Assembly: GCF_044324875.1 (NCBI RefSeq)
Contig: NZ_CP172185.1
Length of the DNA: 64,000 bases
Reading direction: 5' to 3' (one strand)
Source of the DNA: Escherichia coli
GTDB taxonomy: Bacteria; Pseudomonadota; Gammaproteobacteria; Enterobacterales; Enterobacteriaceae
In this document: piece by piece, positions 1-64,000 of the stretch
How the letters are laid out: each line of letters opens with the position of its first letter
Numbering within the stretch: the stretch's first letter is position 1
The notes under the pieces: generated by a model
Databases searched by the model: none
Told to the model about the DNA's origin: nothing
The model's input: only the letters and a program-made list of their open reading frames with translations
Made by a program: the position numbers and the translations under genes

Positions 1-804
1 GCCGACAAATCCACGTTGCTCAAGAGTGCTCTGCCAACCAGGAATCGGTTTATTCACTACACCCTGCCCACGCTCCTCACGCCATTCGCGCATATCCGTA
101 ATGTCGATGAGCGCACCGTCAGTCACGGCCTGCACGGTTTCACGCTGGCTTCCGGCACGGCGATGCATACAGGTGGTGATCTGCAAAGGACCGGCCGAAA
201 AATGGTGCTCGGCAAACAGCATTTCGCCAGCGTCATTAGTCAGTAGCGTACCGCCATCCAGAGAGGCTTTGCCGCCCGACAACCACAGCGCGGTATCCAC
301 CACATGCAGATAATCATCCAGCAACGTGAAATAAAGATCGTGTGGCCCGACGCTATTGCTACGATGTTTATCCATTCTTAGCGAGGCTGCGGTGGCGAGT
401 TGCGTTTTTAACTCACCGTAGAGTGGTGCGAAACGACGGTTAAAACCGACCATCAACGTCAGTTTTTTCCGCGCCGCAAGTTCCACCAGCCGTTCAGCAT
501 CGCGCAGATTTTCTGCCAGCGGTTTATCGACACAGACATGTACCCCCGCATTGAGTAACGTACTGACCACGTCAAAGTGGCTGGCGGTGCTGGAATGCAC
601 AAAAACCGCATCGCAACTGGCGGCAAGGCTGGATAACGAATCGGCATAAGGAATGCGCCAGCTTTCACAAATTGGCAGGGCTTTCGCGCGCGTAGGCGAC
701 CAGGCTCCTTGTAACATCCAGTCAGACGCTGCCGCCAGCACCGGTAACCACGCTTTTTGCGCAATGCCGCCTAATCCCACTACGCCGATACGTAATTTTT
801 TCAC
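1..804 (-). CDS. yceM: Gfo/Idh/MocA-type oxidoreductase YceM (MviM); 3' end cut by window edge
   Basis: Open - strand frame from GTG (804-802) to base 1. It is absent from the ORF track because no stop lies in the window. N-terminus VKKLRIGVVGLGGIAQKAW has a Rossmann GxGxxG. Matches recalled YceM and its position beside yceH. Confidence 0.85.
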   Translation of the reverse strand, partial: MKKLRIGVVGLGGIAQKAWLPVLAAASDWMLQGAWSPTRAKALPICESWRIPYADSLSSLAASCDAVFVHSSTASHFDVVSTLLNAGVHVCVDKPLAENLRDAERLVELAARKKLTLMVGFNRRFAPLYGELKTQLATAASLRMDKHRSNSVGPHDLYFTLLDDYLHVVDTALWLSGGKASLDGGTLLTNDAGEMLFAEHHFSAGPLQITTCMHRRAGSQRETVQAVTDGALIDITDMREWREERGQGVVNKPIPGWQSTLEQRGFVG

Positions 805-805
805 T

Positions 806-2048
<1,243 letters not shown>

Positions 2049-2283
2049 TCTATACCTACTCCTTCCCGTAACGTCTTTAATACGCTGTAAGTATTACTAT
2101 ACCTGCGCAACCAGACCCTGTGAAAAGTCCAGAATGCCATTTTCTGCATTATTCACATATTTGATAAAAACTCTCTATCAAAGCGACGTTTTGATAAAAA
2201 AATATTGTCCCCGAAGTGATGGGAAAAGTCTTAGCGGCAATGCAGAATAGAAAGTGCTCATCTTTTATTTCCCGGGAGGGGAA

Positions 2284-3492
2284 ATGTCCCGCGTGTCGCA
2301 GGCGAGGAACCTGGGTAAATATTTCCTGCTCATCGATAATATGCTGGTCGTGCTGGGGTTCTTTGTTGTCTTCCCGCTGATCTCTATCCGCTTCGTTGAT
2401 CAAATGGGCTGGGCCGCCGTCATGGTCGGTATTGCCCTCGGCCTACGCCAGTTTATTCAGCAAGGTCTGGGTATTTTCGGCGGAGCAATTGCCGACCGCT
2501 TTGGTGCCAAACCGATGATTGTTACCGGTATGCTGATGCGTGCCGCCGGATTCGCCACAATGGGTATCGCCCACGAACCGTGGCTACTGTGGTTTTCATG
2601 CCTGCTTTCGGGACTCGGCGGCACGTTGTTTGATCCGCCGCGTTCGGCGCTGGTGGTGAAATTAATCCGTCCACAGCAGCGTGGTCGTTTTTTCTCGCTG
2701 TTGATGATGCAGGACAGTGCCGGTGCGGTCATTGGCGCATTGTTGGGGAGCTGGCTGTTGCAATACGACTTTCGCCTGGTCTGCGCCACAGGGGCAGTTT
2801 TGTTTGTGCTGTGTGCAGCGTTCAATGCGTGGTTGTTACCGGCATGGAAACTCTCCACCGTACGCACGCCCGTTCGCGAAGGCATGACCCGCGTGATGCG
2901 CGACAAGCGTTTTGTCACCTATGTCCTGACGCTGGCGGGTTACTACATGCTGGCTGTACAAGTGATGCTGATGCTGCCAATTATGGTCAACGACGTGGCG
3001 GGCGCGCCCTCTGCCGTTAAATGGATGTATGCCATTGAAGCGTGTCTGTCGTTAACGTTGCTCTATCCTATCGCCCGCTGGAGTGAAAAGCATTTTCGTC
3101 TGGAACATCGGTTGATGGCTGGGCTGTTGATAATGTCATTAAGCATGATGCCAGTGGGCATGGTCAGCGGCCTGCAACAACTTTTCACCCTGATTTGTCT
3201 GTTTTATATCGGGTCGATCATTGCCGAGCCTGCGCGTGAAACCTTAAGTGCTTCGCTGGCAGACGCAAGAGCTCGCGGCAGCTATATGGGGTTTAGCCGT
3301 CTGGGTCTGGCGATTGGCGGCGCTATTGGTTATATCGGTGGCGGCTGGCTGTTTGACCTGGGCAAATCGGCGCACCAGCCAGAGCTTCCGTGGATGATGC
3401 TGGGCATTATTGGCATCTTCACTTTCCTTGCGCTGGGTTGGCAGTTTAGCCAGAAACGCGCCGCGCGTCGTTTGCTTGAACGCGACGCCTGA
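2284..3492 (+). CDS. mdtH: MFS multidrug efflux transporter MdtH
   Basis: Track ORF 2254..3492 trimmed to ATG 2284 ([19 protein letters not shown]...), giving 402 aa. Multi-TM MFS sequence matching recalled MdtH. Confidence 0.93.
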
Positions 3493-3555
3493 TTTGATAC
3501 TCCCCCCTGACTCCTCCATACTGAAAGTGAACTGACAGCCAAATGGAGGAGTCAC

Positions 3556-4203
3556 GTGAAGCTATACATTTACGATCACTGCCCTTACTGCCTCAAAGCC
3601 CGCATGATTTTCGGCCTGAAAAATATCCCCGTCGAATTACATGTTCTGCTCAACGACGACGCAGAAACACCCACCCGGATGGTCGGTCAAAAACAGGTTC
3701 CCATTCTGCAAAAAGATGACAGCCGCTATATGCCAGAAAGCATGGACATCGTTCACTATGTCGATAAACTCGACGGCAAACCGTTACTGACCGGCAAACG
3801 TTCCCCTGCCATTGAAGAGTGGCTGCGCAAGGTCAATGGCTACGCCAACAAACTGCTGTTGCCGCGTTTTGCCAAATCGGCATTTGATGAGTTTTCTACT
3901 CCCGCCGCGCGCAAATATTTCGTCGACAAGAAAGAGGCCAGCGCGGGTAATTTTGCCGACCTGCTGGCCCACTCTGACGGTCTGATTAAGAATATCAGCG
4001 ATGATTTACGTGCGCTGGACAAACTGATCGTCAAACCGAACGCCGTGAATGGCGAACTTTCGGAAGATGATATTCAGCTATTTCCGCTCCTGCGTAATCT
4101 GACGCTGGTAGCCGGAATCAACTGGCCAAGCCGCGTTGCTGATTACCGCGATAATATGGCGAAACAGACACAAATCAATTTGTTATCATCAATGGCGATT
4201 TAA
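3556..4203 (+). CDS. grxB: glutaredoxin 2
   Basis: 215 aa with a GTG start. CPYC redox motif at residues 9-12 (MKLYIYDHCPYCLKARM...). Matches recalled GrxB. Confidence 0.95.
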   Translation: MKLYIYDHCPYCLKARMIFGLKNIPVELHVLLNDDAETPTRMVGQKQVPILQKDDSRYMPESMDIVHYVDKLDGKPLLTGKRSPAIEEWLRKVNGYANKLLLPRFAKSAFDEFSTPAARKYFVDKKEASAGNFADLLAHSDGLIKNISDDLRALDKLIVKPNAVNGELSEDDIQLFPLLRNLTLVAGINWPSRVADYRDNMAKQTQINLLSSMAI

Positions 4204-4336
4204 TCCTGACCCGCCGCGGCAGCCTGTATTCGCGGGTTGCCGCCGTTTTCAGTTTTTTCTGCTGGCGCGTTTATCGCTGGTGACACATGCTGCGTTGTGT
4301 CAGGATATTGACGCAGATTTCATGTCGAGGACTACC

Positions 4337-4897
4337 ATGAACAAGTTTTTATTTGCCGCTGCATTGATCGTCAGTGGCCTGCTCGTTGGCTGTAATCAAC
4401 TCACCCAATACACCATCACCGAACAAGAAATTAACCAGTCGCTTGCGAAACATAATAATTTCTCAAAAGATATCGGTTTACCCGGCGTGGCTGACGCCCA
4501 TATTGTTCTGACAAACCTGACCAGCCAAATTGGTCGCGAAGAGCCGAATAAGGTTACCCTAACCGGAGACGCCAATCTGGACATGAACTCCCTGTTCGGT
4601 AGCCAGAAAGCGACCATGAAACTGAAGCTGAAAGCGCTGCCCGTGTTTGATAAAGAAAAAGGTGCGATCTTCCTGAAAGAGATGGAAGTGGTCGATGCGA
4701 CGGTACAACCGGAAAAAATGCAAACGGTGATGCAAACGTTGCTCCCCTATTTGAACCAGGCATTACGCAATTACTTTAACCAGCAACCAGCTTACGTCCT
4801 GCGCGAAGATGGCAGCCAGGGCGAAGCAATGGCGAAGAAACTGGCGAAAGGCATTGAAGTGAAGCCAGGCGAAATTGTCATTCCGTTTACTGATTAA
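4337..4897 (+). CDS. yceB: lipoprotein YceB (DUF1439)
   Basis: Track ORF 4136..4897 trimmed to ATG 4337. MNKFLFAAALIVSGLLVGC has a lipobox. 186 aa. Confidence 0.9.
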   Translation: MNKFLFAAALIVSGLLVGCNQLTQYTITEQEINQSLAKHNNFSKDIGLPGVADAHIVLTNLTSQIGREEPNKVTLTGDANLDMNSLFGSQKATMKLKLKALPVFDKEKGAIFLKEMEVVDATVQPEKMQTVMQTLLPYLNQALRNYFNQQPAYVLREDGSQGEAMAKKLAKGIEVKPGEIVIPFTD

Positions 4898-4902
4898 TCA
4901 CG

Positions 4903-4928
4903 AGGGCGCATTCGCGCCCTTTATTTTT
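4903..4928 (+). terminator. rho-independent terminator after yceB
   Basis: Stem AGGGCGC/GCGCCCT with loop ATTC, followed by TTATTTTT. Confidence 0.75.
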
Positions 4929-5002
4929 CGTGCAAAGGAAAACGTTTCCGCTTATCCTTTGTGTCCGGCAAAAACATCCCTTCAGCCGGAGCATAGAGAT
5001 TA

Positions 5003-6049
5003 ATGACTGCACCATCCCAGGTATTAAAGATCCGCCGCCCAGACGACTGGCACCTTCACCTCCGCGATGGCGACATGTTAAAAACTGTCGTGCCGTATAC
5101 CAGCGAAATTTATGGACGGGCTATCGTAATGCCCAATCTGGCTCCGCCCGTGACCACCGTTGAGGCTGCCGTGGCTTATCGCCAGCGTATTCTTGACGCC
5201 GTACCTGCCGGGCACGATTTCAGCCCGCTGATGACCTGTTATTTGACAGATTCACTAGACCCTAATGAGCTTGAGCGTGGATTTAACGAAGGCGTGTTCA
5301 CCGCTGCCAAACTTTACCCGGCAAACGCAACCACTAACTCCAGTCACGGCGTGACGTCAGTTGACGCAATCATGCCGGTACTTGAGCGCATGGAAAAAAT
5401 CGGTATGCCGTTACTGGTGCATGGTGAAGTGACACATGCAGATATCGACATTTTTGATCGTGAAGCGCGCTTTATTGAAAGCGTGATGGAACCGCTGCGC
5501 CAGCGCCTGACTGCGCTGAAAGTCGTTTTTGAGCACATCACCACCAAAGATGCTGCCGACTATGTCCGTAACGGAAATGAACGGCTGGCTGCCACCATCA
5601 CTCCGCAGCATCTGATGTTTAACCGCAACCATATGCTGGTTGGTGGCGTGCGTCCACACCTGTATTGTCTACCCATCCTCAAACGCAATATTCACCAACA
5701 GGCACTGCGTGAACTGGTCGCCAGCGGTTTTAATCGCGTATTCCTCGGTACGGATTCTGCGCCGCATGCACGTCATCGCAAAGAGAGCAGCTGCGGCTGC
5801 GCGGGCTGCTTCAACGCCCCCACCGCGCTGGGCAGTTACGCTACCGTCTTTGAAGAGATGAATGCTCTGCAGCACTTTGAAGCATTCTGTTCTGTAAACG
5901 GCCCGCAGTTCTATGGCTTGCCGGTCAACGACACATTCATCGAACTGGTCCGCGAAGAGCAACAGGTTGCTGAAAGCATCGCATTGACTGATGACACACT
6001 GGTGCCATTCCTCGCCGGGGAAACGGTACGCTGGTCCGTTAAACAATAA
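5003..6049 (+). CDS. pyrC: dihydroorotase
   Basis: 348 aa. Metal-binding HxH motif in [13 protein letters not shown]. Matches recalled PyrC end to end. Confidence 0.97.
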
Positions 6050-6083
6050 AAATCCTAGCTTCCTGTTGTCATTAGGTTATTTT

Positions 6084-6103
6084 ACCTGTATAAATAACCA
6101 GTA
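6084..6103 (+). promoter_or_regulatory. LexA (SOS) box of dinI
   Basis: ACCTGTATAAATAACCAGTA fits CTGT-N8-ACAG. It lies 20 nt upstream of the dinI ATG. Confidence 0.8.
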
Positions 6104-6122
6104 TATTCAACAGGGGGCTATT

Positions 6123-6368
6123 ATGCGAATTGAAGTCACCATAGCGAAAACTTCTCCATTGCCAGCTGGGGCTATTGACGCCCTGGCTGGCGAACTTTCC
6201 CGCCGTATTCAGTATGCGTTTCCTGATAATGAAGGCCACGTATCGGTACGTTATGCCGCAGCGAATAATTTATCGGTTATTGGCGCAACAAAAGAAGATA
6301 AACAGCGCATTAGCGAAATTCTCCAGGAAACGTGGGAAAGCGCCGATGACTGGTTTGTCAGCGAATAA
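6123..6368 (+). CDS. dinI: DNA damage-inducible protein I
   Basis: Track ORF 5991..6368 trimmed to ATG 6123. 81 aa, MRIEVTIAKTSPLPAGAIDALAGEL..., matches recalled DinI. Confidence 0.95.
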   Translation: MRIEVTIAKTSPLPAGAIDALAGELSRRIQYAFPDNEGHVSVRYAAANNLSVIGATKEDKQRISEILQETWESADDWFVSE

Positions 6369-6389
6369 TATGCAGTGATTTTTGTTTTT

Positions 6390-6412
6390 GCCGGGTCGCC
6401 CCGGCTTTTTTA
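6390..6412 (+). terminator. rho-independent terminator after dinI
   Basis: GCCGGG-tcgc-CCCGGC followed by TTTTTT. Confidence 0.75.
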
Positions 6413-6657
6413 TTTTACTTACAAATTTTGAGTACAAAATTTCTACACTTCCTCAAAATAATTGCACAATATGCTAAAAAAATATGAATGACATGCTGTT
6501 TTATTGTTCATATAAATCTTAAAAGCAGAAATTTATCTGTTCCCCCCTTTAAAAATTCGGTGAATACCCTTACTTATTGGTATACTGAAGTTGCTTCAGA
6601 TAAAAACGCATTGAACCTCGAATAACGTTGTCTAGTAACACGAATTAGGGGGCCATG

Positions 6658-6912
6658 ATGGAAAAAAATAATGAAGTCATTCAGACTCATCCGCTCGTAG
6701 GGTGGGACATCAGCACCGTTGATAGCTATGATGCGCTGATGTTGCGTTTGCACTACCAGACCCCAAATAAGTCCGAGCAGGAAGGGACTGAAGTTGGTCA
6801 GACGCTCTGGTTAACCACTGATGTTGCCAGACAATTTATTTCGATATTAGAAGCAGGAATCGCCAAAATTGAATCCGGTGATTTCCCGGTAAACGAGTAT
6901 CGGCGTCATTAA
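6658..6912 (+). CDS. bssS: biofilm regulator BssS
   Basis: 84 aa from the second ATG (the track starts at 6655). MEKNNEVIQTHPLVGWDIS... matches recalled BssS. Confidence 0.9.
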   Translation: MEKNNEVIQTHPLVGWDISTVDSYDALMLRLHYQTPNKSEQEGTEVGQTLWLTTDVARQFISILEAGIAKIESGDFPVNEYRRH

Positions 6913-6934
6913 CATGACATGACCATCCACCCAA

Positions 6935-6958
6935 AAGGCACCTCACCGGTGCCTTTAC
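6935..6958 (+). terminator. putative terminator after bssS
   Basis: AAGGCACC/GGTGCCTT stem. The downstream U-tract is weak (TACCATTT). Confidence 0.5.
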
Positions 6959-7026
6959 CATTTCTGGGTTGTATATCTGCATTCAGTTAATTACTCTGCT
7001 TAAACCATGAGAGCAGAGAGAAAAAA

Positions 7027-8145
7027 ATGAAATACGATCTCATCATTATTGGCAGCGGTTCCGTAGGCGCTGCCGCCGGGTATTATGCAACCCGTGCCGG
7101 TTTAAACGTGCTAATGACCGACGCCCATATGCCACCACATCAACACGGCAGCCACCACGGCGATACGCGATTAATTCGCCATGCTTATGGTGAAGGCGAA
7201 AAGTATGTCCCGCTGGTTCTCCGCGCGCAAACGCTGTGGGATGAACTCTCCCGCCACAACGAAGAAGATCCCATTTTTGTACGCTCTGGCGTCATTAACC
7301 TTGGCCCGGCTGATTCCACATTTCTCGCCAACGTCGCCCACAGCGCCGAACAATGGCAACTCAACGTTGAAAAGCTCGATGCGCAAGGGATTATGGCCCG
7401 CTGGCCGGAAATACGCGTCCCGGACAACTACATCGGCTTATTTGAGACTGATTCCGGTTTTTTGCGCAGCGAACTGGCGATTAAAACCTGGATCCAACTG
7501 GCGAAGGAAGCGGGCTGTGCGCAGCTGTTCAACTGCCCGGTCACCGCAATTCGTCATGACGATGATGGCGTAACTATTGAAACGGCTGACGGTGATTATC
7601 AGGCGAAAAAAGCGATTGTCTGCGCGGGAACATGGGTAAAAGACCTGCTCCCGGAGCTGCCTGTCCAGCCCGTACGCAAAGTATTTGCCTGGTATCAGGC
7701 CGATGGTCGCTATAGCGTGAAGAATAAATTCCCGGCGTTTACCGGTGAACTGCCCAATGGCGATCAATATTATGGTTTTCCGGCAGAAAACGACGCGTTG
7801 AAGATTGGCAAACATAACGGAGGCCAGGTTATCCATTCAGCGGATGAACGTGTTCCGTTTGCGGAAGTGGTCAGCGATGGTTCGGAAGCCTTCCCGTTCT
7901 TGCGCAATGTATTGCCGGGTATCGGTTGCTGCCTGTACGGCGCTGCCTGCACCTATGATAATTCGCCTGACGAAGATTTTATTATCGATACCCTACCCGA
8001 CCACGATAATACACTGCTCATTACCGGCCTGAGTGGGCACGGTTTTAAATTTGCGTCAGTTTTAGGGGAAATAGCTGCCGATTTTGCGCAAGACAAAAAA
8101 AGCGATTTTGATTTGACGCCATTCAGGCTTTCCCGCTTCCAATAA
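7027..8145 (+). CDS. solA: N-methyl-L-tryptophan oxidase
   Basis: 372 aa. FAD-binding GSGSVG at the N-terminus. Matches recalled SolA. Confidence 0.96.
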
Positions 8146-8153
8146 TCATCATT

Positions 8154-8180
8154 ACGGCCTCCAGAATGAGGCCGTTTTTA
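8154..8180 (+). terminator. rho-independent terminator after solA
   Basis: ACGGCCTC-cagaat-GAGGCCGT followed by TTTTT. Confidence 0.7.
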
Positions 8181-8306
8181 CAGGAGTATTTAATGCGTCG
8201 GCTGTTGCACTATCTCATCAATAATATTCGCGAGCATCTGATGCTTTATCTTTTTCTCTGGGGATTGTTGGCAATTATGGATCTGATCTATGTGTTTTAT
8301 TTTTAG
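8166..8306 (+). CDS. yceO: small membrane protein YceO
   Basis: Below the track cutoff. 46 codons, [46 protein letters not shown], as I recall for K-12 YceO. An alternative start is ATG 8193. Confidence 0.6.
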
Positions 8307-8566
8307 TTTTCCGCACTGACATAAACTGACAAATATTTAATCTCCCTTTCATTTAGCGTGAAAAATTGAATGAGATTATTCCTGCTTCTACAGCACTCAC
8401 CAGACATCTCTGATGCTGAACCCACTAAACTTATGAAGATTCTTTCATTATTAATTCAAAATTATTGAAATAAAAATAAATATCATTCAATTTGTTATTT
8501 TTGTGTTGCAATTCATTCTCCGACACGCCATTTTCTTTCTCTCGCAAATTCGTTTTGGATGCACTT

Positions 8567-9133
8567 ATGTCATTCACAAATACCCCTGAACGCTATGGTG
8601 TTATATCTGCGGCCTTCCATTGGCTAAGCGCAATTATTGTCTACGGCATGTTTGCTTTAGGTCTGTGGATGGTCACGCTCAGTTATTACGATGGCTGGTA
8701 TCACAAAGCACCCGAACTGCATAAAAGCATCGGTATTTTGTTAATGATGGGGCTGGTTATTCGCGTTCTGTGGCGCGTCATATCTCCACCGCCGGGTCCG
8801 CTGCAGAGTTATTCGCCCATGACTCGTCTTGGCGCAAAGGCTGGACATCTCGCATTGTACTTATTGCTGTTCGCCATCGGCATCAGCGGCTATCTGATCT
8901 CAACTGCCGATGGTAAACCGATCAGCGTTTTTGGCTGGTTTGACGTCCCCGCGACCCTCGCCGACGCTGGCGCACAGGCTGACTTCGCCGGTGCCCTGCA
9001 TTTTTGGCTCGCGTGGAACGTCGTAGTACTGTCCGTTATGCATGGATTTATGGCCCTGAAGCATCATTTCATCGATAAAGACGACACTCTGAAGCGCATG
9101 CTGGGAAAGTCGTCATCTGACTATGGAGTATAA
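8567..9133 (+). CDS. yceJ: cytochrome b561 family protein YceJ
   Basis: Track ORF 8492..9133 trimmed to ATG 8567 (MSFTNTPERYGVISAAFHWLSA...). 188 aa, 4-TM b561 type. Confidence 0.9.
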   Translation: MSFTNTPERYGVISAAFHWLSAIIVYGMFALGLWMVTLSYYDGWYHKAPELHKSIGILLMMGLVIRVLWRVISPPPGPLQSYSPMTRLGAKAGHLALYLLLFAIGISGYLISTADGKPISVFGWFDVPATLADAGAQADFAGALHFWLAWNVVVLSVMHGFMALKHHFIDKDDTLKRMLGKSSSDYGV

Positions 9134-9136
9134 AAA

Positions 9137-9712
9137 ATGAAAAAAAGCCTGCTTGGTTTAACCTTCGCTTCCCTGATGTTCTCTGCCGGTTCAGCGGTTG
9201 CCGCCGATTACAAAATTGACAAAGAAGGTCAGCACGCCTTTGTTAACTTTCGCATCCAGCATCTTGGCTATAGCTGGTTATATGGCACCTTTAAAGATTT
9301 CGACGGTACTTTTACCTTTGATGAAAAAAATCCGGCTGCCGATAAAGTGAATGTGACAATTAACACCACCAGCGTCGATACTAATCACGCCGAACGCGAT
9401 AAACATCTTCGCAGTGCAGATTTCCTCAATACTGCAAAATATCCACTGGCAACATTCACCTCCACCAGCGTGAAGAAAGACGGTGACGACCTGGATATTA
9501 CCGGCGATCTGACGCTGAATGGCGTAACCAAACCCGTCACGCTGGAAGCGAAATTAATTGGTCAAGGCGACGACCCGTGGGGTGGTAAACGTGCAGGCTT
9601 CGAGGCCGAAGGCAAAATTAAGCTCAAGGACTTCAATATCAAAACAGATTTAGGTCCAGCTTCTCAGGAAGTGGATCTGATTATTTCAGTGGAAGGCGTA
9701 CAGCAGAAGTAA
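9137..9712 (+). CDS. yceI: periplasmic polyisoprenoid-binding protein YceI
   Basis: 191 aa with a signal peptide ([22 protein letters not shown]). Starts 3 nt after the yceJ stop. Confidence 0.95.
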
Positions 9713-9722
9713 GCGTGAAATG

Positions 9723-9747
9723 TTGCCGGATGGCACGCATCCGGCAA
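9723..9747. terminator. hairpin between convergent yceI and trhO
   Basis: TTGCCGGATG-gcacg-CATCCGGCAA palindrome between the two stop codons. Confidence 0.55.
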
Positions 9748-9753
9748 TGATAT

Positions 9754-10806
9754 TTATTCTGTTGGATCAGGAATGCCCAGTGTTGTATTCAGACGTCCAC
9801 GAGACTTATTAAAGATCTTATTGCCATTTTCACGTCCTGCCCGACGGCGTCGCTGTTCTTCAGGCGGTAACGCGCTTTCTTCGCAGCAAATCTCACTACA
9901 ACAACCTTTGTATTTTTCCGCACATACTGGACACTGAATAAAAAGCAGGTGGCAGCCATCATTTTTACAGTTGGTATGGCTGTCGCACGGCGCACCGCAC
10001 TGGTGGCAATGCGCGATAATCTCATCAGATATACGTTCGCCCATCCGCTCGTCAAAAACAAAATTTTTGCCAATAAAACGTACCGGTAAACCCTGCTCGC
10101 GCGCCTTGCGGGCGTATTCAATAATTCCGCCCTCGATATGCCAGACTTTATTGAATCCGTTATGTTTCATCCAGGCACTGGCTTTTTCACAACGAATGCC
10201 GCCGGTGCAGTACATGACGATTTTTTTATCTTTATGTGCCTGCATCATCTCGACTGCTTTTGGCAACTGCTCACGGAAGGTATCTGCCGGAATTTCCAGC
10301 GCGTTTTCAAAGTGCCCCACTTCATACTCATAGTGGTTACGCATGTCGATAAACAATGCATCGGGATCGTCAAGCATGGCGTTCACTTCCGCCGCTTGCA
10401 GATACTCACCCACATTGCTGGCATCGAAGTGAGGATCGTCAATACCGTCGGCAACGATACGATCACGGACCTTCATGCGCAGTACCCAGAAGGATTTCCC
10501 GTCATCATCCAACGCGATATTCAGGCGTAAGCCCTCTAAAGCCGGGTCGAAGGCATAAAGCTGCGCGCGAAATGTTTCAACATTGCTCGCAGGTACGCTG
10601 ATTTGCGCGTTAATGCCCTCATGCGCCAGATACACTCGCCCAAAAACATCCAGCGCGGTAAACAGCTGATATAAAGCGTCACGGGTCGCCTTAGGATCGG
10701 CGATGTGGAAATACTTGTAAAACGAAATGGTGGTTCGCGGTTCGCTCTCAGCCAACATTTTGGCTTTTAACGCGTCGTTGGAAATGCGGTTGTGTAACAC
10801 TGGCAT
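9754..10806 (-). CDS. trhO: tRNA uridine(34) hydroxylase (rhodanese-domain protein YceA)
   Basis: Track ORF extends to 10860. ATG 10806 gives 350 aa ([17 protein letters not shown]...). Rhodanese CTGGIRCE loop and a Cys-rich C-terminus. Confidence 0.93.
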
Positions 10807-11030
10807 GGTGTACGGTTCCTGCGAGATGGGAAAGTAAAAATCCGCGGCATGATATAGCAATTATCGATAATTAACATCCACACATTTTACGCTACATTTG
10901 CGCATTAAAAATTATTTGTTATTTACAAGCGCGGCAATTTCGCCCAGTCTTCAGCCACAAATTTTGGTTGCGGGCGAAAAAATGCGACAATACATACAAT
11001 TGCCCGTATAGGTTGAAAAACAGGATTGAT

Positions 11031-11951
11031 ATGACGAATCTACCCAAGTTCTCCACCGCACTGCTTCATCCGCGTTATTGGTTAACCTGGTTGGGTATTG
11101 GCGTACTTTGGTTAGTCGTGCAATTGCCCTACCCGGTTATCTACCGCCTCGGTTGTGGATTAGGAAAACTGGCGTTACGTTTTATGAAACGACGCGCAAA
11201 AATTGTGCATCGCAACCTGGAACTGTGCTTCCCGGAAATGAGCGAACAAGAACGCCGTAAAATGGTGGTGAAGAATTTCGAATCCGTTGGCATGGGACTG
11301 ATGGAAACTGGCATGGCGTGGTTCTGGCCGGACCGCAGAATAGCCCGCTGGACGGAAGTGATCGGCATGGAACACATTCGTGACGTGCAGGCGCAAAAAC
11401 GCGGCATCCTGTTAGTTGGCATCCATTTTCTGACACTGGAGCTGGGTGCGCGGCAGTTTGGTATGCAGGAACCGGGGATTGGCGTTTACCGCCCGAACGA
11501 TAATCCACTGATTGACTGGCTACAAACCTGGGGCCGTTTGCGCTCAAATAAATCGATGCTCGACCGCAAAGATTTAAAAGGCATGATTAAAGCCCTGAAA
11601 AAAGGCGAAGTGGTCTGGTACGCACCGGATCATGATTACGGCCCGCGCTCAAGCGTTTTCGTCCCGTTGTTTGCCGTTGAGCAGGCTGCGACCACGACCG
11701 GAACCTGGATGCTGGCACGGATGTCCGGCGCATGTCTGGTGCCCTTCGTTCCACGCCGTAAGCCAGATGGCAAAGGGTATCAGTTGATTATGCTGCCGCC
11801 AGAGTGTTCTCCGCCGCTGGATGATGCCGAAACCACCGCCGCGTGGATGAACAAAGTGGTCGAAAAATGCATCATGATGGCACCAGAGCAGTATATGTGG
11901 TTACACCGTCGCTTTAAAACACGCCCGGAAGGCGTTCCTTCACGCTATTAA
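11031..11951 (+). CDS. lpxL: lipid A biosynthesis lauroyltransferase
   Basis: Track ORF 10968..11951 trimmed to ATG 11031 ([17 protein letters not shown]...). 306 aa, matches recalled LpxL/HtrB. Confidence 0.95.
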
Positions 11952-12122
11952 ATCTCCCATGCCGGATGCTTCAGAAGGGTATCCGGCATTACCACAGCAA
12001 ATCCCCCTGATTTAGCGATAAAAGCTCTCTGGATTGCGCCCCCTGGAAGTCGGGCGCATAATTAGTGTGCTTATCTTTTCTTCTTATGTTCACCGCGCCT
12101 GGCGCACCAACAGCGGATTGCT

Positions 12123-13326
12123 ATGTCACCCTGTGAAAATGACACCCCTATAAACTGGAAACGAAACCTGATCGTCGCCTGGCTAGGCTGTTTTCTTACG
12201 GGTGCCGCCTTCAGCCTGGTAATGCCCTTCTTACCCCTCTACGTTGAGCAGCTTGGCGTTACGGGCCACTCCGCCTTGAATATGTGGTCCGGTATTGTCT
12301 TCAGCATTACATTTTTATTTTCGGCCATCGCCTCACCGTTTTGGGGTGGACTCGCCGACCGTAAAGGCCGAAAACTCATGCTATTACGCTCTGCCCTCGG
12401 CATGGGCATCGTGATGGTGTTGGCAGTTTTTGATCCTACGGGCGCTTCTTGGGTTACTTGGCGGATTTGTCCCCAACGCTAATGCTCTTATCGCCACACA
12501 AGTACCACGTAATAAAAGCGGCTGGGCGCTGGGGACGCTTTCCACAGGCGGCGTTAGCGGTGCGTTGCTCGGCCCAATGGCTGGCGGTTTGCTTGCCGAT
12601 AGCTACGGCTTACGTCCGGTATTCTTTATTACCGCCAGTGTGCTCATACTCTGCTTTTTCGTCACCCTGTTTTGCATCAGAGAAAAATTCCAGCCGGTCA
12701 GCAAAAAAGAGATGCTGCACATGCGGGAAGTGGTGACATCACTTAAAAAACCGAAACTGGTACTCAGCCTGTTTGTCACTACGTTAATCATCCAGGTGGC
12801 GACGGGCTCAATTGCCCCCATTCTGACGCTGTATGTCCGCGAACTGGCGGGTAACGTCAGTAACGTCGCCTTTATCAGTGGCATGATCGCCTCGGTGCCA
12901 GGCGTGGCGGCTCTGCTGAGTGCACCACGACTCGGCAAACTTGGCGATCGAATCGGACCCGAAAAGATCCTGATTACGGCGCTGATCTTTTCTGTACTGC
13001 TATTGATCCCAATGTCTTACGTTCAGACGCCATTACAACTTGGGATTTTACGTTTTTTGCTCGGTGCCGCCGATGGTGCACTACTCCCCGCCGTACAGAC
13101 ACTGTTGGTTTACAACTCGAGCAACCAAATCGCCGGGCGTATCTTCAGCTATAACCAGTCGTTTCGTGATATTGGAAACGTTACCGGACCATTGATGGGA
13201 GCCGCGATTTCAGCGAACTACGGTTTCAGAGCGGTATTTCTCGTCACCGCTGGCGTAGTGTTATTCAACGCAGTCTATTCATGGAACAGTCTACGTCGTC
13301 GTCGAATACCCCAGGTATCGAACTGA
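12123..13326 (+). pseudogene. mdtG: MFS efflux transporter MdtG (YceE), frame-shifted
   Basis: Two adjacent ORFs in different frames carry the N- and C-terminal parts of one MFS protein: 12123..12482, and a frame +1 ORF ending at 13326. The junction is at about 12420-12423. See findings. Confidence 0.8.
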
Positions 13327-13408
13327 TTTTTCGCCTTTCATACTTGCAAAAGCGGAGAATCAGCTATCCTTTTCCCTGAAACCTCATCAACTCAAAGGGA
13401 GAATCGTG

Positions 13409-13783
13409 ATGACCATGTACGCAACGCTTGAAGAAGCCATTGACGCTGCACGCGAAGAATTTCTTGCAGACAACCCCGGCATCGACGCCGAAGATGCGAA
13501 TGTGCAACAGTTCAATGCCCAAAAATACGTTTTGCAGGACGGCGACATCATGTGGCAAGTTGAGTTTTTTGCCGACGAAGGGGAAGAAGGTGAATGTTTA
13601 CCTATGCTTAGCGGTGAAGCCGCGCAAAGTGTCTTTGATGGCGACTATGATGAGATAGAGATCCGCCAGGAGTGGCAGGAAGAGAATACATTACATGAAT
13701 GGGACGAGGGGGAATTTCAGCTTGAGCCACCGCTGGATACCGAGGAAGGACGCGCAGCAGCTGATGAGTGGGATGAACGTTAA
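13409..13783 (+). CDS. msyB: acidic protein MsyB
   Basis: 124 aa from ATG 13409 (MTMYATLEEAIDAAREEFLADNPG...). Extremely acidic. Matches recalled MsyB. Confidence 0.93.
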   Translation: MTMYATLEEAIDAAREEFLADNPGIDAEDANVQQFNAQKYVLQDGDIMWQVEFFADEGEEGECLPMLSGEAAQSVFDGDYDEIEIRQEWQEENTLHEWDEGEFQLEPPLDTEEGRAAADEWDER

Positions 13784-14011
13784 TTACTCATACGGGCCAT
13801 GATGGATGTCGATCGGCAGCAGTAAAGTATCAAAAACCAGGGAGAATGGCAGATCAAGGATTGTGACATAACGCCAGGCGGAGTCACGCACATCCCATTG
13901 CACACCGGGATAATATTGGTTGCCATGCCCCTGCCCCGGTATAGTGCGACTAATAATGCTGCCACAGCCACTCAGCAAGGTCACCATGATGCTCACCACA
14001 ATTAAACGCAT
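13784..14011 (-). CDS. yceK: lipoprotein YceK
   Basis: 75 aa, MRLIVVSIMVTLLSGC, with a lipobox. Matches recalled YceK. Confidence 0.9.
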   Translation of the reverse strand: MRLIVVSIMVTLLSGCGSIISRTIPGQGHGNQYYPGVQWDVRDSAWRYVTILDLPFSLVFDTLLLPIDIHHGPYE

Positions 14012-14027
14012 TTGATACCTCTTCCGT

Positions 14028-14053
14028 AAAAAAATACCGGCATAACGCCGGTA
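14028..14053 (-). terminator. rho-independent terminator downstream of opgGH
   Basis: TACCGGC-ataac-GCCGGTA stem flanked by an A-run and a T-run (usable in both directions). Confidence 0.65.
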
Positions 14054-14075
14054 TTTTTATTGGCTCGTTGTTTTT

Positions 14076-14173
14076 GCCGAATGCGGCGTGAACGCCGTAT
14101 CCGACCTACAAAATCTTGCAAAATCAACACATTGCAGGAGCGATGTAGGCCTGATAAGCGTAGCGCATCAGGC
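14076..14173. repeat. REP/BIME element (two REP units)
   Basis: GCCGAATGCGGCGTGAACGCCGTATCCGACCTAC and GTAGGCCTGATAAGCGTAGCGCATCAGGC are classic E. coli REP palindromes, here in inverted orientation. Confidence 0.85.
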
Positions 14174-14183
14174 AACTACGTTT

Positions 14184-18366
<4,183 letters not shown>

Positions 18367-18648
18367 TCAGCACGCTGGCTCATGGATTAAGCACCTGATT
18401 GCAACCGTTTTCACTTTCCGTGCTTCTCCTAAAGACAGAAGCATCGACTTCGTGTAGGGTTTGCCAGCAAATTTATTTATCAACCGTCTTACAGACGCTT
18501 CCATTCTGGTTAGTGGTAGCGATGATGCTATGCATAAAAACCTTGAAGCCTGCGCCTGGCGCGGTCAGGTCGGTGTCGCTATGGCAACAAGCCTAAAGGC
18601 ATAACCCGACAGGGATAAGACGAAAAATCCGAGATTAGTTAACCATAT

Positions 18649-19806
18649 ATGAACCCAGTACCCGCGCAACGTGAATATTTCCTCGACTCCATCCGCGCCT
18701 GGCTGATGTTGTTAGGGATCCCTTTTCATATTTCTTTAATCTATTCGAGCCATACATGGCATGTGAATAGCGCCGAACCGTCATTGTGGCTGACCCTTTT
18801 TAATGACTTCATCCACTCGTTCCGCATGCAGGTATTTTTCGTTATATCCGGGTACTTTTCCTACATGCTTTTTTTACGCTATCCCTTGAAAAAATGGTGG
18901 AAAGTACGTGTCGAACGTGTAGGTATCCCGATGTTAACAGCCATCCCCCTACTGACATTACCGCAATTTATTATGCTGCAATACGTCAAAGGGAAAGCGG
19001 AAAGTTGGCCTGGCCTGTCATTGTATGACAAATATAATACGTTGGCCTGGGAATTAATATCACACCTGTGGTTTTTACTGGTGTTAGTAGTCATGACGAC
19101 GCTGTGCGTATGGATATTTAAACGCATCAGAAATAATTTAGAAAATTCTGATAAAACGAATAAAAAATTCTCGATGGTAAAACTATCGGTGATTTTTTTG
19201 TGCCTCGGCATCGGCTATGCGGTAATAAGAAGAACGATTTTTATTGTGTATCCGCCCATTCTGAGTAACGGCATGTTCAATTTTATTGTCATGCAAACGC
19301 TATTTTATTTGCCGTTCTTTATCCTCGGCGCACTGGCTTTCATTTTCCCTCATCTTAAAACCTTGTTTACCACGCCGTCTCGTGGCTGTACCCTTGCAGC
19401 AGCATTGGCATTTGTCGCTTACTTACTCAACCAGCGCTATGGCAGTGGCGATGCCTGGATGTACGAAACCGAGTCGGTGATCACCATGGTCCTCGGTCTG
19501 TGGATGGTGAATGTGGTCTTCTCCTTCGGCCACCGTTTGCTTAACTTCCAGTCAGCGCGGGTGACTTACTTTGTTAATGCATCGCTGTTTATCTATCTGG
19601 TTCACCACCCGTTAACGCTGTTTTTCGGCGCGTACATTACACCGCACATCACATCCAACTGGCTTGGTTTTCTCTGTGGCCTGATATTCGTAGTAGGGAT
19701 TGCGATAATTCTGTATGAAATTCATTTACGCATCCCGTTACTGAAGTTTTTGTTCTCTGGTAAACCGGTTGTTAAGCGTGAGAACGATAAAGCACCAGCC
19801 CGTTAA
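18649..19806 (+). CDS. opgC: OPG succinyltransferase (acyltransferase-3 family)
   Basis: 385-aa multi-[28 protein letters not shown]..., divergent from opgGH. Matches recalled MdoC. Confidence 0.94.
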
Positions 19807-19813
19807 GCCGCGT

Positions 19814-21244
19814 TTATAATAACCATTCCATGGGCAATATCGATGCCAGTCTGACCATAACCCGCTTCCAGAAACTGGTGGCGGGTTCTTTTTTGAGAAC
19901 AATTTCTTTCTTTGCATGACGATCAACCCAGTTGATCCGTCCCCACCTGTCCAGACGGAGCTGCCAGGCCGCATCATACTGGCTCTGAATAAAGCGTTTA
20001 TCAATTAACTGTGCCAGCGTTTCGCTCTCTATCACGAACCCCATTTCAGTATTGAGCAATGTCGAACGCGGATCGAAATTGAAAGAGCCGATAAACACCG
20101 TTTTACCATCGATGCTAAAGGTTTTAGCATGCAGGCTGGCACCGGAATTACCGGTTATGCCGCGATCGTGTAACGTACTACTTTGTTCACGCGTCGGCTT
20201 GAGTTCATATAATTCCACGCCGTAGCGGAGCAATTTTTTGCGCCAGCGCGCGTATCCGGCATGGACGACAGCAACATCGTTAGCGGCAAGAGAATTGGTT
20301 AGGATCGCAATCTTTACCCCTTTTCTCACCATCCGTAAGAGTTGCGCCACACCTGCGCGTGTCGGTACAAAATAGGAAGAGATAATATCGATGCGTTCAC
20401 TGGGTGAGCCCATGATATCGAACAGGCGCTGCGGTAACAGTGAATGCCGTTTTGCCTTGCCCTCCCCTTTCGCCGGATCATCACTTAATAAACGTGTTTT
20501 CGCCCAGATAAGCGGCAACGTTCCATCAACCAGATGATTTATAAACGGGCTGGATTCCATTTTGCGTAAATAACGATGCGTCATGGCATCGTTGTGCCAG
20601 GATGCTGGTAACTCGATGCGATCCGCCATTTCACCTTCCGGGACATCCAGCACCTGCTGTAGGGGTGAAACCGATTTGCAATACCAGTAGCGGGCGAAAT
20701 CATCGGCAACGTCCTCTACAACTGGTCCTATTGCCATGACATCTAAATCCGAAAAAAGTGGCTCTTCCCCTGCCCCAAAATAGGCATCACCAATATTTCG
20801 TCCTCCCACCAGGGTAACCACGCCATCAACAGTGAAACTTTTATTGTGCATACGGCGATTGAGACGGGAAAAGTCGGTGATATAACCAAGCGGACGTAGC
20901 AAGCGAAACGAGAAAGGATTAAAAAGCCGGACTTCAATGCGGGGATGACTGTCAAGCAAGCGTAAAATGTCGTCAAGTCCGGGTGTATTGTTGTCGTCCA
21001 GCAACAAACGGACGCGAACGCCACGCTTTGCTGCGGCTAACAGGGCGGAAAACAGTAACCGACCCGACATATCGTCCTGCCAGATGTAATACTGAACATC
21101 CAGCGTATGCTCTGCCATTTCGGCCAGACGATACCGGGCGGCAAACGCATCCAGACTTTTCTCCAGAGGAAAAAGGCCACACTGACCGGGATGTTGCGAA
21201 CACAGTGGCAGCACCGCGCTCGCCAGCCGGGGCAAATCATTCAT
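19814..21244 (-). CDS. clsC: cardiolipin synthase C (PLD family)
   Basis: Two HKD motifs ([22 protein letters not shown]). Start placed at ATG 21244, overlapping the ymdB stop. TTG 21235 or upstream ATG 21304 are also possible. Confidence 0.9.
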
Positions 21245-21770
21245 CTCCTTGTTGAGTAAGGAGTCTTTCGTAGAGGTGGGCGTTTTCTTCATCATAACAG
21301 ACAAAGTATACCTGTTCGGGTAAAGCGTGACGGGTAATAAATTCTGAAACGGTTTTTACTGCGATTTCAGCCGCTGCCGCACGAGGGTAACCATAAACTC
21401 CAGTACTGATTGCAGGAAAAGCCACTGACGTATAGCTGTTTGCTGCCACCAGTCGCAGGCTATTGAGATAGGCATCCTGCAAAAGCTGGTCTTCGTTTTG
21501 TTCACCACCACGCCAGACTGGCCCGACGGTGTGCACTACGGCTTTCGCAGGAAGATCGCCTGCAAGCGTAATAACGGCATGCCCCGTAGGGCAATCGCCC
21601 TGCTGCTGCCTGACTTTTAAACAGGCATCCAGCAGGGCCGGACCCGCTGCGCGATGAATGGCCCCATCGACGCCGCCGCCTCCCATTAATGACGGATTAG
21701 CCGCATTCACAATCACATCAACGGCCAGTTTGGTAATATCACCCTGCACAACATGAATACGCGTTTTCAT
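21237..21770 (-). CDS. ymdB: O-acetyl-ADP-ribose deacetylase (macrodomain)
   Basis: 177 aa, [25 protein letters not shown]..., macro domain. Matches recalled YmdB. Confidence 0.95.
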
Positions 21771-21864
21771 AACGCCTCCTTACACCTTCTTGTTTCTTAA
21801 GTGTACAGCAGGCTTTTTGGTTAAATCGCATTTTTCTGCTCAGCAACGTGAGTTGTTCAGAAAC

Positions 21865-22199
<335 letters not shown>

Positions 22200-22205
22200 A
22201 TCATC

Positions 22206-22629
<424 letters not shown>

Positions 22630-22687
22630 ATTCTTCTCCCGAAAAAAAACAGGGCTTGCGCCCTGTTTCTTTAATACAGAGGATGTA

Positions 22688-23146
22688 TTAGTACTGATGA
22701 GCGGTCGCGTTGTTACCAAAGCCAACCTGAGTGACGTTAACGCTGGAGTTAGATGCAGTCTGGTCAACAGCAGCACCGTTACCGCCACCGAACTGTTTAA
22801 CTGTCATATGAGAGTCTTTACCGTTCCACTGATCAAGAGTGGCGCTGTTACCAAAGCCACGTTGGGTCAGATCGATTGAGCTGTCATCTGAGCCCTGACC
22901 AACATCTGCACCGTTACCACCACCATGCTGGGTAATAGTAAGATCAGAGTTACGAGCATCAGCTTGCAGAGCAAGTGCAGAGTTACCACCACCGTACTGA
23001 TAAATATTCAGCTCTGAATTCGGGCCGCTGTTATTACCGCCACCACCGTGGTTACCGCCACCGCCGCCGTACTGAGGAACAACACCTGCCAGAGCGCTAC
23101 CGGAGAATACGATTGCTGCAATTGCTGCTACTTTTAAAAGTTTCAT
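22688..23146 (-). CDS. csgA: major curlin subunit CsgA
   Basis: 152 aa. Signal peptide plus five S-X5-Q-X-G-X-G-N-X-A-X3-Q type repeats. Ends ...NATAHQY. Confidence 0.96.
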   Translation of the reverse strand: MKLLKVAAIAAIVFSGSALAGVVPQYGGGGGNHGGGGNNSGPNSELNIYQYGGGNSALALQADARNSDLTITQHGGGNGADVGQGSDDSSIDLTQRGFGNSATLDQWNGKDSHMTVKQFGGGNGAAVDQTASNSSVNVTQVGFGNNATAHQY

Positions 23147-23186
23147 GTAAAACCCCCATCGGATTGATTTAAAAGTCGAATGGAAA

Positions 23187-23642
23187 TTAACGTTGTGTCA
23201 CGCGAATAGCCATTTGCGACTGTCTCTGCACTACAATTGCCGTTTTTTGAGTACCATACTGTGTAATATTTGCTTTATTACCAGAACCTTTCTGGATAAT
23301 CATCGCAGTATTACCATAAGCACCTTGCGAAATACTGGCATCGTTGGCATTGCCCGCCTGATCAATATATGCAAGGTTATAATCTCCTGTCTGGTCAATC
23401 TTTGCCCGGTTGCTACTACCTTCTTGCGCAACAACCGCCAAAAGTTTTGAGCCTCCCTGCCGTAACTGAGCACTATTATTAGTCCCAGCTTGACCAATTA
23501 TGGCTGCCTGATTAAATGAAGACTTACTCAATTCATTTACCGCGAAGTTATATTCTGAATTAGCTAAATCATAACCTGCTGCGGCTGCAATCCCAGGCGC
23601 ACCCAGTATTGTTAACATCATAAATAACAATTTGTTTTTCAT
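23187..23642 (-). CDS. csgB: minor curlin (nucleator) subunit CsgB
   Basis: Track ORF to 23669 trimmed to ATG 23642 (MKNKLLFMMLTILGAPGIAAA...). 151 aa. Confidence 0.95.
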   Translation of the reverse strand: MKNKLLFMMLTILGAPGIAAAAGYDLANSEYNFAVNELSKSSFNQAAIIGQAGTNNSAQLRQGGSKLLAVVAQEGSSNRAKIDQTGDYNLAYIDQAGNANDASISQGAYGNTAMIIQKGSGNKANITQYGTQKTAIVVQRQSQMAIRVTQR

Positions 23643-24396
23643 GTTGTCACCCTGGACCTGGTCGTACATTTAAGAAATTAAATCATTTCAACTTGGTTGT
23701 TAACGCAACCTGTATTTTGTTAACGCTGCGTTACGATGGAAAGTATGTCTGCGGAAATATTTTTAATAACTCACCCGCGCGTTGTATTTTTCTTTTTTTG
23801 TTCATACCAAAGTATTAAAACCCACGTAAATACGCTGTTATCTACGCAAAAAAATATTTTGTTTTCTTTTAAATCTCCGTTTTCCGCAATCAAAAATCAC
23901 CATACAGCCATTCTTCTTGCCCGTCGCTGATTGCTGCGATATGTCTTGCGCACAAGCCGTGACAAACCTCGTCTTTTTGCAGTAAAAAATTGTCCACGGT
24001 GGTGTAGAGAAAAAACAAGAACGTTTTACATGACGAAAGGACTACACCGAAATATTTTTTATATGCATTATTAGCAAGTTAGCACCATTTGTATGATTTT
24101 TTAAAATTGTGCAATAAAAACCAAATGTACAACTTTTCTATCATTTCTAAACTTAATAAAACCTTAAGATTAACATTTTAATATAACGAGTTACATTTAG
24201 TTACATGTTTAACACTTGATTTAAGATTTGTAATGGCTAGATTGAAATCAGATGTAATCCATTAGTTTTATATTTTACCCATTTAGGGCTGATTTATTAC
24301 TACACACAGCAGTGCAACATCTGTCAGTACTTCTGGTGCTTCTATTTTAGAGGCAGCTGTCAGGTGTGCGATCAATAAAAAAAGCGGGGTTTCATC
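23643..24396. promoter_or_regulatory. csgBAC-csgDEFG divergent control region
   Basis: 754-bp AT-rich intergenic region between divergent csgB and csgD. The direct repeat GTTACATTTAGTTACATGTTTAAC at 24190-24213 corresponds to the OmpR-binding region as I recall it. The long csgD leader is a known sRNA target. Confidence 0.85.
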
Positions 24397-25047
<651 letters not shown>

Positions 25048-25051
25048 AGCC

Positions 25052-25441
25052 ATGAAACGTTATTTACGCTGGATTGTGGCGGCAGAATTTCTGTTCGCCG
25101 CAGGGAATCTTCACGCCGTTGAGGTAGAAGTCCCGGGATTGTTAACTGACCATACTGTTTCATCTATTGGCCATGATTTTTACCGAGCCTTTAGTGATAA
25201 ATGGGAAAGTGACTATACGGGTAACTTAACGATTAATGAAAGGCCCAGTGCACGATGGGGAAGTTGGATCACAATAACGGTCAATCAGGACGTTATTTTC
25301 CAGACTTTTTTATTCCCGTTGAAAAGAGACTTCGAGAAAACTGTCGTCTTTGCACTGATTCAAACTGAAGAAGCACTAAATCGTCGCCAGATAAATCAGG
25401 CGTTATTAAGTACGGGCGATTTGGCGCATGATGAATTCTAA
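25052..25441 (+). CDS. csgE: curli secretion specificity factor CsgE
   Basis: 129 aa with a signal peptide. Matches recalled CsgE. Confidence 0.95.
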
Positions 25442-25465
25442 ATAAAAAATTGTTCGGAGGCTGCA

Positions 25466-25882
25466 ATGCGTGTCAAACATGCAGTAGTTCTACTCATGCT
25501 TATTTCGCCATTAAGTTGGGCTGGAACCATGACTTTCCAGTTCCGTAATCCAAACTTTGGTGGTAACCCAAATAATGGCGCTTTTTTATTAAATAGCGCT
25601 CAGGCCCAAAACTCTTATAAAGATCCGAGCTATAACGATGACTTTGGTATTGAAACACCCTCAGCGTTAGATAACTTTACTCAGGCCATCCAGTCACAAA
25701 TTTTAGGTGGGCTACTGTCGAATATTAATACCGGTAAACCGGGCCGCATGGTGACCAACGATTATATTGTTGATATTGCTAACCGCGATGGTCAATTGCA
25801 GTTGAACGTGACAGATCGTAAAACCGGACAAACCTCGACCATCCAGGTTTCGGGTTTACAAAATAACTCAACCGATTTTTAA
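25466..25882 (+). CDS. csgF: curli nucleation/assembly factor CsgF
   Basis: 138 aa with a signal peptide. Matches recalled CsgF. Confidence 0.95.
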
Positions 25883-25908
25883 GCCCCAGCTTCATAAGGA
25901 AAATAATC

Positions 25909-26742
25909 ATGCAGCGCTTATTTCTTTTGGTTGCCGTCATGTTACTGAGCGGATGCTTAACCGCCCCGCCTAAAGAAGCCGCCAGACCGACATTAATGCC
26001 TCGTGCTCAGAGCTACAAAGATTTGACCCATCTGCCTGCGCCGACGGGTAAGATCTTTGTTTCGGTATACAACATTCAGGACGAAACCGGGCAATTTAAA
26101 CCCTACCCGGCAAGTAACTTCTCCACTGCTGTTCCGCAAAGCGCCACGGCAATGCTGGTCACGGCATTGAAAGATTCTCGCTGGTTTATACCGCTGGAGC
26201 GTCAGGGCTTACAAAACCTTCTTAACGAGCGCAAGATTATTCGGGCGGCACAAGAAAACGGCACAGTTGCCATTAATAACCGAATCCCGCTGCAATCTTT
26301 AACGGCGGCAAATATCATGGTTGAAGGTTCGATTATCGGTTATGAAAGCAACGTTAAATCGGGCGGTGTTGGGGCAAGATATTTTGGGATCGGTGCCGAC
26401 ACGCAATACCAGCTCGATCAGATTGCCGTGAACCTGCGTGTCGTCAATGTGAGTACCGGTGAGATCCTCTCCTCGGTGAACACCAGTAAGACGATACTTT
26501 CCTATGAAGTTCAGGCCGGGGTTTTCCGCTTTATTGACTACCAGCGCTTGCTGGAAGGGGAAGTGGGTTACACCTCGAACGAACCCGTTATGCTGTGCCT
26601 GATGTCGGCTATCGAAACAGGCGTCATTTTCCTGATTAATGATGGTATCGACCGCGGTCTTTGGGATTTGCAGAACAAAGCAGAACGGCAGAATGACATT
26701 CTGGTGAAATACCGCCATATGTCGGTTCCACCGGAATCCTGA
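25909..26742 (+). CDS. csgG: curli secretion channel lipoprotein CsgG
   Basis: 277 aa. Lipobox LLSGC. Matches recalled CsgG. Confidence 0.96.
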   Translation: MQRLFLLVAVMLLSGCLTAPPKEAARPTLMPRAQSYKDLTHLPAPTGKIFVSVYNIQDETGQFKPYPASNFSTAVPQSATAMLVTALKDSRWFIPLERQGLQNLLNERKIIRAAQENGTVAINNRIPLQSLTAANIMVEGSIIGYESNVKSGGVGARYFGIGADTQYQLDQIAVNLRVVNVSTGEILSSVNTSKTILSYEVQAGVFRFIDYQRLLEGEVGYTSNEPVMLCLMSAIETGVIFLINDGIDRGLWDLQNKAERQNDILVKYRHMSVPPES

Positions 26743-26749
26743 TAGATAA

Positions 26750-26780
26750 AAATGCCGGAATTATCATCCGGCATTTTACT
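26750..26780 (+). terminator. terminator after csgG
   Basis: AAATGCCGGA-attatca-TCCGGCATTT followed by T-rich sequence. Confidence 0.65.
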
Positions 26781-26805
26781 GTTTAAGCGAAAGCGTGAGT
26801 GCCCC

Positions 26806-27297
26806 TCACGCTTTATTTTTGATTTGCTGCTCACGGTGAGCGGTCTTCGTACTACGCGCCGCCAGCCACAGGCCGCTGTTTTTCATTGCGTAACCAAATA
26901 CCAGTCCAAGCGCCAGCGAAGGTAACACCAGTTTCCAGTCACCCTGCCCGGCAAACGTCGCGCATGCGCCTATAAACGTCCCCGGAACAAATGAAAGCAA
27001 CAGCTGTTTCGCCTGAATACACATCAGAAACGCGACAATACCGGTTATGACATAACCGAGAATTTCCAGATGTGGTGCCAGTGCACTACCGTAAATAATG
27101 ACCATCGCCCACACCACGCCACTAAGCAGGGTTGCAGCGGAGATCGCCAGCCCTTTCAGCCCACCTTGCGGGCAGGCAAAGTAGGCCGTACAGCCCAGGA
27201 AGCCCGCCCAGCTTAGTAAGCCCAGGGAAACAGCCACCCATCCCCAGATACCGGAGAGAATGCCTGTTGTGATTGCAATAGAGAGAAGTATGTTCAT
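26806..27297 (-). CDS. ycdZ: DUF1097 inner membrane protein YcdZ
   Basis: Track ORF to 27345 trimmed to ATG 27297 (MNILLSIAITTGILSGIWGW...). 163 aa. Confidence 0.9.
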   Translation of the reverse strand: MNILLSIAITTGILSGIWGWVAVSLGLLSWAGFLGCTAYFACPQGGLKGLAISAATLLSGVVWAMVIIYGSALAPHLEILGYVITGIVAFLMCIQAKQLLLSFVPGTFIGACATFAGQGDWKLVLPSLALGLVFGYAMKNSGLWLAARSTKTAHREQQIKNKA

Positions 27298-27398
27298 GCC
27301 GCGCATGATAGCAGAAAACGCGGCCATGAATGAGATCGAGCACACATTTTATGCAACAACAAATTATCTGTTGCAGTTATGAGTGATGCAGATCACAT

Positions 27399-27953
27399 TT
27401 ACTCTTCAGAATCTTCTTCCAGCTCGTCCCACATTGCACTAATAGCATCGCGGGTTAGCGGTGCCATGGTGCGCCAGAAAGGCGTAGTTGCATGGGCCTC
27501 CACTTTGCCAAGGAACGCACCACACCAGGGTAACAGATACTCACTGAACAGTGTTTCCAGTGCTTCGCTCTCATCTTCCGTTGACTGATCTTCCAGCCAG
27601 GAAGCCGCGAGCAGCAATGTGCCGATGTGATCGGCTGGCGTATCCGCTAATGGCATCCCCCGTTCGGAAAGAAAAGCGCGCACTTCCGCTTCCGTCGCGC
27701 CCTCAACCCATGCGCTACGATATGGCGGCACAGCACATTCATCGCCGATAAACAACGCATTGTAATCGGCAGAGACTTGCGCCATATCACAGCTTTTCTG
27801 TAAACGCGTCAGTAACTCATCCTGCTCCAGTGGCCAGTTCGCAGCCAGTTTCCCCTCACGAATCAGGGTAAACAGCGGCACCAGTAAAGGATCTTGCGGT
27901 TGGCGGTAATAGAGCGAACCCAGCACACGACAGAGGATAGAAAACTCGTTCAT
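27399..27953 (-). CDS. ycdY: TorD-family redox-enzyme maturation chaperone YcdY
   Basis: 184 aa, MNEFSILCRVLGSLYYRQPQDPLL..., matches recalled YcdY. Confidence 0.93.
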   Translation of the reverse strand: MNEFSILCRVLGSLYYRQPQDPLLVPLFTLIREGKLAANWPLEQDELLTRLQKSCDMAQVSADYNALFIGDECAVPPYRSAWVEGATEAEVRAFLSERGMPLADTPADHIGTLLLAASWLEDQSTEDESEALETLFSEYLLPWCGAFLGKVEAHATTPFWRTMAPLTRDAISAMWDELEEDSEE

Positions 27954-27976
27954 TAATATATTTCCATTACTAGTAA

Positions 27977-28714
27977 TTAAAGGTCTGCAAATTCCGCAAT
28001 CGGTGCCATACCGCGAGATTCAAGGAAGTTCAGTAAGCGGCGCGGAGAAACATTCAAAATGCGCTCTGGCGGAAAATCTACCGCGTCGAGGATTTTAAGA
28101 CACTCTTCAAATTCACCCATGGTAAACGCGGTGTGAGAATCCGAACCTAATGCCACCCAACCTCCAGCGTCACGTACCGCTGCGGCTACCGCACGACAGT
28201 TGTCTTCACTGCCCTTACGTGAGTGTAAAAATGAGGAATTATTGATTTCCAGCGCCACCTGATGTTTCGCAGCTGCTTCAGCAACGGCTTTAACATCTAT
28301 TTCATATTTCGGATTTCCGGGATGGCTTATTATATGCACATTGCCGCTGGCGATAGTGGCGATCATCGCTTGCGTATTAGTCGCTTTGTCATGCGGCGCA
28401 AACACCGGCTCATGAAAACCGGCAATAATCAGATCCAGCGAATCAAACATTTTGCCACTGCAGTCAATTTCACCGTCAACATTTTTAATGTTAGCTTCGA
28501 TGCCGCGCAGGATCCCAACCCCATCAACCACTCGCGGCCAGATACGCATGTTAATGAAGTGCCAGTGATGCGGCGCATCTTCCATATCCGGGCCATGATC
28601 GGTGATCGCAAAAAGTTTAATGCCCTTTTGTTTGGCCTGGGCAATGTAATCACTCAATGTGCTATATGCATGCGTGCTGGCAACGGTATGCATATGAAGG
28701 TCGACGGGATACAT
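27977..28714 (-). CDS. ycdX: PHP-family zinc phosphatase YcdX
   Basis: 245 aa. The [18 protein letters not shown] motif is typical of PHP domains. Confidence 0.94.
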
Positions 28715-28768
28715 AACTCTCTCCTGTATTCAATTCCCGCCAAGGATAGCAGGAAACCTGATGCTTTA

Positions 28769-29746
<978 letters not shown>

Positions 29747-29877
29747 TTATCGTTATGATCTACAAAGACCACCAGCATAACAAATCCGTGGTCGGTGGCA
29801 AAAAAAGCAGATTTCGCTTATTAAAACTGCATATTGATTGAAGTTTGAATAAACGCGCGATTTTTTAAAAAAGTTTG

Positions 29878-29906
29878 TTGACCTCAGGTCATGATTTCCC
29901 TAAATT
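29878..29906 (+). promoter_or_regulatory. serX promoter
   Basis: TTGACC, a 17-nt spacer, then TAAATT. An A/T-rich UP-like tract lies upstream and a GC-rich discriminator (AGCGCCCG) downstream. About 35 nt upstream of the tRNA. Confidence 0.65.
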
Positions 29907-29940
29907 AGCGCCCGTTCCAGCAAGACAGGAACGACAATTT

Positions 29941-30028
29941 GGTGAGGTGTCCGAGTGGCTGAAGGAGCACGCCTGGAAAGTGTGTATACGGCAACGTATC
30001 GGGGGTTCGAATCCCCCCCTCACCGCCA
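29941..30028 (+). tRNA. serX: tRNA-Ser (anticodon GGA)
   Basis: 88 nt, GGTGAGGTGTCCGAGTGG...TTCGAATCCCCCCCTCACCGCCA. Long variable arm, anticodon loop CUGGAAA, encoded CCA. Confidence 0.95.
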
Positions 30029-30036
30029 GATATTGA

Positions 30037-30070
30037 GCGCATGTTATTGTTTAACATGCGCTTTTTTTTA
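30037..30070 (+). terminator. rho-independent terminator after serX
   Basis: GCGCATGTTA-ttgtt-TAACATGCGC followed by TTTTTTTT. Confidence 0.8.
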
Positions 30071-30180
30071 TTTTTCCTTCCAGGCAGTATGCCACAGGGT
30101 ATGCCATCTGAAACCGGTTTGTATGAGCCTCGATCACATCTTATCAGACAATTTCCGATCTTTGAGCATACAGGGCAAAG

Positions 30181-31023
30181 CTATACTGCCAGCATGTCAG
30201 GATAGTGTCTGACGATAATATCATTCAGTCTGTCAACCAGTTCCGGTTTCCTGAACGTGATATGCGCGGAGCCTTTCCTGAAGTATCTGATGCTGAACAT
30301 CTCATCCTCATAGCATGCTTCACCCTGAACGGACCGGATGTGCTCATCCAGACGAATGAGGATATTGTCCCGGTCAGTGGGTATGGGTTTACCGCTGAAC
30401 AGATACAGTATCCTTTCCAGGTCGGCAAGCCGCCCGGCCTGCGGACCATGGTTCAGACCAAATCCCCACCAGTCCCATTTCACCAGGTTGTTGAGGATAA
30501 TCTTACTGCCGAATTTACAGGGTGACCCGCTGTTGTGCGTCCGGCTCAGTCCTCTGAAGAGGTTGATGACGCCCCGTTCAGCCATTTCATCCCTGTTACG
30601 GTGCAGTTGTTCAGACGTACTCAGGATATTCGCTTCGCTGATTTCCGGAAAATTATCCTCCTCCAGTGAACGGTACCATTCATCACGCGCCTGTGCATCC
30701 ATCAGACTCAGCATCCCGGAGCGTTGCATCAGGTCACGCCAGATTTCACGGTCAAGGTTCCGGGTGATGGCTTTCATTGCGGTTTCCGGTTTTTCCATCA
30801 GCCAGCAGCCACAGCGAAAATCCTGTTTCACGGCCCAGTCCCGGGCCGTTTTACCTCCGATGCTTTCTGTCATTACTGAGATTTCTGCCAGTTGCCGGAT
30901 AAGCCTTTCGGTTTGTTGCAGTGCTTCATTCCGTACCGTCACAACGTGCCGGATACTGGTTGAGCAGATAACGTCCGTATGTCCGTTAAGCGTTTCCGGA
31001 CGGGAGACTGTGATATCAGACAT
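30181..31023 (-). CDS. DUF4942-type protein (often annotated as a methyltransferase-like island protein)
   Basis: 280-aa ORF at the distal end of the CP4-type module. Family assignment comes from recollection of CP4-like island annotation, not from a search. Confidence 0.7.
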   Translation of the reverse strand: MSDITVSRPETLNGHTDVICSTSIRHVVTVRNEALQQTERLIRQLAEISVMTESIGGKTARDWAVKQDFRCGCWLMEKPETAMKAITRNLDREIWRDLMQRSGMLSLMDAQARDEWYRSLEEDNFPEISEANILSTSEQLHRNRDEMAERGVINLFRGLSRTHNSGSPCKFGSKIILNNLVKWDWWGFGLNHGPQAGRLADLERILYLFSGKPIPTDRDNILIRLDEHIRSVQGEACYEDEMFSIRYFRKGSAHITFRKPELVDRLNDIIVRHYPDMLAV

Positions 31024-31119
31024 AACCGATATTCCTTTTTGCAGATAAATGAAAACGCCAGCCGTATTCGGACTGGCGTCAGTGGAATGAATCGTGGTGA
31101 GTGAGATGATGAGTGAGAC

Positions 31120-31317
31120 TCACAGGTTCTGGTGCTGAAGCTGCAGCTGGCGCAGGGTGCGGATATCCTCCCTGGCCTGTTCGATACAGGGCAACAGTGC
31201 TGCCGAATCCGTTTTATCCTCATCGTTGTCGAAGATAATGCAGGAGCCGCAGTCGATATTGTCCTGCAGCCACGCAATCAGAATATCCGGTGCTGTTTCT
31301 GTGGTTAATGATTTCAT
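31120..31317 (-). CDS. DUF957-type small protein
   Basis: 65 aa from ATG 31317 (MKSLTTETAPDILIAWLQDNIDC...QLQLQHQNL), inside track ORF 31120..31704. Recalled as a conserved CP4-island gene. Confidence 0.65.
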   Translation of the reverse strand: MKSLTTETAPDILIAWLQDNIDCGSCIIFDNDEDKTDSAALLPCIEQAREDIRTLRQLQLQHQNL

Positions 31318-31336
31318 ACGGTGTCTTTTGTCCCGG

Positions 31337-31825
31337 TTACCAGTCGAAAGTGGGAAAACCCGGCAGACATTCAGCGCCGGCATCCAGATGAATGAGACTG
31401 ACGCCATAACGCCGGATGAGAGTGACAACCAGACGACGAAACGTTTTTGACAGACCCAGGCGTTTAAGCCGCAGAGCCGGGTACGACCACGCATCAGTAC
31501 GTAACAGATATCCGCTGCCTGTAAAATGAATCCATTCTGATTCGCCGTTGTCATTCGTCTGATGCGACAGCGAGTACAGCCAGGCATTGTCCTGCTCCGT
31601 GATATGTGCGGTACTGCAGCGTATGCCGGTAAGGGCCGCAAATGGTGGCATGCAGTCTGCTGAGGTCCGGTCAGATTCATCAGCAACACGAAGGGAACAG
31701 CCATTATCGCAGACCACGTTAATCAGTTCAGCGAGATTAACACCATCGACGTCAGCGACAATGCGCCCCATGTTCAGTGCCTGTACGTTAACGCTGTCGG
31801 CTTCCAGTGTCAGGGACAGTTTCAT
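31337..31825 (-). CDS. YeeW-like / DUF5983-type protein
   Basis: 162 aa. Its ATG overlaps the cbtA-like stop (ATGA at 31822-31825), suggesting translational coupling. Confidence 0.7.
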
Positions 31826-32199
31826 GGTTTCACCTCACAGTGTTTACCCAGGGTGATGTTGTTCACCATTCTGTAGTGGCTGCGGGTCATCAGGCCGGTC
31901 GCCCGGCGGGCCCGGAGAATATCAATGCTGCTGATTAACTGCGATGAAGCTCCTGCGCTGAATCCCGGCTGGTCGGTACGCACCAGCGCGTATTTTTCCA
32001 CAAGAAAGTTCACCGCATCACACAGTGAAATACCCGCCTCAATATGCTGCTCAATCACACGTTCATCGGCGAACGGTGTGTCATTCAGCGTGAGGCCGTA
32101 GTGCTGGTCCAGCAGCCGGGTGAGCAGTGTCTGCCAGATTTCAACCGGAGACGGGCAGCGCGATGTTGCCCGTACGTGTGTGTCGGGGAATGTTTTCAT
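31822..32199 (-). CDS. cbtA: CbtA/YeeV-family type IV toxin
   Basis: Track ORF to 32325 trimmed to ATG 32199. 125 aa, [43 protein letters not shown]..., closely matches recalled YeeV. Confidence 0.9.
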
Positions 32200-32257
32200 C
32201 TTAAGTACTCTGTAACAGGTGATGATAAAGAAGTGCTGTCCGGGGTTATGCGGTGGT

Positions 32258-32623
32258 TCAGGGTGTTGCCGGTGTCGGATAAATGGCGATATACACGTAA
32301 CCACAACTGCCGAGGGTGTCGGCATCGCAGGTCAGCCCTTTCGCATACAGTGTCACGGTATGCTGATGGCGGGGACTGAGTTCACCGCTGGTGAGCATGA
32401 GTTCCAGCTGTTTCATCAGCAGCGGAAAGGCCTGGTCCAGGTGGTACGCATCTGCGTCGCTGAACCGGCCTCTGATACCGGCGCGGTCTGCAAGGTAATG
32501 CAGGCGGTTACCCTCCTGCACCAGACGGGCACCGAAACAGGGCGTCACGGTGCAGGGCAGCCCCCACCAGGGGCGGTCGCTGTTGTCGTCAGGATGCGTT
32601 GTCCCGGTGAGTGTGTCTGACAT
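32258..32623 (-). CDS. cbeA: CbeA/YeeU-family type IV antitoxin
   Basis: 121 aa, [50 protein letters not shown]..., closely matches recalled YeeU. Confidence 0.9.
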
Positions 32624-32673
32624 GATAAAGTCCTCACTGATAATCGGTTAAGAATGGTTTTAACAATGACGGG

Positions 32674-33330
32674 TCAGCCGGCGCGCAGACCGGCTTCGGT
32701 GAAGGTGTATCCGTTGATGAGAAGGGCCTCATCCACGGCGTCGTCTGAGGTCAGCCAGTCGTACTCGTTTTCCAGTTGACTGTATAACCAGAAGGCAAGG
32801 TCCCGCAGGGCGTCACAGACAACGGTTTCCGCGCTGGCTGTCATTGCCTGTCCGGTCGGACTGTCCCGGGTGACGGTGATATCCATGCTGTACGGATGGC
32901 AGTAGTGTCCCCGGTGGCGGATTTCAGCCTGAAGCTGCCGGAAGTTACGCTTCTGCACCGCCTGCAGGGCATCCGCGATACGATGAAGCTCACGGTCCTG
33001 CGGGGCATATTCCCTGATTTTCCGGGGTGCCGCTGGCTGCCAGCGCCAGCGTCCTTCAAAACAGGCTCCGTCCCCCTGGCTGCAGAATCCGCTGAACCAG
33101 ATGCACGGCTCTTCCATAAACCTGCCGTTGCTGAGCCGGATAACACGCTGGCGGAGGGCAATCCCGACAATCTCACAGACCGTCCTGAAGTCCTCATACA
33201 CGTTTTCATACCAGTTGCTGTCAGCATGATGCTGACGGTACCATTCACGGGCCTTCTCCCGTGCTGTGGCGGAAAGTTCATCCGGCGTATACACGGTGGT
33301 GATGATAATTCTGCTCATCCGCATCTCCAC
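32674..33330 (-). CDS. hypothetical protein (218 aa; no family recognised)
   Basis: Long clean ORF with neighbour-like composition, wedged between the DUF987 and cbeA-like genes. Start may be ATG 33318 (MSRIIITTVYTPDEL...). Confidence 0.65.
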   Translation of the reverse strand: MEMRMSRIIITTVYTPDELSATAREKAREWYRQHHADSNWYENVYEDFRTVCEIVGIALRQRVIRLSNGRFMEEPCIWFSGFCSQGDGACFEGRWRWQPAAPRKIREYAPQDRELHRIADALQAVQKRNFRQLQAEIRHRGHYCHPYSMDITVTRDSPTGQAMTASAETVVCDALRDLAFWLYSQLENEYDWLTSDDAVDEALLINGYTFTEAGLRAG

Positions 33331-33334
33331 TGAC

Positions 33335-33556
33335 TCAGTTCAGGGTGACGCTCATCAGCCGGACATACGGGCCAAAACTGTCCTTCCGGCGTTCGGCAAA
33401 CACGGCAAGCACACCGGGGATATCCTGCACTTCACGACCGGTATACGCTTCAGCACTGCCGTGCCAGCGGTATTTACCGGTACAGAACGGAAAAAGACGG
33501 GATGACGGATACTGACGGTGAACGCGCATGGCTTCACCACGGGTGATGATTTTCAT
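33335..33556 (-). CDS. yeeT: YeeT/YkfH/YpjJ-family protein (DUF987)
   Basis: 73 aa, MKIITRGEAMRVHRQYPSSRLFPFCTGKYRWHGSAEAYTGREVQD..., near-identical to recalled YeeT. Confidence 0.88.
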   Translation of the reverse strand: MKIITRGEAMRVHRQYPSSRLFPFCTGKYRWHGSAEAYTGREVQDIPGVLAVFAERRKDSFGPYVRLMSVTLN

Positions 33557-33645
33557 GAGAACAGTCCTCCTGAATGTGAAAGTGAGAAACAGCTGAGAAA
33601 GAGAAACTGAAGTGACAATATGAAGGTGGCTGTGACGGTGACGGA

Positions 33646-34122
33646 TTAAAGCAGACCGTGTTCCGCAAAGGAGAACACCCGGCTGCCACCGACTATCAAA
33701 TGGTCCGGTACCCGGATATCCACCAGGGCCAGTGCCTGTACCAGACGTTCAGTGATAAGGCGGTCTGCCTTACCGGGTGTGACCTCACCGGACGGATGAT
33801 TGTGCGCCAGCACCACGGCAGCGGCATTGTGGTACAGGGCGCGTTTAACCACCTCCCGGGGATGCACTTCCGTGCGGTTGATGGTGCCGGTGAAGAGGGT
33901 TTCACCGGCAATCAGCTGATTCTGGTTGTTCAGGTACAGCACCCGGAACTCTTCCCGCTCCAGTCCCGCCATGTGCAGAATCAGCCATTCCCGTGCCGCA
34001 TGCGTGGAGGTGAAGGCCACGCCGGGTTCATGAAGATGGCGGTCCAGGGTTTTCAGGGCCCGCTGAATGAGGCTGCGCTCGCCGGGCGTCATCGCGCCGG
34101 GCAGAAAGGAAATCTGTTGCAT
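33646..34122 (-). CDS. yeeS: RadC-like JAB-domain protein (YeeS/YkfG/YfjY family)
   Basis: Track ORF to 34164 trimmed to ATG 34122. 158 aa with the JAMM motif HNHPSGEVTPGKAD. Confidence 0.88.
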   Translation of the reverse strand: MQQISFLPGAMTPGERSLIQRALKTLDRHLHEPGVAFTSTHAAREWLILHMAGLEREEFRVLYLNNQNQLIAGETLFTGTINRTEVHPREVVKRALYHNAAAVVLAHNHPSGEVTPGKADRLITERLVQALALVDIRVPDHLIVGGSRVFSFAEHGLL

Positions 34123-34133
34123 AACCTCACTCC

Positions 34134-34607
34134 TCAGTCGATGATGCGCATAATGGCGCTGCATTCCGGATGCTGCAGGGCGTAATCCCGCAGCCGGTAA
34201 TAATGGACCGTCATGGCATAATGCTCCGTACGGCAGGCGTGATGACTGTAGGCCATCAGGCAGGCGGCAATGCCGGCGGCTTCAGGGCTCATTTCCGCGC
34301 GGTTGCCGTTCATGGTGTTAAACAGTGCCCATGTTTCGTCATCATCGTCACCCGGTTCGGGAGCCATAAATGCGCCGCCGTTGTTCAGGGTGTACATATT
34401 CCAGATACCCCCACTGTAGTCTTCACACAGACGGTCCATCCAGCCGAAGATTCGGGGCTCAAGGGTCACCCACTGCGGAATGAGGCCAAAGTGCTGCGGC
34501 CAGAAGCTGATGCGCTGTTCGTCAGGCACTGGGCTGGCAACCAGCTGAGGTGGATTATTCCCGGATGCAGTGGTTGCGGAAACAGAGTCATGCGAAACCG
34601 TTTTCAT
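34134..34607 (-). CDS. antirestriction protein (YfjX/YafX/KlcA-ArdB-like family)
   Basis: Track ORF to 34709 reads through into the IS end. ATG 34607 gives 157 aa (MKTVSHDSVSATTASGNNPPQLV...). Family recalled from CP4 islands. Confidence 0.8.
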   Translation of the reverse strand: MKTVSHDSVSATTASGNNPPQLVASPVPDEQRISFWPQHFGLIPQWVTLEPRIFGWMDRLCEDYSGGIWNMYTLNNGGAFMAPEPGDDDDETWALFNTMNGNRAEMSPEAAGIAACLMAYSHHACRTEHYAMTVHYYRLRDYALQHPECSAIMRIID

Positions 34608-34623
34608 AAGTGAAATCCTTAAG

Positions 34624-34765
34624 TGCAAAATGGCATCTGAATCGATCGCAGTTTGGCATTCGAATCGATCATGATTTGGCATCCATCTCCGATCACAGTT
34701 TGGCATCACAATCGATCACGATTTGGCATGCTTCCGATCATTGATTGGCATCCTGCCAGTCACTC
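34624..34765 (+). repeat. six tandem ~23-bp subterminal repeats at the IS21-family left end
   Basis: TGGCAT cores at 34631, 34654, 34677, 34701, 34724 and 34746 (spacing 22-24 bp), each followed by a (C)GATC(A) motif. Three related units at 37185-37262 lie in inverse orientation. Confidence 0.85.
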
Positions 34766-34825
34766 CGGGAATTAACTCTTTTCACCACAGTCTCCATTGC
34801 CGTGTTTAAACCAGTGGAGACGTCA

Positions 34826-36391
34826 ATGTCCAGAAAGAGAAAATCCAGGAGCACTATGGAAACCTGTTTTAAGATCCTTCAGCTCAAGTTCGACAAGAAG
34901 CTGACTAACCGTTGTATCGGACTGACGTTACACATCAGCGCCTCAACCGTTTTTGAGGTTCTTGCCCGCTTCAAAGCCTCTTCTCTGTCATGGCCATTAC
35001 CTGCTGATATATCCCATGACACGCTGGAGAAACTCATTTTTCCGCCCAAAGACACCTTTGCATCAGAGCTTGTAATGCCTGACATGTTGTACTTCGATAC
35101 GGAAATGAGAAAACCAGGTGTGACGCGGCAACTGTTGTGGATGGAATACAAGGCACAGGCGGGTAACAAAGCGATGGGATACTCGCACTTCTGCCGTTGC
35201 TACCGGGAGTGGAAAAAAACGCGACGTCTCTCCATGCGCCAGGAGCATCGTGCCGGCGAAAAGCTTTTTATCGACTTCTGTGGTCCTACGGTTCCTGTTA
35301 TTAATCCGGACACCGGTGAGATACGCCGCGTGGCAATCTTCGTGGCCGTAATGGGGGCGTCCAACTATACCTACGTTGAAGCGTGCGAAGGTCAGGACAT
35401 GATGTCATGGTTAAATGCCCACAGCCGTTGCCTGACCTTCCTGGGCGGCGTACCGAAGCTGCTCATCCCCGATAACCTCAGAAGCGCAGTGAAAAAGGCC
35501 GATCGATATGAGCCTGTCATCAACGACAGTTATCAGGCACTGGCTGAGCACTATGGCACGGTTATCATCCCGGCCCGACCACGCAAACCTAAAGATAAAC
35601 CAAAAGCAGAAAACGGCGTCCTCATCGTTGAACGATGGCTTCTTGCCCGCATCCGTAATGAAACCTTCCACACGCTCAGGGCGCTGAATGCGCGCCTTAG
35701 GGAGTTACTGACAGACATGAATAACCGGCCAATGAAGGGGTACGGCAATCAAACCCGTGCAGAACGCTTCCGCATACTGGATGCGCCAGCACTCTCTCCG
35801 CTGCCTCTGGCACCTTATGAATACACGGAATACAAAGCTGTGAAGGTTGGCCCTGACTACCACGTTGAATATGCCCGTCACTGGTACTCCGTTCCACACG
35901 AACTGGTCGGTCAGCGTCTGTCACTGAAGGCGGGGCAGTCGGTGGTACAGCTCTGGCACAAGGGGCAGTGTGTGGCGCAACATCCGCGCAGCACACATGA
36001 ATATAAACACACAACCAATCCGCTTCACATGCCAGAGCGCCACCGGCAGCACGGGACATGGACACCGGAACGCCTGATCGAGCAGGGAAAACGTACGGGC
36101 CCGTCCACAGGCCGGGTGGTTGAATCCATGCTGAAGGCAAAACCCCATCCGGAACTGGCTTATCGTGCAGTTCTGGGGCTGCTGGCACTTCAGAAAAAAT
36201 ACGGCCCGGAACGGCTGGAAAAGGCCTGTTACGTTGCCCTGCACTATAACGCCCCTGACAGACGCTTTATCGACAATCTGCTGCGTCACCATCGGGAGAA
36301 CCTGGAGCTTCCATTATCCCGCCAGGGCGAACAACATCCGGCATATGCTTCAGAGCATGAAAACCTGCGTGGTCCGGGCTACTACCACTGA
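34826..36391 (+). CDS. istA: IS21-family transposase IstA
   Basis: 521 aa from ATG 34826. N-terminal HTH and a DDE region (…LFIDFCGPTVPV…LIPDNLRSAV…). Confidence 0.9.
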   Translation: MSRKRKSRSTMETCFKILQLKFDKKLTNRCIGLTLHISASTVFEVLARFKASSLSWPLPADISHDTLEKLIFPPKDTFASELVMPDMLYFDTEMRKPGVTRQLLWMEYKAQAGNKAMGYSHFCRCYREWKKTRRLSMRQEHRAGEKLFIDFCGPTVPVINPDTGEIRRVAIFVAVMGASNYTYVEACEGQDMMSWLNAHSRCLTFLGGVPKLLIPDNLRSAVKKADRYEPVINDSYQALAEHYGTVIIPARPRKPKDKPKAENGVLIVERWLLARIRNETFHTLRALNARLRELLTDMNNRPMKGYGNQTRAERFRILDAPALSPLPLAPYEYTEYKAVKVGPDYHVEYARHWYSVPHELVGQRLSLKAGQSVVQLWHKGQCVAQHPRSTHEYKHTTNPLHMPERHRQHGTWTPERLIEQGKRTGPSTGRVVESMLKAKPHPELAYRAVLGLLALQKKYGPERLEKACYVALHYNAPDRRFIDNLLRHHRENLELPLSRQGEQHPAYASEHENLRGPGYYH

Positions 36392-36407
36392 CAGAAGGAA
36401 CAACAGT

Positions 36408-37163
36408 ATGAGTGATAACCTGTTAAACAAACTGACCCAACTGAAACTCCCGGCGATGGCCGGGAGCCTGATACGGCAGCGGGAAACGCCTCAGACCTAC
36501 GACGAACTGTCGTTCGAGGAAAGGCTGACGCTGCTGGTTGATGACGAGCTTCTGAGCAGGGAAAACAGCCGTGTGGCACGGTTGAGAAAAAATGCCGGCC
36601 TGAAATACCAGGCAACACCGGAAGGGCTGCGCTATCCGGCCTCAAGAGGTCTGCGGGCTGAACAGATGAGAGAACTGCTGAACGGCCACTACATAACCCA
36701 CAGGAAAAACCTGCTGATAACCGGTCCGACAGGATGTGGCAAGAGCTGGATAGCCAATGCGCTGGGCGAACAGGCATGTCGACAGAAACACAGCGTCCGG
36801 TACTGTAGAACCGGGCGATTACTGGAACAACTGGCTCAGGGACGTGTTGATGGCAGCTGGCTGAAATATCTGAAACAGTTGCAAAAAATACAGGTTCTAA
36901 TCCTGGACGATCTGGGGCTGGAACAGTTAAGTAACGCCCAGTGTAATGACCTTCTGGAGCTCATAGAGGATCGTTACGGACAAAGCAGCACGATAGTGGT
37001 AAGCCAGTTCCCGGTAGATAAATGGCATGGTCTGATGGAGAACCCAACAACAGCAGATGCCATCCTGGACAGACTGGTACATAACTCACACCGAGTGGTC
37101 CTTCAGGGAGAGTCACTGAGGAAAAATCCCCCGGTAGTGGAAAGCAGCGAAAAAACGCGTTAA
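36408..37163 (+). CDS. istB: IS21-family ATP-binding helper IstB
   Basis: 251 aa from ATG 36408. Walker A GPTGCGKSW, Walker B VLILDDLG. Confidence 0.92.
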   Translation: MSDNLLNKLTQLKLPAMAGSLIRQRETPQTYDELSFEERLTLLVDDELLSRENSRVARLRKNAGLKYQATPEGLRYPASRGLRAEQMRELLNGHYITHRKNLLITGPTGCGKSWIANALGEQACRQKHSVRYCRTGRLLEQLAQGRVDGSWLKYLKQLQKIQVLILDDLGLEQLSNAQCNDLLELIEDRYGQSSTIVVSQFPVDKWHGLMENPTTADAILDRLVHNSHRVVLQGESLRKNPPVVESSEKTR

Positions 37164-37265
37164 AAAGCGGTAGAAAAAGTTAAGTTCCCGGTTGATCGAA
37201 TGGATGCGAATCGCTGATCGGACTTCGATGCCAATCCGTGATCGAATAGAGCGGAATACGCACTT

Positions 37266-37317
37266 AAGTGAATAAGTGAACAAGTGAATTAAGGAAATAA
37301 GTGAATGAATAAGTGAA
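37266..37317. repeat. AAGTGAA short direct-repeat array
   Basis: AAGTGAA at 37266, 37274, 37282, 37299 and 37311, plus one copy at 34608 on the other side of the IS. Confidence 0.7.
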
Positions 37318-37356
37318 TAAGAGAGAAAAGACAGGGCACTGACAGCGTCGCGTTAA

Positions 37357-38175
37357 TCAGCGCAGGCTCTCCAGCAGCGTTTCCGTCATCACCCACAATG
37401 CGCGGTTGAGCTTAATGTCGGTGTCAATGCTGTGAATGGCCCGGGTGTGGATACGTTTTCCTTTTGCACTGCGCCCCTGAAGACCACCCTTGAGCATATT
37501 CTCCTGGATGGTCTGATAAGCACTCCACAGGTCCTTACCGTAATCCTCCCGGCGTCGTGGCGTCAGAATGTCAGCGGTGGTGACGGGCTGATGTTCGTCA
37601 CCATAACGGTAAGTCAGGGCGGCCTGTGCCAGCGCTTGGCGAGCCGGTGGTGGTAAAATCAGCGACTGCATGGCATCACGCTTCTCCTCAATCCGGTCAA
37701 AAACCCCCACCACTTCGTAAGCCCCTTCGATGACCCTGTCCACCACGTTTCCCCGGTGTGGCACACGCACCTCTCCGAGAGACTGACCGCAGACGCACCC
37801 GTTCTGACACACGAACCGGAAGTAACCCGGCAGCATCTGGTAGCTGGAGGTACCGTCATGGGAGTTGAGCAGAATGATTTCCGGGACATGCTGCCCGTTT
37901 ATCTCCCCGTCACGGCGCAGACGCAGCATGTGCTTTGTGTATCCCCGACGTCCCGGGTCCCGCACGCGGGTCTGGCAGGCAAAGAAGGGCTGAAAGCCTT
38001 CCCGCTGCAGGCTTTCCAGCACGGTAATGGTGGGGATGTATGTATAGTTCCGGCTCCGGGAGGTGTGCTTATCTTCCCCGAAAATCCCGGGCACATGGTG
38101 CATCAGTTCTTCATGTGTCAGCGGACGGTCACGGCGTATCTGGTTCGCATAACCAAAACGACTGGCTAATCGCAT
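37357..38175 (-). CDS. DUF932 / UPF0380 protein (YfjQ/YafZ family)
   Basis: 272 aa, MRLASRFGYANQIRRDRPLTHEELMHHVPGIFGEDKH.... Family recalled from CP4-6 and CP4-57. Confidence 0.85.
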   Translation of the reverse strand: MRLASRFGYANQIRRDRPLTHEELMHHVPGIFGEDKHTSRSRNYTYIPTITVLESLQREGFQPFFACQTRVRDPGRRGYTKHMLRLRRDGEINGQHVPEIILLNSHDGTSSYQMLPGYFRFVCQNGCVCGQSLGEVRVPHRGNVVDRVIEGAYEVVGVFDRIEEKRDAMQSLILPPPARQALAQAALTYRYGDEHQPVTTADILTPRRREDYGKDLWSAYQTIQENMLKGGLQGRSAKGKRIHTRAIHSIDTDIKLNRALWVMTETLLESLR

Positions 38176-38218
38176 ACTTTGCTCCTTATCAGTGGTTAAG
38201 ACTGACTGACGTAATCAA

Positions 38219-38251
38219 TGAAAAAGCCGCGTCTCCCGGAGAAGACGCGGC
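38219..38251 (-). terminator. rho-independent terminator (- strand)
   Basis: GCCGCGTCT-cccggaga-AGACGCGGC with an A-run on the + strand (a U-run on the - strand transcript). Confidence 0.65.
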
Positions 38252-38699
38252 CTGATGGATGAAATGAATGAGGGTTTACCGAAGTCCTTCAGCATTGAGG
38301 TGAAGCCGCCGGAAATGTGTTCCCGGGTCATCTTCGATAAATACATTGCGGTAAGCTGTTATGGCAGAAACCGCCTGCACGTGTGAGAAAGGTCTTCGCT
38401 TAAGACGTACTCTGTGTGATCCGGTATTTCTGGTTTCTCCTGATTAATAGCCTCTGCCACAAAGTGTGGAAGAGGCTGAATCATGGTATTTACTTCTTTC
38501 ATCATGGTGGTATTCCGGTGTATTAACCGGGATCTGATTCCGGAAAATAAGGAATAAACGTAAAGGAGCAGAATGCTCGTTATGCCAGACACGCAGGGGG
38601 TAATGCCTCTTCCGGGTGGTTAACCATATTGCCGGGATGTGATGCTTCATATTCCATAACAGAGCGTTGCCTGATGATACTGACTACCAGTGGTTTGAT

Positions 38700-48547: not shown

Positions 48548-50219
48548 ATCATTTTGGGCTTTAGTGTGGCGTTATCTTTTTTCTGCATTACGTTCCACGC
48601 TAAAGCCTTTACATCTGTGCTCGCTGTGTATCGCACTGGGTGTTCTTACACCTGTCATAACGTTATTCTGGCTGGCAACAGATGCAGACAGTTCGCAATG
48701 GAGCGGTTTTTTAACGTTTGTGCTACCTTCCGCTCTGCAGAATACCGTTATTCTGTTAACGGGTGTTGCTGTAATGACATGCGTTCTTGGTGTGGGGTGC
48801 GCCTGGGCAGTGACTGTCTGGGATTTTCCCGGCCGAAAAATGCTCAGCTGGGCATTAGTGTTACCTCTGGCCATGCCTGCCTATATTGTTGCTTTTGCAT
48901 GGCTCGATCTCCTGCATCCCCTGGGGCCTCTGCAAAATTTTATCCGTCTTTTATCGGGATTTGACAGTCCCCGTCAGTTTCGTCTGCCGGATTTGCGCTC
49001 CCTTCCCGGAGCGATAATATTACTCGGTCTTGTACTGTATCCTTATGTCTACCTGACCTGCCGACCGGTGTTTATCAATCAGTCCGCTCACTTACTGGAG
49101 GCAGCACGAACATTAGGTTGTGGCCCTGTCTCTGCTTTTTTCCGGGTAACGCTACCTCTGGCACGCCCAGCAATAGTGACAGGTATGAGTCTGGCCCTTC
49201 TGGAAACCCTGAACGACATTGGTGCATCTGAATTTCTCGGTATCCGGACAATCACAGTAACAGTCTACACCACATGGATATCACGCTCTGATCTTGCCGG
49301 TGCTGCACAAATTGCCGGCATAGTTCTGACATTTGTCTTCATGATTCTGGGTCTTGAATTTTTGTTCCGGAGAAAACAGGTATTCAGTAGTCGCAGTATG
49401 CGGGGAATACAACAAATCAGGATTTATGGCTGGCGTGGATGGTTGCTGTGCAGCATTACAGCACTGCCCGTTATTCTGGGATTTTGCGCACCTGTATTAT
49501 TCCTGGGATGGGAAAGTGCAAAGCGTCTCGGAGAAGGGATTACGATATCTTCATCATTGCTGTCAGCACTGAAAAATACATTGTTTCTCGCATCCGGTAC
49601 GACCCTGATTGTATCAGGGGTCAGTTTACTGGTGGTCTGGAGCGCACGGCACAGTGTACTGAACAGCCGTTTCATCGAATTCCGACGAACGGTCATGCAC
49701 CTGGCATCTTCAGGATATGCTGTTCCCGGTACTATTCTTGCTATCGGCTTTCTGCCGCCTGCAATGCTGGTTGATCACTGGCTCGCTGGTCTTCTTAATA
49801 TCAGCGGCCTTCCCCTCATGTCTGCAGGTATACTGTTAGTTATTTGCTGTGCGATTCGTTTCCTGGCCATTTCAACCGGAGCGCTTGATTCAGCCCTTGG
49901 TCGCATACCGCCGTCACTGGAACAGGCATCACGATTACTGGGAGAAAATGGCGCAGGGACTTTTGTCAGAGTTCATTTGCCATTACTTCGCCCTGCTCTG
50001 ATCAGCAGTGCGCTGCTGGTTTTCTCCGACGTGATGAAAGAACTGCCGACCACCTTACTGCTACGACCTGTTAACTTTGAGACCCTGTCCACACTCCTGT
50101 ATGCGGAAGCGGCACGTGGAACCTACGAACAGGGCGCAATTGCTGCACTGTTAATCGTACTTGCCGGCATACTCCCTGTGATTTTATTAGTACGCAGGCA
50201 AATGAACAGTCACCACTAA
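48531..50219 (+). CDS. Fe(3+) ABC transporter permease (FbpB/AfuB family, duplicated MetI-like domains)
   Basis: 562-aa multi-TM ORF. Two EAA-type loops (LEAARTLGCGPVSAFFRVTLPLARPA and EQASRLLGENGAGTFVRVHLPLLRPA). The TTG start at 48531 is uncertain. Confidence 0.85.
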   Translation: MGSINKSFWALVWRYLFSALRSTLKPLHLCSLCIALGVLTPVITLFWLATDADSSQWSGFLTFVLPSALQNTVILLTGVAVMTCVLGVGCAWAVTVWDFPGRKMLSWALVLPLAMPAYIVAFAWLDLLHPLGPLQNFIRLLSGFDSPRQFRLPDLRSLPGAIILLGLVLYPYVYLTCRPVFINQSAHLLEAARTLGCGPVSAFFRVTLPLARPAIVTGMSLALLETLNDIGASEFLGIRTITVTVYTTWISRSDLAGAAQIAGIVLTFVFMILGLEFLFRRKQVFSSRSMRGIQQIRIYGWRGWLLCSITALPVILGFCAPVLFLGWESAKRLGEGITISSSLLSALKNTLFLASGTTLIVSGVSLLVVWSARHSVLNSRFIEFRRTVMHLASSGYAVPGTILAIGFLPPAMLVDHWLAGLLNISGLPLMSAGILLVICCAIRFLAISTGALDSALGRIPPSLEQASRLLGENGAGTFVRVHLPLLRPALISSALLVFSDVMKELPTTLLLRPVNFETLSTLLYAEAARGTYEQGAIAALLIVLAGILPVILLVRRQMNSHH

Positions 50220-50234
50220 AGGAACCCAACCACC

Positions 50235-50912
50235 ATGTCAGAAATTGCCCTGAGTCTTAATGATGTTCATGTTGTTTATACCAGAAGCAGACAGGTCGTG
50301 TTACAGGGTTTTTCAATGTCCGTTCATAAAGGTGAACTTGTATGTCTGCTTGGCGTTTCAGGTTGTGGAAAAACAACCGTATTACGAACTGTAGCAGGCC
50401 TGGAACGATTACAACAAGGTGAAATATTCATATCACAACGCTGTGTAGCCGGAGCCGGAATTCATCTCCCCCCGGAAAAGCGCAGGGTCGGAATGGTCTT
50501 TCAGGAATATGCTCTGTTTCCCCACCTGACAGTAACACAAAATGTAGCCTTTGGTCTGCGCCATCTGCCTTATGAACTACAGCATGCCAGAGTCACTGAA
50601 CTTCTGAAAATGGTTGAATTATTATCCTGTGCAAAGCGCTATCCTCATGAACTCTCAGGTGGACAGCAACAACGTATTGCACTTGCCAGAGCACTGGCCC
50701 CGGCCCCTGATATTTTGTTACTGGATGAGCCATTTTCCAGTCTGGATAAACAAACCAGTGAATACCTAGTGAAAGAAGTACGGGACCTGTTACGTAGTTC
50801 AGGTCAGACAGCCCTGATCGTTACTCATAATGAATCAGAAGCACTCGAAATATCAAACCGTATTTGTATCATGACGGAGGGTAATATAAGTTCGGTTCAG
50901 TCTGTGGTCTGA
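50235..50912 (+). CDS. ABC transporter ATP-binding protein (FbpC/AfuC-like), short form lacking the C-terminal regulatory domain
   Basis: 225 aa. Walker A GVSGCGKTT, signature LSGGQQQR, Walker B ILLLDEP, H-loop VTHN. It ends about 25 residues after the H-loop. Confidence 0.85.
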   Translation: MSEIALSLNDVHVVYTRSRQVVLQGFSMSVHKGELVCLLGVSGCGKTTVLRTVAGLERLQQGEIFISQRCVAGAGIHLPPEKRRVGMVFQEYALFPHLTVTQNVAFGLRHLPYELQHARVTELLKMVELLSCAKRYPHELSGGQQQRIALARALAPAPDILLLDEPFSSLDKQTSEYLVKEVRDLLRSSGQTALIVTHNESEALEISNRICIMTEGNISSVQSVV

Positions 50913-51514
50913 GACGTAACCGCACATTCAGGATCCCCTGTTCGTCATGGAAGCTGTATTATGTAACTATATGGAGGCATAGCAGATATTGTTGAAGAAA
51001 TACATCAAAAACACTCACATTTCTGGTACAACAGGAGTTGTAGATTTAATGATTATTGGGACGAAGTTACTACAGAAAAGCTGTACCGGGAACAGGTATG
51101 GTAGTTCCTTGTCACGTGTGGATTAAATGAGCATAATGCAGATCAATTACAAAAGGCATTTCGTAATAGCTCTGTTGTTGATTCGGTTACCATGATGGCT
51201 GTGGCAAGAGCCACCATGTGACTATACATGATATAATTATTTGTGTGATGTTGTTATACCTGAACAACAGGCATGAGATAATGGAAAAAATTATACATAT
51301 AACTCGGCTTTCCCATACTCCACTACAGAACAGTATATGATTCTGAACATTTCAATCCAGGCGCATTACATAACTATATTACATGTAACTATCTGGCCCT
51401 CAAATCATCGAGAGAATTGTTTAAAGTCAGCAGTCATAATCTGAATATAGATCATTATCACATAATTTAATTCTTAATTCACTACATTTTCCCTTGAATC
51501 CGGTATAATAAGAC

Positions 51515-51576
51515 AGAGCACATGGCTGATGCTTTGTTTCGGTGTGGATAATCTGGTGGCGTCGGCTATGTGCTCT
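51515..51576 (+). repeat. long imperfect inverted repeat (19-bp stem, 24-nt loop) in a gene-less gap
   Basis: AGAGCACATGGCTGATGCT (51515-51533) pairs with GGCGTCGGCTATGTGCTCT (51558-51576). There are 15 Watson-Crick pairs plus 4 G-U pairs, and the G-U pairs exist only if the + strand is the RNA. Confidence 0.6.
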
Positions 51577-51720
51577 CAACAGTTAACTTATTATGAATAC
51601 TATTATCAATACAGGTTTTACATAAAAAAATAAAAAGCATCTCCTGATATCAGCCCAGTCTCTTTGGGCTAACCAGAATTATACATAAGCTATGCAGATA
51701 TTAATTTGCATACAAAACCA

Positions 51721-52203
51721 TTATTTTCTTGAGCACACTATACTAATGTATCCCAGAAGAGGTCCTGTGCATAATCCTGTTGCTGCCCATAATACAGCAA
51801 GTGAAATATCAGGACCATCTGTATCCGGATAAAATCCTCCATAATAAACAGCAAATACAGTAGAGTATGCATTGAATGCAGGTAAACTACTGTTCATGCA
51901 CGGTATCTGAAGGAGTAAAAGAAGAACATACACTGTTATTATTACTGATATAATGATTGCCAACATGGCAGAAATGTGCAGGGATATCATGTAATTTATA
52001 GCAGCAATACATAACACAGACGTTGCTATACCGGGAAGTAATGAAGCATAAATTTTCTTTAATATGTCAGGCGTCGCTCCCAGAGCATAGTACCATGCCC
52101 AGCCAATAAATATAGCCCACACAGGAATATTAATCCCCGGCCATGAAGCCAGGCATGACATCCCTGCTAACAGGGCTATGGTAAGATTCATCGGTAATTT
52201 CAT
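51721..52203 (-). CDS. DUF1097-like inner membrane protein (YcdZ paralogue)
   Basis: 160 aa, about 5 TM segments. Last gene of the carboxylase operon. Resembles YcdZ (26806..27297) in length and pattern. Confidence 0.7.
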   Translation of the reverse strand: MKLPMNLTIALLAGMSCLASWPGINIPVWAIFIGWAWYYALGATPDILKKIYASLLPGIATSVLCIAAINYMISLHISAMLAIIISVIITVYVLLLLLQIPCMNSSLPAFNAYSTVFAVYYGGFYPDTDGPDISLAVLWAATGLCTGPLLGYISIVCSRK

Positions 52204-52217
52204 TTCAGACGCACCTG

Positions 52218-53204
52218 TTATGAGCCATAAGATAATGAATTAATGAGAAGGTTGAGTCTTTCATTAAATTCTTTACGGATTTCCAGAGCTTTATCCATAC
52301 TGACTTGTGAAAATGTCACACTGGAGCCGGGTGCAAGTTGAGCCAGAATATCGAGATCAGTACTCACTACTGTCCCCACTGTCATATATCCCCCTCCTGA
52401 TACAGCATCCCTGTGCAAAACTATTGGTGTGCTTCCAGAGGGAACCTGAATTGATCCCACGGGATAACAGGCATCAACGATATTTGATGGATCTGAACCA
52501 GCACCAAATGGCGGGTGCCGATCAACAAAATTAAGTGAGCGCCCTCCCTGAAACCTGAAACCTGTTCTGTCTGAATCCTTACTGATCTTCCATACATCAT
52601 CAAAAAAACTTTCAACTGATTCCTGTTTCAGGCGATGGATATACATTCCGGGTACAACACGTAATTCATTTTCTTTAGTAAAAACTGGACGTAACTCATC
52701 TGGCAGAGTGTAATTTATACGCCCTTTATTACATATTGCTTCCTGTACGGGTAATTCATCTCCGGCCTGTAACCGACGTCCTTTATAACCACCAAGACTG
52801 CCAAGGAGGTAAGTAGAACGACTTCCGGCAATAACAGGGACATTAATACCTCCCGCGATGGCAAGGTAACAGCGTACACCCACCGTGGTGTATGCGATTT
52901 TTAATATCTGTCCTTTCCGGGCTAACAGGGATGTATTCACCGGAACACTCTGATTATCCAGGGTCACCGTAAAAGGGGCACCGCTGACTGCAAAAAGAGT
53001 ATCCTGCTCAAACAAGAGTTCGGGCCCCAGTAATGTGCATTCCAGCGCTGCATCAAACGGGTGATTACCGACAAGCAAATTGGCGGTAACTAACCCTGTA
53101 CGATCTAATGCACCGGATGGCGGGATCCCGAGATGATAAAAGCCTTCTCGTCCTCCGTCCTGAACGGACGTGGATAATCCGGGCGTCAATACTTTAATTC
53201 CCAT
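52218..53204 (-). CDS. KipA/PxpC-like protein (allophanate hydrolase subunit 2 family, AHS2)
   Basis: Track ORF to 53252 trimmed to ATG 53204. 328 aa. N-terminus VLTPGLSTSVQDGGREGFYHLGIPPSGALD parallels the PxpC/YbgK N-terminus. Confidence 0.85.
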   Translation of the reverse strand: MGIKVLTPGLSTSVQDGGREGFYHLGIPPSGALDRTGLVTANLLVGNHPFDAALECTLLGPELLFEQDTLFAVSGAPFTVTLDNQSVPVNTSLLARKGQILKIAYTTVGVRCYLAIAGGINVPVIAGSRSTYLLGSLGGYKGRRLQAGDELPVQEAICNKGRINYTLPDELRPVFTKENELRVVPGMYIHRLKQESVESFFDDVWKISKDSDRTGFRFQGGRSLNFVDRHPPFGAGSDPSNIVDACYPVGSIQVPSGSTPIVLHRDAVSGGGYMTVGTVVSTDLDILAQLAPGSSVTFSQVSMDKALEIRKEFNERLNLLINSLSYGS

Positions 53205-54078
53205 ACAGTTCTCCCAGTAAATTTTTAGTATAATCTTCAGGATTTTCTTCAAATGCGTTCAAATCAAAATTTACAGGCCTGATAAGTAATTCAAAATTAC
53301 CAGATTCCACATCACTTATACATTGATTATATTGTTCAGTATTGATCGCCCTGAACTTAATGATGTCCCCTGCCCGGAAAAACACCATAGAGTCTTTGAA
53401 ATATGATAATTTCTGTTCTGTGTCATAAATCGGAGCTGGTGTTATACCGAACAATTGATACCCACCTGCCCCCCGGACTGGATATATAGCCCCGAAGCAC
53501 CCGCCATGACCAACAGAATGTTTTGGTGTATCAGTTCTGGGAACAAGATATTTTGGAACCTGGATTTGCTTTTTCCGGTCAACCATCTGATACATAAAAG
53601 GCAGCCCGGCAACGAAGCCAACCATAGAAACAAACCAGGGACTTGAATGATGGGCCTCAATAAACGTCTGAACATCCGGATATCCGTTTATTTCAGCAGC
53701 ATACTCAAGATCGGTTAATGCCGGGTTTTGATGATTATTCCGGAACCGCATCAGGGTTTCATGAGTCCATGGATCATTATACAATACAGGAATTTCAATT
53801 ATACGTGTCTGTAGTGTCATTTCTCCATTCCCGGAGAGCACATTAACATTTCGTATCTGTTGTAACAAATCATCAGGGTGTATAATGTCGGGATTAAATC
53901 TTATCTGACATGATGCATTTGCAAGGCAAATATCGAGCACACCATTAATATTTAATGATTCTATTTTTCTCGTAAGAGACAAGCTGTGAAAAAATGCTTT
54001 AAGAGACATTTCCTCACTGACTTCGATGAAAAGATGCTCATCAGCACCAAATGTATAGCGCAAATTTATATCAGTCAT
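53194..54078 (-). CDS. KipI/PxpB-like protein (allophanate hydrolase subunit 1 family, AHS1)
   Basis: 294 aa. Cyclophilin-like core pattern (...EIPVLYN...GFVAGLPFM...GGCFGAIYPVRGAGGYQLFG...). 11-nt overlap with the next gene. Confidence 0.8.
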   Translation of the reverse strand: MTDINLRYTFGADEHLFIEVSEEMSLKAFFHSLSLTRKIESLNINGVLDICLANASCQIRFNPDIIHPDDLLQQIRNVNVLSGNGEMTLQTRIIEIPVLYNDPWTHETLMRFRNNHQNPALTDLEYAAEINGYPDVQTFIEAHHSSPWFVSMVGFVAGLPFMYQMVDRKKQIQVPKYLVPRTDTPKHSVGHGGCFGAIYPVRGAGGYQLFGITPAPIYDTEQKLSYFKDSMVFFRAGDIIKFRAINTEQYNQCISDVESGNFELLIRPVNFDLNAFEENPEDYTKNLLGELYGN

Positions 54079-54087
54079 ACAGGTTCC

Positions 54088-55449
54088 TCATTTAAATGCA
54101 CCGGTATTCAGCCAGTCTTCAAGCGTTTTATTATGAAACTGAGCATTTCTGAAAAACTCAGCTGATAATAATGCTTCATGAAGAGGTATAGTTGTATGAA
54201 CGCCTTCTATTTGCATATTACCAAGGGTCTCCCGGGCAAGACTTATCGTTTTTTCTCTGCTGTCAGTATGAATAATAAGTTTTGCCAGTAAAGAATCATA
54301 CCAGAGAGGCATCTTATACCCTTCAAACATGTGAGTATCGACTCTTATTCCCTGCCCTTCAGGTATCTGCAATACCGATATTGTTCCGGGACTGGGCATA
54401 AAACCATTGTAAGGATTTTCTGCATTAATCCTCATTTCAATTGCAGCTCCCTGTAACGTAATCTCATCCTGTCCAAACGACAGAGAGTCGCCCCCGGCAA
54501 TTCTCAGCATCCAGTCGATAATATCAATGCCTGTGACCATTTCTGTAACCGGATGTTCAACCTGAATCCGCGTATTCATTTCAATAAAAAAGAATTCCCC
54601 GCTCCGGTCATCGACCAGGTACTCAATAGTTCCTGCGCTTGAATAATTCAGCATTCTGGCGAGATTCAGTGCACTCTGACATAAGGCCTCACGTAGTGAC
54701 GCTGAAACAGAAGGCGATGGCGCTTCTTCTGTCACTTTTTGTCTTTTTCTCTGCAGAGAACACTCTCGTTCAAACAGGTGAACGATGTTTTTTCCGTCTC
54801 CAAGGATCTGAACTTCAACATGACGGGCTTCCGGTATATAACGTTCCAGATATACACCATCGTGCCCGAAAGCTGCTTTTGCTTCAGCACGCGCTACTGT
54901 ATATTCATGCACCAGCTGTTCCGGAGAATGTACAATCCGTATCCCCTTCCCGCCTCCCCCGGCCGAGGCCTTTATCAATAAAGGATATCCGGTAATATCC
55001 GATGCTACTGATAATGCCTCCTCAGGGCTTATAACCTCGCCATTTGAGCCTGGTACAACCGGGACACCTGCCTTTATCGCGCAATCTCTCGCGATTGCTT
55101 TATCCCCCATTTGCTCAATAATCTGAGGAGATGGCCCAACAAAAATAAGCCCTGCATCGAGCACCGCACGGGCAAAAGACGCATTCTCCGACAGAAAACC
55201 ATATCCGGGATGAATGGCCTGAGCGCCAGACTGAAGGGCTGCATCAATTATCTTCTTTCCGTCCAGATAACTGTCATCGGCACGGGATTTACCTATGACA
55301 ATAACTTCATCGGCGCTCTTTGCCGGAAGAGAATTGATGTCTGATTCGCTACATGCCAGCACCGTTTTTATATTCAGCTTCTTTGCACTTCGTATAATTC
55401 GTAATGCAATCTCACCTCTGTTGGCAATAAGCAGTTTTTGAATACTCAT
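54088..55449 (-). CDS. biotin carboxylase (AccC-like ATP-grasp)
   Basis: 453 aa, MSIQKLLIANRGEIALRIIRSAKKL...GYGFLSEN...EMNTRIQVEHPVTE..., collinear with AccC. Confidence 0.92.
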   Translation of the reverse strand: MSIQKLLIANRGEIALRIIRSAKKLNIKTVLACSESDINSLPAKSADEVIVIGKSRADDSYLDGKKIIDAALQSGAQAIHPGYGFLSENASFARAVLDAGLIFVGPSPQIIEQMGDKAIARDCAIKAGVPVVPGSNGEVISPEEALSVASDITGYPLLIKASAGGGGKGIRIVHSPEQLVHEYTVARAEAKAAFGHDGVYLERYIPEARHVEVQILGDGKNIVHLFERECSLQRKRQKVTEEAPSPSVSASLREALCQSALNLARMLNYSSAGTIEYLVDDRSGEFFFIEMNTRIQVEHPVTEMVTGIDIIDWMLRIAGGDSLSFGQDEITLQGAAIEMRINAENPYNGFMPSPGTISVLQIPEGQGIRVDTHMFEGYKMPLWYDSLLAKLIIHTDSREKTISLARETLGNMQIEGVHTTIPLHEALLSAEFFRNAQFHNKTLEDWLNTGAFK

Positions 55450-55621
55450 GCTCAGTTCCTTATATTATTTCTATGGTAGCCAGTACCTGACCAGGTTCCA
55501 CTTCCTCCCCATTCTCCACCTTAAACTGGATAGACTGGCCCCCTGAATCTCCAGACAACCAGTATCACTTAAATAAGTGATAGTCTTAATACTAGTTTTT
55601 AGACTAGTCATTGGAGAACAG

Positions 55622-55987
55622 ATGATTGATGTCTTAGGGCCGGAGAAACGCAGACGGCGTACCACACAGGAAAAGATCGCAATTGTTCAGCAGAGCTTTG
55701 AACCGGGGATGACGGTCTCCCTCGTTGCCCGGCAACATGGTGTAGCAGCCAGCCAGTTATTTCTCTGGCGTAAGCAATACCAGGAAGGAAGTCTTACTGC
55801 TGTCGCCGCCGGAGAACAGGTTGTTCCTGCCTCTGAACTTGCTGCCGCCATGAAGCAGATTAAAGAACTCCAGCGCCTGCTCGGCAAGAAAACGATGGAA
55901 AATGAACTCCTCAAAGAAGCCGTTGAATATGGACGGGCAAAAAAGTGGATAGCGCACGCGCCCTTATTGCCCGGGGATGGGGAGTAA
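55622..55987 (+). CDS. insC: IS2 OrfA (InsC)
   Basis: 121 aa, [29 protein letters not shown].... An A6G slippery run at 55939-55945 lies near its end. Confidence 0.95.
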
Positions 55988-56850
55988 GCTTAGTCAGCCG
56001 TTGTCTCCGGGTGTCGCGTGCGCAGTTGCACGTCATTCTCAGACGAACCGATGACTGGATGGATGGCCGCCGCAGTCGTCACACTGATGATACGGATGTG
56101 CTTCTCCGTATACACCATGTTATCGGAGAGCTGCCAACGTATGGTTATCGTCGGGTATGGGCGCTGCTTCGCAGACAGGCAGAACTTGATGGTATGCCTG
56201 CGATCAATGCCAAACGTGTTTACCGGATCATGCGCCAGAATGCGCTGTTGCTTGAGCGAAAACCTGCTGTACCGCCATCGAAACGGGCACATACAGGCAG
56301 AGTGGCTGTGAAAGAAAGTAATCAGCGATGGTGCTCTGACGGGTTCGAGTTCCGCTGTGATAACGGAGAAAAACTGCGAGTCACGTTCGCGCTGGACTGC
56401 TGTGACCGTGAGGCACTGCACTGGGCGGTCACTACGGGCGGCTTCAACAGTGAAACAGTACAGGACGTCATGCTGGGAGCGGTGGAACGCCGCTTCGGCA
56501 ACGAGCTTCCGGCGTCTCCAGTAGAGTGGCTGACGGATAATGGTTCATGCTACCGGGCTAATGAAACACGGCAGTTTGCCCGGATGTTGGGGCTTGAACC
56601 GAAGAGCACGGCGGTGCGGAGTCCGGAGAGTAACGGCATAGCAGAGAGCTTCGTGAAAACGATAAAGCGTGACTACATCAGTGTCATGCCCAAACCAGAC
56701 GGGTTAACGGCAGCAAAGAACCTTGCAGAGGCGTTCGAGCATTATAACGAATGGCATCCGCATAGTGCACTGGGTTATCGCTCGCCACGGGAATATCTAC
56801 GGCAGCAAGCCAGTAATGGGTTAAGTGATAACAGGTGTCTGGAAATATAG
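55945..56850 (+). CDS. insD: IS2 OrfB (InsD) transposase catalytic part
   Basis: 301 aa in the -1 frame relative to insC. DDE integrase core (…WCSDGF…WLTDNGS…ESNGIAESF…). Confidence 0.95.
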
Positions 56851-57058
56851 GGGCAAATCCACTGGATATTAGTCCCGGTTGTTTCAGCATGAATTTCGTT
56901 AAACTGCTTCATTATTTCAATCAACCCAATGACGGTACTCTCCTGAACAGTGTCACCATTCTCCAGAAACGGGGCACTATCAGGTGCTGGTTTCCGATAA
57001 AATACACCAGGTAAAGGTGAAAGAATTTCTGTAACAGCCATAACATCCTCCATGTATA

Positions 57059-57820
57059 TCAGTTTTGAGAATTTACACTTATGTCTGCCTCACGTAAGGC
57101 TTTATTTATTGCAATCAGAAGAGATAAGGCACCGGGCGTATCACTATGGACACAGACAGAAGAGAAATGAATGTCAATATCCTGATCTTCTACAGTACGA
57201 ACTTTTCCCTCCAGACAGGCACGCAGCACTTTTTTTGCGACATCATCAGGATTAAGAGGTTCAGTTCTCCGTATAAATACAATGGAACCGCTTTGATCAT
57301 AATCCCTGTCGGCATAAAACTCACAAATAACAGGATGTCCGATTTGCGTCGCTTCTTTCCAGATGGCACTACCATACATGCAATATATTCTCAATTCAGG
57401 CGCATAACTATGAAGCGTTGAGACAAAATGCTTTGCAGCATCCCGATCATGAGCAAGATGCATATACAACGCGCCATGAGGCTTAACATGGTTTACAGGC
57501 ACATTGTGTAATGTGGCAAATTCACGCAAGGCCCCCAGCTGATAAATCATGTCATTGGTGATTTCCTCTGCGGTGCAGTGAATATGACGCCGGCCAAAAC
57601 CAGCCAGATCACGATAACCGGGATGAGCACCGACAGACACACCACTGTCACGGGCGCTGATTATTGTACGGTGCATAATCCCCGGATCACCTGCATGAAA
57701 ACCTGTCGCTATATTCGCTGAGGAGATGTATGGCATAATATCAATATCCCGGATATCTCCGAGAGTCCATGCTCCAAAGCTTTCCCCCATATCAGAGCTG
57801 ATATCAATACTGCGAAGCAT
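57059..57820 (-). CDS. LamB/YcsF-family protein (PxpA-like, 5-oxoprolinase subunit A family)
   Basis: Track ORF to 57868 trimmed to ATG 57820 (GGAGGT SD). 253 aa, MLRSIDISSDMGESFGAWTLGD...HPGYRDLAGFGRR...VKPHGALY, typical of LamB_YcsF. Confidence 0.88.
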   Translation of the reverse strand: MLRSIDISSDMGESFGAWTLGDIRDIDIMPYISSANIATGFHAGDPGIMHRTIISARDSGVSVGAHPGYRDLAGFGRRHIHCTAEEITNDMIYQLGALREFATLHNVPVNHVKPHGALYMHLAHDRDAAKHFVSTLHSYAPELRIYCMYGSAIWKEATQIGHPVICEFYADRDYDQSGSIVFIRRTEPLNPDDVAKKVLRACLEGKVRTVEDQDIDIHFSSVCVHSDTPGALSLLIAINKALREADISVNSQN

Positions 57821-57962
57821 TAAAACCTCCGTCTGACAAATACGGTAACAGTATGTCATGTAGCACATTTGTTTCTTTATTGTAAATTATTATTTTTCTA
57901 TGGTAATATATTAAATTTATTTATAATTACTGTTGCAAAAATATCTTTATCAGGAAAATTTG

Positions 57963-64000: not shown

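Follow-up and report, generated by a model that had tools for sequence, protein, structure and literature searches.

What is the gene that lies between the DUF987 (YeeT-like) gene and the CbeA-type antitoxin gene in a CP4-type island of Escherichia coli, how did it come to occupy that slot, and what might it do for the element that carries it? The question arises from a stretch of 64,000 nucleotides of E. coli DNA (hereafter, the window), for which an initial annotation had reported an open reading frame of 218 codons at 32674-33330, had assigned it to no recognised family, and had described it as an extra gene inserted into the module. The frame is present at these positions on the minus strand, a strand not named originally, and both peptide segments quoted from it are found in its translation. 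We use the label X for the gene within this frame, which encodes a 214-aa protein of the DUF8835/PHROG 5162 group and occupies 32674..33318 on the minus strand, stop codon included; this delimitation draws on the reading frame, the PGAP start, the PHROG 5162 match and the homologues.

The length first given is correct for the frame opened by GTG (218 codons, 32674..33330), but probably not for the gene. The true start is likely to be the ATG at 33318, with the GTG lying four codons too far 5', because a GGAG is situated 6 nt 5' of this ATG (33328-33325) and because both PGAP and the homologues, which begin with MSRII, place the start there. Read from this ATG the product has 214 residues and the N-terminus MSRIII. 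The four preceding codons GTG-GAG-ATG-CGG (33319..33330, minus strand) are probably untranslated, and the GGAG within them would be the ribosome-binding site. The distances to the neighbours are as originally stated, with 4 nt between the frame and the DUF987 stop codon (33335-33337) and 50 nt between its end and the CbeA start (32623). The GC-rich, neighbour-like composition was likewise correctly observed: X has 58.6% GC and a GC3 of 69%, compared with 60.4% GC for the RadC-like gene, 60.7% for the CbeA gene and a window mean of 49.9%.

Pairwise comparisons of the window copy of X with other copies from E. coli, Salmonella and Mixta yield dN/dS values that are mostly 0.10-0.35, and alphaproteobacterial proteins (from Roseibium, Salipiger, Methylosinus and others) are ~60% identical to X over its full length. 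X is thus to be regarded as a real gene, with conservation far exceeding that of a chance reading frame, and the pattern of substitution argues for purifying selection on a functional product. One copy, from Escherichia ruysiae (8001-8645 of its locus, L020), shows a dN of ~1.0 against all others and 87% identity over the best tblastn segment; a compensated frameshift or a local misalignment is the likely cause of this anomaly.

X sits in a CP4-type island at a tRNA-Ser gene. Directly upstream is the 73-aa DUF987 gene (33335..33556, minus strand; PF06174, E 1.7e-38), and 50 nt downstream is the gene for a 121-aa CbeA/YeeU-family type IV antitoxin (32258..32623, minus strand; PF06154, E 1.1e-54), both neighbours being those recognised in the initial annotation. 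These are followed by genes for a CbtA-family toxin (31822..32199, minus strand; PF06755, E 3.8e-59, with the start taken from PGAP in the same island), a DUF5983 protein (31337..31825, minus strand; PF25638 and PF19419), a DUF957 protein (31120..31317, minus strand; recognised from position and annotation in the corresponding island of strain TUM9803, with the frame open) and a DUF4942 protein (30181..31023, minus strand; PF13708, E 1.5e-60). The last of these is the final island gene before tRNA-Ser (GGA) (29941..30028, plus strand; ARAGORN, with the same layout in TUM9803), which adjoins the island end and beyond which lie ghrA and ycdX. On the other side of DUF987 are a RadC-like JAB-domain gene (33646..34122, minus strand; PF04002, E 7.8e-44; PGAP start), a KlcA/ArdB-type antirestriction gene (34134..34607, minus strand; PF03230, E 7.3e-37; PGAP start) and the DUF932 gene (37357..38175, minus strand; PF06067, E 1.1e-51), the first of the conserved block.

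In the window an insertion sequence parts DUF932 from the remaining block; in the same island of TUM9803 the spacer between KlcA and DUF932 is only 104 nt. Two plus-strand frames, at 34745-36391 (~548 aa) and 36165-37163 (332 aa), split the window island between the KlcA-like gene and DUF932, and, judging from the translations alone, we take this pair (34745-37163) to resemble istA/istB of the IS21 type. Neither terminator-like nor convincing promoter-like sites were found between X and its neighbours; the short intergenic gaps and the lack of a terminator-like site suggest that X is co-transcribed with them, a single transcription unit being the simplest reading.

The question of family can be answered only in part by the standard domain collections. 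X has no match in Pfam-A (2025 copy) or NCBIfam, and none among the PADLOC anti-phage defence models at E<=1, and to this extent the family was rightly called unrecognised. It is, however, matched by PHROG 5162, a family of unknown function, with E 1.4e-34 (residues 7-214 against profile positions 3-195 of 201). Moreover, identical DNA in strain TUM9803, in the same island and at the same tRNA, encodes WP_045145966.1, which RefSeq names DUF8835; this assignment is made through the RefSeq name on 100% identical DNA, as the local Pfam copy holds no DUF8835 model. The family traits are present: X is a stand-alone protein in the range of ~200-220 aa with the SQGDGAxFEG hairpin and the C-terminal NxYxFTExG motif. 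No significant Pfam family was detected as an extra domain in 59 diverse family members, longer ones included.

The exact protein is present on 997 contigs of a large collection, 1452 homologues were recovered, and in a search of all cluster representatives at 50% identity a match at E<=1e-3 was obtained for 3446 clusters, of which 412 reached E<=1e-30. X can hence be placed in DUF8835/PHROG 5162, a family that is catalogued but uncharacterised; literature searches with DUF8835, the older name, the PHROG identifier and the WP accessions returned nothing relevant. Since the family is catalogued and very common, the presence of X at this locus is no discovery.

That older name requires comment, as it labels X an antitoxin and has been widely propagated in RefSeq, where newer annotation uses DUF8835. 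It is a label in the generic style of COG names, attached in the literature to unrelated RelB/StbD-type proteins, such as the RelB of an ETEC plasmid; a second paper in which it occurs gives it as a bare entry in an annotation list. A protein properly so named would be a small antitoxin of ~80-100 aa, encoded beside its cognate toxin; X has 214 aa, and most of its loci are without an adjacent toxin. X gave no Pfam match to the CbeA/YeeU family PF06154 even at E 0.01, the family that its neighbour matches so strongly, and no sequence similarity to CbtA by Pfam. The name is therefore unsupported, and the toxin-antitoxin pairs that recurrently adjoin X may be one source of it.

How X came to lie in its slot was investigated by megablast against 5426 complete E. 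coli genomes. X is present in 1967 of them, in 2830 places and up to 8 times per genome, and 1942 genomes have a copy that covers at least 80% of the gene; full-length 214-aa forms prevail among the E. coli homologues. The contiguous trio DUF987-X-CbeA was found in 1928 of the 1942 genomes with full-length X. The DUF987 gene occurs in 12911 places in 4801 genomes, and therefore ~22% of DUF987 modules carry X. Rather than being an extra gene, X is thus common in exactly this position, a finding that the initial annotation had itself named as one that would speak against its proposal.

The same annotation had noted that in modules such as yeeS-yeeT-cbeA-cbtA the antitoxin directly follows DUF987, and all three K-12 modules do lack X; the spacers of such modules reverse the direction of the event that it proposed. 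The yeeT-cbeA spacer of K-12 contains GATGAGCAGAATTATC, which is identical to the start of X at 16 of 16 positions, lies in collinear position, and covers a base proximal to the ribosome-binding site and the first five codons. The spacer runs on as GCCACTACCGG, reading MSRIIATT, as does a known variant of X (P0025) at its N-terminus, and then jumps to sequence ~18 nt past the X stop codon, so that the first ~26 nt of X are retained; the spacer, in which this remnant keeps the start codon, is at 3040-3112 of the locus L010. In a second type of spacer, seen in strain A1_181, it is the last ~117 nt of X that are retained, in an alignment 89% identical to the window, and for O157:H7 strains the match length of 741 nt by itself suggests this same 3'-remnant spacer. 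Of the 5426 genomes, 3113 were matched by a junction-specific query for the K-12-type scar and 3074 by one for the 3'-remnant scar, with 4597 and 4592 matching places, respectively, as upper bounds; together with the 2830 intact copies, and with the scars taken at these upper bounds, ~93% of all DUF987 places are covered. No trace of X was found in the spacers of CP4-6 and CP4-57 (YafW/YfjZ type).

Because one end of the gene, 5' or 3', survives in the X-less spacers, X is ancestral to the modules of the CbeA/YeeU type and was deleted from them at least twice, rather than inserted. It is an ancestral member of a co-oriented CP4-type block of the order DUF932-KlcA-RadC-DUF987-X-CbeA-CbtA-DUF5983-DUF957-DUF4942, from which the direct DUF987-cbeA order of K-12 arose by deletion of X. 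The familiar yeeS-yeeT-cbeA-cbtA order of CP4-44 is a deletion derivative, and work on the K-12 module has therefore been done without one ancestral gene.

Two or more deletions, with deletion alleles commoner than the intact gene, might indicate that X is by now a decaying passenger without current function in E. coli; truncated and fused variants do exist, and the island in the window is already interrupted by an insertion sequence. We give this reading hardly any weight: the intact copies show the low dN/dS values (mostly 0.10-0.35) given above, 214-aa copies prevail in E. coli, with 1942 genomes holding at least 80% of the gene, and conservation across bacterial classes is strong.

In all enterobacterial loci examined X adjoins a CbeA gene, on one side or the other. 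In Citrobacter the order is DUF987-X-CbeA-CbtA, and in a divergent E. coli variant it is X-CbeA-76aa-CbtA, with a 76-aa frame interposed. In Mixta it is DUF987-CbeA-X-CbtA, and in Salmonella DUF987-CbeA-CbeA-X-CbtA, with two tandem CbeA paralogues; in Salmonella and Mixta loci (L103:4094-6081, L021:7260-9086 and L045:7630-9085) the frame upstream of X overlaps its start by 4 nt. Furthermore, several E. coli assemblies encode in-frame X-CbeA fusions of 342-343 aa (P0006, P0011, P0015, P0017, P0019-P0024 and P0027-P0031; P0024 is on a 4.66-Mb contig), with the junction ...TEAGLRAG-LPEDFIVSDK... and the X stop codon lost, a short spacer deletion being the apparent cause. The constant adjacency in enterobacteria and the fusions hint at a link between X and CbeA. 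Tripartite toxin-antitoxin-chaperone (TAC) systems have a third gene within the toxin-antitoxin operon, and by analogy X may be an accessory third component of CbeA/CbtA, whether in a regulatory or chaperone role or as a partner of CbeA. Besides the fusions and the gene orders just described (X-CbeA in E. coli and Citrobacter, CbeA-X-CbtA in Mixta, CbeA-CbeA-X-CbtA with the 4-nt overlap), this proposal could draw on toxin-antitoxin pairs that directly follow X in other bacteria.

The contexts beyond the enterobacteria bear on this proposal directly. When one genome per species was scanned, 492 stretches encoding the protein were obtained, of which the best 80, almost all from Alphaproteobacteria, were studied. 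In 69 of these best 80 of 492 loci the start of X is overlapped by 8 nt by an acidic 138-aa frame (pI 4.3; hereafter p138; for example L002:7592-8008, L013:11589-12008 and L107:19589-20008). The same 80 loci have a ~1440-aa SNF2/'strawberry notch' protein downstream of X in 64 cases and a ~700-aa ParB-N protein upstream in 56; also found near X are DUF7146-toprim (56), YAcAr (45), DUF6878 (36), ArdC (32), DUF932 (19), RadC (13) and KlcA (12). CbeA/CbtA occurs in only 3 of the best 80 of 492 loci, and at least 64 of them have no toxin-antitoxin pair beside X.

The slot directly after X varies, and may be empty or occupied by DUF4326, KlcA, GNAT or a toxin-antitoxin pair, the pairs belonging to three unrelated families, CbeA/CbtA, MbcA/RES and AbiEi/AbiEii. 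Since there are three such families, each with its own antitoxin, the slot has the appearance of a cargo hotspot rather than of a partnership. Representative loci on alphaproteobacterial integrative and conjugative elements (ICEs) and plasmids are L061:8703-10311, L013:12704-13803, L107:20711-21810, L049 and L087.

With this evidence in hand, an accessory role in CbeA/CbtA appears unlikely, the MbcA/RES and AbiEi/AbiEii pairs after X notwithstanding. At least 64 of the best 80 of 492 loci are without a toxin-antitoxin neighbour, CbeA/CbtA being present in 3, and the diversity of the pairs is that of a hotspot. More than 3000 E. coli genomes retain CbeA/CbtA after deletion of X. An AlphaFold2 model of a natural X-CbeA fusion gave no usable interface (pLDDT of 22-49 in the CbeA half, pTM 0.56). 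The system was, moreover, characterised in K-12, which lacks X (PMC5371832 and PMC5624674). As K-12 does without X, and as thousands of genomes keep the pair without it, CbeA/CbtA would not require X.

In the alphaproteobacterial elements p138 and X are predicted, from their overlap, to be translationally coupled. Two identities for p138 were tried and rejected: it is not a divergent CbeA (hhalign probability 0.07%; Pfam scans of 35 members empty) and it is not related to DUF987 (hhalign probability 0.6%). Nor did Pfam reveal a toxin-family match in the 35 members, and the window contains no p138 homologue. The tight two-gene cassette with its 8-nt overlap, along with the wide propagation of the older RefSeq name, could be taken to mean that X is an antitoxin, either of p138 or of a host toxin. 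This is very improbable, as X matches no Pfam or NCBIfam antitoxin family, the label is a generic one also given to unrelated RelB/StbD-type proteins and has been replaced by DUF8835 in newer RefSeq, the E. coli modules carry X without p138, and p138 itself is very acidic (pI 4.3) and without a match to any toxin family.

The enterobacterial DUF932-KlcA-RadC-DUF987-X-TA block and the alphaproteobacterial SSB-DUF932-RadC-...-p138-X-(TA)-SNF2 block (TA, toxin-antitoxin pair) have gene content and order in common. The conjugative plasmid pP73C illustrates the latter, with the order repC - ParB - ... - SSB - DUF932-like - RadC - DUF6878 - ... - p138 - X - MbcA/RES - strawberry notch - toprim - ... 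- mobC - relaxase. In this one plasmid ~18 kb separates the X block from mobC-relaxase, and the block is on the side that faces away from the relaxase. Among plasmids, 108 records contain homologues, and 41 of these are typed conjugative; among phages, 59 records do, and the jumbo Caulobacter phages carry the gene within their terminal repeat. In the Caulobacter phage CcrBL9 (L102) the homologue is at 17132-17788 of the record, within the 22-kb terminal repeat and among ~25 small hypothetical genes, and is therefore present in two copies per genome, one at either end.

The structure predicted for X offers a further line of evidence. AlphaFold2, supplied with a 32-sequence alignment, returned an alpha/beta model with a long C-terminal helix (pLDDT 86.7, pTM 0.80). 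A Foldseek search of this model against the PDB, a check that had been recommended at the outset, found nothing at E<=0.001, sequence and profile searches of PDB chains gave nothing significant, and the structural matches in BFVD are uncharacterised phage proteins only. The fold is thus confidently predicted, with no relative detected in the PDB. The family is acidic: the median pI is 4.8, and the net charge is close to -15. Near-invariant residues, down to homologues of 38% identity, include E14, L15, D43, G52, the Q81-G-D-G-A-x-F-E-G hairpin, D108, H112, H141, W177, Y179, N202, F206 and G210; over 59 sequences reaching to 37% identity, conservation is 90% or higher at Q81, G82, D83, G84, A85, F87, G89, N202, F206 and G210. 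A CCHH zinc site (C72, C86, H135 and H141), hinted at by close homologues, was considered and rejected, C72 being Cys in 19 of 59 sequences and C86 alternating with Ser.

Such a set of conserved polar residues (E14, D43, Q81-G-D-G-A, E88, D108, H112, H141 and N202) in a compact, confidently predicted alpha/beta fold, taken together with ~60% identity across bacterial classes, would also suit an enzyme, for instance a metal-dependent hydrolase or transferase whose substrate would be DNA, nucleotides or a small-molecule signal. We nevertheless consider this quite improbable, since no enzyme family was matched in sequence or structure and since the apparent zinc set C72/C86/H135/H141 is not conserved in distant homologues.

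The explanation that we tentatively prefer, though at somewhat less than an even chance when taken as a whole (that is, the family, the ancestral block, the deletion and the role together), casts X as a mobile-element accessory protein that acts in the phase of entry or establishment, and not as an antitoxin. X would be a soluble, acidic alpha/beta protein, made with other early or establishment genes upon arrival of the element in a new cell; its target would be conserved, and either of the host or DNA-associated, and its action there would aid the establishment of the incoming element. That X is a real gene of this family, how common it is, where it sits, the deletion scars and the synteny beyond the enterobacteria are shown. 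When it acts, on what target, and whether by binding or by catalysis, are the parts of this explanation that we infer. Leading regions of plasmids are reported to be enriched in antirestriction, SSB, ParB/methylase-type, toxin-antitoxin and many uncharacterised families (PMC11541004), and on plasmids X is surrounded by SSB, antirestriction, ParB and toxin-antitoxin genes; it is these gene classes around X and the location in phage terminal repeats that lead us to an entry-phase role.

No similarity was found between X and the known antirestriction proteins (ArdA, ArdB/KlcA and ArdC; PF07275, PF03230, PF08401 and solved structures), and none of the characterised proteins of antirestriction or anti-defence is homologous to it. 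The ~60% identity between gamma- and alphaproteobacterial members is unusually high for a counter-defence protein and, with the conserved residues, would also fit an enzyme. More speculative, and in our estimation doubtful, is the broader conjecture that DUF8835 constitutes a new-fold entry-phase factor, for counter-defence or host take-over, shared among proteobacterial integrative elements, conjugative plasmids and jumbo phages, directed at a highly conserved host target and possibly tied functionally to CbeA-type proteins in enterobacteria.

The DUF8835 family is large, with more than 3400 clusters at 50% identity, has a confidently predicted fold without a relative in the PDB, and is unusually conserved. 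These features, and its presence in putative establishment regions of ICEs and plasmids as well as within the terminal repeats of phages, make it a reasonable candidate for functional screens. By-products of the present study are the evidence for a deletion scar behind the K-12 order, the recognition that the 'antitoxin' name lacks support and a context-based hypothesis for a large mobile-element family with no structural match.

Three known kinds of system invite comparison with X. With the CbeA/CbtA (YeeU/YeeV) type IV module of CP4-44 it shares its context, the same operon-like block; it differs in being unlike either protein in sequence and in occurring mostly without them outside the enterobacteria, and K-12, like more than 3000 genomes, keeps the pair but lacks X. 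With the TAC systems it has in common its place as a third gene in a toxin-antitoxin operon, but X has no SecB-like fold, its order relative to the pair varies, and the pair is retained where X is not. The third comparison is with the leading-region and anti-defence genes (ArdA, ArdB/KlcA, ArdC, PsiB, SSB and orphan methyltransferases; PMC11541004). The products of such genes are typically much less conserved than X; points of likeness are its small size and acidity, the phage homologues in terminal repeats, and its genomic company, namely KlcA, ArdC, SSB, ParB-N, RadC, DUF932 and toxin-antitoxin pairs on ICEs and conjugative plasmids.

Follow-up and report, generated by a model that had tools for sequence, protein, structure and literature searches.

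Insertions of IS2 are classical Rho-dependent polar mutations, and the element transposes by a copy-out/paste-in route through a minicircle. A 1985 reference on this polarity by Yarulin and Gorlenko is listed in PMC12095673. In the classical gal operon insertions IS2 lay within the operon, and distal expression was cut by Rho-dependent termination in the untranslated RNA of the element. Published features of IS2 are ends of 41 and 42 bp, TA and CA termini and the two reading frames OrfA and OrfB (PMC3299598). Gene activation is also on record; hybrid promoters formed by IS2 are known at ampC, acrEF and neoR, and the outward -35 box of IS3-family elements (described for IS911, IS2 being cited as analogous) is located in the right inverted repeat and needs a -10 box in the flanking DNA (PMC9330008). 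Among the proteins related to those treated here, PxpABC paralogues open lactam rings, e.g. PP_2920-2 of P. putida (bioRxiv 10.1101/2021.12.09.472016).

The insertion of IS2 described here, which hits a small gene for a biotin carrier within a rare accessory operon, is an ordinary and well-understood type of mutation. Taken as a whole, it is very probable that the insertion disabled the carrier and with it the enzyme, with a presumed polar effect on the genes downstream, and that it happened recently and in one lineage.

Results

Insertion site within the operon

The carrier is encoded by the second gene of a compact minus-strand operon, with gaps or overlaps of 9-17 nt between genes, on a genomic island adjoining tRNA-Ser. 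The insertion and the surrounding genes are located as follows (evidence in brackets).

57963..58898, plus strand: divergent LysR-family regulator, upstream of the operon (profile)
57059..57820, minus strand: PxpA-like (LamB/YcsF) protein, whose gene heads the operon and lies upstream of the insertion (domain profiles)
56862..57041, minus strand: 5' fragment of the carrier gene with codons 1-60, among them that of the biotinyl Lys45 in EIMKQ (profiles, homologues)
56862..56866: right target-site duplication CTGGA (sequence)
55531..56861, plus strand: complete IS2 (IS3 family), 1331 bp (100% identity to other E. coli copies)
55526..55530: left target-site duplication CTGGA (single CTGGA in the empty site of 11 genomes)
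55460..55525, minus strand: 3' fragment of the carrier gene, codons 61-81 and TAA stop (contains F61 and G72, invariant in 80 homologues)
54088..55449, minus strand: biotin carboxylase, 453 aa, encoded immediately downstream of the insertion (NF009471, 703.7 bits, cut-off 686)
53194..54078, minus strand: PxpB/KipI-like carboxyltransferase subunit, CT_C_D (aligns to urea carboxylase 804-1079)
52218..53204, minus strand: PxpC/KipA-like carboxyltransferase subunit, CT_A_B (aligns to urea carboxylase 449-767)
51721..52203, minus strand: DUF1097 membrane protein, whose gene ends the operon in E. coli (domain profile)

The two copies of CTGGA form a direct repeat that encloses exactly 1331 bp, beginning with TAGACTGG and ending in AAATCCA. 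The point of insertion lies between codons 60 and 61 of an 81-codon gene for a BCCP-like biotin carrier, and the junctions of IS2 with the carrier gene read GGGGCAAATCCA/CTGGATATTAG and CTTAAACTGGA/TAGACTGGCC. A duplication of 5 bp was likewise found at other IS2 copies, with ATTAC in K-12 and ATGAT in strain MS 119-7. The original prediction of a 1331-bp IS2 flanked by CTGGA was right to the base in every coordinate, and its statement that IS2 splits a biotin-carrier gene was confirmed for the element by sequence match and for the carrier by domain profiles and an alignment to 1BDO.

The IS2 element

Many E. coli genomes contain IS2 copies with 100% identity to the inserted DNA, which was colinear with the annotated IS2A of K-12 over 1331/1331 bp, with 25 mismatches (98.1% identity). 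It was the sole IS2 copy in the window, i.e. the whole stretch of 64,000 nucleotides that was analysed. The following features were assigned within it.

55531..55572, plus strand: left inverted repeat (IRL), 42 bp, with the atypical TA end (sequence; matches the description in PMC3299598)
55622..55987, plus strand: insC / orfA, 121 aa, HTH_Tnp_1 (Pfam; identical to K-12 InsC1)
55939..55945, plus strand: slippery site A AAA AAG for a -1 frameshift giving the OrfAB transposase (frames fit)
55945..56850, plus strand: insD / orfB, 301 aa, HTH_21, rve and rve_3 (Pfam; 8 substitutions relative to K-12 InsD1)
56821..56861, plus strand: right inverted repeat (IRR), 41 bp, with the CA-3' terminus (sequence; matches the description in PMC3299598)

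The span 55622-56850 comprises 1229 nt, which is the length of the IS3-family CDS annotated with a 'programmed frameshift'. Length and identity, inverted repeats, orfA/orfB with their -1 frameshift and the 5-bp duplication all agreed with membership in IS2. With two open frames and intact ends, the copy is complete and apparently active. It lies antisense to the operon, with IRR towards the promoter/PxpA side and IRL towards the biotin carboxylase gene.

Restoration of the carrier gene

When IS2 and one CTGGA were removed, so that position 56862 was joined to 55525 on the minus strand, the reading frame continued as ...HAETTGTNIQ/FKVENGEEVEPGQVLATIEII to a stop codon at 55462-55460, 10 nt ahead of the ATG (55449) of the biotin carboxylase gene. 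As a sequence of 1300 bp, this reconstructed empty site was present in 11 of 5,426 complete E. coli genomes, with 100.0% identity in ten and 99.9% in one; the search for IS-free alleles in relatives thus yielded 11 complete genomes with an empty site and none that was interrupted. It is this presence of a 1300-bp empty site in 11 complete genomes, and not mainly the match of a 5-mer, that puts the reconstruction far beyond chance. In IS-free strains the allele is annotated as the 81-aa protein WP_000301513.1, so that the predicted restoration of the frame corresponds to an existing gene. The empty site was also found once in metagenome contigs, and the occupied junction was absent from the metagenome contigs searched. 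The predicted length of 81 codons holds for a start at the second ATG (57041), but the first in-frame ATG gives 85 codons. The second ATG is used by PGAP, places residues 1-79 on positions 1-79 of the 80 in profile NF005457, and is also backed by 80 homologues with lengths of 76-82 aa.

The Pfam profile Biotin_lipoyl (PF00364; cut-off 22.1) matched the joined protein over positions 2-73 of 73 with 51.5 bits, and the chimeric product of the interrupted gene over positions 2-52 of 73 with 32.5 bits. NCBIfam NF005457, a model of short 'acetyl-CoA carboxylase' carriers with a cut-off of 87, gave 121.3 bits for the joined protein and 88.7 bits for the chimera. Residues 6-79 of the joined protein aligned without gaps, junction included, to the biotinyl domain of E. 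coli BCCP (PDB 1BDO), as had been expected of a true carrier frame, and the 80 homologues from other species were almost free of gaps at the junction. K45 fell on the biotinyl lysine of 1BDO, which lies in its EAMKM motif. E42, M44 and K45 were invariant in the 80 homologues, showing the Met-Lys biotinylation motif, as were F61 and G72, the two invariant residues that are regained on joining; 4% of the sequences were gapped at position 59. By these comparisons the restored protein is a full-length biotinyl domain. AlphaFold2, given this 81-aa sequence alone, produced a model with a mean pLDDT of 55 and residues 1-29 below 50, which was too poor to use; the gap-free alignment to the solved 1BDO domain took its place.

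Products of the interrupted gene

Two open reading frames cross the junctions.

56775..57053, minus strand: chimeric 92-aa ORF, 64 native codons (from the upstream ATG) and 28 IS2-antisense codons (sequence)
55471..55665, minus strand: spurious 64-aa ORF, GTG start inside IS2, running over the left junction in a frame other than the carrier's (sequence)

Through the insertion the carrier loses its last 21 residues, two family-invariant ones among them, and gains 28 unrelated residues. The truncated domain with its foreign tail would probably be unable to fold or to be biotinylated, and loss of the carrier is close to certain. Since the chimera keeps Lys45 and clears the NCBIfam cut-off by 1.7 bits, loss of biotinylation is an inference. 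A biotin-dependent enzyme deprived of its carrier would be dead whatever transcription of the remaining genes does.

At NCBI the chimeric ORF is recorded as WP_395762507.1 / XJR43554.1 on one 5,752,694-bp contig only. RefSeq names it 'acetyl-CoA carboxylase' and does not mark it as disrupted, so that pangenome or metabolic inference would wrongly count the carrier as present. The shorter ORF has its stop at 55471-73 and the BCCP frame at 55460-62, i.e. the two are in different frames, and no gene is on record for its product in public assemblies. Both ORFs had been called fusion artefacts of the insertion; this description fits the first, which is a true chimera, but the second, though caused by the insertion, is no fusion with BCCP.

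Age and distribution of the insertion

The flanks of the insertion were 99.9-100% identical to IS-free islands over 15.5 kb and 7.1 kb. These near-identical flanks, together with the 100% match of IS2 to other copies, fit a recent event, as had been proposed. The insertion was absent from all 11 complete genomes that have the island, and contigs with the intact protein numbered at least 1000, as against a single one with the chimeric product. These counts favour the original view that the insertion belongs to this strain only, but a draft contig of GCA_049006665.1 ends 4 nt short of the junction and could carry the same or a neighbouring insertion. Restriction of the insertion to this strain is nearly supported. 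Brought about by one of the best-known insertion sequences of E. coli, this recent inactivation concerns an accessory operon that is itself rare, and it has little significance outside the strain.

The absence from all 11 complete island genomes might also be taken to mean that a repeat was misplaced during assembly and that the interruption is an artefact. We consider this barely conceivable, as exact IS2 ends with a perfect 5-bp duplication, single-copy in the empty site, are the signature of transposition and not of a mis-join; moreover, the contig measures 5.75 Mb, and a draft assembly made independently has a break at 4 nt from this junction.

Disruptions of the carrier gene were also seen elsewhere. 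In another strain (L003) an IS1 abuts codon 16 of the same 246-bp gene, with the upstream side rearranged, a further strain (L089) has a 1-nt deletion in codon 34, and two draft contigs (L002 and L090) break inside the gene. Such cases would be expected if loss of the carboxylase were selected or if the gene were a hot spot for insertion, IS2 then being one of several recurrent inactivations. However, disrupted alleles are a small minority beside the intact protein, the draft breaks and the single-base deletion may be technical, and elsewhere in the island the IS insertions are intergenic, so that recurrent inactivation appears improbable. A recent transposition in one lineage is the reading that we prefer.

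Predicted effect on the downstream genes

On the operon transcript, translation ends 85 nt inside the element and 1,325 nt of untranslated antisense RNA follow. The C/G ratio of this RNA was 1.16 overall, and it reached 1.5 or more in 43 of 209 windows of 78 nt, compared with 0-2% in the operon's own genes. Such a long, untranslated and relatively C-rich RNA may cause Rho-dependent termination, which would lower the expression of the biotin carboxylase, the carboxyltransferase subunits and DUF1097.

A carrier that is killed by a non-polar insertion has to be weighed against this. Here read-through or an internal promoter would maintain expression of the biotin carboxylase and the carboxyltransferase subunits, which would stay idle or be served in trans by AccB. 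A promoter-like match, TGGTCA-18-AATAAT, was found at 55493-55464 on the minus strand, native to the 3' remnant of the carrier gene and just upstream of the biotin carboxylase ATG; this gene also possesses a ribosome-binding region of its own, at 10 nt from the stop codon of the carrier, and a scan found no site resembling an intrinsic terminator on the minus strand within IS2. Promoter-like matches in the region were, however, at chance level (5 found, 4.5 expected from shuffles), and both the many windows with C over G in the untranslated RNA and the established behaviour of IS2 as a polar mutation argue for termination. The non-polar reading is therefore unlikely, although it is the alternative that we take most seriously.

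It is very improbable at this locus that IS2 drives the downstream genes through a hybrid or outward-facing promoter, for which the cases at ampC, acrEF and neoR (PMC9330008) set a precedent. The -35 box would be located in IRR (PMC9330008), which at 56821..56861 points away from the downstream operon genes, towards the pxpA side and antisense to the operon. The promoter scan found no promoter-like site reading outward from IRL, and even with transcription there would be no carrier for the enzyme. The long untranslated stretch of C-rich RNA (1,325 nt), the lack of an outward promoter at the left end of IS2 and the tight operon together make the predicted polar silencing of biotin carboxylase, KipI, KipA and DUF1097 plausible. 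With IRL facing the downstream genes, the effect on them is expected to be silencing and not activation.

The cassette in other species

Of 80 loci from other species, 74 showed the gene order PxpA-BCCP-BC-CT-CT, i.e. all loci in which five genes were detected, and no differing order occurred among the 80. A divergent LysR gene adjoined the cassette in 36 of these loci, and DUF1097 was linked to it in none of the 80. A literature search found no experimental description of the five-gene cassette. The strain is a natural knock-out of a conserved, uncharacterised biotin-dependent cassette, for which IS-free islands with flanks of 99.9-100% identity can serve as controls.

The idea that the enzyme opens a lactam ring and feeds the neighbouring GabT with GABA was considered and lost its support, since only four of the 80 loci had GabT near the cassette and not one had MocR, the amino-acid transporter, the ABC binding protein or DUF1097 there. 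The idea had been prompted by the PxpABC-type butyrolactam hydrolase of P. putida and by lamA/lamB of Aspergillus. As a rather speculative proposal with a slim chance of being correct, the cassette may encode a biotin-dependent enzyme that acts on a new substrate, such as a lactam, an amide or a guanidine-like compound, and recurrent knock-outs could mean that it is costly or counter-selected in some niches. If so, the IS2 allele, the IS1 allele of GCA_044068535.1 and the frameshift allele of GCA_053259995.1 would be natural knock-outs with isogenic-island controls.

Comparison with known systems

The insertion resembles yaiX::IS2A of K-12 MG1655, where a 1331-bp IS2 likewise lies in a coding sequence, flanked by a 5-bp repeat (ATTAC instead of CTGGA), and leaves the gene in two fragments. 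It differs from it in the target gene and at 25 of the 1331 positions of the element, and yaiX is annotated as a split pseudogene in a reference genome. With the gal insertions it shares the position of IS2 inside an operon; polarity is here deduced from the 1,325 nt of C-rich untranslated RNA. The hybrid-promoter cases at ampC, acrEF and neoR share the element and its position near a gene start; here the downstream genes abut IRL.

The carrier is similar to E. coli AccB (1BDO) in its biotinyl lysine and in the 'thumb' stretch, in which KPAPDSAP is aligned to TPSPDAKA. In contrast to AccB it has only 81 aa, with neither N-terminal domain nor linker, is encoded in an accessory island and adjoins subunits of the urea carboxylase type. 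The model of canonical AccB (TIGR00531) gave 77.1 bits, below its cut-off of 115.2, and matched at profile positions 80-155 only. With PxpABC the cassette shares the PxpA/LamB subunit, for which the PxpA subfamily model NF003814 gave 278.9 bits (cut-off 226), but PxpABC itself has no biotin components. The other two 5-oxoprolinase models stayed below their cut-offs, with 73.1 bits against 145.55 for PxpB (TIGR00370) and 223.5 against 500 for PxpC (NF045499). There is also a likeness to urea carboxylase (TIGR02712), in which the subunits match the biotin carboxylase part (2-442) and the carboxyltransferase parts (449-767 and 804-1079), in addition to the biotinyl domain. The separate subunits each scored far below the cut-off of 1303.85 bits, and the E. 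coli cassette consists of five separate polypeptides as opposed to a single urea carboxylase of ~1200 aa, with all whole-enzyme models far below their cut-offs. Judged by these matches, the cassette would work like a split relative of urea carboxylase and is not itself a member of that family.

Insertion of IS2 into the carrier gene

The two parts of the biotin-carrier gene on the minus strand are separated by a single copy of IS2, the only one in the window, flanked by 5-bp direct repeats. The following features were located:

55526-55530 and 56862-56866: target-site duplication CTGGA
55531-56861: IS2, 1331 bp between the CTGGA copies (first bases TAGACTGGCCCCC, last bases GGGGCAAATCCA)
55622-55987: orfA, HTH_Tnp_1
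55945-56850: orfB, HTH_21, rve and rve_3
55939-55945: slippery site A AAA AAG, positioned so that a -1 shift fuses the orfA and orfB frames

From end to end the element was 100% identical to IS2 copies of many complete E. coli genomes; among the 5,426 genomes of the collection, 4,059 contain a near-full-length copy. It was colinear with IS2A of K-12 MG1655 ('insertion sequence:IS2A'), with 1331 of 1331 positions aligned and 25 mismatches (98.1%); the InsC proteins of the two are identical and InsD differs by 8 substitutions. The left end of 42 bp, with its TA terminus, and the right end of 41 bp, with its terminal CA-3', form imperfect inverted repeats and correspond in length and termini to the published description (PMC3299598). 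The anatomy is that of known IS2, and the exact coordinates, the length and the IS2A match confirm the IS2 element and CTGGA repeats of the original prediction.

The minus strand from 57053 to 56862 translates to MEDVMAVTEILSPLPGVFYRKPAPDSAPFLENGDTVQESTVIGLIEIMKQFNEIHAETTGTNIQ, and downward from 55525 it translates to FKVENGEEVEPGQVLATIEII, followed by a stop. Joining 56862 to 55525 yielded a single open frame, interrupted by IS2 between codons 60 and 61 with duplication of the 5-bp target. Its TAA, at 55462-55460, lies 10 nt ahead of the following gene, which starts with an ATG at 55449. A 1300-bp empty site, rebuilt without IS2 and one CTGGA copy, was found in 11 of the 5,426 complete genomes (100.0% identity in ten, 99.9% in one), and this match is the decisive test of the restored frame. 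PGAP annotates the same frame in all 11 genomes from the second ATG, as the 81-aa protein WP_000301513.1. The upstream ATG gives 85 codons; because PGAP begins at the second ATG, 81 codons correspond to the annotated and best-supported start. The original prediction of an 81-codon joined frame with its stop 10 nt before the biotin carboxylase ATG agrees with these data, and the search for IS-free alleles that it had proposed is answered by the 11 genomes.

The restored protein and its operon

The joined protein matched Pfam Biotin_lipoyl over positions 2-73 of 73 (51.5 bits), as against a match ending at position 52 for the interrupted ORF (32.5 bits). It also covered positions 1-79 of 80 of NF005457 (121.3 bits), the NCBIfam equivalog for carriers of about 80 aa, which has a cut-off of 87 bits. 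The joined frame aligned with BCCP homologues, the point on which the original prediction had made itself refutable: residues 6-79 aligned gap-free, across the junction, to the biotinyl domain of E. coli BCCP (1BDO) and its relatives, and Lys45 (E-I-M-K-Q) fell on the biotinyl lysine of 1BDO. In 80 homologues from other species, 76-82 aa in length, the junction was nearly gapless (4% gapped at position 59). The invariant residues include M44, K45, F61 and G72, the last two encoded beyond the insertion. Identity as canonical AccB was rejected, as the AccB model scored below its cut-off and matched the C-terminal domain alone.

The carrier is the second gene of a compact operon with inter-gene gaps or overlaps of 9-17 nt. 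The neighbouring genes are:

57963-58898, divergent from the operon: LysR gene
57820-57059, minus strand: PxpA-like (LamB/YcsF), first gene of the operon
55449-54088, minus strand: biotin carboxylase, following the carrier
54078-53194, minus strand: CT_C_D subunit, urea carboxylase profile positions 804-1079
53204-52218, minus strand: CT_A_B subunit, urea carboxylase profile positions 449-767
52203-51721, minus strand: DUF1097, end of the operon

Because both CT subunits align to the urea carboxylase profile, the operon looks like one for a biotin-dependent enzyme of the urea carboxylase type whose parts are separate polypeptides, with PxpA as an additional subunit. Of the 80 loci from other species (Proteobacteria and Actinobacteria), 74 had the order PxpA, carrier of about 80 aa, biotin carboxylase, CT_C_D, CT_A_B; the other six, some of them on short or truncated contigs, showed a partial cassette in the same order. 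In the 80 loci the carrier was at most 58% identical to that of E. coli, and 36 had a divergent LysR gene beside the cassette. A literature search found no experimental description of the five-gene cassette. A functional link with the neighbouring GabT lost support, since that adjacency is not conserved.

Products of the disrupted locus

Within IS2 the carrier frame continues for 28 codons, up to a stop codon at 56777-56775. The resulting chimera (56775..57053, minus strand) has 92 aa, or 88 aa from the annotated start, and lacks the final 21 carrier residues. The biotinyl fold is a closed barrel in which N-terminal strands pair with C-terminal ones, and C-terminal truncation abolishes biotinylation. 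The chimera is very probably unable to form a biotinyl domain, and the enzyme would therefore be without its carrier. It scored 88.7 bits on NF005457, 1.7 above the cut-off, over profile positions 1-61 of 80 only. Because it clears this cut-off, it is named 'acetyl-CoA carboxylase' in RefSeq (WP_395762507.1) without a disrupted-gene flag, and a disrupted carrier gene thus stands there as an ordinary protein.

The ORF 55471..55665 (minus strand) starts with a GTG within IS2 and spans the left junction in a frame different from that of the carrier 3' remnant; it is called as a gene in no assembly on record. This ORF arose as a by-product when IS2 inserted and is not a carrier fusion protein. Of the two 'fusion artefacts' originally proposed, 56775..57053 is a true chimera and 55471..55665 is out of the carrier frame.

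Probable effect on downstream genes

From the chimera stop to the biotin carboxylase start, 1,325 nt of RNA are untranslated. The C/G ratio of this RNA is 1.16, and 43 of its 209 windows of 78 nt have a ratio of at least 1.5, as against 0-2% of such windows in the operon's own genes. Untranslated RNA with an excess of C over G is the sort of substrate used by Rho, and insertions of IS2 are among the classical polar mutations that depend on Rho (a reference is listed in PMC12095673). The insertion is probably polar on the downstream genes. IS2 is inserted antisense to the operon; its IRR is turned to the promoter side and its IRL to biotin carboxylase. The outward -35 of IS3-family elements, IS2 included, is located in IRR (reviewed in PMC9330008), which is here directed away from the downstream genes. 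A scan for promoter-like sites directed outward from IRL was negative. A promoter-like match (TGGTCA, 18 nt, AATAAT) was observed at 55464-55493 on the minus strand, within the carrier 3' remnant just upstream of biotin carboxylase. This weak match could be a source of some downstream expression; promoter-like matches in the region occurred at chance frequency relative to shuffled sequence.

Genomic island, age and spread

The operon is carried on a rare island (11 of 5,426 complete genomes), which starts at tRNA-Ser(GGA), 29941-30028, next to ghrA, and runs on to 64000, the end of the window, over at least 34 kb. Over the stretches searched, 40000-55525 and 56862-64000, it is 99.9-100% identical between hosts, and no genome of the collection exceeds 99.3% identity to the core genes of the window. 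A near-identical island in hosts differing from the window by at least 0.7% in core genes points to recent horizontal spread.

The TUM1886 island also contains a CbtA/YeeU toxin-antitoxin module, antirestriction and RadC genes, and an Ag43 pseudogene beside ISEc8; tRNA and operon are about 2.6 kb farther apart in the window than there. Two other copies of the island carry IS3-family insertions at other, intergenic sites. In that of E. coli MS 119-7 (L086, 5094-6424), a variant of IS2 with 96.8% identity to the window IS2 lies between LysR and MocR-like genes, with a 5-bp repeat ATGAT. That of E. coli TUM9803 (L087, about 7200-8539) has a different IS3-family element between an amino-acid transporter gene and lldD.

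The flanks of the insertion were 99.9-100% identical to IS-free islands over 15.5 kb and 7.1 kb. These near-identical flanks, the 100% match of the element to other copies and the perfect duplication fit a recent insertion, as originally proposed. A search of about 15 billion proteins found the intact 81-aa carrier on at least 1000 contigs and the chimera (WP_395762507.1/XJR43554.1) on one, of 5,752,694 bp. The occupied locus was covered by none of the 5,426 complete genomes, and its junction was not found in metagenome contigs, where the empty site was found once.

A 7,774-bp draft contig of GCA_049006665.1 (L002, DBGYFX010000125.1) matches the window between 64000 and 56866 at 100% identity. 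It ends (position 7774, window 56866) inside the duplicated CTGGA, 4 nt before the right end of IS2. Assemblers break at repeats, and this end is such a place. GCA_049006665.1 may be a second assembly with an insertion there, be it from the same strain, from a relative or through an independent hit nearby. Confinement to this strain, as first proposed, is nearly supported by the single chimera contig and the complete genomes, and is weakened by this possible second carrier of the insertion. Within the carrier gene, at window 57008, lies the start of one more draft contig (L090).

Other disruptions of the gene were observed. In GCA_044068535.1 (L003, JBIPKM010000001.1, 4251-5019) a 769-bp IS1 abuts carrier codon 16 (window ~56995). 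Beyond it lies lldP/PapB-side DNA in inverted order, and pxpA and the promoter are therefore cut off from the other operon genes. Here an IS element has disrupted the 246-bp gene independently of the IS2 insertion. In the draft GCA_053259995.1 (L089, ~3990) a 1-nt deletion at codon 34 (window ~56940) changes CAGGAGAGT to CAGG-GAGT, so that a 38-aa ORF alone is called; it may be a true frameshift allele or a sequencing error. That the cassette encodes an uncharacterised biotin-dependent enzyme for which the window strain and two others are natural knock-outs, with repeated disruption reflecting selection, seems improbable to us.

Comparison with known IS2 insertions

The observation behind the original prediction was confirmed and its interpretation supported, polarity being the part that we infer. 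The case is a textbook IS2 insertional inactivation, already known in kind. Its closest annotated parallel is yaiX::IS2A in K-12, where an element of equal length likewise duplicated 5 bp and split a CDS. In other known cases IS2 has activated genes (ampC and others); the present insertion is unlike them in having the wrong end of IS2 turned to the genes downstream.
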